Assembly: GCF_900289195.1 (NCBI RefSeq)
Contig: NZ_OMOH01000014.1
Location: 1-32,000, forward strand
From: Propionibacterium ruminifibrarum
GTDB taxonomy: Bacteria > Actinomycetota > Actinomycetes > Propionibacteriales > Propionibacteriaceae
Reading direction: 5' to 3'
DNA length: 32,000 bases
The position numbers were made by a program, and so were the translations under genes. A model generated the notes under the pieces. That model was given only the letters and a program-made list of their open reading frames with translations, had not been told where the DNA came from and did no database searches. Shown here one piece after another: positions 1-32,000 of this stretch. Within the stretch, counting starts at the first letter, position 1. Each line of letters opens with the position of its first letter.

Positions 1-1
1 G

Positions 2-286
2 ATCAGGGCCCTGGCCGACGGCGGCGAGATCACGGGCTGGCCTGCCGGCCGGTATGCCGAGGAACTCGCAGCGGCCGCCGGGACATGGCATGCCCGGGCA
101 TACCGGGACGGCCGACCCGGGGCGCTGTTCGGGGCAGTGAAAATGACCCGCCAGCCCCCCGAGATGAGATTCGTGTCCTACCACGACGCCCCACCCAACT
201 ACCTGGCCAGCGACTGGGAGGACGACATGTACTCAGGCGACGAAGATGTGCTGAGAACCGAACTAACCCGAATCTTCAAAGGTTGA
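2..286 (+). CDS. 3' end of a hypothetical protein, 5'-truncated by the window edge; possibly the immunity protein of a toxin module lying upstream of the window
   Basis: Frame 2 is open from the window edge to TGA at 284-286 (...RFVSYHDAPPNYLASDWEDDMYSGDEDVLRTELTRIFKG*). Third positions are GC-rich. It is absent from the ORF track because it has no start codon inside the window. Its C-terminal stretch loosely resembles aa ~80-140 of the 1653-2621 protein (PG.GA ... P.[YW]LAS). Confidence 0.45.
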   Translation: MRALADGGEITGWPAGRYAEELAAAAGTWHARAYRDGRPGALFGAVKMTRQPPEMRFVSYHDAPPNYLASDWEDDMYSGDEDVLRTELTRIFKG

Positions 287-330
287 AACCCAGACCCAGC
301 CTTGGGCTCAGTTGTCTTCCCTGATCTCCT

Positions 331-636
331 GTGGGACAGGAAGCGAGGTCACGGGTAAAGGATGTGCTCTCCCACCACGAGGCCCTGCACGGCCCCGACC
401 GGGTCATCGGCGGCAACCCCGACAACTTCACTGGCTTCGGCACCGAAACCGTCCCCGGCAACACCGCCAACTCAGAAATGGGCCGACACTGGTCAAATTC
501 CGATACCGTACGAAGCTATAATCGCCGCATGGAGGACGCAGTTTCTGATATTCCGGAAGAGTTGCGCGGTGATGTTCGGGTGAATACGGAGTTTCTGGTG
601 AATGGTAAGACGACTAATTTCATTGGCCTGCCGTGA
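331..636 (+). CDS. Orphan polymorphic-toxin C-terminal domain, Ntox15 (PF15604)/Tde-DNase-like with an HxxD motif; no delivery or N-terminal region, probably not independently translated
   Basis: The translation ...KDVLSHHEALHGPDRVIGGNPDNFTGFG...NTANSEMGRHW...DIPEELRGDVRVNTEF contains H-G-P-D (nt 388-399) followed by GG and an N.S.G..W segment. As I recall, this is the signature of the Ntox15/toxin_43 family. The frame opens only after an in-frame TGA at 322-324. The nominal start is GTG at 331 with no purine-rich SD upstream (gttgtcttccctgatctcct). It is followed 16 nt later by small putative immunity genes. Confidence 0.55.
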   Translation: MGQEARSRVKDVLSHHEALHGPDRVIGGNPDNFTGFGTETVPGNTANSEMGRHWSNSDTVRSYNRRMEDAVSDIPEELRGDVRVNTEFLVNGKTTNFIGLP

Positions 637-652
637 TGAAGGAAGAAATGAG

Positions 653-1122
653 ATGGCTGGTAAACGGGTGCGCGAGTCGTGGGAGAAGTACGGTCGGCGG
701 GGTCGAGAGGTTGAGGCATTCGTTGGGCTGATGGATTCAATGTCTCATGATCAATGGGTTACTGTTGGCGAGACTGAGAAGAATAACGTTTTTGATGAAT
801 ACATGGGTGCTCTTCAGGAATGCAAGAAGATAAGTATTTCCGCTACTGTTGTAAAGGCGTTGTCTTCTTTGGGTGATCGTTACCGGCCCCAGTATGATGA
901 TGAGGCTGTAGGTCGGTATACGCGTGGGGGGTCCGTGATGCGAAGTCCATTGCGCCGTATATCGTGGGTATTGCCGACCGGCTGCCTGCGTGGGCTGTTG
1001 AGGTGATTCTGCGTCCGTTCGTGAAGGCTGGTGTGGACCTGTCCCCGGTGTTGCCTGAGGGCATGGACATAAGCCGTCCGCTGCCGCACGTCGGTGATGA
1101 TGACTCGCCGGTTGATGAGTGA
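653..1122 (+). pseudogene. Frameshifted paralog of the 1122-1568 gene (putative immunity protein, unrecognised family)
   Basis: ATG at 653 follows a GGAAG SD. The protein aligns colinearly with the next gene (MAGKRVRESWEKYGRRGREVEAFVGLMDSMSHDQW vs MVGKRVREPWEKYGPRGCEVVAFVGLMDSMSHDQW) up to ...GRYTRGG. The homologous reading then continues in the -1 frame (VRDAKSIAPYIVGIADRLPAWAVEVILRPFVKAGVDLSPVLPEGMDISRPLP...) to TGA at 1120-1122. The copy-to-copy offset is 469 nt before and 470 nt after the G6 run at 926-931, which means a net 1-nt deletion in copy 1. Confidence 0.6.
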
Positions 1123-1568
1123 TGGTCGGTAAACGAGTGCGTGAACCGTGGGAGAAGTATGGTCCGCGGGGTTGTGAGGTCGTAGCGTTTGTCGGCTTGA
1201 TGGATTCCATGTCCCACGACCAGTGGGTCGTGGTCGGCGAGACAAAGGATGATCTTGATTTCGATGAGTATGCTTGGGCTCTTGAGCAGTGTCTGGAAAC
1301 AGGCATTTCTGCTACCACTGAAAGAATGTTGGTTGCACTGGGAGATTGTTACCAGCCCCAGTATGACGATGAGTCTGTTGGCCGGTACACTCGTGAAGGG
1401 GTCTGTTATGCGAAGTCCATTGCCCCATATATCGTGGGTATTGCTGACCGGTTGCCGGTGTGGGCGGTTGAGGTTCTCTTGCGTCCGTTCGTGAAGGCTG
1501 GTGTGGACTTGTCGTCGGTGTTGCCCGAGGGTATGGACATAAGCAGGCCGTTGCCGGATGAGGCGTAG
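1122..1568 (+). CDS. Hypothetical 148-aa protein, intact copy of the tandem pair; putative toxin-immunity protein of an unrecognised family
   Basis: ATG at 1122 overlaps the TGA of the restored upstream copy (TGATG), suggesting translational coupling. The frame is intact to TAG at 1566-1568. Its position directly downstream of a toxin tip is the only functional clue. I recognise no known motif. Confidence 0.6.
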   Translation: MVGKRVREPWEKYGPRGCEVVAFVGLMDSMSHDQWVVVGETKDDLDFDEYAWALEQCLETGISATTERMLVALGDCYQPQYDDESVGRYTREGVCYAKSIAPYIVGIADRLPVWAVEVLLRPFVKAGVDLSSVLPEGMDISRPLPDEA

Positions 1569-1652
1569 GCGCGGGTACTGGTCGTCAATGATGAGGATTG
1601 TCAAAAGGGACGAGGAGTACTTGGCTTCGGGCCGGGAGAGAGGTGTATCGGA

Positions 1653-2621
1653 ATGACTGTGCCGGGTTTTGGTCCTGATGCCAAGGAAGAGAAGATCAAG
1701 GCCCTGTACCAGAGGTTGGTCGGGTGGATGCGGGAGAACCGAGCCGATTACTTGCAGGCCGTGGTGCAGGCCGTGGGCGAGCGGCACGGCGGCTGGATCC
1801 GTTCGTACCACGACAATCGGCCCTACGACAATGTGGCACCGGCCGAGCTGTACGATCAGATGATCGCGCTGCGCAGCGTGCTGGCCGAGCCCGGCAGTGG
1901 CGCGTTCACCTACGCCAAGTTCGTCGTGGAGGTGGGGACCGGTACCCGTATGACGATGCGGCAGGACAGCCGCGAGCCCCAGCTGGATCCCCCCTACACG
2001 GCGCAGGACTGCGCCCGTGAACTGGAACTGTTCCCCCGTGATGATGGGCGCACCCCAACCTGGCTGGCCAGCCACGGGCAGCGCCGCGACGAGGTGACCA
2101 GCGTGAGGAAGATCGACGACCAGGTGCTGGAGCACTACCGGCCCCTCGTGCCCGAGGCGATCGGGGACCTGTGGAGCCAGTACGGCGTGGCCTATTTCGA
2201 TGACGGCATGGTGCGGCTGGTCGACCCGGCCCACGCCGTCAACCGGCTCCAGCGCGTGGCCCCTGCCGGCGACGACATGGTGCCGGTCTTCACCACGGCC
2301 CTGGGCGATGTCGTCTACTGGCGGGCCGGCCGGTTCGTGTTCTACGACTACCGGCACAGGACCTCCGGCGAGCTGGAGTCCAATGCTTTGGTGGCCCTGT
2401 ACATGCTGCACAGCGAGGATTTCCGCAACGAGTTCATGGACGGCCAGACCTACCGGCAGGTCGCCTGCCGGTACGGCATCCTCGACGTCGATGACTGCTT
2501 CGCCTACGTACCGCTCCTGCGGCTGGGCGGGCCCGAGGACGTGAACCGGCTCGACCCGTGCGAGATGTGGACGCACCTGGACTTCATCGCCCAGGCAACC
2601 GGCACGCCCAAAGAACCCTGA
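1653..2621 (+). CDS. Composite immunity-type protein: unknown N-terminal domain (aa ~1-145) fused to a GAD-like + DUF1851 (Tdi1-like) module (aa ~150-316)
   Basis: ATG at 1653 follows a GAGAGAGG SD. YRPLVPEAIGDLWSQYGVAYFDDGMVRLVDPAHAV fits my recollection of the GAD-like domain (PF08887). VPVFTTALGDVVYW...YRQVACRYGILDVDDCFAYVPLLRLGGPEDVNRLDPCEMWTHLDFI fits my recollection of DUF1851 / Tdi1 C-terminal (PF08906). Confidence 0.7.
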   Translation: MTVPGFGPDAKEEKIKALYQRLVGWMRENRADYLQAVVQAVGERHGGWIRSYHDNRPYDNVAPAELYDQMIALRSVLAEPGSGAFTYAKFVVEVGTGTRMTMRQDSREPQLDPPYTAQDCARELELFPRDDGRTPTWLASHGQRRDEVTSVRKIDDQVLEHYRPLVPEAIGDLWSQYGVAYFDDGMVRLVDPAHAVNRLQRVAPAGDDMVPVFTTALGDVVYWRAGRFVFYDYRHRTSGELESNALVALYMLHSEDFRNEFMDGQTYRQVACRYGILDVDDCFAYVPLLRLGGPEDVNRLDPCEMWTHLDFIAQATGTPKEP

Positions 2622-2644
2622 TACCGGCATCCGTCAGCTGCTCA

Positions 2645-4339
2645 TCACCGCGCCCACGGCCCCCGTCCGCCGAGCAGCGCCTTGCCCAGCGGCAGCAGCG
2701 AGAGCCCCATCAACGTCAGCCCCCACACCGGTTCGCTGCCGCGCAGCACGATGCCGCCGACGAGCATCCCGGCGAACACCACCGCGGCCACCGTCCGGTC
2801 CTGGCCCTGCTCGGCCCGGCGGATCTGCCTCACCGCGTCCGGGGTCTGCACGCTGAGCTGGCCCCGCTCGACCATCGTGAGCACCCGGTCGATGCGACGC
2901 GGCAGTCCGACGGCGAGGGAGGCCATCGACCTGGACTCCTCGAGCGCCACTCCCAGCTGCGAGCCGGGCGTGCCGGTCACGAGACTGCGGGCGTAGGGCT
3001 CCACCGAGTCCCACAGGTTGTACTCGGGGTACAGCTCCACGCACAGGCCGTTCATGAGCGAGGCCGCGCGGATGAGCAGCAGGAAGTTCTGCGGCAGCTG
3101 GAAGGGCATCGTGGCCATGAGATCGCGGAACTGCATGCCGAAGGCGACGAACTCCTTCGGGTCGACGGTGCGCATGTCCGCCAGGCTCATGCCGCCGAAA
3201 CGGTCGAAGAGCTGGCTCACCGCCCGCTCGATGAGCGCCAGATCGGCCGAGGGCAGCAGCATGTCGAGGTCCTGCATGCAGCCCAGCAGCCGGTGGCTGT
3301 CGCGCAGCCCCACCGCGACGACGACCTCCTTCAGCTCGTCACGCAGGTTGTCCGGCACCTGGCCCATCATCCCGAAGTCGACGAAGGTGAGCCGCCAGCT
3401 CCGTCCGGCCTCGGCGGCCTGTGCCCGGGGCAGGGGCGTGATGAACAGGTTGCCCGGGTGCGGGTCGGCGTGGAAGAAACCCAGGTTGAAGACCTGCTCG
3501 ATGTAGGCGTCGGCCACCGCGAAGGCCACCTCGCGCCGGTCGATGCCGGCCGCCTCGATCGCCTCGACGTCACTGATCTTGATCGCCGTCACGTCCGACA
3601 GGGTGAGCACCCGCGGCGAGGTGCGCTCCCACACGACGAGCGGGTAACCCACCTGCGGGGCGTCGGCGAAACTCTCGGCGAACCGCTCGGCGTTCCCCGC
3701 CTCGTTGAGGTAGTCGAGTTCCTCGGCCGTCGTGCGGGCGAACTCCTCGACGAGGGCGGGCATGTCCGCGCGCTCGGCGATCGGACGGTAGTGCGCGATC
3801 CAGCCGGCCGCCCGCCGCAGTGCCGCCAGGTCCACGTCGGTCACCTGCTCGATGCCGGGGCGCTGCACCTTCACGACCACGTCGCGGAAACCCACGTCGC
3901 GGGCCTCTGACCGCGTCAGCCGGGCCCGGTGGACCTGCCCCAGCGAGGCCGCCGCCAGCGGCTCGGGCTCGAAGTACTCGAAGGCCTCCGACAGGGGCAT
4001 GCCCAGCGCCGCCTCGGCCGCGGGGAGCACCTGCTCGTAGGGCACCGGCGGGGCCTCGTCCTGCAGCCCCGAGAGCTCGTCGGTGACGGTGGGCGGCAGC
4101 ACGTCCAGGCGGGTCGACATGAACTGGCCCACCTTGATCATGAGCCCGCCCAAGTCGGCGGCGAGATCGTGGAACCCCACCGCCGCCTTGCGCAGCCGTC
4201 GTTCCCGGCCCCGCTCGGACAGCCGGTGAAGGCCGAGGCGCGGCAGCACGGCGTCGAAGAACCACAGCTGCGCGATGAGCCGGGCGAAGAAGCCCAGGAT
4301 CCTCCGGTAGCGGGCTCGAAGATGTCTGCTGCCGCTCAT
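2645..4339 (-). CDS. ABC1/AarF/UbiB-family atypical protein kinase with C-terminal membrane segments
   Basis: 564 aa, GGAGG SD before ATG at 4339. The N-terminal ...LGGLMIKVGQFMSTRLDVLPPTVTDELSGLQDEAPP... and the ...FFHADPHPGNLF... motif are typical of the ABC1 family. Confidence 0.9.
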   Translation of the reverse strand: MSGSRHLRARYRRILGFFARLIAQLWFFDAVLPRLGLHRLSERGRERRLRKAAVGFHDLAADLGGLMIKVGQFMSTRLDVLPPTVTDELSGLQDEAPPVPYEQVLPAAEAALGMPLSEAFEYFEPEPLAAASLGQVHRARLTRSEARDVGFRDVVVKVQRPGIEQVTDVDLAALRRAAGWIAHYRPIAERADMPALVEEFARTTAEELDYLNEAGNAERFAESFADAPQVGYPLVVWERTSPRVLTLSDVTAIKISDVEAIEAAGIDRREVAFAVADAYIEQVFNLGFFHADPHPGNLFITPLPRAQAAEAGRSWRLTFVDFGMMGQVPDNLRDELKEVVVAVGLRDSHRLLGCMQDLDMLLPSADLALIERAVSQLFDRFGGMSLADMRTVDPKEFVAFGMQFRDLMATMPFQLPQNFLLLIRAASLMNGLCVELYPEYNLWDSVEPYARSLVTGTPGSQLGVALEESRSMASLAVGLPRRIDRVLTMVERGQLSVQTPDAVRQIRRAEQGQDRTVAAVVFAGMLVGGIVLRGSEPVWGLTLMGLSLLPLGKALLGGRGPWAR

Positions 4340-4409
4340 CTGACCTCCACGGGCACCGGGTCACGGTCCGGCCCCGCCCCCAGTCTTTCGCACGGCCCCA
4401 GGCCGTCGC

Positions 4410-4970
4410 TCAATCCTCGGCGAGAACCGTGTAGATCCGGCGGCGCGCCTCGTCGATGACGTCGGTGGCGGCCCTGACCTGCACGGGGGTGCCGCTCGTG
4501 GCGACCTGTGCGACGGCCTGCACCAGCCGCATCGCCGCTCTCGGCAGCACCATCGACTCGGGCACGTCCTGCTCTGCCGCACTCTTCCAGGGTGCCGGGC
4601 GACCACTGGCGGCCTCGGCCTCGGCGCGGCCGGCCTCGGTGAGGTTGTACACCTTCTTGCCGTCCTGCTCTGCCACCTCCACCAGGCCCTCGTCGGCCAG
4701 CATCTGCAAGGTGGGGTACACCGAGCCGGCGCTCGGCTTCCACACGCCGGCGCTGCGCTCGGTGATCTCGCGGATGATCTGGTAGCCGTGCATCGGCTCC
4801 TCGGCCAGCAGCGCCAGCACCGCCGCCCGCACGTCACCGCGCCCGGCCCGGCCGCCGCGAGGCCCCGTCAGATCCCTCAGCTGGTCCTCGATCGCGTCGA
4901 AGGGGAACATTCTGTCGCCGCGGCGGCCATGACGCCCAGGACGCCCGCCCATGGGGAATGTCGAGTACAT
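4410..4970 (-). CDS. PadR-family transcriptional regulator
   Basis: 186 aa, strong GGAGAGGAG SD. LALLAEEPMHGYQIIREITERSAGVWKPSAGSVYPTLQMLADEGLV is a classic PadR winged-helix. It lies 70 nt upstream of the ABC1 kinase on the same strand. Confidence 0.85.
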   Translation of the reverse strand: MYSTFPMGGRPGRHGRRGDRMFPFDAIEDQLRDLTGPRGGRAGRGDVRAAVLALLAEEPMHGYQIIREITERSAGVWKPSAGSVYPTLQMLADEGLVEVAEQDGKKVYNLTEAGRAEAEAASGRPAPWKSAAEQDVPESMVLPRAAMRLVQAVAQVATSGTPVQVRAATDVIDEARRRIYTVLAED

Positions 4971-5090
4971 GATGGCTCCTCTCCTGGTCCGGCTCGGGGC
5001 CGGGTTACGGCATCAACGATACATCGGAATCTATCGCTGATCGAGAGGTGTGGGAACTCGGTGGTGCGACCATGGCCCCTGCCGGGCGCC

Positions 5091-5549
5091 TCACAGATCG
5101 AAGGCCGCTGCGGCTCGCTCCGCGACGTCCTGCGCCGAGTCGGAGGTGAGCAGATCCTGGACGAACTCCGTGTCCTGCAGGCTCTTCATCAATTTTTGGA
5201 GCACCCCCAGATGGTCGCTGGAACCCTGCAACGCCAGCATGATGACCAAGCGCACGGGAACCTCGTCCCCGTCACCTGCCATAGCGCCGAACCCGACCGG
5301 AGTGGCCAAGGTTGCGACCGAGATGGCGCTGGTGCGGACGTGCTCCGGATCGGTGTGGGGAATGGCTACCCCGCCGCTGATGGGCAGCCCGGTGGGGAAT
5401 CTACTCTCGCGTGTCAACAGTCCTTGGAGGAAGGTGCTGTGCACATGGCCTAGGTCTTCCAGGCGTGCGGCCATGATCGTGAGGAGTTCTTTTCTGTCGG
5501 CGACTGACAGGTGTACATGGACGAGTTCCGGGGAGATGAGGGCAGTCAC
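5091..5549 (-). CDS. PTS EIIA component (type 2, Gat/Mtl/Fru family)
   Basis: 152 aa, GTG start. ...RESRFPTGLPISGGVAIPHTDPEHV... carries the phosphorylatable His context of EIIA-2. Confidence 0.85.
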   Translation of the reverse strand: MTALISPELVHVHLSVADRKELLTIMAARLEDLGHVHSTFLQGLLTRESRFPTGLPISGGVAIPHTDPEHVRTSAISVATLATPVGFGAMAGDGDEVPVRLVIMLALQGSSDHLGVLQKLMKSLQDTEFVQDLLTSDSAQDVAERAAAAFDL

Positions 5550-5623
5550 GGTGCTGGATCTTTCGTCTGGATGTCATATTGGCCGGCTCATGGACCATCA
5601 TTCAGTCATGGGCTACCAGGTGT

Positions 5624-6874
5624 TCACCCGAAGATGTGGTGGATGGTCTCGATGATGATGTTCGGCAGGTTGTAGCCGAAGAAGGCGTCAGTGACCATGC
5701 CGTTGACCTCCACGCCCATCGTCGTCATCATGGCGGTCGCCTCGGGTGCGAAGATGTTGGCCAGCCACTCGACGAAGAACAGGAATATGGCGCTGGTGAT
5801 CAGGGTGCGGAACAGATTCCCCTTGCAGGCCAGTGCGATCATCGGGACCATGTAGACGATGACTGTCAGTACGCCGACCGGGAAATAAGTCATGTTGGGG
5901 ATGACGAAGGCGAACACGATTGACAACGGGATCATGAGAACGGTCGTCGTGATTGCTGTCGGATCACCGAGGGCAAGGGCGACGTCCATGCCGATGTTGA
6001 GTTCCCGGTCCTCACCGAGATGACGCTTCATGAAGGCCTGCGAACCCTCGCCGACAGTACTCAGACCCTCCATCATGACCGAGACCATGCGCGGCAGCAG
6101 GACGAGCGCGGCGGCGATGCCGATGCCCATGGCGAGCACGCCCTGCCAGCTCTGGCGGGTGAGCAGACCGAGGAAGACGCCGACGATGACACCGATGAAC
6201 GCCGGATCGCCGAAGAAACCGAGTTTCTCCCCGACCTTCTCCATCGACAGATCGATCTTGCGCAACCCGGGGATGCGGTCGATGAGCTTGTTGAAGACGA
6301 TGCCGAACGGCCAGGCGAACGAGATGAACGACAGGGTTGAGCAGGTCGTCCCCTCCAAGCCGTAGTACTCCTGCCAGTACGGGGCGATGACCTGGGCGAG
6401 CACCAGTGTGATGATGGCGAGGACCAGTACGATCCCCAGCCCGATCCACAGGTTTCCGGTCAGGGCGTAGGCCATGCTGCCCGGGATGAGGAAGTGGATG
6501 TAGTTCCAGATGTCGACGTTGAGCACATTGGTCCACTTCAGGGCGATCATGATGATGTTGATGACCACGATGATGAGAACGGCTGGCGCCGCGAAGGGGG
6601 CGGCCCACGAGGCCGCGCCGACCGCGGCCCAGCCGACGTCGACGGTGGTGAACCCGCCGCCCTGCAGACCGCGGTAGTACTCGATGGCCGGCTCAACGGT
6701 GGCCATGAGGGCATTGATGACCATGACCAGGCCGGAGAAACCGATGCCGATCATGAGGCCGGCGCGGATCGATTTCCCGATGCCCATGCGGAAGATGAGG
6801 CACAGAATGGTCATGACGATCGGGAGCATCACTGCTGCGCCGAGGTTCATGATGCCCTGAACGACGCTGAGCAT
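5624..6874 (-). CDS. PTS EIIC permease, galactitol (GatC) family
   Basis: 416 aa polytopic membrane protein. The N-terminus MLSVVQGIMNLGAAVMLPIVMTILCLIF... is typical of GatC-type EIIC. AGGAG SD. Confidence 0.9.
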   Translation of the reverse strand: MLSVVQGIMNLGAAVMLPIVMTILCLIFRMGIGKSIRAGLMIGIGFSGLVMVINALMATVEPAIEYYRGLQGGGFTTVDVGWAAVGAASWAAPFAAPAVLIIVVINIIMIALKWTNVLNVDIWNYIHFLIPGSMAYALTGNLWIGLGIVLVLAIITLVLAQVIAPYWQEYYGLEGTTCSTLSFISFAWPFGIVFNKLIDRIPGLRKIDLSMEKVGEKLGFFGDPAFIGVIVGVFLGLLTRQSWQGVLAMGIGIAAALVLLPRMVSVMMEGLSTVGEGSQAFMKRHLGEDRELNIGMDVALALGDPTAITTTVLMIPLSIVFAFVIPNMTYFPVGVLTVIVYMVPMIALACKGNLFRTLITSAIFLFFVEWLANIFAPEATAMMTTMGVEVNGMVTDAFFGYNLPNIIIETIHHIFG

Positions 6875-6917
6875 GGTTGTTCTCCTTCGGTGTGATCAGA
6901 ATTCGTGAGTGGCTGGT

Positions 6918-7217
6918 TCAGGCGTCGAGGACGGCCCGGCAGGTGTCCACGACCTGCTGGGCGACCTTGTCCTCGTTGATCCCGGAGATGAGGCCGAAGA
7001 CCTGCACGACGGGCTTGTCGATCGTGCCGGGGTACTTCGTCGTCACCATGACGATGTCGACGCTGTTCGCCAGGGACTGGATCTGCGAGACGGTTCCCTT
7101 GGTGATCTTGGCGGGAATGTTCGCCTCGGCGAGGATCTTCTTCACCTTCTCCTGGGCGACGGTGCTCGTGGCGATGCCGCTGCCGCAGGCGATGAGGATC
7201 TTGACTTCCTTGTTCAT
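6918..7217 (-). CDS. PTS EIIB component (GatB-like)
   Basis: 99 aa. KILIACGSGIATSTV contains the active-site Cys motif. GAGGAG SD. Confidence 0.9.
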   Translation of the reverse strand: MNKEVKILIACGSGIATSTVAQEKVKKILAEANIPAKITKGTVSQIQSLANSVDIVMVTTKYPGTIDKPVVQVFGLISGINEDKVAQQVVDTCRAVLDA

Positions 7218-7221
7218 TGCT

Positions 7222-8280
7222 TCACTTCTCCTCGGGGTTGGGTTTCAGAACGACCTTGAGCGCCTCTCCGGTGCGGGTCAGGTCGATTGCCTCGTTGATG
7301 TGGTTCAGGGGCAGGACGTGGGTGATGATCGCCTCGGCCGGGAACGCCGGGTCGATGGCGAGTTCGAAGGCGCGCTGCACCTGCATGCTGTTCGCGCCGT
7401 AGTGGCCGTAGATCCACAGGCTGTTGTAGTGCACGGTGTTCGAGTCGATCTCGGTCAGCGCCCCCTTGGGGACGCCGCCGAAGAAGACGACGGTGCCGCA
7501 CGGCCGGGTCATCGCCAGCGCCTGCTGCTGGCCGGCCGTCGTCGGGTTGGCCGAGATCGCCTTGTCGACGCCCAGCCCGCCGGTGAGCCGCCTGACCTCC
7601 TCGACGGGCTCGACCGTGCTCGAGTTGATGCGGTGGTCGATGTCGAAGGCCCCGGACTTGTCCAGGCGGTCCTGGGTCACGTCGATGAGGATGACCTTCG
7701 AGGCCCCGCGCATCCTCGACAGCACCGCCAGGAAGACGCCGATCGGACCGGCGCCGAGGATCGCCACGGTGTCCCCGAGCCTCACGTCGATGTTCTCGAC
7801 GCACGCGTAGGTGCTCGACAGGGGCTCGGCCAGGCTCGCCCGCACGGGGTCGACGCCGGCGGGCAGGGTGAAGGTTGCGCCGCGCTCCACCCGTTTGGCC
7901 GTGTAGGCGATGTACTGGGCGAAACCGCCCGGGCGGCTGGTGTAGGACTCGACGTCGGTGCAGTGCTCGTGGTGGCCGGCCCGGCAGTAGTCGCACTTCA
8001 GGCAGTGGGCCTCGGGGTAGACGTAGAGCCGCTGGCCCGGCTCGTAGGCGGTGACCCCGGGCGACACCTCGGCCACCGTGCCCACCACCTCGTGCCCGTA
8101 GATGTGGGGGTAGGCGCCCCTGCGGGAATCGGTCGTCAGGTTCCTGATGTCTGACCCGCACAGGCCGACGGCGTCAACCCGGAGGACGAACCCGCCGTCG
8201 GGGCACTGCGGCCTCGGCACCTGCTCGAACCTGATGTCGCCGGGACCGTGCATGACGGCCGCGTCCATCACGTCTGTCAT
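7222..8280 (-). CDS. Zn-dependent medium-chain alcohol/polyol(-phosphate) dehydrogenase
   Basis: Start chosen at ATG 8280 (MTDVMDAAVMHGPGDIRFEQVP...) with a GAGGAG SD. The ORF-track start at 8427 adds an Arg-rich, non-coding-looking extension. GLCGSDI, the GHE motif (YGHEVVG) and a Cys cluster (CLKCDYC) are MDR-family hallmarks. Confidence 0.9.
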   Translation of the reverse strand: MTDVMDAAVMHGPGDIRFEQVPRPQCPDGGFVLRVDAVGLCGSDIRNLTTDSRRGAYPHIYGHEVVGTVAEVSPGVTAYEPGQRLYVYPEAHCLKCDYCRAGHHEHCTDVESYTSRPGGFAQYIAYTAKRVERGATFTLPAGVDPVRASLAEPLSSTYACVENIDVRLGDTVAILGAGPIGVFLAVLSRMRGASKVILIDVTQDRLDKSGAFDIDHRINSSTVEPVEEVRRLTGGLGVDKAISANPTTAGQQQALAMTRPCGTVVFFGGVPKGALTEIDSNTVHYNSLWIYGHYGANSMQVQRAFELAIDPAFPAEAIITHVLPLNHINEAIDLTRTGEALKVVLKPNPEEK

Positions 8281-8367
8281 CGATGAGCTCCTCGTCCGCC
8301 GTCGCCGTCGACGGCACGTCTTCTGGGTTTTCGTGTTCCGGCACCGATCCGTGCGGCCCGGGGCACG

Positions 8368-8482
8368 ACACAATCCTTGTGTTGCGGTGACCATGTCGCA
8401 TACTTGTTTCTGCCGCAGGGGCTGCAACGACTGATTGCCACGCCCGCGGCAGATGATTGTTCCTTGCGGGGCGGCAACAATC
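8368..8482. promoter_or_regulatory. Cluster of ACAAT/ATTGT palindromes in the divergent PTS-operon/regulator control region
   Basis: ACACAA-TCC-TTGTGT (8368-8382, perfect 6-bp arms). GATTGTT (8455-8461) / AACAATC (8476-8482) inverted repeat. An additional GATTGCC half-site at 8432-8438. Confidence 0.35.
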
Positions 8483-8535
8483 GTGTGCCGAGCAGACCGG
8501 GGGCGTTGCTACCGTGAGCCCGGGAGGTGTCACAG

Positions 8536-10455
8536 GTGATCCTTTTCTCCGAACGCCAGTCTCTTCTACTGGAATTGCTCAGCGAGCTCGATCACGTCAT
8601 CACCGGCCGTGAACTCGCCGATCTTCTCGGGGTGAGTGCACGGACATTGCGGTACGACATCTCCCGGACCAATGGAATGGCCAAGGCCGAGGTCATCGAG
8701 GCGACTCCCAAGGGATATCGCCTGAATCGTCCGGTTTATTACGACCTGGTCGCCAGGAACTCCGACCTGGGCACCGAGCTGGGGCACCAGGAACGGATTC
8801 TGCTGTACCTCTTCAACGCCCCGGTCACCGATGTCTACGACATCATGCGCGACTGCTATCTCAGCGAGTCCGTCACGCGGGCGGCACTGCAGCACCTCGT
8901 TCCGAAGGCGGCCGAGTACGGCCTGTCCCTCACGACCTCGGGGGCGCGTGTCGAGCTGTCCGGCGACGAACTCGATCTGCGGCGGCTGCTCGGCGAGCTC
9001 GTCCACAATGCGATGGACGTCGCCGTCGGGCGTACCGAGAAGATGAAGCGCTACCTGCCGGACGTCGAGTTGTCCGTGGTGGAGGCCGAGCTGCGCGCGG
9101 CCGTCGAGGAGACCCGCGCCGACATCAACGACATCCAGCTCTCCAACACCGTCGTCAGCCTCGCGATCTGCCTGCAACGCTTCGACCACCCACCGGCCGC
9201 GCCGCACGTGCCGCGCGCCAGCGGCACCGGGGCCGACGAACTGACCGGGCGGCTTCTCGCCAGGCTCGGGAGGGCCTACCCGGAAAGGACCTTCGCGCCA
9301 TCGGACCGCGAGTACGTGCGGGCCCTCCTCGGCCTCGCCCTCGACCATGGCGTGACATCTCCCGGCGGCCGGCCCGACGCCGAGGACAGCGGCGCGGCGG
9401 AAGCCATCCGGGCCTGCCTCGACGAGACCATCGGGCACTTCAACCTCGAGGTCGACTACGGGAAACTGTCCCGGAACATCTGCGACCACGTGCTGCGCCT
9501 GGTGGCCCGCCCCCGCAAGCTGCCCTACTTCCGCAACAACCTGCAGGAATCCCTGCGGGCCCGCTCGCCCTTCCTGTACGACGTGGCCGTCTACCTGGCC
9601 GACAGGCTGTCGAAGGCGCTGACCATCAACTTCTCCGACGACGAGATCGGCCTGCTCGTCATCTACCTGGGGCTGCACACCGAGCAGCCTCCAACCGACG
9701 AACGCGCCATTTCGGCGGTGGTGGTCTGCCCGCGCTACCACGCGCTCCAGGACTGGCTGCTGGCCGAGCTCGTCGAGAGATTCCCCGACCGGCTGCGGAT
9801 CGTCGACATCGTGGCGAGCAACCGGGAGGCCGACGCCATCGAGTGCGACCTGGTCATCACCACGACCGACGAGGCCCCCGGCGTGCACCCGAGCGTGCGG
9901 ATCAGTGCCGTGCTGTCGGAACTGGACTGCACAGCCGTCGACGCCGCGATCCTGCGCGAATTCTCCGCGAAGATGCGCACCCGCATGGCCGCCATCATGT
10001 CGAAATTCCTCGACCCCGGCCTGTTCTTCGTCGGCCCCTCCTTCCCGGACGCGACGAGCACGATCCATTTCCTGTCCGGCGCCCTGCGCGACAAGGGATA
10101 CGTCCCGGAGGAGTTCGAGGACAGCGTCCTGCTGCGCGAGACCTATTCCCCGACGGCCTTCGCGCGCAGATTCGCGCTGCCGCACTCCATGGATTTCATG
10201 GCGCACGAGACGAAGGTCGCCGTGCTCATCCCGTCCTCGCCCATACCGTGGGAGACGGCCGATGTCAGCCTTGTCTTCATGCTCGCCATCAACGGTGCCG
10301 ATTACGACGAATTCATCCAGTTCTATCAGCCACTCATCAGCCTCCTCTACGATCCGCGGCTCTTCTCGGAGCTGAAAAGGGTCACCGATTTCGAGGCCTT
10401 CGCGCAATTGCTGGGCAGCCAACTCGTTGCCCCCAACAGGGATCAGCTGGGCTGA
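8536..10455 (+). CDS. PRD-domain PTS regulator (MtlR/LicR/BglG-family activator with an N-terminal HTH and a C-terminal EIIA-like domain)
   Basis: HTH region ...ITGRELADLLGVSARTLRYDI..., central PRD-like repeats, and a C-terminal ...PHSMDFMAHETKVAVLIPSSPIPW... EIIA-2-like segment. GTG at 8536 lies 8 nt after the GGGAGG SD; GTG at 8527 (ORF track) is an alternative start. Confidence 0.85.
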   Translation: MILFSERQSLLLELLSELDHVITGRELADLLGVSARTLRYDISRTNGMAKAEVIEATPKGYRLNRPVYYDLVARNSDLGTELGHQERILLYLFNAPVTDVYDIMRDCYLSESVTRAALQHLVPKAAEYGLSLTTSGARVELSGDELDLRRLLGELVHNAMDVAVGRTEKMKRYLPDVELSVVEAELRAAVEETRADINDIQLSNTVVSLAICLQRFDHPPAAPHVPRASGTGADELTGRLLARLGRAYPERTFAPSDREYVRALLGLALDHGVTSPGGRPDAEDSGAAEAIRACLDETIGHFNLEVDYGKLSRNICDHVLRLVARPRKLPYFRNNLQESLRARSPFLYDVAVYLADRLSKALTINFSDDEIGLLVIYLGLHTEQPPTDERAISAVVVCPRYHALQDWLLAELVERFPDRLRIVDIVASNREADAIECDLVITTTDEAPGVHPSVRISAVLSELDCTAVDAAILREFSAKMRTRMAAIMSKFLDPGLFFVGPSFPDATSTIHFLSGALRDKGYVPEEFEDSVLLRETYSPTAFARRFALPHSMDFMAHETKVAVLIPSSPIPWETADVSLVFMLAINGADYDEFIQFYQPLISLLYDPRLFSELKRVTDFEAFAQLLGSQLVAPNRDQLG

Positions 10456-10471
10456 TCCGGAAGGGAGAATC

Positions 10472-11119
10472 ATGATTCTCGAGGAAGAACGCCGCGCGGT
10501 CGTGCGGGCCTGCCAGGACATGCAGCGGCTCGGTCTGGTCGTCGGGACCGCCGGCAACGTCTCGATGCGGGTGGGCGACCGGGTCGCCATCTCCCCGTCG
10601 GCGGTCGAATACCAGGACCTGACGCCCGAGATGGTCGGCGTGCACGACCTGGACGGCGCCGTGGTCGACGCCGCGCTCAAACCGTCGAGCGAGCTGCCCC
10701 TGCACCTCGCCGTCTACCGCGGGACCGGCGCCGGCGCCATCACCCACAACCACGCGCCGGCCTCCACCGCGCTCGGCCTGGTCGTCGACGAGGTGCCGTG
10801 CTCGCACTACTACTCGGGCATGTTCGGCGGCCCGATCCGCGTCGCACCGTACGCCCGCTTCGGCACCGATGAGCTCGCCGACAACGTCTGCGCCGCCCTG
10901 CAGGGTCGCCTTGGCGCGCTCATGGCGAACCACGGGGCCATCACGATCGGGCCGAGCCTGACGAAGGCCTTCTCGCTGCTGCCCTACCTGGAGTACGTCT
11001 GCGAGATCCAGCTGCGCGCCATGGCGACCGGGGCGGCCGTCAAGACGCTGGACGAGGCCCAGATGGCCCAGGTCCTCGACGGGCTGAAGACCTACGTGCC
11101 GACACGGATCGACCGCTGA
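10472..11119 (+). CDS. Class II aldolase/adducin-family protein (FucA/AraD-like aldolase or epimerase)
   Basis: ATG at 10472 after a GGAAGGGAG SD. GTAGNVSMR, PSSELPLH, HNH and ANHGAIT motifs are present. Confidence 0.85.
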   Translation: MILEEERRAVVRACQDMQRLGLVVGTAGNVSMRVGDRVAISPSAVEYQDLTPEMVGVHDLDGAVVDAALKPSSELPLHLAVYRGTGAGAITHNHAPASTALGLVVDEVPCSHYYSGMFGGPIRVAPYARFGTDELADNVCAALQGRLGALMANHGAITIGPSLTKAFSLLPYLEYVCEIQLRAMATGAAVKTLDEAQMAQVLDGLKTYVPTRIDR

Positions 11120-11139
11120 AGTCCGCCTCGGCCCGCCGG

Positions 11140-12132
11140 TCAGAGGGTCAGCTCCCCGGCAACGTTCGCGCCCATCCAGCGTGCGAGTTCGGCGCCGCGC
11201 ACCCCCTGCGAGAGCAGGAAGACGAGCTTGGCGTAGAGCGCCTCGAGGGTCATGTCGCGGGCGCTGATCGCCCCGCCCGAGGCCAGCGCGTGGCTGGCCT
11301 CGTAGTGGCCGAGCAGCACATCGGCCTGCACGCACTGGGAGGCGACGACCAGGGGAACACCGGCCGCCATCGTCTGGGTGAGCACGTCGGCCAGGCCCGG
11401 CTCCTCGTTCGGCATGTTCCCGGTGCCGAAGGCACGCAGGACGACCGCCTCCGGTGCCGGGTCGAGCACGGCCGCCAGGCGCTGGGCGCTGATGCCCGGC
11501 GCGAGGTCGAGCACGAGCACGTCGTGGCGCCCGTACGGCTCGGGGTCCGCCCATCCGCAGCCGGACTGCCCCGGCTCGTTCCACTGCCACGGCGCCCCGG
11601 CGAGCGCCAGCGCCGGCACGCCGGGGGAGTCGAAGCCCTCGAAGGCCCACGACGAGACCTTCGTCACCCGGTTCCCGCGCAGCAGCTTGTGGCCGAAGAA
11701 CACGGCCACCCCGTCGAGCCGGCCGCTCGCCGCGGCGCGCAGCGCCCCTGTCACGTTCGGCGCCGCGTCGCTGCCGACGACCCCCAGCGGGTACTGGGCC
11801 CCGGTGAGGACGACCGGCTTGCCGAAGCCGGTCAGCGCGTACGACAGGGCCGCCGAGGTGTAGGCCATCGTGTCGGTGCCGTGCAGGACGACGAAGGCGT
11901 CCGCCGCGTCGCGGTGGGCCCACAGGTCGTCGACGATCGCCCGCCAGTCGTCAGGGGTCGCGTTCGACGAGTCGATGAGGTGTTCGAACTGCGTCACCTC
12001 GACGGTGCCGGCCATGTCGGTGCCGTCCAGCAGATTGCCGAGCCAGCGGTCCAGGTCCGCTCCCGGGGCGAGGCCCTGCGGGGTCTCGACCATGCCCAGC
12101 GTGCCGCCGGTGTACAGGACGTGGGTGCGCAC
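11140..12132 (-). CDS. ansA: L-asparaginase, type I
   Basis: 330 aa. N-terminal LYTGGTLGM and HGTDTMAYTSAALS motifs. Confidence 0.9.
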   Translation of the reverse strand: MRTHVLYTGGTLGMVETPQGLAPGADLDRWLGNLLDGTDMAGTVEVTQFEHLIDSSNATPDDWRAIVDDLWAHRDAADAFVVLHGTDTMAYTSAALSYALTGFGKPVVLTGAQYPLGVVGSDAAPNVTGALRAAASGRLDGVAVFFGHKLLRGNRVTKVSSWAFEGFDSPGVPALALAGAPWQWNEPGQSGCGWADPEPYGRHDVLVLDLAPGISAQRLAAVLDPAPEAVVLRAFGTGNMPNEEPGLADVLTQTMAAGVPLVVASQCVQADVLLGHYEASHALASGGAISARDMTLEALYAKLVFLLSQGVRGAELARWMGANVAGELTL

Positions 12133-12135
12133 TTC

Positions 12136-13584
12136 TCAGCCCTCCTCGTCGGTGGCGATCATGGTGTCGAGCAGATCGGCCTTGATGTTGTTGCGCACCG
12201 CGAACCAGCCGATGACCATCGCCGCCACGACGATGACGAACAGCAGCAGGGTCCAGCGGCCGGAGGCCGAGGTGAGGTTCGAGGCGACGACGATGATGAA
12301 GAACGCCAGCGACAGGTAGTTCGTGAACGGCGCTCCGGGCAGGCGGTAGGCGGGCCGCTGGTCCTGCCCGGCCCTGACCTTCTTGAGGAAGCTCAGGTGG
12401 GTCACGAGGATCATCGCCCACGTGCCGGCGATGCCGATGCCGGCCAGGTTCATGACGATCTCGAAGGCGTCCTCGGCCAGGAAGGCGTTGAGGGCGACGC
12501 CGAACAGGCCCAGCGCCGAGGTGATGATGATGCCGCCGGAGGGCACCTGGTGCTTGTTGAGGCGGGCGGCGAAGCCCGGGGCCTCGCCGGCGACGGCCAT
12601 CGAACGCAGCGTCCGGCCCGTCGAGTACAGGCCGGCGTTGAGCGAGCTCAGCGCCGCGGTGAGCACGACGACCTGGATGATGTCGCCGGCGTGCGGGATG
12701 CCGATGCCGGTGAAGAAGGTGACGAACGGCGACTCGTTCGACGAGTAGGCGGTGTACGGCAGCACCAGGGCCATGAGGATGACCGAGCCGACGTAGAAGA
12801 TGAAGATGCGCAGGATCATCGAGTTGATGGCCTTGGGCAGGACCCGGCTGGCCTCGGCCGCCTCGCCCGCGGCGACGCCGACCATCTCGGTGCCGCCGAA
12901 GGCGAAGATGACGCCCAGGGTCAGCGCGAAGACCGGGGTGATGCCCATGGGGAAGAAGCCGCCGCTCTCGGTGACGTTGTGGAAGCCGGCGGTCGACTCG
13001 CCGACCGGGGCGCCGACGATGATCGCCCAGATGGCGATGAGCATGAACAGGACGATGGCCGCGACCTTGATGAGGGCGAACCAGAACTCCGCCTCGCCGA
13101 ACATCTTCACGCTGAGCATGTTGAGCACGAAGACGAGCGCCAGGGCGACGAGCGCCAGCACCCACTGCGGGATGGGCCGGAACAGCGTCCAGTAGTGCAG
13201 GTAGAGCGCGACGGCCGTGATGTCGGCCATGACGGTGACGGCCCAGTCCAGGAAGAAGAACCAGCCGGTGACGTAGGCGCCCTTCTCGCCGAGGAACTCG
13301 CGGGCGTACGAGACGAACGCGCCCGACGAGGGCCTGCGGATGGCCAGCTCGCCCAGGGCCCTGACCATGAGGAACGCGAAGATGCCGCAGATGGCGTAGG
13401 CCAGCGCCAGGCCCGGACCGCCCTGGGCCAGGCGTCCGCCGGCACCCAGGAACAGGCCGGTGCCGATGGAGCCGCCGATGGCGATCATCTGCAGGTGGCG
13501 GTTCTTCAAGGCCTTGTTGTAGCCGACGTCCCCCTTGTCCACGGTGTGGGTCTCCGGGGTGGGTGCCGGTGAGCTGTCAGCCAT
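12136..13584 (-). CDS. APC-family amino-acid permease (asparagine/AnsP-like by context)
   Basis: Start at ATG 13584 (MADSSPAP...) with a GGGAAGGA SD. LKNRHLQMIAIGGSIGTGLFLG is the amino-acid permease signature. Its stop is 3 nt upstream of the asparaginase start. Confidence 0.9.
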   Translation of the reverse strand: MADSSPAPTPETHTVDKGDVGYNKALKNRHLQMIAIGGSIGTGLFLGAGGRLAQGGPGLALAYAICGIFAFLMVRALGELAIRRPSSGAFVSYAREFLGEKGAYVTGWFFFLDWAVTVMADITAVALYLHYWTLFRPIPQWVLALVALALVFVLNMLSVKMFGEAEFWFALIKVAAIVLFMLIAIWAIIVGAPVGESTAGFHNVTESGGFFPMGITPVFALTLGVIFAFGGTEMVGVAAGEAAEASRVLPKAINSMILRIFIFYVGSVILMALVLPYTAYSSNESPFVTFFTGIGIPHAGDIIQVVVLTAALSSLNAGLYSTGRTLRSMAVAGEAPGFAARLNKHQVPSGGIIITSALGLFGVALNAFLAEDAFEIVMNLAGIGIAGTWAMILVTHLSFLKKVRAGQDQRPAYRLPGAPFTNYLSLAFFIIVVASNLTSASGRWTLLLFVIVVAAMVIGWFAVRNNIKADLLDTMIATDEEG

Positions 13585-13837
13585 GGTGGTCCTTCCCTGA
13601 CGAGCGGCTCTGCTCGTCCTTCTGTGACAGCAGGCTACTCTGCCGTCCCGGGCGGAGGCACCCCGCGTGGCCGGGCGGGAGCGGGCCACGATTCATGACG
13701 GCGGCTCGTTCAGCGGGCCGCCGCCACGAGGGCCCGGGAGCTGCCGGGTGACGAGGGTCGAGACCGCAGCGGCCCCGGGCGCCGGCCGCACCGGCCCGTG
13801 CCGCGGTTCACCCGGGGACCGAACGTCGCCGGGGCGG

Positions 13838-14764
13838 CTAGTCCGCGCGGCAGCGGCTCACCTCGTACAGCGCGATGGCGGTGGCGACCGAGGCGTTGAG
13901 GCTCTCGACGGCGCTGGTGATCGGTATCGCCACGAGCGCGTCGCAGTGCTCGCGCACGAGCCGCGACAGGCCCTGCCCCTCGGAGCCGACGACCAGGACC
14001 AGGGGCCCGTTCACGCCCGGGGTGCCCGCCACATCGGTGTCGCCCTCGCCGGCCAGCCCCGCGACGGTGAACCCGGCGCCGGACATCTGCTCGAGCGCCC
14101 GGTTGAGGTTCTTCACGCGGACGACCGGGAGGCGCGCCGCCGCGCCGGCGGAGGACTTCCAGCTGGCCGCGGTCATCGAGGCGCTGCGGCGCTCGGGGAT
14201 CACGACGGCGTCGGCGCCGAAGGCGGCGGCAGACCGGATGATCGCGCCGAGGTTGTGCGGGTCGGTGATGCCGTCGCAGGCCACGAGCAGGCCGTGGTCG
14301 TCGTCGCGGCCCAGCGCGGCGGCCATGGCGTCGGCGAGGTCGGCGTACTCGAACTCGGGCAGCTGGATGGCCACCCCCTGGTGAACGGCCCCGCCGGTGA
14401 GCCTGTCGAGCTCGGCGCGCGGCACGTGCAGCATCGTCAGCGAGTGCGCGGCGGCGTACTTGAAGATCTCGCGCAACCGGTCATCGCGCTCGGACCCCTC
14501 GGCGACGAAGGCGCGGTGCACCGGCAGGCCTGATTCCAGGGCCTCGAGCACGGGATTGCGTCCGACGACCCAGTCGGGGCCGGCGCCGCGGCCGGAGCCG
14601 CTCGGCCGGCTCGTCCTGGGACCGCGGCTCTCGGGGTGCGCCTGGCGTTCCTGCTTGGCCCGGTAGGCCTTGTGGTAGACGCGGTCCTCGGCCTTGGGGG
14701 TGGGGCCGCGGCCGGACAGCCTGCGGCGGCCCTTGCCCCCGGACCCCTTGCGCGCCGGGCTCAC
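13838..14764 (-). CDS. rlmB: 23S rRNA (guanosine-2'-O)-methyltransferase, RlmB/TrmH (SpoU) family
   Basis: 308 aa with a basic N-terminal tail then ...GRNPVLEALESG... and SpoU motifs (ITDPHNLGAIIRSA, LVVGSEGQGLS). The GTG start overlaps the cysS stop (GTGA). Confidence 0.9.
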   Translation of the reverse strand: MSPARKGSGGKGRRRLSGRGPTPKAEDRVYHKAYRAKQERQAHPESRGPRTSRPSGSGRGAGPDWVVGRNPVLEALESGLPVHRAFVAEGSERDDRLREIFKYAAAHSLTMLHVPRAELDRLTGGAVHQGVAIQLPEFEYADLADAMAAALGRDDDHGLLVACDGITDPHNLGAIIRSAAAFGADAVVIPERRSASMTAASWKSSAGAAARLPVVRVKNLNRALEQMSGAGFTVAGLAGEGDTDVAGTPGVNGPLVLVVGSEGQGLSRLVREHCDALVAIPITSAVESLNASVATAIALYEVSRCRAD

Positions 14765-16164
14765 CTGCTCACGCTCCAGCGTGTCCCGCCGGGCGTGTCC
14801 TCGACGCGCACCCCGAGCTCGGTGAGCGCGTCACGGATCCGGTCGGCCGCGGCGTAGTCCTTGCGCGACCGGGCCGCCTGGCGCTGCTCCAGCACGAGGC
14901 GGACGAGACCGTCCACGACGGACGAGTCGGCGCCGCCCTCACCGGCCCACTGCGGGTCGTGCGGGTCGAGGCCGAACACGTGGAGCATGGCGCGCACCTG
15001 CCGAAGGGCGTCTGCGGCGCCGCCCTCGTCGCCGGCGTCCAGGGCCTTGTTGCCCGCCCTGACCGACTCGTGCAGGACGGCGAAGGCGCCGGGGGTGCCG
15101 AGGTCGTCGTCCATGGCCTCGACGAAGGCCCCGGGAAGGTCCCCGGCGGCGAAGTCGACCGGGCCGGCGGCGCCGGCCCGCTTCAGGAAGGTGTCGATCC
15201 GCTCGAGCTGGGCGGTGGCCTCGGCCAGTGAGTTCTCGGAGTACTCGATGGTGGAGCGGTAGTGCGGCTGGGCCAGGTAGAGCCGCACGGCACGCGGCGG
15301 GAACTTCTTCGTGACCTCGCTGACGAGCGCGCCGTTGCCCAGCGACTTGCTCATCTTCTCGCCCGCCATCGTGACGAAGGCGTTGTGCATCCAGTAGCGG
15401 GCGAAGCCGTAGCCGGCCGCCCGGGACTGGGCCTGCTCGTTCTCGTGGTGGGGGAAGCGCAGGTCGAGGCCCCCGCCGTGGATGTCGAAGGTCTCGCCGA
15501 GGTACTTCAGGCTCATCGCCGAGCACTCCAGGTGCCAGCCCGGGCGGCCTGGCCCCCACGGGCTGGGCCAGCTCGCCGTGGCGGGCTCTTCGGGTTTGCT
15601 GCCCTTCCACAGCGCGAAGTCGCGGCGGTCGCGCTTGCCGCGCTCGTCGGCGGACTCGTCGGGGGCCATGTCCTCGATGCGCTGGTTGGACAAGGACCCG
15701 TACTCCGGCCAGCTGCGCACGTCGAAGTAGACGTCGCCGGAGCCGTCCTCGGCGACGTAGGCGTGCCCGCGCTCGATGAGCCGCCGGGTGAGTTCGATCA
15801 TCTCGCTGATGTGGCCGGTGGCACGAGGCTCGTAGTCGGGCGGGATGCAGCCGAGCGCGGTGTAGGCGCGGTGCAGTTCGAGTTCCATGGCGTAGGCCAG
15901 CTCGTACCACTCCAGGCCGGCCGCCTCGGCATTGGCCCAGATCTTCTCGTTGATGTCCGTGATGTTGGCGACGACCTTCACCTGGTAGCCGTTCGCCGTG
16001 AACCAGCGGCGCAGGACGTCGAAGACGACCTCCTTGCGGATGTGCCCCAGATGCGGCGGGCTCTGCACGGTGAGGCCGCAGTGATAGATCGACACCGTCC
16101 CCTCGACCAGCGGGGTGAACGGCACGACGGTGCCGGTGGACTCGTCATAGACCTGGAACGTCAC
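14761..16164 (-). CDS. cysS: Cysteine--tRNA ligase
   Basis: 467 aa. HLGH (HIGH-type) and KMSKSLGN class I synthetase motifs. Confidence 0.95.
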   Translation of the reverse strand: MTFQVYDESTGTVVPFTPLVEGTVSIYHCGLTVQSPPHLGHIRKEVVFDVLRRWFTANGYQVKVVANITDINEKIWANAEAAGLEWYELAYAMELELHRAYTALGCIPPDYEPRATGHISEMIELTRRLIERGHAYVAEDGSGDVYFDVRSWPEYGSLSNQRIEDMAPDESADERGKRDRRDFALWKGSKPEEPATASWPSPWGPGRPGWHLECSAMSLKYLGETFDIHGGGLDLRFPHHENEQAQSRAAGYGFARYWMHNAFVTMAGEKMSKSLGNGALVSEVTKKFPPRAVRLYLAQPHYRSTIEYSENSLAEATAQLERIDTFLKRAGAAGPVDFAAGDLPGAFVEAMDDDLGTPGAFAVLHESVRAGNKALDAGDEGGAADALRQVRAMLHVFGLDPHDPQWAGEGGADSSVVDGLVRLVLEQRQAARSRKDYAAADRIRDALTELGVRVEDTPGGTRWSVSR

Positions 16165-16249
16165 GTCGGCAGTCTACCGAGCACCGGCTCGCGGGCGCGG
16201 GGCTCCACTGCGAGGACTGCGTCGGGTTCGCGTGCGGTGACGGATGGGC

Positions 16250-17044
16250 TCACCCGTGGGTGTGGTCGGCATTGATGGTGGAGCCACTGGGCAGCAGCAC
16301 CTCGTAGGAGTGCCGGATGTGCCTCTCGACGAGCTCGGACGCCAGGGCCGGGTCGCGGACCCTGACGGCCGCGAGGATGCCCCGGTGCTCGGCGACGAGC
16401 TGGGCGCGCACCTCGTCCCAGTTGTCCAGGTGCTCCTCGGCCTGACGGATCGGGCCGGACAGCGTGTGGCGGATGGCCGATGACAGCATCGACAGCATGT
16501 GATTGCCGCTCGCCTCGATGATGGCGATGTGGAAGGACGTGTCGAGCTCGTTGAACGAATCGGGGTCCTTCTGGTGATCCATCTGCCCCACGAGCATCTC
16601 GGCCCGGCGCACCGCCGCGCCGGGCCCCTGACGGGCCGCGGCGACGGTGGCGGCCTTCTCCACGACGACGCGCGTCTCGGTCAGGTCCTCGACCGAGGTG
16701 ACGTCGAGAGCCAGCTGGAGCCGGAGCATGCGACCCAGCGCGTCCCCCGGGGTGGTGCGGATGCGGGTGCCGTTGCCCGGCCCCGTGCCGGAGACGACGA
16801 TGCCCTGGGCCTGCAGCACGCGGATGGCCTCGCGGACGGCTCCGCGGCCGACCGACAGGCGGGCGGCGAGTTCCCGCTCGGGGGGCAGTTGCATCCCGGC
16901 CACGTAGTTGCCGGCCAGGATCTCGGACTCGATGTGGTGCAACGCCACGTCGAAGCCCGACATGCCCTTGGCCTGCAGGATGGCGCAGTCGTGGCAGCGC
17001 TCGGACCGGTTCAGGTCGGCCCTCGCCTCACGCGTCCTGGCCAT
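16250..17044 (-). CDS. GntR/FadR-family regulator (LldR/LutR-like) with an FCD domain
   Basis: ...LPPERELAARLSVGRGAVREAIRVLQAQGIV... is a GntR HTH, followed by a helical FCD-like C-terminus. It is divergent from lldP-lutABC. The start is uncertain: ATG 17044, possibly leaderless, or ATG 16963. Confidence 0.85.
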   Translation of the reverse strand: MARTREARADLNRSERCHDCAILQAKGMSGFDVALHHIESEILAGNYVAGMQLPPERELAARLSVGRGAVREAIRVLQAQGIVVSGTGPGNGTRIRTTPGDALGRMLRLQLALDVTSVEDLTETRVVVEKAATVAAARQGPGAAVRRAEMLVGQMDHQKDPDSFNELDTSFHIAIIEASGNHMLSMLSSAIRHTLSGPIRQAEEHLDNWDEVRAQLVAEHRGILAAVRVRDPALASELVERHIRHSYEVLLPSGSTINADHTHG

Positions 17045-17153
17045 GAGGCCATTGTGGTCGATGAGTCAAGCTTGCGAAAGAGGATCGAGACACCCCGTCC
17101 GGTAGTTTCGGTCGGCAGCAGTCCCAAAATATGCCCTAGGCAGAGCGTGTTTC

Positions 17154-17183
17154 TTGACCCCGGCAATTGGTAGGACCTATTGT
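17154..17183 (+). promoter_or_regulatory. Candidate lldP-lutABC promoter (-35 TTGACC, -10 TATTGT) with an embedded FadR-type operator AATTGGTAGGACCTATT
   Basis: TTGACC at 17154-17159, an 18-nt spacer, then TATTGT at 17178-17183. The near-palindrome at 17165-17181 (AATTGGT/ACCTATT, 6 of 7 arm positions) matches the TNGTNNNACNA type of LldR/FadR-subfamily sites at 10 of 11 positions. Confidence 0.45.
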
Positions 17184-17257
17184 CGTTCCAGAATGGTGCG
17201 CGTCTCAGTGGAGAGACTCATCATTCATCGTCCAAGAACATCGAACGGGGGACTCTC

Positions 17258-18946
17258 GTGGTACTGCTCGAAGCGTTCACTCCCAGCACCAACCCACTCG
17301 GTCACCAGTGGGCCTCGGCCCTCGTGGCCCTCATTCCGATCGCCTGCATGCTCATCACGCTCGGGGCGCTGCGCTGGAAGGCCTACTGGGCCGGTCTCGC
17401 GTCGTGGGGGCTTGCTCTCATCATCGCCGTCACCGCCTACCACATGCCCGTCGGCATGGCGGTCGCCTCCAGCGCCGAGGGCTTCCTCTACGGCCTCTTC
17501 CCGATCGGCTGGATCCTGCTGGCCGCCATCTGGATGTACCAGGTCACCGTCATCTCGGGCCGCTTCGACGACCTGCGGCGCACCTTCTTCCTCATCTCCG
17601 ACGACCCGCGCGTCCTGGGCATCCTCATCGCCTTCTGCTTCGGCGGTCTGCTCGAGGCCCTCGCCGGCTTCGGCGCCCCCGTCGCCATCGCCGCGGCCAT
17701 GCTCATCGCCGTCGGCTTCGGCAAGCTGCGCGCCGCCGTCACCGCCCTGGTCGCCAACACCGTCCCCGTCGCCTTCGGCGCCGTGGGCCTGCCCGTTCTG
17801 ATGGCCGCCCGCACCGGCGGTCTCGAGGTCTCCCAGGTCGCCCCGGTCACCGCGCGCATCTGCGCCATCCTCTGTCTGGTCGTCCCCTTCCTCATGCTCG
17901 GGATCATGGACGGCAAGCAGGGCATCAAGCAGTGCTGGCCCTTCGGCCTCTTCGTCGGCGTCATCTTCGGCGCCGTCAAGTGGGTCATCGCCGGCACCGG
18001 CCTGTACAACCTCACCGAGATCTTCGCCGCCGTCATCTCCGTCGGCCTGGCCATGATCTTCCTGCGCTTCTGGAAGCCCAAGGGCGGCGCCGAGGCCGCC
18101 GAGCGCATCGGCATCCCCATGGACCCGGCACTCGAGACCGAGCCCGTCACCAAGAGCGAGGAGAGCGGCGCCAAGCTCACCACGGGTCGCATCCTCATGG
18201 CCCTCGTCCCCTACATCCTCGTCATCGTGATCTTCGGCATCGCCGCCCTCCCCTCGGTCAAGGCCCTGCTCGCCAAGGCCGACGTGAAGATGGCCTGGCC
18301 CGGCCTGGGTGACCTGCTGAGCACCACCGGCGCCGCCAACGCCCACCAGACCTACACGTGGCAGTGGCTGAGCACGCCCGGCTTCCTGCTCATGATCGTC
18401 GCCATCCTGGTCGGCATCATCTACAAGGTCTCGGCCAAGGACCTGTTCGGCGAGCTGCTCGTCAACCTCAAGAAGATGAAGTTCTCGCTCATCACCATCG
18501 GCCTCGTCGTCGCCCTCGCCTACGTCATGGGCGACTCCGGCCAGACGCTGGCCCTGGGCCTGTTCATCGCCGGCGCCGGCGCCGTCTACCCGTTCCTCGC
18601 CCCGATCCTCGGCTGGATCGGCACCTACGTGACCGGCTCCGACACCTCGGCGAACATCCTGTTCTCCGGCCTGCAGTCGGGCATCGGTGAGCAGGTCGGC
18701 GCCGCGCACGCCCTCGGTCTGGACGGCATGCGCTCCCTGCTCGTCGGCTCCGGTGCCGCCGGTGGTGTCGTCGGCAAGATGATCTCGCCCCAGTCCCTGA
18801 CCGTTGCCGCCACCGCCATCGGCCTCGCCGGCGGCGAGTCCACGATTCTGCGCAAGGTGTTCAAGTACTCGATCATCCTCATCGTGTTCATGTGCATCAT
18901 CGCCGGTCTGATGTCGACCCCGATCCTCAGCTGGCTGCTTCCCTGA
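17258..18946 (+). CDS. lldP: L-lactate permease (LctP family)
   Basis: GTG at 17258 follows a GGGGG SD. ...GLFPIGWILLAAIWMYQVTVISGRFDDLRRTF... is typical of LctP. About 563 aa. Confidence 0.9.
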   Translation: MVLLEAFTPSTNPLGHQWASALVALIPIACMLITLGALRWKAYWAGLASWGLALIIAVTAYHMPVGMAVASSAEGFLYGLFPIGWILLAAIWMYQVTVISGRFDDLRRTFFLISDDPRVLGILIAFCFGGLLEALAGFGAPVAIAAAMLIAVGFGKLRAAVTALVANTVPVAFGAVGLPVLMAARTGGLEVSQVAPVTARICAILCLVVPFLMLGIMDGKQGIKQCWPFGLFVGVIFGAVKWVIAGTGLYNLTEIFAAVISVGLAMIFLRFWKPKGGAEAAERIGIPMDPALETEPVTKSEESGAKLTTGRILMALVPYILVIVIFGIAALPSVKALLAKADVKMAWPGLGDLLSTTGAANAHQTYTWQWLSTPGFLLMIVAILVGIIYKVSAKDLFGELLVNLKKMKFSLITIGLVVALAYVMGDSGQTLALGLFIAGAGAVYPFLAPILGWIGTYVTGSDTSANILFSGLQSGIGEQVGAAHALGLDGMRSLLVGSGAAGGVVGKMISPQSLTVAATAIGLAGGESTILRKVFKYSIILIVFMCIIAGLMSTPILSWLLP

Positions 18947-18988
18947 AGCTGATTCCTCTCGCCCATCAATGTCAACGGAGGTTCTTCC

Positions 18989-19783
18989 ATGACCACCACC
19001 ACCTCGCCCGGCACCCGGGCCGGTACGTCGGGTCTTCCCGGCGCCGGTCTGGACGTCGCGGTGTTCATCACGTGTATCAATGACGTTCTGTTCCCGCAGA
19101 CCGGCATCGCCATGACCAAGCTGCTGGAGCGTCTGGGCTGCAGGGTCCACTTCCCCAAGGAGCAGACCTGCTGTGCGCAGCTCACCACGAACACCGGCTA
19201 CTTCAAGGAGTCGATGGGCATGGTGGAGTCGTATGTGAAGGCCTACAGCGACTACGACTACGTCGTCGCGCCATCGGGCTCCTGCATCGCCGCCGTGCGC
19301 GACCAGCACCCCATGCTGGCCGAGCACGCCGGTGACAAGGGCCTGATGCGCGACGTCGAGCACACCAGCAAGATCTCGCTGGACATCAGCGAGTTCCTGG
19401 TCGACGTCCTGGGCGTCACCGACGTGGGCGCCTACTTCCCGCACCTGGTTACCATCCACCCGAGCTGCCACGGCATGCGCCTGCTGAAGCTGGGCGACCG
19501 CCCCTTCAAGCTGCTCGAGAACGTCAAGGGCATGACGACGGTCGACCTGCCCGCCGCGGAGCAGTGCTGCGGCTTCGGCGGCACCTTCTCCGTCAAGAAC
19601 CCTGACATGAGTTCCACGATGACGGCCGACAAGGCCCGTCACATCCGTGAGACCGGCGCCGAGTACGTCGTCGGCTGGGACAACTCCTGCCTGCTCAGCA
19701 TCGGTGGTGTCCTCTCCCGCCAGAACGCCGGCGTGAAGGCCATCCACATGGTGGAGATCCTGGCCAACACCGAGGAGGACTGA
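18989..19783 (+). CDS. lutA: Lactate utilisation protein A ((Fe-S)-binding, CCG-domain oxidoreductase)
   Basis: VFITCINDVLFPQTGIAMTKLLERLGCRVHFPKEQTCCAQ and a second CCG motif (EQCCGFGGTF). Confidence 0.9.
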   Translation: MTTTTSPGTRAGTSGLPGAGLDVAVFITCINDVLFPQTGIAMTKLLERLGCRVHFPKEQTCCAQLTTNTGYFKESMGMVESYVKAYSDYDYVVAPSGSCIAAVRDQHPMLAEHAGDKGLMRDVEHTSKISLDISEFLVDVLGVTDVGAYFPHLVTIHPSCHGMRLLKLGDRPFKLLENVKGMTTVDLPAAEQCCGFGGTFSVKNPDMSSTMTADKARHIRETGAEYVVGWDNSCLLSIGGVLSRQNAGVKAIHMVEILANTEED

Positions 19784-19788
19784 CTGCC

Positions 19789-21321
19789 ATGACCACTGAA
19801 CTGCGTCGCATCACCGAGGGCAACTACGGCGTCGCCCGCCTGACGCCCGCGCCCGAGCACGGCGGCACCTTCCTGGGACAGCCGAAGTTCCCCAAGGCCG
19901 TCAAGAACGAGCTCAAGCTCGTCGTCCAGCGCAAGAACATGCGCAACGCCACGACGACGATCCGCAACAAGCGCGCCCTGCGCGTGACCGAGACCCCCAA
20001 CTGGGAGGACATCCGTCAGGCCGCCTACGAGGTCAAGAACCGCGTCGGCCGTCACCTCGACTACTACCTGGAGCAGGCCGAGAAGTCCCTCACCGCCAAC
20101 GGCGTCCACGTGCACTGGGCCCGCGACGCCGAGGAGGCCAACCGCATCGTCGGTGAGATCGCCAAGGCCAAGGGCGTCCAGGAGGTCGTGAAGATCAAGT
20201 CGATCACCACGCAGGAGACCGACCTGAACGAGCACCTCGAGGAGCAGGGCATCGCCGCCTGGGAGACCGACCTCGCCGAACTCATCGTCCAGCTCGGCCA
20301 CGACCGTCCCAGCCACATCGTGGTTCCCGGCATCCACCGCAACCGCGCCGAGGTCCGTGAGATCTTCCTGCGCGAGATGAAGAACTACGGCCGCCCGTGC
20401 CCCGAGGACATCACGTCCAACCCGCCCGAACTGGCCAACGCCGCCCGCCTGCACCTGCGCGAGAAGTTCCTGCGCGCCAAGGTCGCCGTCTCCGGCGCCA
20501 ACTTCATCCTCGCCGACACCGGGTCGCTGGTGATCGTCGAGTCCGAGGGCAACGGCCGCATGTGCCTGACCCTGCCCGACACGCTCATCTCGCTCGTCGG
20601 CATCGAGAAGGTCCTGCCGAGCTATGACGACCTCGAGATCTTCCTCAAGCTGCTGCCGCGCTCGGCCACCGGTGAGCGCATGAACCCGTACAACTCCGTG
20701 TGGAGCGGCGTCACCCCGAACGACGGCCCGCAGGAGCAGCACGTGGTCTTCATGGACAACGGCCGCACGAACGTGCTCGCCGATCCGGTCGGCCGCGAGG
20801 TGCTGCGCTGCATCCGCTGCGCGTCCTGCATCAACGTCTGCCCGGTCTACGAGCGGGCCGGCGGCCACGCCTACGGTTCGGTCTACCCGGGCCCGATCGG
20901 CATCACGCTGACCCCGCAGCTGCGCGGCATCGATGACCCGGTCGACCGCGGCATGCCCTATGCCTGCACCCTGTGCGCGGCCTGCGTCGAGGTCTGCCCG
21001 GTCAAGATCCCGTTCACCGACATCATCGTCCACCTGCGCAACCGCGTCGCCGACGCCGAGCGCAAGGAGTTCTCGACCGATGTCGAGGTTGCCGCCGAGA
21101 AGGCCCTCATGAAGGCCGCGGCCTGGGTGCTCGGCGACTACAAGCACTGGGAGACGACGATGTACGCCACCCGCGCCGCCGGCCGCGTGGTGGGCAAGCA
21201 CAAGATCGGCCCGCTGCCCGTGCCGGTCGCCAACCGGTGGCTCGACTACCGCAACGTCGATCACATTCCCAGCCAGACGTTCCGCGACTGGTGGAAGGCC
21301 AACCGCGGAGAGGAGAAGTGA
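19789..21321 (+). CDS. lutB: Lactate utilisation protein B (LutB/LldF iron-sulfur protein)
   Basis: 510 aa with two ferredoxin-type Cys clusters (CIRCASCINVCP, CTLCAACVEVCP) and an LUD domain. Confidence 0.9.
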   Translation: MTTELRRITEGNYGVARLTPAPEHGGTFLGQPKFPKAVKNELKLVVQRKNMRNATTTIRNKRALRVTETPNWEDIRQAAYEVKNRVGRHLDYYLEQAEKSLTANGVHVHWARDAEEANRIVGEIAKAKGVQEVVKIKSITTQETDLNEHLEEQGIAAWETDLAELIVQLGHDRPSHIVVPGIHRNRAEVREIFLREMKNYGRPCPEDITSNPPELANAARLHLREKFLRAKVAVSGANFILADTGSLVIVESEGNGRMCLTLPDTLISLVGIEKVLPSYDDLEIFLKLLPRSATGERMNPYNSVWSGVTPNDGPQEQHVVFMDNGRTNVLADPVGREVLRCIRCASCINVCPVYERAGGHAYGSVYPGPIGITLTPQLRGIDDPVDRGMPYACTLCAACVEVCPVKIPFTDIIVHLRNRVADAERKEFSTDVEVAAEKALMKAAAWVLGDYKHWETTMYATRAAGRVVGKHKIGPLPVPVANRWLDYRNVDHIPSQTFRDWWKANRGEEK

Positions 21322-21323
21322 CC

Positions 21324-21980
21324 ATGGACGCCAAGCAGGAGATTCTCGCTCGCATCCGCCGGGCCACGGTGGACGTCACCGAGAAGGACCCGGTCAAGGA
21401 CCAGCCCGTCAACTGGACCTACGGCCTGGGCATCGAGATGGATGACGTCGTGGGCACCTTCGAGCAGAAGGTCATCGACTACTCCGCCACCGTCGTGCGG
21501 TCGAAGCCGGCCGGCGTGCCGGAGGCCGTCGTCGCCGGGCTGAAGGCCACCGGCGCCACGGACTCGGTCGTCGTCCCCGCCGGGCTGGAGAAGTCCTGGC
21601 AGGACGCCATGACCGCCGCCGGTTTCGAGGTCCGTGTCGACGAGCCGCAGCTCTCCCACGAGACCCTCGACCAGACCGACGCCGTCGTCACGGCAGCCGC
21701 CTCCGGCATCGCCGACACCGGCACCATCGTGCTCGACCACACCGAGGACCAGGGCCGCCGCGCCCTGTCCCTGGTACCCGACCGGCACGTCTGCGTGGTC
21801 AAGGCCTCGCAGGTGGTCTCCGACGTCCCCGAGTCGGTGCAGAACCTGCGCCCCTCGGTCGAGGCCGGCCACCCGCTGACCTTCATCTCCGGCGGCTCGG
21901 CCACGAGCGACATCGAGCTGTCCCGCGTGGACGGCGTGCACGGTCCCCGCACCCTCTACGTGGTGCTCGTCGAGGACTGA
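21324..21980 (+). CDS. lutC: Lactate utilisation protein C (LUD domain)
   Basis: ATG at 21324 (MDAKQEILARIRRA...) follows a GGAGAGGAGAAG SD and lies 3 nt after the lutB stop. The longer ORF-track form (20973) overlaps lutB and is rejected. Confidence 0.85.
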   Translation: MDAKQEILARIRRATVDVTEKDPVKDQPVNWTYGLGIEMDDVVGTFEQKVIDYSATVVRSKPAGVPEAVVAGLKATGATDSVVVPAGLEKSWQDAMTAAGFEVRVDEPQLSHETLDQTDAVVTAAASGIADTGTIVLDHTEDQGRRALSLVPDRHVCVVKASQVVSDVPESVQNLRPSVEAGHPLTFISGGSATSDIELSRVDGVHGPRTLYVVLVED

Positions 21981-22001
21981 GCCTTCCTCACACCAACCGA
22001 C

Positions 22002-22046
22002 CGCGGCGGGGCCGACACACCCACTGGGCGTGCCGGCCCCGCCGCG
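22002..22046 (+). terminator. Hairpin terminator after lutC
   Basis: Perfect 13-bp GC-rich stem, CGCGGCGGGGCCG (22002-22014) / CGGCCCCGCCGCG (22034-22046), followed by TTGT. Confidence 0.7.
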
Positions 22047-22157
22047 TTGTCGGACATGCGCGTCCGCGCCGCCTTGGTTAGGGTTGAATGACGCCCGTCC
22101 GGGAACGGCACGGTCCGGTGCCACCGCCCCGATCAATCACGCAAGGAGCCCCCGTCC

Positions 22158-22508
22158 ATGGCCGAGACACGCAAGCACAACCCCCGCACCAGCAGCATCG
22201 GCGAGCGGGTGAGGGAGGCCATCGGCGGGGTGCCGCGCGTGAACCCTCCGGACCACGACGAGAGCCCCGCCGCCGGCGACGACCCCTTCGTGACCGCTCC
22301 GGAACCCGAACTCGACGAGGCCCCGATCATCGGTGCCGCCGCCGACCCGATGGGCGGGTACACGCTGCGTGCCGGTGACCAGCCGGGACTCATCACGCTC
22401 GGCGCCGACCAGCTGGGCCGGCTGGCCAGGGTCATCCGCACCGAGGACGCCCCCGGTGACGGGGACGAGGACGACGAGTTCTGGGACGACGAGGACATCG
22501 AACCCTGA
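22158..22508 (+). CDS. Hypothetical acidic 116-aa protein
   Basis: AAGGAG SD upstream of the ATG and strong GC3 bias throughout. Acidic C-terminus (DAPGDGDEDDEFWDDEDIEP). I recognise no family. Confidence 0.55.
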   Translation: MAETRKHNPRTSSIGERVREAIGGVPRVNPPDHDESPAAGDDPFVTAPEPELDEAPIIGAAADPMGGYTLRAGDQPGLITLGADQLGRLARVIRTEDAPGDGDEDDEFWDDEDIEP

Positions 22509-22540
22509 CCGGCGCGCCTGGCGCGTGACGGCCGAGGGGC

Positions 22541-23926
22541 TCAGCCCCGCCTGCGCAACGCGTCGACGTCCAAGACCTCCGCCTGGCCGGCGTCGATGCC
22601 CTCGGCGGCCTCCTCCCACGGATCGTGGACGGGGCCCTCGTCCCCCTCCAGGTCATCGACGAATCCCAGGGAGGGGTCGTAGGGGTTGATCAGCCGGTGA
22701 TCGCCGCCGTCGACCGTCACGAGCACGTCCCTGCTCATCGCCTCGTCCGGCAGCGTGTTCAGCACATCGCGGACGTAGCCCTTGGTCGCCTTGACCAGGG
22801 GCGCCTCGCGGTCCTCCCGCTGGGACATGTACCAGCGGTAGTCGAGGACCTCGTGGTAGATCTGGGCGGGGTCGCGTTTGCCGCTCAGCTCGGGCGGAAT
22901 CGCGCTGATGACCGGTTCGAAGCATTCGGTGAGCCACTGGTGGGCCACGACGGACTCGTCGGCGTCCTGCAACTGCATCCGCGCCCGGAAGGTGTCCAGG
23001 TCGTTGAGCAGCCGCCTGGCCTGGTTCTCCTCCGTGTCGAGCCCGGTCAGGCGCATGAGGCGCCGGGAGTGGTGTCCCGCGTCGACGACCTTCGGCTGGA
23101 TCGAGATCGTCCGGCCGTCGGGGCTGGTCTGGATGTCGAGCTCGGCGACGTCGAAGCCCAGGGCGTTGAGGCGGCGCACGCGGGACTCGATGCGGTACAG
23201 CTCCGAGTCGGAGAACTCCTCGAGACCGGTCAACTCGTCCCACAACTCGTGGTACCGCGACTCGATCGTCTCGACGAGGCTGAGCGGGTCGAGCGACTCG
23301 TCCAGCAGGCCGCCGGCCTCGAGATCGCAGAAGTCGCCGAAGATGTTGACGCGCGCGATCTCGAGGTCGTGGGAGCGCTGACCGTCGGTGAGCTGGTCGT
23401 GCAGCTCACCGGTCTCCGCGTCGACGAGGTAGGCGGCGAAGGTGTCCGCGTCGCGGCGGAAGAGGATGTTCGACAGGGAGACGTCCCCCCACATGAAGCC
23501 CAGCAGGTGGAGGCGGGCCAGCAGGACGACCATGGCGTCGAGCAGGCGCATGACGGTGTCGTGGCGCACGCCGGGGCTGAACAGTGAGCGGTAGGGCAAC
23601 GCGAAGTCCAGGTGTCTCGTGATGAGAACGGGGTCGAGCGGGACGCCGTCGGCGTCGACGCGTCCGCTGACCACGGCGACGGGTTCCACCGAGGGGGTGC
23701 CGAGACGCCTCAGATCGTGTAGCAGACGGTACTCGTGGATGGCCACGTGCTCGACGACCTCCTTGGCGCCGTAGACCTGGTCACCCACCTTGATGAACCG
23801 CACGACGTGGCGTGAGATGCCGCGCGGAAGCGCGACGAGATGCTCAACCGGCCATTCAGCCAGCGGTGTGCCCCAGGGCAGGGGAATGAGCCGGGCATCC
23901 GGCTTCGCTGACAGAAATCGTGGCAC
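22541..23926 (-). CDS. DUF4032-type protein with an N-terminal Kdo/RIO-like kinase fold (uncharacterised actinobacterial family)
   Basis: ...PLPWGTPLAEWPVEHLVALPRGISRHVVRFIKVGDQVYGAKEV...HEYRLLHDL... and ...WGDVSLSNILFRRD...AYLVDAETGE... match my recollection of DUF4032/LPS-kinase-like proteins. Start set at GTG 23926, because the ORF-track ATG (23984-23986) lies inside the stem of the upstream gene's terminator hairpin. Confidence 0.75.
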   Translation of the reverse strand: MPRFLSAKPDARLIPLPWGTPLAEWPVEHLVALPRGISRHVVRFIKVGDQVYGAKEVVEHVAIHEYRLLHDLRRLGTPSVEPVAVVSGRVDADGVPLDPVLITRHLDFALPYRSLFSPGVRHDTVMRLLDAMVVLLARLHLLGFMWGDVSLSNILFRRDADTFAAYLVDAETGELHDQLTDGQRSHDLEIARVNIFGDFCDLEAGGLLDESLDPLSLVETIESRYHELWDELTGLEEFSDSELYRIESRVRRLNALGFDVAELDIQTSPDGRTISIQPKVVDAGHHSRRLMRLTGLDTEENQARRLLNDLDTFRARMQLQDADESVVAHQWLTECFEPVISAIPPELSGKRDPAQIYHEVLDYRWYMSQREDREAPLVKATKGYVRDVLNTLPDEAMSRDVLVTVDGGDHRLINPYDPSLGFVDDLEGDEGPVHDPWEEAAEGIDAGQAEVLDVDALRRRG

Positions 23927-23945
23927 GGGACCAGTGTGCCACCCG

Positions 23946-23984
23946 GCGGCGTCCAGCGGGGCGTTTCGCCCCGCTGGACGCCGC
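23946..23984 (-). terminator. Strong hairpin terminator downstream of the metB-like gene
   Basis: A perfect ~17-bp stem pairs 23946-23962 with 23968-23984 around a GTTTC loop. It begins 25 nt after the stop at 24009. There is no U-tract, which is common in actinobacteria. Confidence 0.7.
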
Positions 23985-24008
23985 ATCAGCGCAGGGTCAT
24001 GGCCCCGG

Positions 24009-25196
24009 TCAGGCCTGCGCGGCCCGTGCCGCGCGCTCGAGGGCGGCGGTCAGGTCGGCCGTGAGATCACCGATGGGCTCGATGCCGACCGACAGCCTCA
24101 GCAGGGAGTCGCTGATACCCGCCGCCGCCCTCGCCTCGGGCGTCATGCCCACATGGGTCATGGTCGCCGGGTGGGCCAGCAGTGACTCGGTGCCGCCGAG
24201 GGACTCCGCCAGGTCGATGGCGACCAGGCCCTCGGCGAAGGCCTTGACCGCCTCGAAGCCGCCGTCCAGCTCGAAGCTGAGCAGCGAGCCGAAACCGTTC
24301 TGCTGGCGGGCGGCCAGCTCATGGCCCGGATGATCGGGCAGGCCCGGGTAGTTGACGACCGGCACCATGTCGCTGGCCTGCAGCAGCTCGACGACGGCGG
24401 CCGTGTTCTCCTGGTGGACGCGCAGGCGCGCGTCGATCGTCCTCAGCCCGCGCAGGGTCAGCCACGAATCCCAGGAGCCGCCGGTCAGCCCGAGGGTGCC
24501 GGCCCAGTGCTGCACCTGCTCACCGAGCTCGGTGGTCGAGGAGACGACCACGCCGCCGACCACGTCGGAATGGCCGTTGATGAACTTCGTCGTGGAGTGC
24601 AGCACGACGTCGGCCCCCAGGTCGATGGGGTTCGACAGCAGCGGCGAGCAGAAGGTGTTGTCGGCCACGAGGAGCGCGCCGTGGGCGTGGGCGAGTTCGG
24701 CGGTGGCGGCGATGTCGGTGATGCGCAGGAGCGGGTTCGAGGGCGTCTCGACCAGGACCAGCTCGGCCGGGGCGGCCAGGGCGGCCTGGACCTGGCCGGG
24801 ATCGGCCATGTCGATGAAGTCGATCTCGATCCGTTCGCGGGAGGCCAGGTGGTCGAGCAGCCGCCACGTGCCGCCGTAGCAGTCGGCGGGGGCGACGACG
24901 CGTCCCCGCGGCCCGACGAGCGCCTCAATGGTGGTGGTGATCGCGCCCAGACCCGAGGCGGTGACGGTGGCGTCGACGCCGTGCTCCAGGTCGGCGAGCG
25001 CGCGGGCCAGCAGGGAGCGGGTCGGGTTGGTCGTGCGGGCGTAGTCGAAGGGCGGTTTCCCCTGGCCGAGGCAGGGGAAACGGTAGTTGGTGCTCGGGTA
25101 CAGGACGGGGGTCACCGAACCGTATTGGGTGTCCGTGTCGAAGCCGGCGCGCACGGCGCGGGCGAGGGGGGACAGTGCGGGCTCTTCCTGGCTCAT
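24009..25196 (-). CDS. Cys/Met-metabolism PLP-dependent enzyme (cystathionine gamma-synthase/beta-lyase or O-acylhomoserine sulfhydrylase class)
   Basis: ATG at 25196 (MSQEEPALSPL...) with an AGGAGG SD. YARTTNPTR, SGLGAI and STTKFINGHSDVVGG (PLP-binding Lys) motifs are present. Confidence 0.9.
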   Translation of the reverse strand: MSQEEPALSPLARAVRAGFDTDTQYGSVTPVLYPSTNYRFPCLGQGKPPFDYARTTNPTRSLLARALADLEHGVDATVTASGLGAITTTIEALVGPRGRVVAPADCYGGTWRLLDHLASRERIEIDFIDMADPGQVQAALAAPAELVLVETPSNPLLRITDIAATAELAHAHGALLVADNTFCSPLLSNPIDLGADVVLHSTTKFINGHSDVVGGVVVSSTTELGEQVQHWAGTLGLTGGSWDSWLTLRGLRTIDARLRVHQENTAAVVELLQASDMVPVVNYPGLPDHPGHELAARQQNGFGSLLSFELDGGFEAVKAFAEGLVAIDLAESLGGTESLLAHPATMTHVGMTPEARAAAGISDSLLRLSVGIEPIGDLTADLTAALERAARAAQA

Positions 25197-25291
25197 GGGT
25201 GCCTCCTGGTCGTGCATGGGCGCTGCCGACGCCCTGATCCGACGATAGCCGCCCGGCCCCCGCCGCGCCGACGGGTTCACCAGGAGGACAG

Positions 25292-25332
25292 CATGAGGGG
25301 CGGGCCCGGACCAAGCGGGCCCGCCCCTCATG
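25292..25332 (-). terminator. Hairpin terminator downstream of the msiK-like gene
   Basis: Perfect 17-bp stem, CATGAGGGGCGGGCCCG (25292-25308) / CGGGCCCGCCCCTCATG (25316-25332), with a 7-nt loop. It lies 28 nt after the stop at 25360. Confidence 0.75.
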
Positions 25333-25359
25333 CGGCCGGGCGAGTTGTTGTGTCGGGGA

Positions 25360-26439
25360 TCAGGAGATCCTCTCGGTGGTCGTCTTGTCGAAGACGTGCA
25401 CCTTCGCGGGGTCGATGTGCAGGAGGACCCGCTCGCCACGGGACGGGGGAGTGCGGGTCGTGACCCGGGCGACGACCTGCTGGTCGTGGGGGACGCCGGT
25501 CAGCGAGCCGTACAGGTACGAGTCGGCGCCGGTCTCCTCGACCGCATTGACCGTCATCGTGAGCCCCTCGCCGGTGGGCGAGAGCTCGAAGTTCTCCGGC
25601 CTCACCCCCAGGACCACATCGGCGCCGGTGGCGCGCTCGGTGGTCTCCCGCGGAACGGGGAGCACAAGATCGCCGAGCTCGACGCCGCCGTCGACGACCC
25701 TGGCCGGGAGCAGATTCATCGCGGGCGAGCCGATGAAACCGGCCACGAAGAGGTTCTTCGGGCTGTCGTACAGGGCGAGCGGGCGGTCGACCTGCTGCAG
25801 CTTGCCGTCCTTCATGACCGCGACACGATCGCCCATCGTCATGGCCTCGACCTGATCGTGGGTGACGTAGACGGTGGTGACGCCCAGACGGGTCTGCAGG
25901 GCGGCGATCTGGGTGCGGGTCTGCACGCGGAGCCTGGCGTCGAGATTGCTGAGCGGCTCGTCCATGAGGAAGACCTGCGGGTCGCGGACGATCGCGCGGC
26001 CCATGGCGACGCGCTGGCGCTGGCCGCCTGACAGGTTCTTCGGCTTGCGGGTGAGCAGGTCCTCGAGTCCGAGCAGCTTGGCGGCCTCGAGCACCCGGCT
26101 CTCGCGCTCGTCCTTGGCCACGCCCTTCATCTTGAGCGCGAAACCCATGTTGTCCGCGACGGTCATGTGCGGGTAGAGCGCGTAGTTCTGGAAGACCATG
26201 GCGACGTCGCGGTCCTTCGGTGCCAGACCGGTGACGTCCTGGTCGCCGATCCACACCGAGCCGGAGTTGACCTCTTCCAGCCCGGCGAGCATGCGCAGCG
26301 ATGTCGACTTCCCGCAGCCGGACGGGCCGACGAGCACCATGAACTCGCCGTCCCCGATCTCGAGGTTGAGCTTGTCGACCGCCGCATGGTCGGCGCCGGG
26401 ATAGATACGGGTAGCGTCCTTGTAACTGACAGTGGCCAT
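25360..26439 (-). CDS. msiK: Sugar ABC-transporter ATP-binding protein (MsiK/UgpC/MalK type), not adjacent to permease genes
   Basis: ATG at 26439 (MATVSYKDATRIYPG...). Walker A GPSGCGKST, signature LSGGQRQR, Walker B FLMDEPLSNLD, and a MalK-like C-terminal regulatory domain. Confidence 0.9.
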   Translation of the reverse strand: MATVSYKDATRIYPGADHAAVDKLNLEIGDGEFMVLVGPSGCGKSTSLRMLAGLEEVNSGSVWIGDQDVTGLAPKDRDVAMVFQNYALYPHMTVADNMGFALKMKGVAKDERESRVLEAAKLLGLEDLLTRKPKNLSGGQRQRVAMGRAIVRDPQVFLMDEPLSNLDARLRVQTRTQIAALQTRLGVTTVYVTHDQVEAMTMGDRVAVMKDGKLQQVDRPLALYDSPKNLFVAGFIGSPAMNLLPARVVDGGVELGDLVLPVPRETTERATGADVVLGVRPENFELSPTGEGLTMTVNAVEETGADSYLYGSLTGVPHDQQVVARVTTRTPPSRGERVLLHIDPAKVHVFDKTTTERIS

Positions 26440-26459
26440 GAGCCACCACACCTTTCCAC

Positions 26460-26537
26460 GGGCAGGAACGTGCCCGACGATCCGTAGTAGAGCAGGACGA
26501 AGGACGTCTTCGTCCGCACCCGTATTCTCGCATACGG
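26460..26537 (-). promoter_or_regulatory. Three consecutive stem-loops in the msiK 5' leader (candidate msiK RNA motif)
   Basis: GGGCA/TGCCC (26460-26475), a perfect 8-bp GGACGAAG/CTTCGTCC (26495-26515) and CCGTAT/ATACGG (26520-26537), all within 100 nt upstream of the msiK start on its strand. Confidence 0.35.
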
Positions 26538-26880
26538 CGGGCGGCCGGTCATGAGAGCTGCGGCGCTCGGTCCCCCCACCCCTCACCCAGAGCTTTCTTG
26601 CCACATCCGTCGCTCTCGGGCATCATTGTCCCGTGGAATTTCCTCTGATGCGCACCTTCGCCGCTGGTTGTCGAATGACCAGCGCCATGTGTCACATCTG
26701 CTGACCCGGCTGTCGCGCCTGGTCGGGCCGACCGGCGCGTTGACACATGGCGTCAAGGCCCAGAGGCATCCGCCCCTGCCGATCCCCTGCCCAAGGACGA
26801 GTGCGGCTGCGGGCCGTCCCACATCCCTTCTTCGACAATCCATCACGGCCGCAGTGTGGCCTCAACGGGAGGTAGTACAG

Positions 26881-27993
26881 GTGATCGAACTCACCGGCGT
26901 CAACGTGACCTTCCCCGGGCACAGTCCCGGGGAGCGGATCCACGCGGTACGCGACGTCGATCTGACCGTCAACGACGGTGACGTCTACGGCATCGTCGGC
27001 TACTCAGGGGCAGGCAAGTCCACCCTCGTACGGACGATCAACCTGCTGCAGCGCCCCACGTCGGGTTCGGTCAGGGTCGACGGGCAGGAGATGACCATGC
27101 TCACGCCGACCCAGCTGCGCACCGCCCGCAAACGCATCGGCATGATCTTCCAGCACTTCAACCTGTTGGGATCGCGCACCCTGTTCGACAACGTCGCCTA
27201 CCCGCTCAGGGGCAACGGCCGGACGAAGAGCGAGATCCACGCCCGCGTCATGGACCTGCTCGACCTGGTCGGCATGGCCGACCGGGTCGGCGCCTACCCG
27301 AGTCAGCTGTCCGGCGGCCAGCGCCAGCGCGTGGCCATCGCCCGCGCCCTGGCGAACGATCCCACGGTGCTGCTCTGCGACGAGGCCACCAGCGCCCTCG
27401 ACCCGAAGACCACCAGCGGAATCCTCGACCTGCTCGGCCGGCTCAACGCCCGGACCGGGCTGACGATCGTCCTCATCACCCACGAGATGGGCGTCATCAA
27501 GCAGATCTGCTCCGACGTGGCCGTCATGGAGGACGGCCGCATCATCGAGCGGGGCTCGGCCGTCGACGTCTTCACGAACCCGCAGCAGCCGCTCACCCGC
27601 GACTTCATCGACACCGCGAACCACGTCGACGCCGGCATCACGACGGTCATCACCCACCCCGACCTGATCCGGCTCGGCAACGGCGACCGTCTCGTCTCCC
27701 TGCAGTTCGCCGGTGGCTCCACCGGCGACCCGATGGTCGCCACGCTGGCCCGCGACTACAACGTCAACGCGAACATCCTGTTCGCCAACGTCGAGGTCAT
27801 CGCGGGCACGCCGGTGGGGAATCTGCTGCTCAGCCTGTCGGGCGCCCAGCCCGACCTGGACGCGGCGGAGGCCTGGCTGGCCCGTTCCGGCGTGCGCGTC
27901 CACAACTACAGCGAGGCCGAGATCGAATCCATCCGGCGCCGCGCCACCGATGAACCCGGAACCCCCGGCGACGACCAGGAGGAACAGCGATGA
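26881..27993 (+). CDS. metN: Methionine ABC transporter ATP-binding protein with a C-terminal NIL domain
   Basis: GTG at 26881 after a GGGAGG SD (VIELTGVNVTFPG...). GYSGAGKST, LSGGQRQRVAIARAL and LLCDEATSALD motifs. The 330-nt upstream in-frame extension in the ORF track has poor GC3 and is rejected. Confidence 0.9.
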   Translation: MIELTGVNVTFPGHSPGERIHAVRDVDLTVNDGDVYGIVGYSGAGKSTLVRTINLLQRPTSGSVRVDGQEMTMLTPTQLRTARKRIGMIFQHFNLLGSRTLFDNVAYPLRGNGRTKSEIHARVMDLLDLVGMADRVGAYPSQLSGGQRQRVAIARALANDPTVLLCDEATSALDPKTTSGILDLLGRLNARTGLTIVLITHEMGVIKQICSDVAVMEDGRIIERGSAVDVFTNPQQPLTRDFIDTANHVDAGITTVITHPDLIRLGNGDRLVSLQFAGGSTGDPMVATLARDYNVNANILFANVEVIAGTPVGNLLLSLSGAQPDLDAAEAWLARSGVRVHNYSEAEIESIRRRATDEPGTPGDDQEEQR

Positions 27994-28682
27994 TCGACTG
28001 GCTCACCAACGCGGCGCACGTCCTCCTGCCGAACGTTTCGAGCAGACCCGGCGACCTGTGGGACGCCACCGTCGAGACCTGCTACATGACGGCCGTCTCG
28101 GCGCTCATCGCCGGCGTGCTGGGCATCATCCTGGGCACGCTCCTGGTCGTCGTCGACCGGCGCGGCATCCTGCCGCACCCGGTGCTGTACTGGGTGCTCG
28201 ACAAGCTCGTGAACCTGTTCCGCTCGATCCCGTTCGTCATCCTCATCGCCCTGGTCGGCCCGCTCACCCGCATCCTGACGGGCACGACGATCGGCACCAC
28301 GGCCGCCCTCGTCCCGCTCGTCATCGGCACGGTGCCGTTCTACGCCCGCCAGATCCAGAACGCGGTGCTCGAGGTCGACCCGGGCGTCATCGAGGCGGCC
28401 CAGGCGATGGGCTCCGGCCCGATGGAGATCATCTTCCGCGTCTACCTGCGCGAGGCCCGGCCCGGCATCATCCGCGTCTCGGCGCTGACGATCATCAGCC
28501 TCATCGGACTCACGACGATGGCCGGCATCGTCGGCGGCGGCGGCCTGGGCGATCTGGCGATCTCCCGCGGCTACAACCGATTCCAGACCGACGTCACCAT
28601 CGTCTGCACGCTCGTCATCCTCGTCCTCGTCTACGTCTCCCAGGCGATCGCCGACTTCCTGGTCAAGCGCGTCACCCACTGA
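27990..28682 (+). CDS. metI: Methionine ABC transporter permease
   Basis: 230 aa. Its ATG overlaps the metN stop (ATGA). Typical MetI membrane topology and an EAA-like loop (...EAAQAMGSGPMEIIFRVYLREARPG...). Confidence 0.9.
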   Translation: MIDWLTNAAHVLLPNVSSRPGDLWDATVETCYMTAVSALIAGVLGIILGTLLVVVDRRGILPHPVLYWVLDKLVNLFRSIPFVILIALVGPLTRILTGTTIGTTAALVPLVIGTVPFYARQIQNAVLEVDPGVIEAAQAMGSGPMEIIFRVYLREARPGIIRVSALTIISLIGLTTMAGIVGGGGLGDLAISRGYNRFQTDVTIVCTLVILVLVYVSQAIADFLVKRVTH

Positions 28683-28717
28683 ACACACTCGACAACTTCT
28701 ATCGTGAAGGAGAACTC

Positions 28718-29599
28718 ATGAAGCTCAAGCTCGCGGCCGCCGGGTTGGCCGCCGTCCTGTCCGTCGGCCTGGTCGGCTGCTCCGGCTCGTCCTCGGACTC
28801 CTCGTCCGGGGCGGACCAGGAGCGGGTCACCGTGAAGGTCGGTGTCGTCGGTGACAACAACGAACCGTGGGAGACCGCCGCCGAGGCGCTGGAGGAGAAC
28901 GAGAACATCGAGATCGAGCTGGTGAAGTTCTCCGACTACGTGCAGCCGAACCAGGCGCTGAGTGACGGTTCGGTCGACCTGAACAGCTTCCAGACCCAGA
29001 TCTACCTGGAGACCTACAACTCCGAGCACGGCACCGACCTCACCTCCATCGGCTACACCCTCATGGCCCCGCTCGGCATCTACTCCAACGAGGTCGACTC
29101 GGTCGACGAGCTGCCCGACGGGGCCACCGTGTCCATCCCGGACGACGCCTCCAACGGGGGCCGGGCCCTCAAGCTGCTCGAGAAGGCGGGGCTCATCACC
29201 GTCGACCCCGCCGCGGGGTTGACCCCGACCACCGATGACATCACCGACAACCCGAAGAACCTGCAGATCACCGAGCTCGACGCCGCGCAGACCGCCCGCT
29301 CGCTGGAGGACGTGGACGCCGCGGTCATCAACTCCGGCATGGCCGTCGACGCGGGGCTGATCCCGAGCACCGATTCGATCTTCATCGAGGAGGTCGGTGA
29401 GGAGTCCACGCCGTACTACAACGTCATCGCGGCCCGCGCCGAGGACACCGACAACGAGACCTACAAGAAGGTCGTGGAGTACTACCAGAGTGACGCGGTC
29501 GCCCAGACCATCACCGAGTCCACCAAGGGCTCCCAGATCGCCGTCTGGGACGGTGCCCCGTCGGCCTCCCCGAGCGCCGCGCAGAGCACAGCGGCCTGA
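28718..29599 (+). CDS. metQ: MetQ/NlpA-family substrate-binding lipoprotein, copy 1
   Basis: ATG at 28718 after a GAAGGAG SD. Signal peptide with lipobox LVGC. ...FSDYVQPNQALSDGSVDLNSFQ... is typical of MetQ. Confidence 0.9.
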   Translation: MKLKLAAAGLAAVLSVGLVGCSGSSSDSSSGADQERVTVKVGVVGDNNEPWETAAEALEENENIEIELVKFSDYVQPNQALSDGSVDLNSFQTQIYLETYNSEHGTDLTSIGYTLMAPLGIYSNEVDSVDELPDGATVSIPDDASNGGRALKLLEKAGLITVDPAAGLTPTTDDITDNPKNLQITELDAAQTARSLEDVDAAVINSGMAVDAGLIPSTDSIFIEEVGEESTPYYNVIAARAEDTDNETYKKVVEYYQSDAVAQTITESTKGSQIAVWDGAPSASPSAAQSTAA

Positions 29600-29713
29600 C
29601 ACGACTCGTCCCGCACGTGACCGGCTCGTCGCCCAGCGGATCCGCGGCGGGCCCGTCACCCGGGACATCGCATCGCACGAAACCGAACAGCACATCGCAG
29701 GGAAGGAACCGTC

Positions 29714-30580
29714 ATGAAGCTCAAGCTCGCGGCCGCAGGGTTGGCCGCCGTCCTGTCCGTCAGCCTGGTCGGCTGCTCCGGATCGTCCTCGGACAGTGAG
29801 GAGACCACCACCGTCAAGGTCGGTGTCTACGGTGACAACAACGAGCCGTGGGAGACCGCCGCGGCGAACCTGGAGGAGAACGAGAACATCGAGATCGAGC
29901 TGGTGAAGTTCTCCGACTACGTGCAGCCGAACCAGGCCCTGTCGGACGGTTCGGTCGACCTGAACAGCTTCCAGACCCAGATCTACCTGGAGACCTACAA
30001 CTCCGAGCACGGCACCGACCTCACCTCCATCGGCTACACGATCATCGAGCCCATGGGCCTGTACTCGAACACCTACGACGACCTCGACGCGCTGCCCGAC
30101 GGGGCCACCGTGACCATCCCGAACGACGTCTCCAACGGGGGCCGGGCCCTCAAGCTGCTCGAGAAGGCCGGGCTCATCACCGTTGATCCCGAGGCCGGCG
30201 TGACCGGCACGAAGGAGGACATCACCGACAACCCGAAGAACCTGCAGATCACCGAGCTCGACGCCGCGCAGACCGCCCGCTCCCTGAGCGACAGCGACCT
30301 GGCCGCCATCAACGCGGACATCGCGGTCGACGCCGGCCTGCTGCCCAGCGAGGACGCGCTGCTGCGCGAGGAGGTCGGTGAGGAGTCGGCGCCGTACTAC
30401 AACGTCATCGCGGCCCGCGCCGAGGACACCGACAACGAGACCTACAAGAAGGTCGTGGAGTACTTCCAGACCGAGGAGGTGGCCCAGACCATCGCCGACG
30501 CCTACAAGGGCTCGCAGTTCCCCGTGTGGGAGGGCGCCCCGTCCCTCAGCCCGAGCGCCGCGCAGAGCACGGCGGCCTGA
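29714..30580 (+). CDS. metQ: MetQ/NlpA-family substrate-binding lipoprotein, copy 2 (tandem paralog)
   Basis: 288 aa with the same signal peptide and lipobox. Long stretches are identical to copy 1 at the nucleotide level. Confidence 0.9.
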   Translation: MKLKLAAAGLAAVLSVSLVGCSGSSSDSEETTTVKVGVYGDNNEPWETAAANLEENENIEIELVKFSDYVQPNQALSDGSVDLNSFQTQIYLETYNSEHGTDLTSIGYTIIEPMGLYSNTYDDLDALPDGATVTIPNDVSNGGRALKLLEKAGLITVDPEAGVTGTKEDITDNPKNLQITELDAAQTARSLSDSDLAAINADIAVDAGLLPSEDALLREEVGEESAPYYNVIAARAEDTDNETYKKVVEYFQTEEVAQTIADAYKGSQFPVWEGAPSLSPSAAQSTAA

Positions 30581-30660
30581 CCGGCGCGTTCACAACCATC
30601 CGGCGGCCCGGGCCGGCGGGAGCCCCGCAGGCCCGGGTCACCACAGCAACGGAAGACACC

Positions 30661-31851
30661 ATGAGTTTCACCCAGCAGGGCATCCACGCCGAGATCGAGG
30701 CGCTCACCGGGCGCATCATCGCCGACCGGCGTCATCTTCACCAGCACGCCGAGACGAGCCTGAAGGAGTTCGGCACGGCGAAGTACATCGCCGACCGTCT
30801 CGATGAGCTGGGCATCGGCCACGTCAAGGTCGGCGAGACCGGCGTGCTCGGCACCCTCGAGGGCGCCGGCCCGGGCAGGACGCTCATGCTGCGCGCCGAC
30901 ATCGACGCCCTGCCGCTGCGCGACGGGTGCGGCGCCGAGTGGGCCAACACGACCAGCGAGGCCAACCACGCCTGCGGACACGACGGCCACGTCAGCGCCC
31001 TGCTGGCCGCCGCCGAGGTGCTCGCGGCGCACCGCGCCGACTTCAACGGCACCATCAAGTTCGCCTTCCAGCAGGCCGAGGAGATCGGAGCCGGCGGCCT
31101 CATCTTCGAGAAGCAGGGCGTCCTCGAAGGCCTCGACCAGGTCTTCGGCCTCCACCTGTCCTCCGAACTCCCGGTGGGCACGGTCAGCGCGACCGCCGGC
31201 CCCCAGTGGGCCAGCGTCGACCACTTCTCGATCGACGTGCACGGCAAGGGCGGCCACGTCTCCAGGCCGCACCTGTGCCGTGACGCGCTCGTCGCGGGCG
31301 CCTCGATCGTCGTCGAGGCCCAGCAGATCGTGTCCCGCGAACTCGACCCCTTCGCCGAGGCCGTCGTGGGCATCGGCACGTTCACCTCGGGCGAGAACTA
31401 CAACATCATCGCCTCGTCGGCGCACATCGAGGGCACCGTGCGCGCCTTCGACGAGCAGGTGCGCGCCACCGTGCTGGCCTCGCTCGAACGCATCGCCGAC
31501 GCCACGGCCCGTGCCCACAACACGACCGCCGAGTTCACCCGCACCGTCTACGCCGACGTCCTCGACAACGACCCCGAGGCGGCGCGCTTCGCCGCCCGGG
31601 TGGCCCTCGAGGTGCCGGGCGTCGAGCAGGTCGTCACCAACAGCCCCAAGAGCGCAGGCGGCGACGACTTCGCGGTCTTCCTGCACCATGCGCCAGGCGT
31701 CTACGCCCGGGTCGGTTCCGGCGGCACCCCCGCCACGAGCCACCCGCACCACACCTACGAGTTCGCGCTCGACGAGGCGGCCCTGCCGATCGCCGCAGAG
31801 CTGCACGCCGGCTACACGCTGCGCTGGCTGGCCGGCGGCTACGAGGGCTGA
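30661..31851 (+). CDS. M20-family amidohydrolase (N-acyl-L-amino-acid amidohydrolase / HipO-like)
   Basis: ATG at 30661 (MSFTQQGIHAEIEALTGRIIADRRHLHQHAE...). LMLRADIDALP and ACGHDGH motifs are typical of the M20D subfamily. Confidence 0.9.
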   Translation: MSFTQQGIHAEIEALTGRIIADRRHLHQHAETSLKEFGTAKYIADRLDELGIGHVKVGETGVLGTLEGAGPGRTLMLRADIDALPLRDGCGAEWANTTSEANHACGHDGHVSALLAAAEVLAAHRADFNGTIKFAFQQAEEIGAGGLIFEKQGVLEGLDQVFGLHLSSELPVGTVSATAGPQWASVDHFSIDVHGKGGHVSRPHLCRDALVAGASIVVEAQQIVSRELDPFAEAVVGIGTFTSGENYNIIASSAHIEGTVRAFDEQVRATVLASLERIADATARAHNTTAEFTRTVYADVLDNDPEAARFAARVALEVPGVEQVVTNSPKSAGGDDFAVFLHHAPGVYARVGSGGTPATSHPHHTYEFALDEAALPIAAELHAGYTLRWLAGGYEG

Positions 31852-31872
31852 CCCGCCCCGTACCGAACCGAT

Positions 31873-31914
31873 CGAGGCCCCGCACCCGACAATCCGACGG
31901 GTAGCGGGGCCTCG
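31873..31914 (+). terminator. Hairpin terminator after the amidohydrolase (may serve both convergent genes)
   Basis: CGAGGCCCCGCACCCG (31873-31888) pairs with CGGGT-A-GCGGGGCCTCG (31898-31914): 16 bp with one bulge. Confidence 0.65.
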
Positions 31915-31935
31915 CGCACCCCAGGGGCGAGACGC

Positions 31936-32000
31936 TCAGCGCACGCTCCAGCGGGCGGTCCGCCAGAAGTCCTGCACCAGCGCGGCGAACATGCCGTCAC
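31936..32000 (-). CDS. 3' end of an unidentified convergent gene (truncated by the window edge)
   Basis: The reverse strand reads ...DGMFAALVQDFWRTARWSVR* with its stop at 31936-31938. It is too short to classify. Confidence 0.3.
   Translation of the reverse strand, partial: DGMFAALVQDFWRTARWSVR

Follow-up and report, generated by a model that had tools for sequence, protein, structure and literature searches.

Positions 1–2621 of the Propionibacterium ruminifibrarum DNA analyzed here (a 32-kb stretch, referred to as the window) are probably the far end of a polymorphic-toxin locus on the chromosome, one associated with ESX/type VII secretion, a reading to which we give a probability of about 80%. 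An earlier note on this DNA had listed the features of this region and interpreted them as an orphan toxin/immunity cassette; each feature was found where it had been placed, and the architecture is supported by Pfam matches, by synteny in relatives, and by the homology of the toxin tip to the 3' end of full-length toxins. None of the observations set beforehand as refuting this interpretation was made. Type VII-linked Tde/Tdi cassettes are already known in Actinobacteria (PMC3482391; PMC8191103), so the earlier suggestion that the whole combination was new holds only in part: it is the small-protein family X, the gene order Tde-X-Tdi, and the composite Tdi that appear to have no earlier description.

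Genomic context

The toxin tip and both copies of X have a G+C content of 55–58%, compared with 68% for the whole window. To the right, the locus meets a convergent gene, noted earlier as a housekeeping gene at 2645, which is an ABC1/UbiB-type kinase gene (2645–4339, minus strand; Pfam ABC1, E = 2.6e-68). This gene, which was also found in loci L001–L005, L020–L022, L025, and L027, forms a conserved boundary on the right of the variable locus. At the syntenic site beside it, relatives carry EccD/YukD, ESAT6-like, DUF6177, and DUF6507 genes together with a toxin of 1144–1145 aa that ends in Ntox15. A WXG100-like gene in this locus gave an E value of 3.5e-4, below the Pfam cut-off. The cross-strain comparison that had been proposed revealed that cassette content at this one site varies, with two to four X copies downstream of the toxin, zero to two further orphan modules (each an Ntox15 tip plus X), pseudogenes, and one terminal Tdi-like gene. 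L020–L023 hold one or two of these extra modules, one tip being decayed and followed by a decayed X.

The Ntox15 toxin of L001 and the GH-E toxin of L009 are similar over approximately their first 560 aa (69% identity in a 591-column alignment), most strongly over the first ~440 aa, and diverge completely after this shared N-terminal region, their tips being unrelated. A WAG motif is visible by eye in the N-termini of the Ntox15 and GH-E toxins, and Pfam detected no LXG or WXG100 domain at the N-terminus of the L001 and L009 toxins. The ~1145-aa toxin of the relatives is composed of a conserved N-terminal region of ~440 aa, a low-complexity linker, and a swappable Ntox15/Tde DNase tip. Both the conserved N-terminal region, with its predicted role in trafficking and its interchangeable C-terminal tips, and the putative ESX machinery with WXG100-type genes beside the toxin were seen in the relatives only, the latter outside the window; from these relatives we infer that P. 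ruminifibrarum itself would carry a full-length toxin and ESX genes.

The putative Imm33-type fragment and the cassette junction

The open reading frame at the left edge (2–286, plus strand; open at the edge, with the stop codon TGA at 284–286) corresponds to the final 94 codons of a putative Imm33-type immunity-family gene. It shares 88% DNA identity with the 3' end of a 271-aa gene of P. australiense (L009, 4334–5149), whose product has an Imm33 domain at residues 21–103 (E = 1.8e-17) and which comes after a GH-E nuclease toxin gene and an ankyrin-repeat gene. The fragment itself gave no Pfam or NCBIfam match; it covers only residues ~178–271 of the homologue, past the Imm33 (PF09951) domain, and as a query in a metagenome scan it found no match. 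Judged by its homology, the gene is assigned to a neighboring toxin cassette, separate from the Ntox15 cassette.

The junction of the two cassettes lies at 287–345, as located by a six-way DNA alignment, tblastn with the L001 toxin, and the difference profile against L011. Positions 1–320 match the end of the P. australiense GH-E/Ank/Imm33 cassette, the six-way alignment still pairing 287 to ~320 with the DNA downstream of the Imm33-type gene, whereas ~321–340 resemble neither partner cassette and toxin homology begins only at ~340–358. The block of homology with a toxin 3' end that the earlier note had proposed looking for at 287–400 is present, but it starts at ~340 rather than at 287.

The toxin tip

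The tip (331–636, plus strand) is an orphan, 5'-truncated Ntox15/Tde DNase tip encoded by a 101-aa ORF with a GTG start. It matches Pfam Ntox15 (PF15604) with 26.5 bits against a gathering score of 22.5 (E = 7.5e-6). The earlier description of a toxin C-terminal domain lacking an N-terminal region was correct as to family, but the domain is itself partial: the match covers profile positions 78–138 of 153, whereas an intact homologue covers positions 7–143. The N-terminal half of the domain is gone, and the α1–α2 subdomain that packs on the active site in the complete domain is absent. The tip is a remnant of the Ntox15 family and most likely not a functional member. It retains HGPD (388–399) and PDRVIGG (394–414), which align, through the L001 homologue, with the solved Tde1 structure 8fzz_A; HxxD within PD(X)3GG is the active-site motif of Ntox15/Tde (PMC13556189).

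Positions ~340–636 share homology with the 3' ends of full-length toxins from relatives. By tblastn, 340–633 correspond to residues 1048–1145 of the 1145-aa L001 toxin (89% identity), with no other match to this toxin in the rest of the 32-kb window, and the protein identity of the tip to the C-termini of the intact toxins in L001 and L011 is 87–93%. Neither a Shine-Dalgarno sequence before the GTG at 331 nor a promoter-like site was found, and a remnant that lacks both the α1–α2 half and a ribosome-binding site is most likely inert.

We infer the following history: in P. ruminifibrarum, a different cassette, ending in the Imm33-type gene, would have recombined into the locus, leaving only the last ~98 codons of the Ntox15 tip. 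Downstream of it remain a frameshifted first copy of X, an intact second copy, and the composite Tdi-like protein.

Family X

Two copies of X, a helical family of ~150 aa, follow the tip on the plus strand. They form a tandem duplication (652–1556) whose repeat spacing is 469 nt and then 470 nt, switching at ~928; at the nucleotide level they are 71% identical in their 5' portion and 87% identical in their 3' portion. The earlier account of two tandem paralogous genes of ~150 aa stands as regards the duplication, but the first copy is not intact. In copy 1 (653–1122), repeat spacing and a homologue both locate a 1-nt contraction of a G-run: the window has six G at 926–931 where a near-identical relative has seven, which shifts the frame and splits the gene into two ORFs (602–1006 and 964–1122). 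Copy 2 (1122–1568) is intact: translation from ATG 1122 gives 148 aa, and from GTG 1119 it gives 149 aa. The stop codon of copy 1 and the start codon of copy 2 overlap in TGATG. Over 119 aa copy 2 is 100% identical to the NCBI P. ruminifibrarum protein P0001.

A homopolymer error of sequencing or assembly, leaving both genes intact in the living strain, is a serious explanation for the frameshift, although we rate it slightly below even odds. A single G is missing from the run, and with that G added the product of copy 1 is 100% identical to an intact homologue (P0003/L011_c1) located 16 nt after an intact toxin. L011, in which both the toxin (at least 341 aa visible) and copy 1 are intact, shares ~99% DNA identity with window positions 365–1200, with only ~9 substitutions over ~830 nt. 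A genuine mutation is favored by the independent inactivation of paralogues at comparable positions in relatives (by an in-frame TAG in L001 and, in L020, by the splitting of an X that follows a decayed tip), and by the truncation of the cognate toxin in the window, owing to which the loss of copy 1 would be tolerated.

Copy 2 had no match in Pfam, NCBIfam, or PHROG. Its AlphaFold2 model (pLDDT 88.7) has seven helices, and the PDB yielded neither a fold match for the model nor a sequence match. In a word-index search, relatives of X were confined to Propionibacterium and Propionibacteriaceae, and an exhaustive profile search brought in a few distant members. One distant relative is an orphan in an unrelated neighborhood, and a marginal relative sits in a prophage early region.

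In all 12 tips examined, including two next to distant X relatives, the X gene overlaps the tip or begins within about 20 nt after it, which identifies X as a modular partner of the tip. Among the distant relatives, P0036 begins a single nucleotide past an Ntox15-like C-terminus, and P0038 has an Ntox15 domain (E = 6.7e-20) on one side and a 191-aa Tdi on the other. The pairing is loose: tips sharing 97% identity adjoin X proteins sharing 82%, and one and the same X sequence (100% identity) occurs beside tips sharing 86–87%. Most likely, X is the immunity protein of the Ntox15 tip, as its gene position suggests.

The composite Tdi-like protein

The 322-aa ORF at 1653–2621 (plus strand) encodes a Tdi-like protein, confirming the Tdi1-like GAD/DUF1851 assignment made earlier. 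Its Tdi core (2091–2621) passed the Pfam cut-offs of both GAD-like (PF08887; 28.8 bits against 25) and T6SS_Tdi1_C/DUF1851 (PF08906; 43.8 against 27.4), so that the profile search of the products that had been called for placed both the Tde-type tip and the Tdi-like protein above curated thresholds. The NCBIfam model TaeI (NF041834), at 31.9 bits against an equivalog cut-off of 450, indicated a distant relationship only. Two solved Tdi proteins, 8fzz_B from Bacteroidales (E = 1e-13) and 8g0k_B, align with residues 153–314. In these alignments PLLRLGG (2511–2531, residues 287–293) falls opposite PTLSMGG in 8fzz_B and PALVAGG in 8g0k_B, and it fits the active-site-mimic motif of Tdi, P(Phi)4GG (PMC13556189), except that the third position is R and not hydrophobic.

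The extra N-terminal domain (residues 1–146; 1653–2090) belongs to no described family, with no Pfam match and an empty profile search of PDB sequences. It resembles two standalone ORFs of Actinomyces oris (184 and 174 aa; 31–35% identity in the alignment and 40% in a tblastn segment), which adjoin an Endonuclea_NS_2 toxin tip. The AlphaFold2 model of the whole 322-aa protein was unusable (pLDDT 39). The Tdi-like gene is not adjacent to the tip: two X genes intervene in the window, and two to six genes do so in relatives.

Comparison with known systems

Orphan cdiA-CT/cdiI and rhs-CT/rhsI modules lie downstream of full-length CDI/Rhs toxins. As in the present locus, these are 5'-truncated tips with an immunity gene, variable among strains and made by recombination, but the secretion system and toxin scaffold differ. 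Orphan cdiA-CT/rhs-CT tips have a conserved pre-toxin block, whereas the break in the window tip falls inside the catalytic domain, and consequently this tip cannot simply re-attach to an upstream gene by homologous recombination. In Staphylococcus aureus, the EsaD nuclease is accompanied by arrays of EsaG (DUF600) immunity paralogues, with orphan copies in strains lacking the toxin. There too, a nuclease toxin of a type VII system is matched by small immunity genes in diverged tandem copies, orphans included, but its toxin has the Endonuclea_NS_2 fold rather than Ntox15, and X has no detectable similarity to DUF600. The general framework for polymorphic toxins has been described (PMC3482391).

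Tde/Tdi pairs, consisting of an Ntox15 DNase and a GAD-like/DUF1851 immunity protein, have been described as Tde1-Tdi1 in Agrobacterium (PMC4096383), in Bacillota (PMC13556189), and in Bacteroidales (PMC10470768; PDB 8fzz and 8g0k). The window locus has the same toxin family (HxxD/PD(X)3GG) and the same immunity family (P(Phi)4GG), with significant homology to a solved pair. It differs in its actinobacterial ESX/type VII context (seen in the relatives), as opposed to T6SS delivery, in the extra ~146-aa N-terminal domain of its Tdi, in the one to several X genes that separate toxin and Tdi, and in the truncation of its toxin to a remnant.

An actinobacterial parallel is the WXG100-Tde-Tdi cassette gp96–98 of the mycobacterial prophage McProf (PMC8191103), with a WXG100-type polymorphic toxin that has a toxin_43/Ntox15 C-terminus and a GAD-like/DUF1851 immunity protein; its toxin and that of our locus are both predicted type VII substrates. 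The McProf cassette is prophage-borne, its 216-aa Tdi directly adjoins the toxin, and as described it has neither an X-type gene nor an array of orphan tips, whereas the present locus is chromosomal, occupies a fixed site, and comprises multiple cassettes. Pseudomonas aeruginosa Tde5 has two unrelated immunity proteins, Tdi5a and Tdi5b (PMC13392607). Here too, two immunity-type genes of different structure accompany one DNase toxin; Tde5, however, is a ββα-metal DNase delivered via T6SS and unrelated to Ntox15, and dual action has been demonstrated for it, whereas for X and Tdi it is hypothesized.

Proposed functions of X and Tdi

The mechanism that we favor is that X is a tip-linked immunity protein that would bind the DNase, while the Tdi-like protein would use its P(Phi)4GG active-site mimic to neutralize Tde-type nucleases. 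Those X and Tdi genes that are still intact have probably been retained because they would protect against neighbors that still secrete the toxin. Tdi is an established Ntox15 immunity protein, and X may therefore not be needed for protection.

A stronger proposal, which we regard as tentative and put at roughly one chance in four, is that immunity has two components, X being an allele-specific, high-affinity binder of the tip and the Tdi-like protein the P(Phi)4GG mimic, with both needed or each independently protective. X and Tdi would then share between two proteins the two-interface mechanism of a single Tdi, and X would be a new immunity component for actinobacterial Ntox15/Tde. The order Tde-X-Tdi persists where the toxins are about 40% identical, each locus has a single Tdi-like gene whereas every tip has at least one X, and X varies mainly in its N-terminal and middle parts, as the two window copies illustrate. 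In the published Tdi mechanism the conserved motif is distinct from a variable polar interface (PMC13556189), and dual immunity has the precedent of an unrelated DNase (PMC13392607). Such a division of labor is harder to reconcile with a Tdi that is no more conserved than the toxin (69% versus 75–79% identity, window versus L007) and with canonical Tdi neutralizing Tde alone in other phyla (PMC13556189; PMC10470768).

It is improbable that X is instead a tip-specific helper (a chaperone, adaptor, or stabilizer) keeping Ntox15 export-competent for type VII secretion, with Tdi the only true immunity protein. X always lies between tip and Tdi, the distant trio of L015 included, and its model is a helical bundle, as is common among secretion chaperones. 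Known type VII targeting factors are usually encoded upstream of the toxin, a place occupied here by DUF6507 and DUF6177, and arrays of two to four diverged paralogues, tipless X-X pairs, pseudogenes, and orphans typify immunity genes and not chaperones. The known neutralizing motif is carried by Tdi (PMC13556189), but L014 has a tip and X without an adjoining Tdi. Finally, the reading of the region as ordinary conserved core genes with chance domain matches, suggested by the fixed chromosomal site beside ABC1 and PadR genes in several species, is refuted by Pfam matches above curated cut-offs, homology to solved Tde and Tdi proteins, low G+C, variable copy number, orphan tips, pseudogenes, and the full-length toxins with swapped tips in relatives.

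Tde/Tdi pairs are under structural study in Gram-negative bacteria and Bacillota, and in Actinobacteria they are known from annotation only. To these the locus adds a third, uncharacterized family that travels with every Ntox15 tip examined and has a confident helical model without a known fold relative, as well as a Tdi to which another immunity-like domain is fused. Should X have some role other than immunity, the region would be no more than a well-documented instance of a familiar type of locus. If X does confer immunity, it would represent a new way to neutralize a well-studied DNase fold and possibly an example from nature of a single toxin countered by two unrelated immunity proteins, and the Propionibacterium arrays, in which intact, orphaned, and decaying modules occur together, would offer a compact system for studying cassette displacement and loss.

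Gene content at the left edge of the window

Comparison with the ORF table and the sequence confirmed that all of the features listed in the earlier note for positions 1–2621 are present. A plus-strand ORF at 2–286, open at the left edge of the window, is followed by a plus-strand ORF of 101 aa (331–636), two copies of a small protein of ~150 aa, referred to here as X (copy 1, 653–1122; copy 2, 1122–1568), and a plus-strand ORF of 322 aa (1653–2621). The toxin C-terminal domain, or tip, proposed for 331–636 matched Pfam Ntox15 at E = 7.5e-6 with 26.5 bits, above the cut-off of 22.5, but it is truncated and covers only positions 78–138 of the 153 in the profile. Likewise, the proposed tandem paralogues were recovered by the repeat finder as a duplication at 652–1556, but copy 1 is frameshifted: the copies are spaced 469 nt apart up to about position 928 and 470 nt apart beyond it, and copy 1 is therefore short of one base. 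Adding one G to the run at 926–931 makes the copy 1 product exactly the protein of L011, a short contig from a sequencing run. The 322-aa product had been read as a Tdi1-like GAD/DUF1851 protein, in agreement with its Pfam matches to GAD-like (residues 147–224) and T6SS_Tdi1_C (residues 252–314), and the convergent gene said to abut the array is a minus-strand ABC1 gene (2645–4339; E = 2.6e-68).

Neither the left-edge ORF nor the duplicated genes matched Pfam or NCBIfam families, and the left-edge ORF gave no match as a query in the metagenome scan. The G+C content of the tip and the duplicated genes is 55–58%, against 68% for the window. A promoter and terminator scan of 1–2800 returned sites no more frequently than shuffled sequence did. 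Elsewhere in the window, a second dip in G+C (~0.60) lies at 5000–7000 over PTS EIIA and EIIC-GAT genes, and the only RNA family match was the Rfam msiK motif (RF01747; 26455–26491, minus strand), which scored 45.6 bits where the gathering score is 33. The window contains no recognized tRNA gene.

Organization of the locus in relatives

The earlier reading of this region as an orphan toxin/immunity cassette was supported by relatives that carry a full-length Ntox15 toxin, X copies, orphan tips, and a Tdi-like gene. The Propionibacteriaceae MAG contig L001, which bears a 76%-identical homologue, carries in order EccD/YukD (minus strand), a weak WXG100-like gene, an ESAT6-like gene, DUF6177, and DUF6507, followed downstream by a 1145-aa toxin with Ntox15 at residues 987–1119. 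After the toxin come X genes of 156 aa and 157 aa, a third with an in-frame TAG, and one of 149 aa, then a 322-aa Tdi-like gene and the convergent ABC1 and PadR genes that the window also has. Between PadR and PTS EIIA, L001 has ADH, PfkB, and aldolase genes that the window appears to lack. The same plan was found in P. acidifaciens (L007, two X copies) and P. australiense (L008, three X copies); these two species and Actinomyces oris, but not P. ruminifibrarum, were matched in the genome-collection scan. Protein searches returned at least two proteins with the conserved N-terminal part of the toxin as the query and three clusters with the Tdi-like protein.

Among the metagenome contigs L020–L027, L020 has a full-length toxin of 1144 aa followed by X, an orphan ORF of 180 aa with a complete Ntox15 domain, two further X genes, a frameshifted second orphan tip, a split X, the Tdi-like gene, and ABC1. 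One orphan module is present in L021 and none in L024 and L025. From these layouts, the Ntox15 tip together with X is the repeated unit, whereas only one Tdi-like gene occurs, at the end of the locus.

Several of these loci carry damaged genes. In the L001 X copy at 9499–9972 the TAG falls where the DQW motif has its conserved Q, the split X of L020 (8672–9135) lies behind a decayed orphan tip, and a frameshift at ~7897–7904 splits the full-length toxin in P. acidifaciens DSM 21887 (L007); these are independent decay events. P. australiense also has a second toxin locus (L009, NZ_RCIV01000036.1, 675–6569), where the same conserved toxin N-terminus carries a GH-E nuclease tip. Behind this toxin come an ankyrin-repeat gene, an Imm33-domain gene, a 143-aa ORF, and a terminal Tdi-like gene that loses its reading frame at ~6222, beside a minus-strand ORF at 6219–6569.

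Truncated tip and its junction

A tblastn search of the window with the L001 toxin gave a sole match, at 340–633, corresponding to toxin residues 1048–1145 with 89% identity. Window positions 1–320 are 88% identical to the end of the 271-aa gene with the Imm33 domain of P. australiense, which lies downstream of the GH-E nuclease toxin and the ankyrin-repeat gene. The junction between the Imm33-type end and the toxin homology is at ~321–345. L011 differs from window positions 365–1200 by ~9 substitutions and one G; in it at least 341 codons of toxin reading frame extend upstream, and X copy 1 is undamaged. The simplest history we infer from these alignments is tip replacement, in which an incoming cassette would have displaced the toxin tip, so that only its final ~98 codons and the genes downstream of it stayed behind as an orphan. 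Such a history fits the general model in which polymorphic toxin loci exchange their tips by recombination (PMC3482391).

The window tip retains HGPD and PDRVIGG (388–414), which correspond to the PD(X)3GG motif described as invariant in Tde (PMC13556189), and the HGPD/PDRVIGG of a homologue aligns with the active-site motif in the Bacteroidales Tde1 structure 8fzz_A. The window tip has lost the N-terminal half of the Ntox15 domain, and with it the alpha1-alpha2 surface, on which the active-site motif is held (PMC13556189). Since half of the domain is lacking, no Shine-Dalgarno sequence precedes the GTG at 331, and the promoter scan of 1–2800 found no plus-strand promoter, the remnant at 331–636 is probably inactive.

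A composite Tdi-like protein

Residues 153–314 of the Tdi-like protein align with the solved Tdi structures 8fzz_B (E = 1e-13) and 8g0k_B, with its PLLRLGG in register with PTLSMGG and PALVAGG, respectively. PLLRLGG corresponds to the P(Phi)4GG motif, a mimic of the Tde active site that also displaces it (PMC13556189). Residues 1–146 form an additional domain that matched neither Pfam nor PDB sequences, and an AlphaFold2 model of the whole protein, based on 4 sequences, reached a pLDDT of 39, too low to be used. Standalone relatives of this domain in Actinomyces oris (31–35% identity by alignment, 40% in a tblastn segment) adjoin an Endonuclea_NS_2 toxin tip and two Imm5 genes, and for this reason it has the appearance of a second immunity-type domain joined to Tdi. 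A possible resemblance of the domain to EsaG/YezG (DUF600) found no support in any test and is no more than a lead. The Actinomyces oris locus itself (L010, NZ_MSGO01000059.1, 447–5020), with the toxin tip, homologues of 184 and 174 aa, and the two Imm5 genes, looks like a poly-immunity array.

The X family

A protein annotated in Propionibacterium ruminifibrarum (P0001) matches X copy 2 with 100% identity, and among the 27 matches of a word-index search with X, every one with a named source came from Propionibacterium or Propionibacteriaceae. Look-ups of P0001 and of five window products as exact proteins gave no match. A profile search of 1.84 billion representative proteins yielded 11 matches at E ≤ 0.001, two of them below E = 1e-30. 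The AlphaFold2 model (pLDDT 88.7, pTM 0.84) has seven helices and an ordered C-terminal tail; Foldseek found no match among PDB structures (best E-value 2.2), and a profile search of PDB sequences found none either. Given so few profile matches and no match to PDB folds or sequences, X is a narrow, undescribed family; it also had no match in Pfam, NCBIfam, or PHROGs.

The most conserved stretch of X, P-x4-G-[VI]-D (PFVKAGVD at 1485–1508, with an equivalent site in copy 1), is kept in distant members. It bears a loose likeness, which may be coincidence, to P(Phi)4GG of Tdi and PD(X)3GG of Tde, and as a P(Phi)4GG-like motif it was set aside as too short to carry weight. The distant relative P0034 contains two X-like domains within one chain. 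A marginal relative, P0037 (E = 6e-4; ~2870–3590 in L016–L019), is encoded among the early genes of a prophage that has an integrase, and matches phrog_8332, a family of unknown function.

Role of X

In 12 of 12 tips examined, the X gene overlaps the tip or starts within ~20 nt after it. Two very distant relatives are also placed beside toxin sequence: P0036 starts 1 nt after a C-terminus (...IPEELWGDIKLNVRFTVNGKVW) resembling that of the window tip (...IPEELRGDVRVNTEFLVNGKTT), and P0038 is flanked by an Ntox15 domain (E = 6.7e-20) on one side and, on the other, by a canonical Tdi of 191 aa that carries PLLALGG. X genes occur as tandem diverged paralogues, X-X pairs, pseudogenes behind decayed tips, and orphan copies, features that are all typical of immunity genes. 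On the basis of this array structure and the constant position behind the tip, X is probably a tip-linked immunity protein, a reading to which we give a probability of roughly 65%. Tdi alone is sufficient in other phyla, which counts against this role or is neutral to it (PMC13556189). Alternatively, X and Tdi could constitute a two-component immunity, or X, in its place next to the tip, could act as a chaperone or adaptor.

Divergence of the tips and of their adjacent X genes was correlated (Mantel r = 0.51, permutation p = 0.002), a signal driven by near-identical pairs. Shuffled combinations also exist, with 97%-identical tips beside 82%-identical X and identical X beside 86–87%-identical tips; we therefore discounted the correlation as evidence of allele specificity.

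Relation to known systems

Arrays of orphan tips and immunity genes are a classic feature of CDI and Rhs systems, and arrays of immunity-gene paralogues are a classic feature of S. aureus EsaG. A 2012 catalogue already covered actinobacterial Ntox15 and connected it with type VII trafficking domains (PMC3482391), and a WXG100-Tde-Tdi cassette has been described in the mycobacterial prophage McProf (PMC8191103). Tde/Tdi mechanisms have been solved for Bacteroidales (PMC10470768) and Bacillota (PMC13556189). In view of these descriptions, the locus type is already known. Full-text searches on DUF6507 and on Propionibacterium type VII polymorphic toxins turned up no description of this locus, and its new elements appear to be the X family, the Tde-X-Tdi order, and the composite Tdi.

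Follow-up and report, generated by a model that had tools for sequence, protein, structure and literature searches.

A 5′-truncated Ntox15 (Tde-type) DNase domain upstream of immunity-type genes in Propionibacterium ruminifibrarum

The DNases of the Tde type carry the Ntox15 domain (PF15604), for which the roles of two overlapping motifs, HxxD and PD(X)3GG, have been described (PMC10470768, PMC13556189). The PD(X)3GG loop is 100% conserved and packs extensively on helices alpha1-alpha2 (PMC13556189), while DNA is bound by helices 4, 6 and 7 (PMC10470768). Their immunity proteins (Tdi) insert into the Ntox15 core and displace the active-site loop PD(X)3GG with a P(Phi)4GG motif of their own (PMC10470768, PMC13556189), and orphan tdi genes are reported to be about 10-fold commoner than tde/tdi pairs (PMC13556189). 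For Actinobacteria, Ntox15 combined with T7SS-type heads was already listed in 2012 (Table 2 of Zhang et al., PMC3482391), and polymorphic toxins linked to ESX loci have been documented in prophages of Mycobacterium (PMC10654092).

We analysed a 32,000-nucleotide stretch of the Propionibacterium ruminifibrarum genome, referred to below as the window, which contains a short plus-strand frame related to these toxins close to its left end. In our reading, to which we assign a probability of roughly 0.7, this piece (325–636) would be a 5′-truncated, non-translated, dead-end toxin remnant which persists only by adjoining retained immunity genes. Frame 1 of the plus strand reads ...SCLP*SPVGQEARSRVKDVLSHHEALHGPDRVIGG...GLP*, with one TGA directly upstream (322–324) and the closing TGA at 634–636. 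After the upstream TGA the frame continues as SPVGQEARSRVKDVLSHHEALHGPDRVIGGNPDNFTGFG...NGKTTNFIGLP and stays open from 325 to 636, giving 103 codons plus the stop with neither an internal stop nor a frameshift, and the mechanical ORF listing gives 331–636 with 101 aa from a GTG. A frame right after the in-frame TGA at 322–324, with a GTG start at 331 and 101 codons, is what an earlier sequence-only reading of this DNA had described, and these coordinates were borne out.

The same reading had proposed an Ntox15/Tde-type identity for the frame, and the profile search agrees with it, as the 103 residues match Pfam Ntox15 (PF15604) with 26.5 bits (E = 7.6e-6) and thus exceed the gathering score of 22.5. 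In a search of the fragment against NCBIfam no family matched. An HNH/EndoVII SHH-type nuclease, which had been offered as the alternative, is rejected, since no HNH-type family matched the fragment in Pfam even at E ≤ 1 and none matched in NCBIfam. Seven database proteins and toxins from Propionibacterium genomes are 77–89% identical to the fragment in amino acid sequence, a resemblance which, judged from the sequences, is far above chance. HGPD is encoded at 388–399 and PDRVIGG at 394–414, and together they form the active-site motif HGPDRVIGG (388–414, plus strand), in which HxxD overlaps PD(X)3GG. A close homologue of the fragment (P0001) aligns to the solved toxin domain of Tde1 from Phocaeicola vulgatus (8fzz_A, E = 1.5e-4) and its HGPDRVIGG falls on the catalytic HNPDQIAGG. 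The HxxD motif predicted at 388–399 is therefore not only present but also lines up with the catalytic HNPD of a characterized Tde1.

The domain is nevertheless truncated, as the fragment fills only positions 78–138 of the 153 positions of the PF15604 profile, in contrast to intact relatives such as the L001 toxin, which span positions 8–150. On the 1129-aa toxin of P. australiense the fragment corresponds to approximately residues 1029–1129, and a tblastn search with this toxin (L014) placed its residues 1032–1129 at 340–633 of the window with 84% identity. The P. australiense protein has HEALHGPD at residue 1044 and its nuclease domain begins at about residue 972–976; missing from 325–636 are about 55–60 N-terminal residues of the nuclease domain and the carrier of about 970 residues. 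The earlier word cassette had to be given up, insofar as it implies an entire toxin tip that is ready for use, on account of these two missing parts. When the DNA was aligned with orphan copies and with the main toxin genes of five loci, good homology began at about nt 340, and DNA and protein comparisons with six toxin genes together put the onset at about nt 325–345. At the protein level it plausibly begins at nt 325–328 (PVGQ, as in P0001), that is, the onset lies at or just past the TGA at 322–324, and before about nt 325 none of the three frames contains toxin-like sequence. Through the alignment of P0001 with 8fzz_A, the first toxin residue of the window was located at the start of the helix leading into the active site. 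Judged from the profile coverage, the fragment is without the N-terminal helices alpha1-alpha2 that pack on the active-site loop, and it is therefore unlikely to fold on its own into an active nuclease. Since AF2 of the whole toxin domain (P0001, 8-sequence alignment) gave a pLDDT of 42.6, too poor for a fold search, the extent of the truncation was read from the HMM match and from the alignment to 8fzz_A.

Downstream of the fragment and on the same strand follow two copies of a family of about 150 aa and a Tdi-type gene. Copy 1 (653–1122) is broken only by a shortfall of one base in a run of six G (926–931). Adding one G yields a product of 156 aa that is identical in 156/156 positions to P0012 of an independent assembly, so that the apparent frameshift, a difference in the length of the G run, may be a sequencing error. 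Copy 2 (1119–1568, plus strand) is intact, encodes 149 aa and is 77% identical to copy 1. The family is known only from Propionibacterium-type loci, always in 2–4 tandem copies between the toxin and the Tdi-like gene, and gave only 11 matches at E ≤ 1e-3 among 1.84 billion representatives. AF2 produced a confident all-alpha model of the protein (pLDDT 88.7), for which Foldseek found nothing in the PDB at E ≤ 0.001, and Pfam found nothing on remote relatives of the family. We regard it as a candidate for a second, putative immunity to the Ntox15 toxin.

The Tdi-type immunity gene (1653–2621, plus strand) encodes 322 aa with an N-terminal extension of about 150 aa followed by the GAD-like and DUF1851/T6SS_Tdi1_C domains (PF08887, E = 1.2e-6; PF08906, E = 2.3e-11). 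Residues 153–314 align to residues 17–186 of the Tdi1 chain 8fzz_B (E = 1e-13), which covers almost the whole solved chain, and the protein also matches 8g0k_B (E = 1.7e-7). A counterpart of the P(Phi)4GG motif is found in PLLRLGG (2511–2531, plus strand), which has one Arg among the four positions and aligns with PTLSMGG of 8fzz_B and PALVAGG of 8g0k_B. The GAD-like + DUF1851 gene expected about 1 kb downstream of the fragment is thus confirmed by Pfam as well as by the alignment to 8fzz_B. The toxin remnant and the Tdi-type gene are not adjacent, the two genes of about 150 aa (653–1568) standing between them as in all intact relatives, and past the Tdi-type gene the ABC1 and PadR genes are located on the minus strand.

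To the right of the toxin, the same neighbourhood, consisting of the genes of about 150 aa, the Tdi-like gene of 322 aa, ABC1(−), PadR(−) and further sugar-metabolism genes, recurs in P. australiense (L014 and three other contigs), in P. acidifaciens (L004 and L002) and in L011–L013 and L017, and the window is 81–86% identical at the DNA level to this right-hand part of its relatives from about nt 358 rightward. Wherever such a locus extends sufficiently to the left, it holds a full toxin gene of 1129–1148 aa. The common layout is EccD, ESAT6-like, DUF6177, DUF6507, full toxin, 2–4 genes of about 150 aa, Tdi-like gene of 322 aa, ABC1(−) and PadR(−), and it was found in four loci from MAGs or metagenomes (L011, L012, L013, L017), in the complete P. 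australiense genome (L014) and in P. acidifaciens (L004). On their 5′ side the intact toxins have DUF6507, a gene of 109 aa, DUF6177 and the ESAT-6-like gene, with EccD a few kb further on the other strand. The profiles linking the relatives to ESX are EccD, the ESAT6-like PF28026 and NF035935, the latter with 78.7 bits and thus below its cut-off of 100. With EccD and ESAT-6-like genes beside them, the intact toxins are most plausibly exported by an ESX/type VII system, a route deduced from gene context.

None of the secretion-domain models of Pfam and NCBIfam matched the N-terminal 400 or so residues of the relatives, no WXG/LXG/LDxD-type secretion domain is present in the window, and no PAAR/VgrG-type head was found on the intact relatives. 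The expectation that no T6SS-type carrier would be involved agrees with the last observation and with the EccD and ESAT6-like genes next to the relatives. That a different delivery route has to exist was likewise correct, but as an inference it was not new, given the T7SS heads in the 2012 table (Zhang et al., PMC3482391). A plasmid or phage origin of the module was also considered and rejected, as tblastn gave no match to a plasmid or phage copy and the locus is chromosomal.

Turnover of the toxin genes is common in these loci. Orphans that contain the whole domain were found in L001, L002, L005–L008 and L019–L023, with starts at residue ~956 or at VQER in L001, L005 and L019–L023; the oral-metagenome contigs among these (L019–L023) combine a main gene with one or two whole-domain orphans from residue ~956. 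In L001 the order is main Ntox15 toxin, genes of about 150 aa, Tdi, ankyrin-repeat gene, Imm33-domain gene, small ORFs, orphan Ntox15 and two genes of about 150 aa. The orphan in L005 is fused behind the first codons of a gene of about 150 aa, and degenerate versions of this type occur in L002, L006–L008 and L026. In L018 the toxin has been cut independently, at residue 1040, and the DNA upstream of the cut is unrelated. The main toxin itself is inactivated in L004, where it is split over two reading frames, and in L010, where an in-frame TAG lies three codons ahead of GVPADQ. The fragment at 325–636 is a further product of this active gain and loss of toxins and has been cut more severely than most.

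Within the frame itself we could detect no positive sign of decay, a sequence-based result which would fit a recent truncation and continued constraint alike. Over 86 codons, and hence with little statistical power, dN/dS was 0.16–0.27 for the fragment against intact toxins and 0.13–0.29 among intact toxins, and the five private substitutions of the fragment (three synonymous, two non-synonymous) are too few sites to decide. The modules are, however, unevenly conserved along their length. Among 19 modules the amino acid divergence was 0.058 in the catalytic block, which is near-invariant at the DNA level, and four times higher in the last 46 residues (0.244) and in the first gene of about 150 aa (0.20). 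L011 and L017 are 96% identical 300–900 nt upstream but only 78–80% identical over the tail and over the first immunity gene, and GC3 falls from 0.82 to 0.53 right past the block in the fragment as well as in intact toxins. The tail also covaries more strongly with the first gene of about 150 aa (r = 0.65) than the catalytic block does (0.39), which is no more than suggestive, given that the modules are not phylogenetically independent of each other and that one tail type occurs with different first genes.

Together with the intact frame and with the fact that both truncated orphans (the window and L018) begin no more than about 35 nt upstream of the block, the differences in divergence and in GC3 lend some weight to the strongest of the alternatives, in which the piece would be a recombination cassette below the domain level. 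The catalytic block would then serve as a homology patch through which the tail and the array of genes of about 150 aa are swapped into a resident or incoming ESX toxin gene of full length, so that the specificity-determining tail (last ~45 codons) moves with its immunity genes. We consider this unlikely. Most orphans contain the whole domain from residue 956, and a cut directly ahead of the block is thus not typical, and two cases are too few for a hotspot; the codon bias of a high-GC genome can alone account for the DNA conservation of the block. Moreover, this genome offers no main toxin gene as the recombination partner in the sequence available, none of the loci compared showed a main gene recombined with an orphan tail, and the cassette role is without direct support. 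Hardly more credible, and if anything a shade less so, is the general form of the idea, namely that the ESX-linked Ntox15 toxins of Propionibacterium diversify below the domain level with the HEALHGPDRVIGGNPDNFTGFG...GRHWS block as crossover, and that truncated tips (325–636, L018) are usable cassettes with a two-tier immunity. If it were true, a polymorphic tail of about 45 residues would travel with a private, structurally novel immunity family of about 150 aa and the generic Tdi would cover the conserved core, resulting in two tiers of immunity for one nuclease. After weighing the polymorphism against the evidence from whole-domain orphans, we place the dead-end remnant first and the cassette second.

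Upstream of the fragment lies the 3′ end of a gene of the Imm33-containing family (2–286, plus strand, frame 2), which runs off the window start and comprises 94 codons and a TGA. Its peptide matches 'PROPJV5_2434, partial' from a P. ruminifibrarum contig of 49,487 nt with 100% identity, and the window start is therefore the contig end, 330 nt upstream of the ORF start at 331. Beyond this end no sequence was recovered by protein look-ups, by a scan of genome contigs, which returned other species only, or by a metagenome scan with the upstream peptide. The peptide shows 52.7% identity over 93 aa to positions 7962–8240 of L001, the C-terminal part of a gene (7434–8249, 271 aa) that has Imm33 (PF09951, E = 1.5e-16) at its N-terminus and is located between the main Ntox15 module and the orphan one. 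Pfam gave no match on the part of the upstream gene inside the window, and the homology to the L001 protein extends through to the stop codon of the upstream gene. Between this gene and the toxin remnant lies a spacer (287–324) that ends in the TGA at 322–324, in frame with the remnant. It resembles neither toxin genes nor what follows the Imm33-type gene elsewhere, and blastn-short against all loci gathered returned chance 9–11-mers only.

A faint W...LT...G in frame 2 had made the upstream ORF a candidate for the missing half of the domain; as it is the end of an Imm33-family gene and BLASTP gave no alignment at E ≤ 100, the candidate was rejected. It had also been considered that the frame is simply the 3′ part of a larger gene interrupted by a sequencing error, and this scenario fails because the upstream ORF is unrelated, lies in another frame and has an Imm33-family homologue, and because no frame before about nt 325 is toxin-like. 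A broader version, in which 325–636 is the end of an intact full-length toxin gene and misassembly of a repeat-rich region at a contig end has produced the junction with the Imm33-type gene or the TGA, appears quite improbable. In its favour are the position at a contig end, the probable homopolymer error 600 nt downstream and a 256-nt contig (P0009) overlapping the first 36 codons of the 2–286 gene, which is typical of and suggests a collapsed repeat. However, the upstream ORF resembles the Imm33 protein right to its own stop, toxin homology is gone in all three frames instead of being shifted, the independent contig L001 also has an Imm33-type gene upstream of an orphan Ntox15, and no repeat common to both sides of the junction that could cause a chimeric join was found.

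The claim that GTG 331 is the sole start of the frame could not be upheld, as GTG 364, ATG 478, ATG 529 and others follow in frame, yet it is the only start that opens the ORF and the accompanying claim of no credible start with a Shine-Dalgarno sequence (SD) stood. As had been noted from the letters alone, the sequence upstream of GTG 331 is rich in pyrimidines, with only 4 purines in 20 nt and no SD-like run, and none of the later starts has a usable SD; the AAGGA ahead of GTG 364 ends 1 nt from the start codon. A promoter and terminator scan of window positions 1–2700 gave nothing over the shuffle expectation. The gene callers behind the NCBI record left 325–636 uncalled. That a small protein is made from GTG 331 or 364 and has a separate role, such as that of a catalytically dead or weak C-terminal subdomain titrating immunity proteins or binding DNA, is the least probable of all readings, for although the frame is open, the sequence conserved, HxxD/PD(X)3GG intact and the domain split into two subdomains in Tde-Tdi complexes (PMC10470768), which makes the C-terminal half a unit of sorts, there is no SD at a workable spacing for either GTG, the active-site loop lacks its support from alpha1-alpha2, no P. 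ruminifibrarum protein is found among the database protein matches to the fragment and other strains have clearly degenerate versions (L006–L008, L026).

According to the dead-end remnant model, the fragment would derive from a polymorphic toxin associated with ESX/type VII genes and represent the final ~100 codons of its Ntox15 DNase domain. A rearrangement in P. ruminifibrarum would have removed the toxin sequence upstream of about nt 325 or shifted it elsewhere, either by a deletion or by an insertion of immunity/toxin material with the Imm33-family gene as its 3′ end, and the rest of the toxin would have been left joined 40 nt behind an unrelated gene. With no usable start and without the helices that hold the PD(X)3GG loop, the remnant is most likely neither translated nor toxic. 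The genes of about 150 aa and the Tdi-type gene are probably still working as orphan immunity, which would shield the cell when related strains attack with Ntox15 toxins, and the remnant may survive by its physical attachment to these immunity genes, perhaps by sharing their transcript. Of this model, the identity of the fragment, its truncation, the synteny and the intactness of the immunity genes were observed, while the lack of translation, the lack of toxicity and the protection of the cell are deduced.

T7SS-linked Ntox15 has been known from Actinobacteria since 2012. The piece at 325–636 is an ordinary by-product of toxin-gene turnover, and the fragment alone would be a footnote on toxin loss with immunity kept in a rumen propionibacterium. 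It is also a warning to annotators that an above-threshold HMM match such as this Ntox15 stub can be non-functional. Greater value lies in its surroundings, that is, in a conserved ESX-adjacent Ntox15 locus of Propionibacterium, in arrays of orphan modules and in a Tdi protein with an extra domain. The stronger leads are the narrow, confidently modelled and unclassifiable family of about 150 aa at the position expected for immunity, and possibly a polymorphism of the toxin tail below the domain level. If both gene families neutralise one DNase, the locus would add to the natural examples of dual immunity and offer a tractable Gram-positive, high-GC counterpart to the Tde/Tdi work in Bacteroidales and Bacillota.

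Among known systems the locus is most similar to Tde1/Tdi1 and Tde2/Tdi2 from A. tumefaciens, P. vulgatus (8FZZ, 8G0K) and Bacillota, with which it shares the Pfam family and the HxxD/PD(X)3GG motif. As in these pairs, a GAD-like + DUF1851 immunity gene with a P(Phi)4GG-type motif lies downstream on the same strand. In contrast to them, the window has only the C-terminal two-thirds of the toxin domain without carrier or start codon, 2–4 copies of the unrelated gene of about 150 aa, two of them in the window, lie between toxin and Tdi, and the Tdi-like protein has an extra N-terminal region of about 150 aa. Whereas Tde proteins of Agrobacterium and Bacteroidales are T6SS cargo, the intact relatives in Propionibacterium have about 1130 aa and lie beside ESX genes.

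Orphan cdiA-CT/cdiI and rhs-CT modules are displaced toxin-immunity modules. The locus resembles such orphan polymorphic-toxin modules in that a toxin C-terminus without delivery region is followed by immunity genes, in that relatives have the full gene and in that sister contigs hold one or two more modules, but classical orphans comprise the whole toxin domain and upstream homology and the copy in the window is cut inside the catalytic domain. The concept of 'standalone toxin cassettes' is stated by Zhang et al. 2012 (PMC3482391). As with actinobacterial ESX/T7SS toxins (WXG/LXG/LDxD heads; PEST cassettes, PMC10654092), the relatives follow ESAT-6-like, DUF6177 and DUF6507 genes near EccD; they differ from these toxins by an N-terminus that matches no secretion-domain model, and the window locus differs from the PEST cassettes of Mycobacterium prophages in being chromosomal and not part of a prophage or plasmid. 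Finally, the locus is similar to orphan tdi genes and to the acquired interbacterial defence islands of gut bacteria, in which immunity is kept without a working cognate toxin, with the difference that here a piece of the toxin is still attached and that the host is a rumen propionibacterium.

Between the Ntox15 DNase toxin and the Tdi-like immunity gene there are always two to four diverged tandem copies of a gene family encoding proteins of about 150 aa, located at 653–1122 and 1119–1568 in the window, at 8533–10450 in the metagenomic locus L011 and at 9031–10447 in the P. australiense locus L014. The family has no match in Pfam or NCBIfam, and a search of 1.84 billion representative proteins returned only 11 matches to it at E ≤ 1e-3. 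AF2 confidently predicts an all-alpha fold for the protein (pLDDT 88.7, pTM 0.84), and a fold search of the PDB with this model gave no match. We propose the family as a candidate for a novel immunity family. The apparent frameshift of the first copy in the window lies in a run of six Gs at 926–931. With seven Gs at this position the product is identical in 156 of 156 residues to P0012, a sequence from an independent Logan assembly, and the shortfall of one G probably reflects either a homopolymer error or slippage that occurred very recently.

Both copies are part of a low-GC island (window 450–1650; L014 8780–10520; L011 8320–10540; metagenomic locus L001 3580–4700), which shows a GC content of 0.43–0.60 compared to about 0.70 in the flanks and a strongly positive GC skew. 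Its 5' edge is found within the toxin gene just past the catalytic block, where GC3 drops from 0.82 to 0.53, and its 3' edge lies where the Tdi-like gene (GC3 0.89) begins. As the low-GC pattern is common to the intact relatives, the island is an old feature.

In P. acidifaciens-type sequences the full-length, ESX-adjacent main toxin gene is itself broken (L004 6868–10297; L010 2–1246). In strain DSM 21887 (L004) it is divided between two reading frames near 9290, and in the Logan contig L010 a CAG codon three codons 5' of GVPADQ is changed to TAG; the immunity genes are still present 3' of the broken toxin in both. Arrays consisting of one main toxin and one or two orphan Ntox15 modules, which are copies without the carrier region, were found in the ENA metagenome contigs L019–L023 as well as in L002 (861–1426), L005 and L006–L008. 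The orphans have a common 5' junction, in which a MAGGRV* remnant of the start of a ~150-aa gene is fused to ...VSREVVEGFDLSGAAES..., and the distal orphan is disrupted internally. The upstream context of the metagenome contig L009 was left out of the analysis because its first ~60 nt (1–60) resemble a Nextera transposase adapter (...AGATGTGTATAAGAGACAG-like).

The window opens at one terminus of a P. ruminifibrarum contig of 49,487 nt. P0009, a separate contig of 256 nt, overlaps the first 36 codons of the window's part of the Imm33-family gene (window 1–110) and reaches 49 codons beyond, which indicates a repeat-induced assembly break inside this gene. The sole Rfam match within the window is an msiK RNA motif (RF01747) at 26455–26491 on the minus strand, whose score of 45.6 bits exceeds the gathering score of 33.

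The Tdi-like protein carries an N-terminal extension of about 150 residues (window 1653–2100), for which no family match was obtained. The extension is kept in all relatives, where the protein has a size of 321–322 aa. In this the Propionibacterium protein differs from the solved Tdi proteins, which comprise about 200 aa and lack such an extension.

Follow-up and report, generated by a model that had tools for sequence, protein, structure and literature searches.

We found that the small genes lying directly behind Ntox15 DNase toxin tips in Propionibacterium-like loci belong to a family of ~150-residue unannotated proteins, labelled X here, which evolves under purifying selection and whose copies decay recurrently. 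On balance, we regard X as a toxin-linked immunity protein that probably acts beside Tdi1, the canonical immunity protein of Ntox15. As judged from sequence, X most likely binds and neutralises the toxin and divides this labour with Tdi1. Ntox15 and Tdi are among the best-studied DNase toxin-immunity pairs and, to our knowledge, the earliest description of dual immunity against one toxin dates from as late as 2026 and concerns a single Pseudomonas system. The organisms concerned here are presumably Propionibacterium species of host-associated communities, and in such communities toxins of this type shape strain competition.

Gene organisation and the disrupted X copy

The analysed stretch of 32,000 nucleotides, hereafter the window, carries two X genes between a toxin remnant and a Tdi1 gene (Table 1). 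As the earlier note had proposed, the two are head-to-tail paralogues, with 77% DNA identity (336/437, E 5e-93). Copy 1 starts 17 nt past the stop of the orphan tip, with a Shine-Dalgarno-like AAGGAAG upstream of its start. Without repair, its frame A stops at 1006 and the conserved C-terminal half is read in a different frame (928-1122). The proposal that a single G added to the run at 926-931 repairs the gene also holds: a 1-nt gap at that site is the sole frame-breaking difference, and the restored 156-aa ORF ends in a TGA (1120-1122) that overlaps the ATG of copy 2 (1122-1124), coupling the two genes through TGATG (1120-1124). Copy 2 deviates from the family at 7 of 81 near-invariant positions.

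Table 1. Features at the start of the window.
Feature	Position	Strand	Description
3' end of an ORF, 94 codons, GC3 0.77	2..286	+	frame-2 ORF cut by the contig start
Orphan 5'-truncated Ntox15 DNase toxin tip	331..636	+	Pfam Ntox15 positions 78-138 of 153, E 7.6e-6
X copy 1	653..1122	+	156-aa gene disrupted by a 1-nt deletion; partner of the orphan Ntox15 tip
G6 homopolymer (GGGGGG)	926..931	+	frameshift site; G7 in the intact allele
X copy 2	1122..1568	+	ATG 1122, stop 1568; intact 148-aa paralogue, short-tail type closing each array
Canonical Tdi1-type Ntox15 immunity gene, 322 aa	1653..2621	+	PF08906 E 2.3e-11, PF08887 E 1.2e-6

The neighbours had been described as an Ntox15-like tip and a Tdi-like gene, and the profile matches to Ntox15 and to GAD-like and T6SS_Tdi1_C agree with this. 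The tip is homologous to intact toxins from nt 358 onward, a position that falls on residue 98 of their last 195 residues; the blastn and tblastn matches (L005, L001, L006, L012) begin at 358 or 340. The tip retains the HxxD / PD(X)3GG active-site motif (HGPD at 388-399, PDRVIGG at 394-414; motif definition PMC13556189). The N-terminal half of the Ntox15 domain and the whole ~950-aa trafficking region are missing, and because half of the nuclease domain is gone, the fragment at 331-636 would be uninformative in the rescue assay that had been suggested for it. In the Tdi1 protein, the GAD-like/DUF1851 module spans residues 151-318 and includes the P(phi)4GG motif (per PMC13556189) as PLLRLGG at nt 2511-2531, aligned with that of the solved PDB chains 8fzz_B (E 9.9e-14) and 8g0k_B (E 1.7e-7). 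Residues 1-150 are an extra domain without assigned function, and a relationship of this domain to X was rejected (hhalign probability 0.1%).

The ORF at 2-286 is unrelated to X, toxin or Tdi. It has no Pfam or NCBIfam match, its database matches are the window's own gene calls only, and nothing similar was found at related loci. The 94-aa gene call begins at window base 2, indicating that the contig starts where the window starts. Possibly, this ORF encodes immunity to another toxin tip, one that took the place of the Ntox15 tip. A promoter and terminator scan returned counts at shuffle expectation.

The frameshift in copy 1 could be compared with an intact allele, since the restored 156-aa product matches P0003, encoded on the metagenomic Logan contig L005, at 100% identity. 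Over 540-1195, the window departs from L005 at 3 of 656 bases, namely two substitutions and the indel, and L005 has G7 and an intact gene. This X1 allele adjoins an uninterrupted toxin reading frame, of which L005 retains the last 341 codons before the contig start cuts it. Being intact beside the L005 toxin and frameshifted beside the truncated tip of the window, X1 suggests that decay follows toxin loss. Three explanations of the indel had been left side by side: a real pseudogene, an error at the homopolymer, or an on/off switch. An error of sequencing or assembly, by which copy 1 is really an intact 156-aa gene and the window holds two functional X genes, is a serious possibility to which we give somewhat less than an even chance. 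The one G missing from the G7 tract is the sole defect and copy 1 shows no second lesion, the remainder being only the two substitutions away from the L005 allele, and the window sits in a repeat-rich stretch at the end of a contig, the kind of place in which assemblies are least reliable. However, natural pseudogenised X copies are certain: the X behind a degenerate orphan tip carries one identical frameshift in three independent assemblies (L018, L020, L021), L001 copy 3 has an in-frame TAG, with an in-frame stop recorded for L001-L004, and P0026 is another frameshifted copy. In addition, the disrupted copy of the window pairs with a truncated tip, the same pattern as in L018-L021.

The switch is the explanation that was not supported. 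The one gene is known in both G6 and G7 alleles, and G7 also occurs in two intact L001 copies, as would suit a contingency tract toggling X1 by slipped-strand mispairing. Yet the site reads GGTGGGG or similar in ~20 of the 29 X copies examined, and one copy has an in-frame G6 followed by A; a conserved contingency tract was thus rejected, with a single G6/G7 pair observed. Moreover, seven G are short for an efficient switch, and the other disrupted copies are damaged elsewhere, by other means. A programmed switch at this run is unlikely, and we give phase variation of X1 very little credence. The window contains a decayed orphan module, made up of a truncated tip and a frameshifted X1, and X2 and Tdi1 are intact; the frameshift by itself is ordinary.

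X as an unannotated helical family

Among 5.8 billion proteins, the X family comprises ~30 clusters, almost all from Propionibacterium. The earlier note had not recognised the family, and neither did the databases: both copies lack a Pfam or NCBIfam match at E<=1 and a PADLOC match, profile searches with the remote homologues found no Pfam, NCBIfam or PADLOC family, and the X profile gave nothing significant against PDB sequences (best E 0.31, an unrelated xylanase). The structure search proposed for the 148-aa protein was carried out with Foldseek and returned no match in the PDB (best E 2.3, TM below 0.3) or in BFVD (best E 1.7). X matches neither the Tdi1 family profiles (GAD-like PF08887, T6SS_Tdi1_C/DUF1851 PF08906) nor the solved Tdi1 chains, and it has no profile or fold match to EsaG/DUF600 or other catalogued immunity families (Pfam Imm families, SUKH, CdiI). 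It is also not a WXG100-type substrate, in that Pfam gave no PF06013 match, the model shows a ~125-residue seven-helix domain, and the context of the conserved tryptophan is, by eye, Q-W-V-x-V-G and not W-x-G. In PHROGs, phrog_8332 (function unknown) was matched by the remote homologues only, and 50,697 phage records searched by tblastn, with X and with the prophage homologue P0034 as queries, gave no match.

The AlphaFold2 model of copy 2 is confident (pLDDT 85, pTM 0.82) and all-helical, with seven helices. X has no transmembrane segment and is acidic, and together with the confident helical model these properties suit a cytoplasmic binding protein. Acidity is shared by the toxin tip and Tdi, and charge does not discriminate among the three. 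The flanks of X are highly conserved, with 35 invariant columns in the alignment. The most conserved element is L-x-P-F-x-x-A-G-[VIL]-D, and G127 is the sole invariant column in the broad alignment. This element recalls P(phi)4GG in having P, four residues and G, with the second G replaced by V/I/L; it is no more than a likeness, set in an unrelated fold.

Linkage to Ntox15 tips and selection among paralogues

In related loci, the general layout is a ~1140-aa ESX/type VII toxin with a C-terminal Ntox15 domain, followed by 1-4 X genes and then a single Tdi1. The Propionibacteriaceae loci (L001-L004, L006-L008, L012, L022-L024) encode a 1129-1145-aa Ntox15 toxin and, ~17-20 nt behind it, 2-4 X and then one Tdi1-like gene, with EccD, WXG100/ESAT6-like, DUF6177 and DUF6507 genes upstream of the toxin. 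The distance from the stop of the toxin or orphan tip to the X start is 17-22 nt (window, L001, L005, L006, L012, L018-L024), and in L027 the genes overlap. The array of L018-L021 reads toxin, X, orphan tip, X, X, degenerate orphan tip, frameshifted X and single Tdi1, indicating that tip and X repeat as a unit, like the orphan pairs cdiA-CT/cdiI or rhs-CT/rhsI.

The same position behind Ntox15 tips is kept in three remote lineages. L010 (X 53% identical) has Ntox15, X and Tdi1; L017 (X 29% identical) has Ntox15 (E 6.7e-20), X and a 191-aa Tdi1; and in L027 and L013 (X ~21-23% identical) the Ntox15 end (ALHGPDRIVGG ... NVRFTVNGKVW and stop) is followed directly by X, in tandem copies in L027. 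In L013, no recognisable Tdi1 was found downstream of X. Across many loci, remote lineages included, every Ntox15 tip has X directly behind it, orphan tips as well, and this context speaks strongly for an immunity-like role. Some remote homologues lie away from toxins, in L009, in L026 and in the prophage early regions of L014-L016.

The earlier note had described conserved N- and C-terminal blocks around a diverged middle, and the alignment of the paralogues bears this out: dN is 0.08 over codons 1-40, 0.38 over codons 41-62 and 0.05 over codons 105-145. In the flanks, omega is only 0.06-0.09 at dS 0.5-1.35, which marks the copies as genuine genes subject to purifying selection, and the 41-62 patch has a five-fold higher dN. 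The flank dS rules out recent gene conversion as the cause of flank conservation, and the omega of the variable patch, 0.21-0.30, rules out positive selection there. The window and L005 are near-identical to nt 1195, diverge across the central part of copy 2 and match again at the 3' block, which points to mosaic exchange through the conserved blocks. Both X and the toxin have variable patches. Strict 1:1 pairing of the patch types was rejected, as one tip type occurs beside two X types, and the independent modules are too few for statistics. The suggestion that the pattern is typical of immunity genes diversifying against toxin variants stands in part: the layout is that of esaG/tipC strings (PMC9484751), but neither positive selection in the variable patch nor strict pairing of X and tip types was detected. 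GC3 is 0.48-0.60 in X compared with 0.88 in Tdi1.

A rival explanation of this linkage would be that X is a tip-specific helper, either a chaperone holding the DNase domain for ESX export or a factor bridging to Tdi1, with Tdi1 as the sole true inhibitor. The operon always or nearly always includes a canonical Tdi1 bearing the active-site-mimic motif, the extreme flank conservation is as expected if the bound partner is conserved, X types and toxin types lack a strict match, and type VII toxins are known to depend on small helical partner proteins (PMC9600955). However, strings of divergent paralogues are not normal for chaperones, nor are chaperones normally kept beside truncated orphan tips incapable of export. 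Helper genes known from type VII systems are found on the upstream side of the toxin, where WXG100-like, DUF6177 and DUF6507 candidates are already present, and L013 has X without a recognisable Tdi1. We consider a helper role unlikely.

Proposed role beside Tdi1 and comparison with known systems

We favour an immunity role for X because of its linkage to the toxin, which extends to divergent lineages and orphan tip-X modules, its purifying selection, binding-protein properties and mosaic exchange, its GC3 unlike that of Tdi1, its decay tracking toxin loss, and the precedents described below. Several observations weigh against this role. The canonical Tdi1 of the operon, with its P(phi)4GG motif, could suffice alone, and mycobacterial prophage Ntox15 toxins are described with Tdi only. 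In addition, strict pairing between X types and toxin-patch types is lacking, omega below 1 throughout leaves no arms-race signature, X is structurally unlike any solved immunity protein, and some remote homologues lie away from toxins. As to which protein neutralises the toxin, which the earlier note had left unclear, the canonical answer is Tdi1; X would be a second, different one.

In the mechanism that we propose, the window includes the far end of a polymorphic-toxin locus, of ESX/type VII kind, from a Propionibacterium-like actinobacterium. X, a predicted cytoplasmic all-helical protein encoded directly behind each Ntox15 tip, would bind the adjoining tip and thereby shield the producer and its kin, and together with the single canonical Tdi1 closing the array it would provide two-tier, or dual, immunity. 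The conserved N- and C-terminal blocks would form the fold and probably also supply homology for recombination between paralogues, while the variable patches (~41-62 and ~83-104) may tune recognition of a variable patch, HWSxxxxVxxFNRRMxxAxxxIP, in the C-terminal subdomain of the toxin. In this strain, the tip would have been severed from its toxin gene, leaving the last ~98 residues, and the partner X1 would carry a 1-nt deletion in a G7 run. X2 and Tdi1 would stay intact as orphan immunity genes against the toxins of neighbours.

The closest parallels are esaG (DUF600, against the EsaD nuclease) of Staphylococcus aureus and tipC of Streptococcus, whose tandem paralogues have conserved 5' and 3' blocks (PMC9484751). 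Like these, X occurs right behind a type VII-secreted nuclease toxin as strings of non-identical paralogues, with conserved ends, a variable middle and mosaic exchange, varies in copy number by strain, and is kept in strains without active toxin (PMC9484751). Unlike these, X lacks sequence or fold similarity to DUF600 or TipC, it comes from an actinobacterium whose system is of the ESX type (EccD), and its strings are in some strains interleaved with orphan tips and are closed by an unrelated second immunity gene, Tdi1. With the Tde/Tdi pairs of Agrobacterium, Bacteroidales, Bacillota and mycobacterial prophages, the loci share the toxin domain with HxxD / PD(X)3GG (PMC10470768, PMC13556189, 10.1101/2022.04.27.489733) and the same Tdi1 with the P(phi)4GG motif. 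In the descriptions consulted, Tdi lies downstream with no intervening gene mentioned, whereas here 1-4 X and sometimes orphan tips are inserted and Tdi1 has an extra 150-aa N-terminal domain.

Two unrelated immunity proteins, Tdi5a and Tdi5b, are encoded downstream of the Tde5 DNase toxin of the Pseudomonas aeruginosa T6SS (PMC13392607). As there, two structurally unrelated candidate immunity genes immediately follow one DNase toxin here, and one partner is confined to toxin loci while the other also occurs in non-toxin contexts (PMC13392607). The toxin fold (beta-beta-alpha-Me there, Ntox15 here), the secretion system and the phylum differ, one partner here is amplified and travels with orphan tips, and its function is one that we infer rather than measure. 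The arrays also resemble orphan cdiA-CT/cdiI and rhs-CT/rhsI modules in that a 5'-truncated tip and a small gene are repeated downstream of a full-length toxin gene and the distal modules decay progressively. In contrast to those modules, which have one immunity gene each and no other, the arrays here are closed by one shared Tdi1, and the secretion system and protein families are different.

The locus is a candidate for a natural, conserved case of dual immunity in another phylum and secretion system, in which it is the unannotated X rather than the canonical immunity gene that duplicates, diversifies, travels with orphan tips and decays upon toxin loss. If X binds the toxin, it would add a new immunity fold and offer a tractable system for asking why two immunity proteins persist and how specificity and generic inhibition divide between them. 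More tentatively, X may be a new immunity family that builds, with Tdi1, a two-tier defence against Ntox15 DNases exported through actinobacterial ESX systems. Its mobile, amplified and variable copies would bind the toxin's variable C-terminal subdomain with high affinity and in an allele-tuned manner, and the single conserved Tdi1 would act as a generic active-site mimic, so that two functions carried by one Tdi protein in Bacillota would be split over two genes. We hold this more specific division to be possible but doubtful; were it true, the phage homologues (PHROG 8332) would be candidate nuclease inhibitors.

Tandem X genes beside a truncated toxin tip

The window carries two head-to-tail copies of the same gene with a DNA identity of 77% (336/437, E 5e-93), here called X after the working name of its ~150-aa protein family. 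The sole frame-breaking difference between them is one base missing from a G run in copy 1, and adding one G yields a 156-aa ORF that ends in a TGATG junction, its TGA overlapping the start codon (ATG) of copy 2. An earlier note, made from the sequence alone, had described these tandem paralogs and the one-G repair that restores their coupling, and every detail of it proved accurate. The restored protein is 100% identical to the database protein P0003, encoded on the Logan contig L005, which over nt 540-1195 differs from the window at 3 of 656 bases (two substitutions and the G-run indel) and has G7. Copy 2 is a family outlier that deviates at 7 of 81 near-invariant positions (R18C, E21V, E56Q, A69M, S71V, S72A, R76C), while its close relatives show 0-5 deviations at the same columns. 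It contains four cysteines.

The tip upstream of copy 1 matches only positions 78-138 of the 153-position Pfam Ntox15 profile, its similarity to intact toxins starts abruptly at nt 358, ~ten residues ahead of the active-site motif, and an unrelated ORF lies upstream. Therefore, the tip is a 5'-truncated orphan lacking a start, the trafficking region and the N-terminal half of the nuclease, and it is presumably inactive, with the HGPDRVIGG sequence of the HxxD / PD(X)3GG active-site motif retained. Since the resemblance to intact toxins does not start until nt 358, other sequence has taken the place of the toxin gene's 5' part in this strain. A search of 5.8 billion proteins with the unrelated ORF found nothing beyond gene calls from the window itself, nor did the related loci have a counterpart; its database entry breaks off precisely where the window starts, indicating that the contig begins there.

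Features of the toxin-X-Tdi1 region (window coordinates)
Feature	Position (nt)	Strand	Remarks
Sequence in place of the toxin gene's 5' part	1-357
Unrelated ORF, 3' end	2-286		upstream of tip; GC3 0.77
Ntox15 tip	331-636
Low-GC island	~450-1600		48-58% GC; distal tip and both X genes
X copy 1	653-1122	+	one frame to stop at 1006; conserved C-terminal half in another frame
G run in copy 1	926-931
X copy 2	1122-1568	+	intact 148-aa ORF, ATG at 1122
X signature in copy 2	1482-1508		residues 121-129
Tdi1-like gene	1653-2621
Extra N-terminal domain of Tdi1-like protein	1653-2102		150 aa

Related loci and the Tdi1-like gene

Loci from a Propionibacteriaceae MAG with matching metagenome contigs (L001-L004), P. 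australiense (L006-L008) and P. acidifaciens (L012, L022-L024) occupy the same chromosomal site and, like the window, have ABC1 kinase, PadR and PTS genes on the downstream side. In these loci, EccD, WXG100/ESAT6-like, DUF6177 and DUF6507 genes precede a 1129-1145-aa protein ending in Ntox15, which is followed by two to four X genes, the first beginning 17-20 nt past the toxin stop, and then by one 322-aa Tdi1-like gene. This arrangement constitutes an ESX/type VII polymorphic toxin locus and resembles the cassettes of ESX-secreted Ntox15 toxin and Tdi in Mycobacterium abscessus prophages, which were described without mention of an intervening gene (10.1101/2022.04.27.489733), whereas here X lies between the two. 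In the type strain P. acidifaciens DSM 21887 the full-length toxin gene (L012, 6073-9502) is split between two frames near residue 811-813, its tblastn HSPs falling in frames 1 and 2, which points to a pseudogene or else to a sequencing error.

The most telling loci, L018-L021 from metagenome assemblies, contain a full toxin, X, a nearly complete orphan Ntox15 tip, two X genes, a degenerate orphan tip, a frameshifted X and, once only at the distal end, Tdi1. This gene order shows that the tip-plus-X unit is repeated, much like orphan cdiA-CT/cdiI or rhs-CT/rhsI pairs.

The Tdi1-like gene matches Pfam T6SS_Tdi1_C (E 2.3e-11) and GAD-like (E 1.2e-6), and residues 151-318 of its product can be aligned with two Phocaeicola vulgatus Tdi1 chains of known structure, 8fzz_B (E 9.9e-14) and 8g0k_B. 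In this alignment PLLRLGG stands opposite PTLSMGG and PALVAGG, the P(phi)4GG motif, which imitates the active-site helix of the toxin and pushes it aside (PMC13556189). These profile and chain matches, the motif included, make it a bona fide Ntox15 immunity gene; the neighbours of X had earlier been named correctly as an Ntox15-like tip and a Tdi-like gene, save that the latter needs this important correction. The extra N-terminal domain is conserved in Propionibacterium and L010, is absent from the P. vulgatus chains (195-202 aa) and the 191-aa Tdi1 of L017, and gave no Pfam or PHROG match. It was also considered as a relative of X and rejected, being unrelated by hhalign.

The association of Ntox15 with X is kept in divergent lineages. 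L010 has Ntox15, one X (53% identical) and Tdi1, and L017 has Ntox15 (E 6.7e-20), X (29% identical) and a short Tdi1, while in L027 and L013 X (~21-23% identical) comes immediately after the end of an Ntox15 domain, in tandem copies in L027. No recognisable Tdi1 was found downstream of X in L013; its place is taken by a gene for a 117-aa protein without family match (648-1001), which could be another immunity-type partner. Three remote homologues lie away from toxins: one isolated (L009), one consisting of two fused domains and encoded on a short contig (L026), and one in a prophage (L014-L016). The last, P0034 (238 aa; L014 2873-3589), has a proline-rich linker and a Cys/His-containing tail and is encoded in an actinobacterial prophage early region after integrase, cI/Cro-like and Xis-like genes. 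Its PHROG match is 8332 (E 1e-7, function unknown), to which P0035 and P0029 also have weak matches.

The X family and its possible roles

X is an unannotated and very narrowly distributed family. Neither copy matched Pfam, NCBIfam or PADLOC, a PDB sequence-profile search found nothing, and Foldseek, a check the earlier note had proposed, returned no relative of the X model in PDB (best E 2.3, TM below 0.3) or BFVD, in keeping with that note's view of the family as unrecognised. A word-indexed search of 5.8 billion proteins gave 26 clusters, of which the named ones all belong to Propionibacterium acidifaciens, P. australiense or a Propionibacteriaceae MAG; when 1.84 billion representatives were scanned in full with HMMER, no more than a few remote relatives appeared in addition (P0029, P0031, P0033-P0035), and a profile including these gained one further homologue. 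Within the GTDB species representatives, X is confined to the two Propionibacterium species. The AlphaFold2 model (21-sequence alignment) is confident (pLDDT 85, pTM 0.82) and consists of seven helices followed from residue 126 by a non-helical, highly conserved C-terminal segment, modelled with high confidence to ~residue 140. The protein is acidic, and no transmembrane segment was found. The sole invariant residue in a broad alignment is G127, within a signature, L-x-P-F-x-x-A-G-[VIL]-D, that recurs at the corresponding site of every homologue and appears to resemble the P(phi)4GG motif of Tdi.

The X genes are old and functional, and their flanks are held by purifying selection on the protein. 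Omega, estimated over 10 gene copies (window, L001, L006 and L012), was 0.06 for the N-terminal 40 codons (dS 1.35) and 0.09 for the C-terminal 41 codons (dS 0.54). Codons 41-62 have a five-fold higher dN (0.38), yet omega is only 0.21, and no positive selection was detected in this variable middle. Beyond nt 1195, the window and L005 diverge sharply mid-copy 2 and come back into agreement in the 3' block, a visible mosaicism from segment exchange between X paralogues. GC3 is 0.48-0.60 in X versus a host-like 0.88 in Tdi1, in a window of 68% GC overall, and the last ~200 nt of the tip, like the X genes, stand out from the surrounding sequence in composition. This agrees with a tip-plus-X module whose history is separate from that of Tdi1.

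X behaves like an immunity gene in that its product is small and cytoplasmic, it follows every tip copy, it forms amplified divergent strings with conserved ends and exchanged segments, and it is kept beside dead toxin fragments. The preferred explanation, and a reasonably probable one, is therefore that X serves as a tip-linked immunity protein alongside a generic Tdi1. Its nearest parallel lies in Firmicutes, in the strings of esaG and tipC located downstream of type VII toxins, where conserved 5' and 3' blocks drive recombination (PMC9484751). The genomic context thus largely supports the immunity-like reading proposed earlier; no arms-race signature was seen, and X types and toxin-patch types do not pair strictly, with one tip type standing next to two X types. 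Both observations, together with the nearly constant presence of Tdi1, speak for the main rival, a less probable but real possibility: X would be a tip-specific chaperone or bridging factor and Tdi1 the sole inhibitor. For X as an immunity protein, the unusual point is the canonical Ntox15 immunity gene alongside it. The first case of a single DNase with two unrelated immunity proteins, Pseudomonas Tde5 with Tdi5a and Tdi5b, was demonstrated in 2026 (PMC13392607). Mobile tip-plus-X modules with a single Tdi1 represent a new variant of the known polymorphic toxin-immunity architecture.

The frameshift in copy 1

The broken copy in the window is the one paired with the truncated tip; in L005 the identical allele is intact, and the toxin reading frame that it adjoins runs without interruption through its last 341 codons, the contig starting within the gene. 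The frameshift fits relaxed selection on an immunity gene after loss of its own toxin. Broken X copies are frequent outside the window, and there they are certainly real. A 1-nt deletion in the X that follows the degenerate orphan tip is shared by L018, L020 and L021, three independent assemblies with their own SNPs, and P0026 is frameshifted at yet another site. The third X copy of L001 (9499-9972), with an in-frame TAG replacing a conserved Gln (SQD*W), is a nonsense pseudogene within an otherwise intact array, and the gene call is shortened at the equivalent position in L002-L004. The pseudogene aspect of the locus is ordinary. A sequencing error, with copy 1 intact in the organism, is plausible if somewhat short of probable, since the lesion is a single base in a G7 homopolymer of an otherwise unblemished gene at a contig end. 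Of the three options first offered for the indel, pseudogene and error both stand, and a programmed on/off switch of copy 1 is unlikely because the tract is interrupted (GGTGGGG or similar) in ~20 of 29 X copies and the lesions of other copies lie elsewhere. Should the frameshift be real, expression of copy 2 may also be reduced, because translation of copy 1 would end 116 nt upstream of copy 2, which has no obvious Shine-Dalgarno sequence and normally starts within the TGATG overlap.
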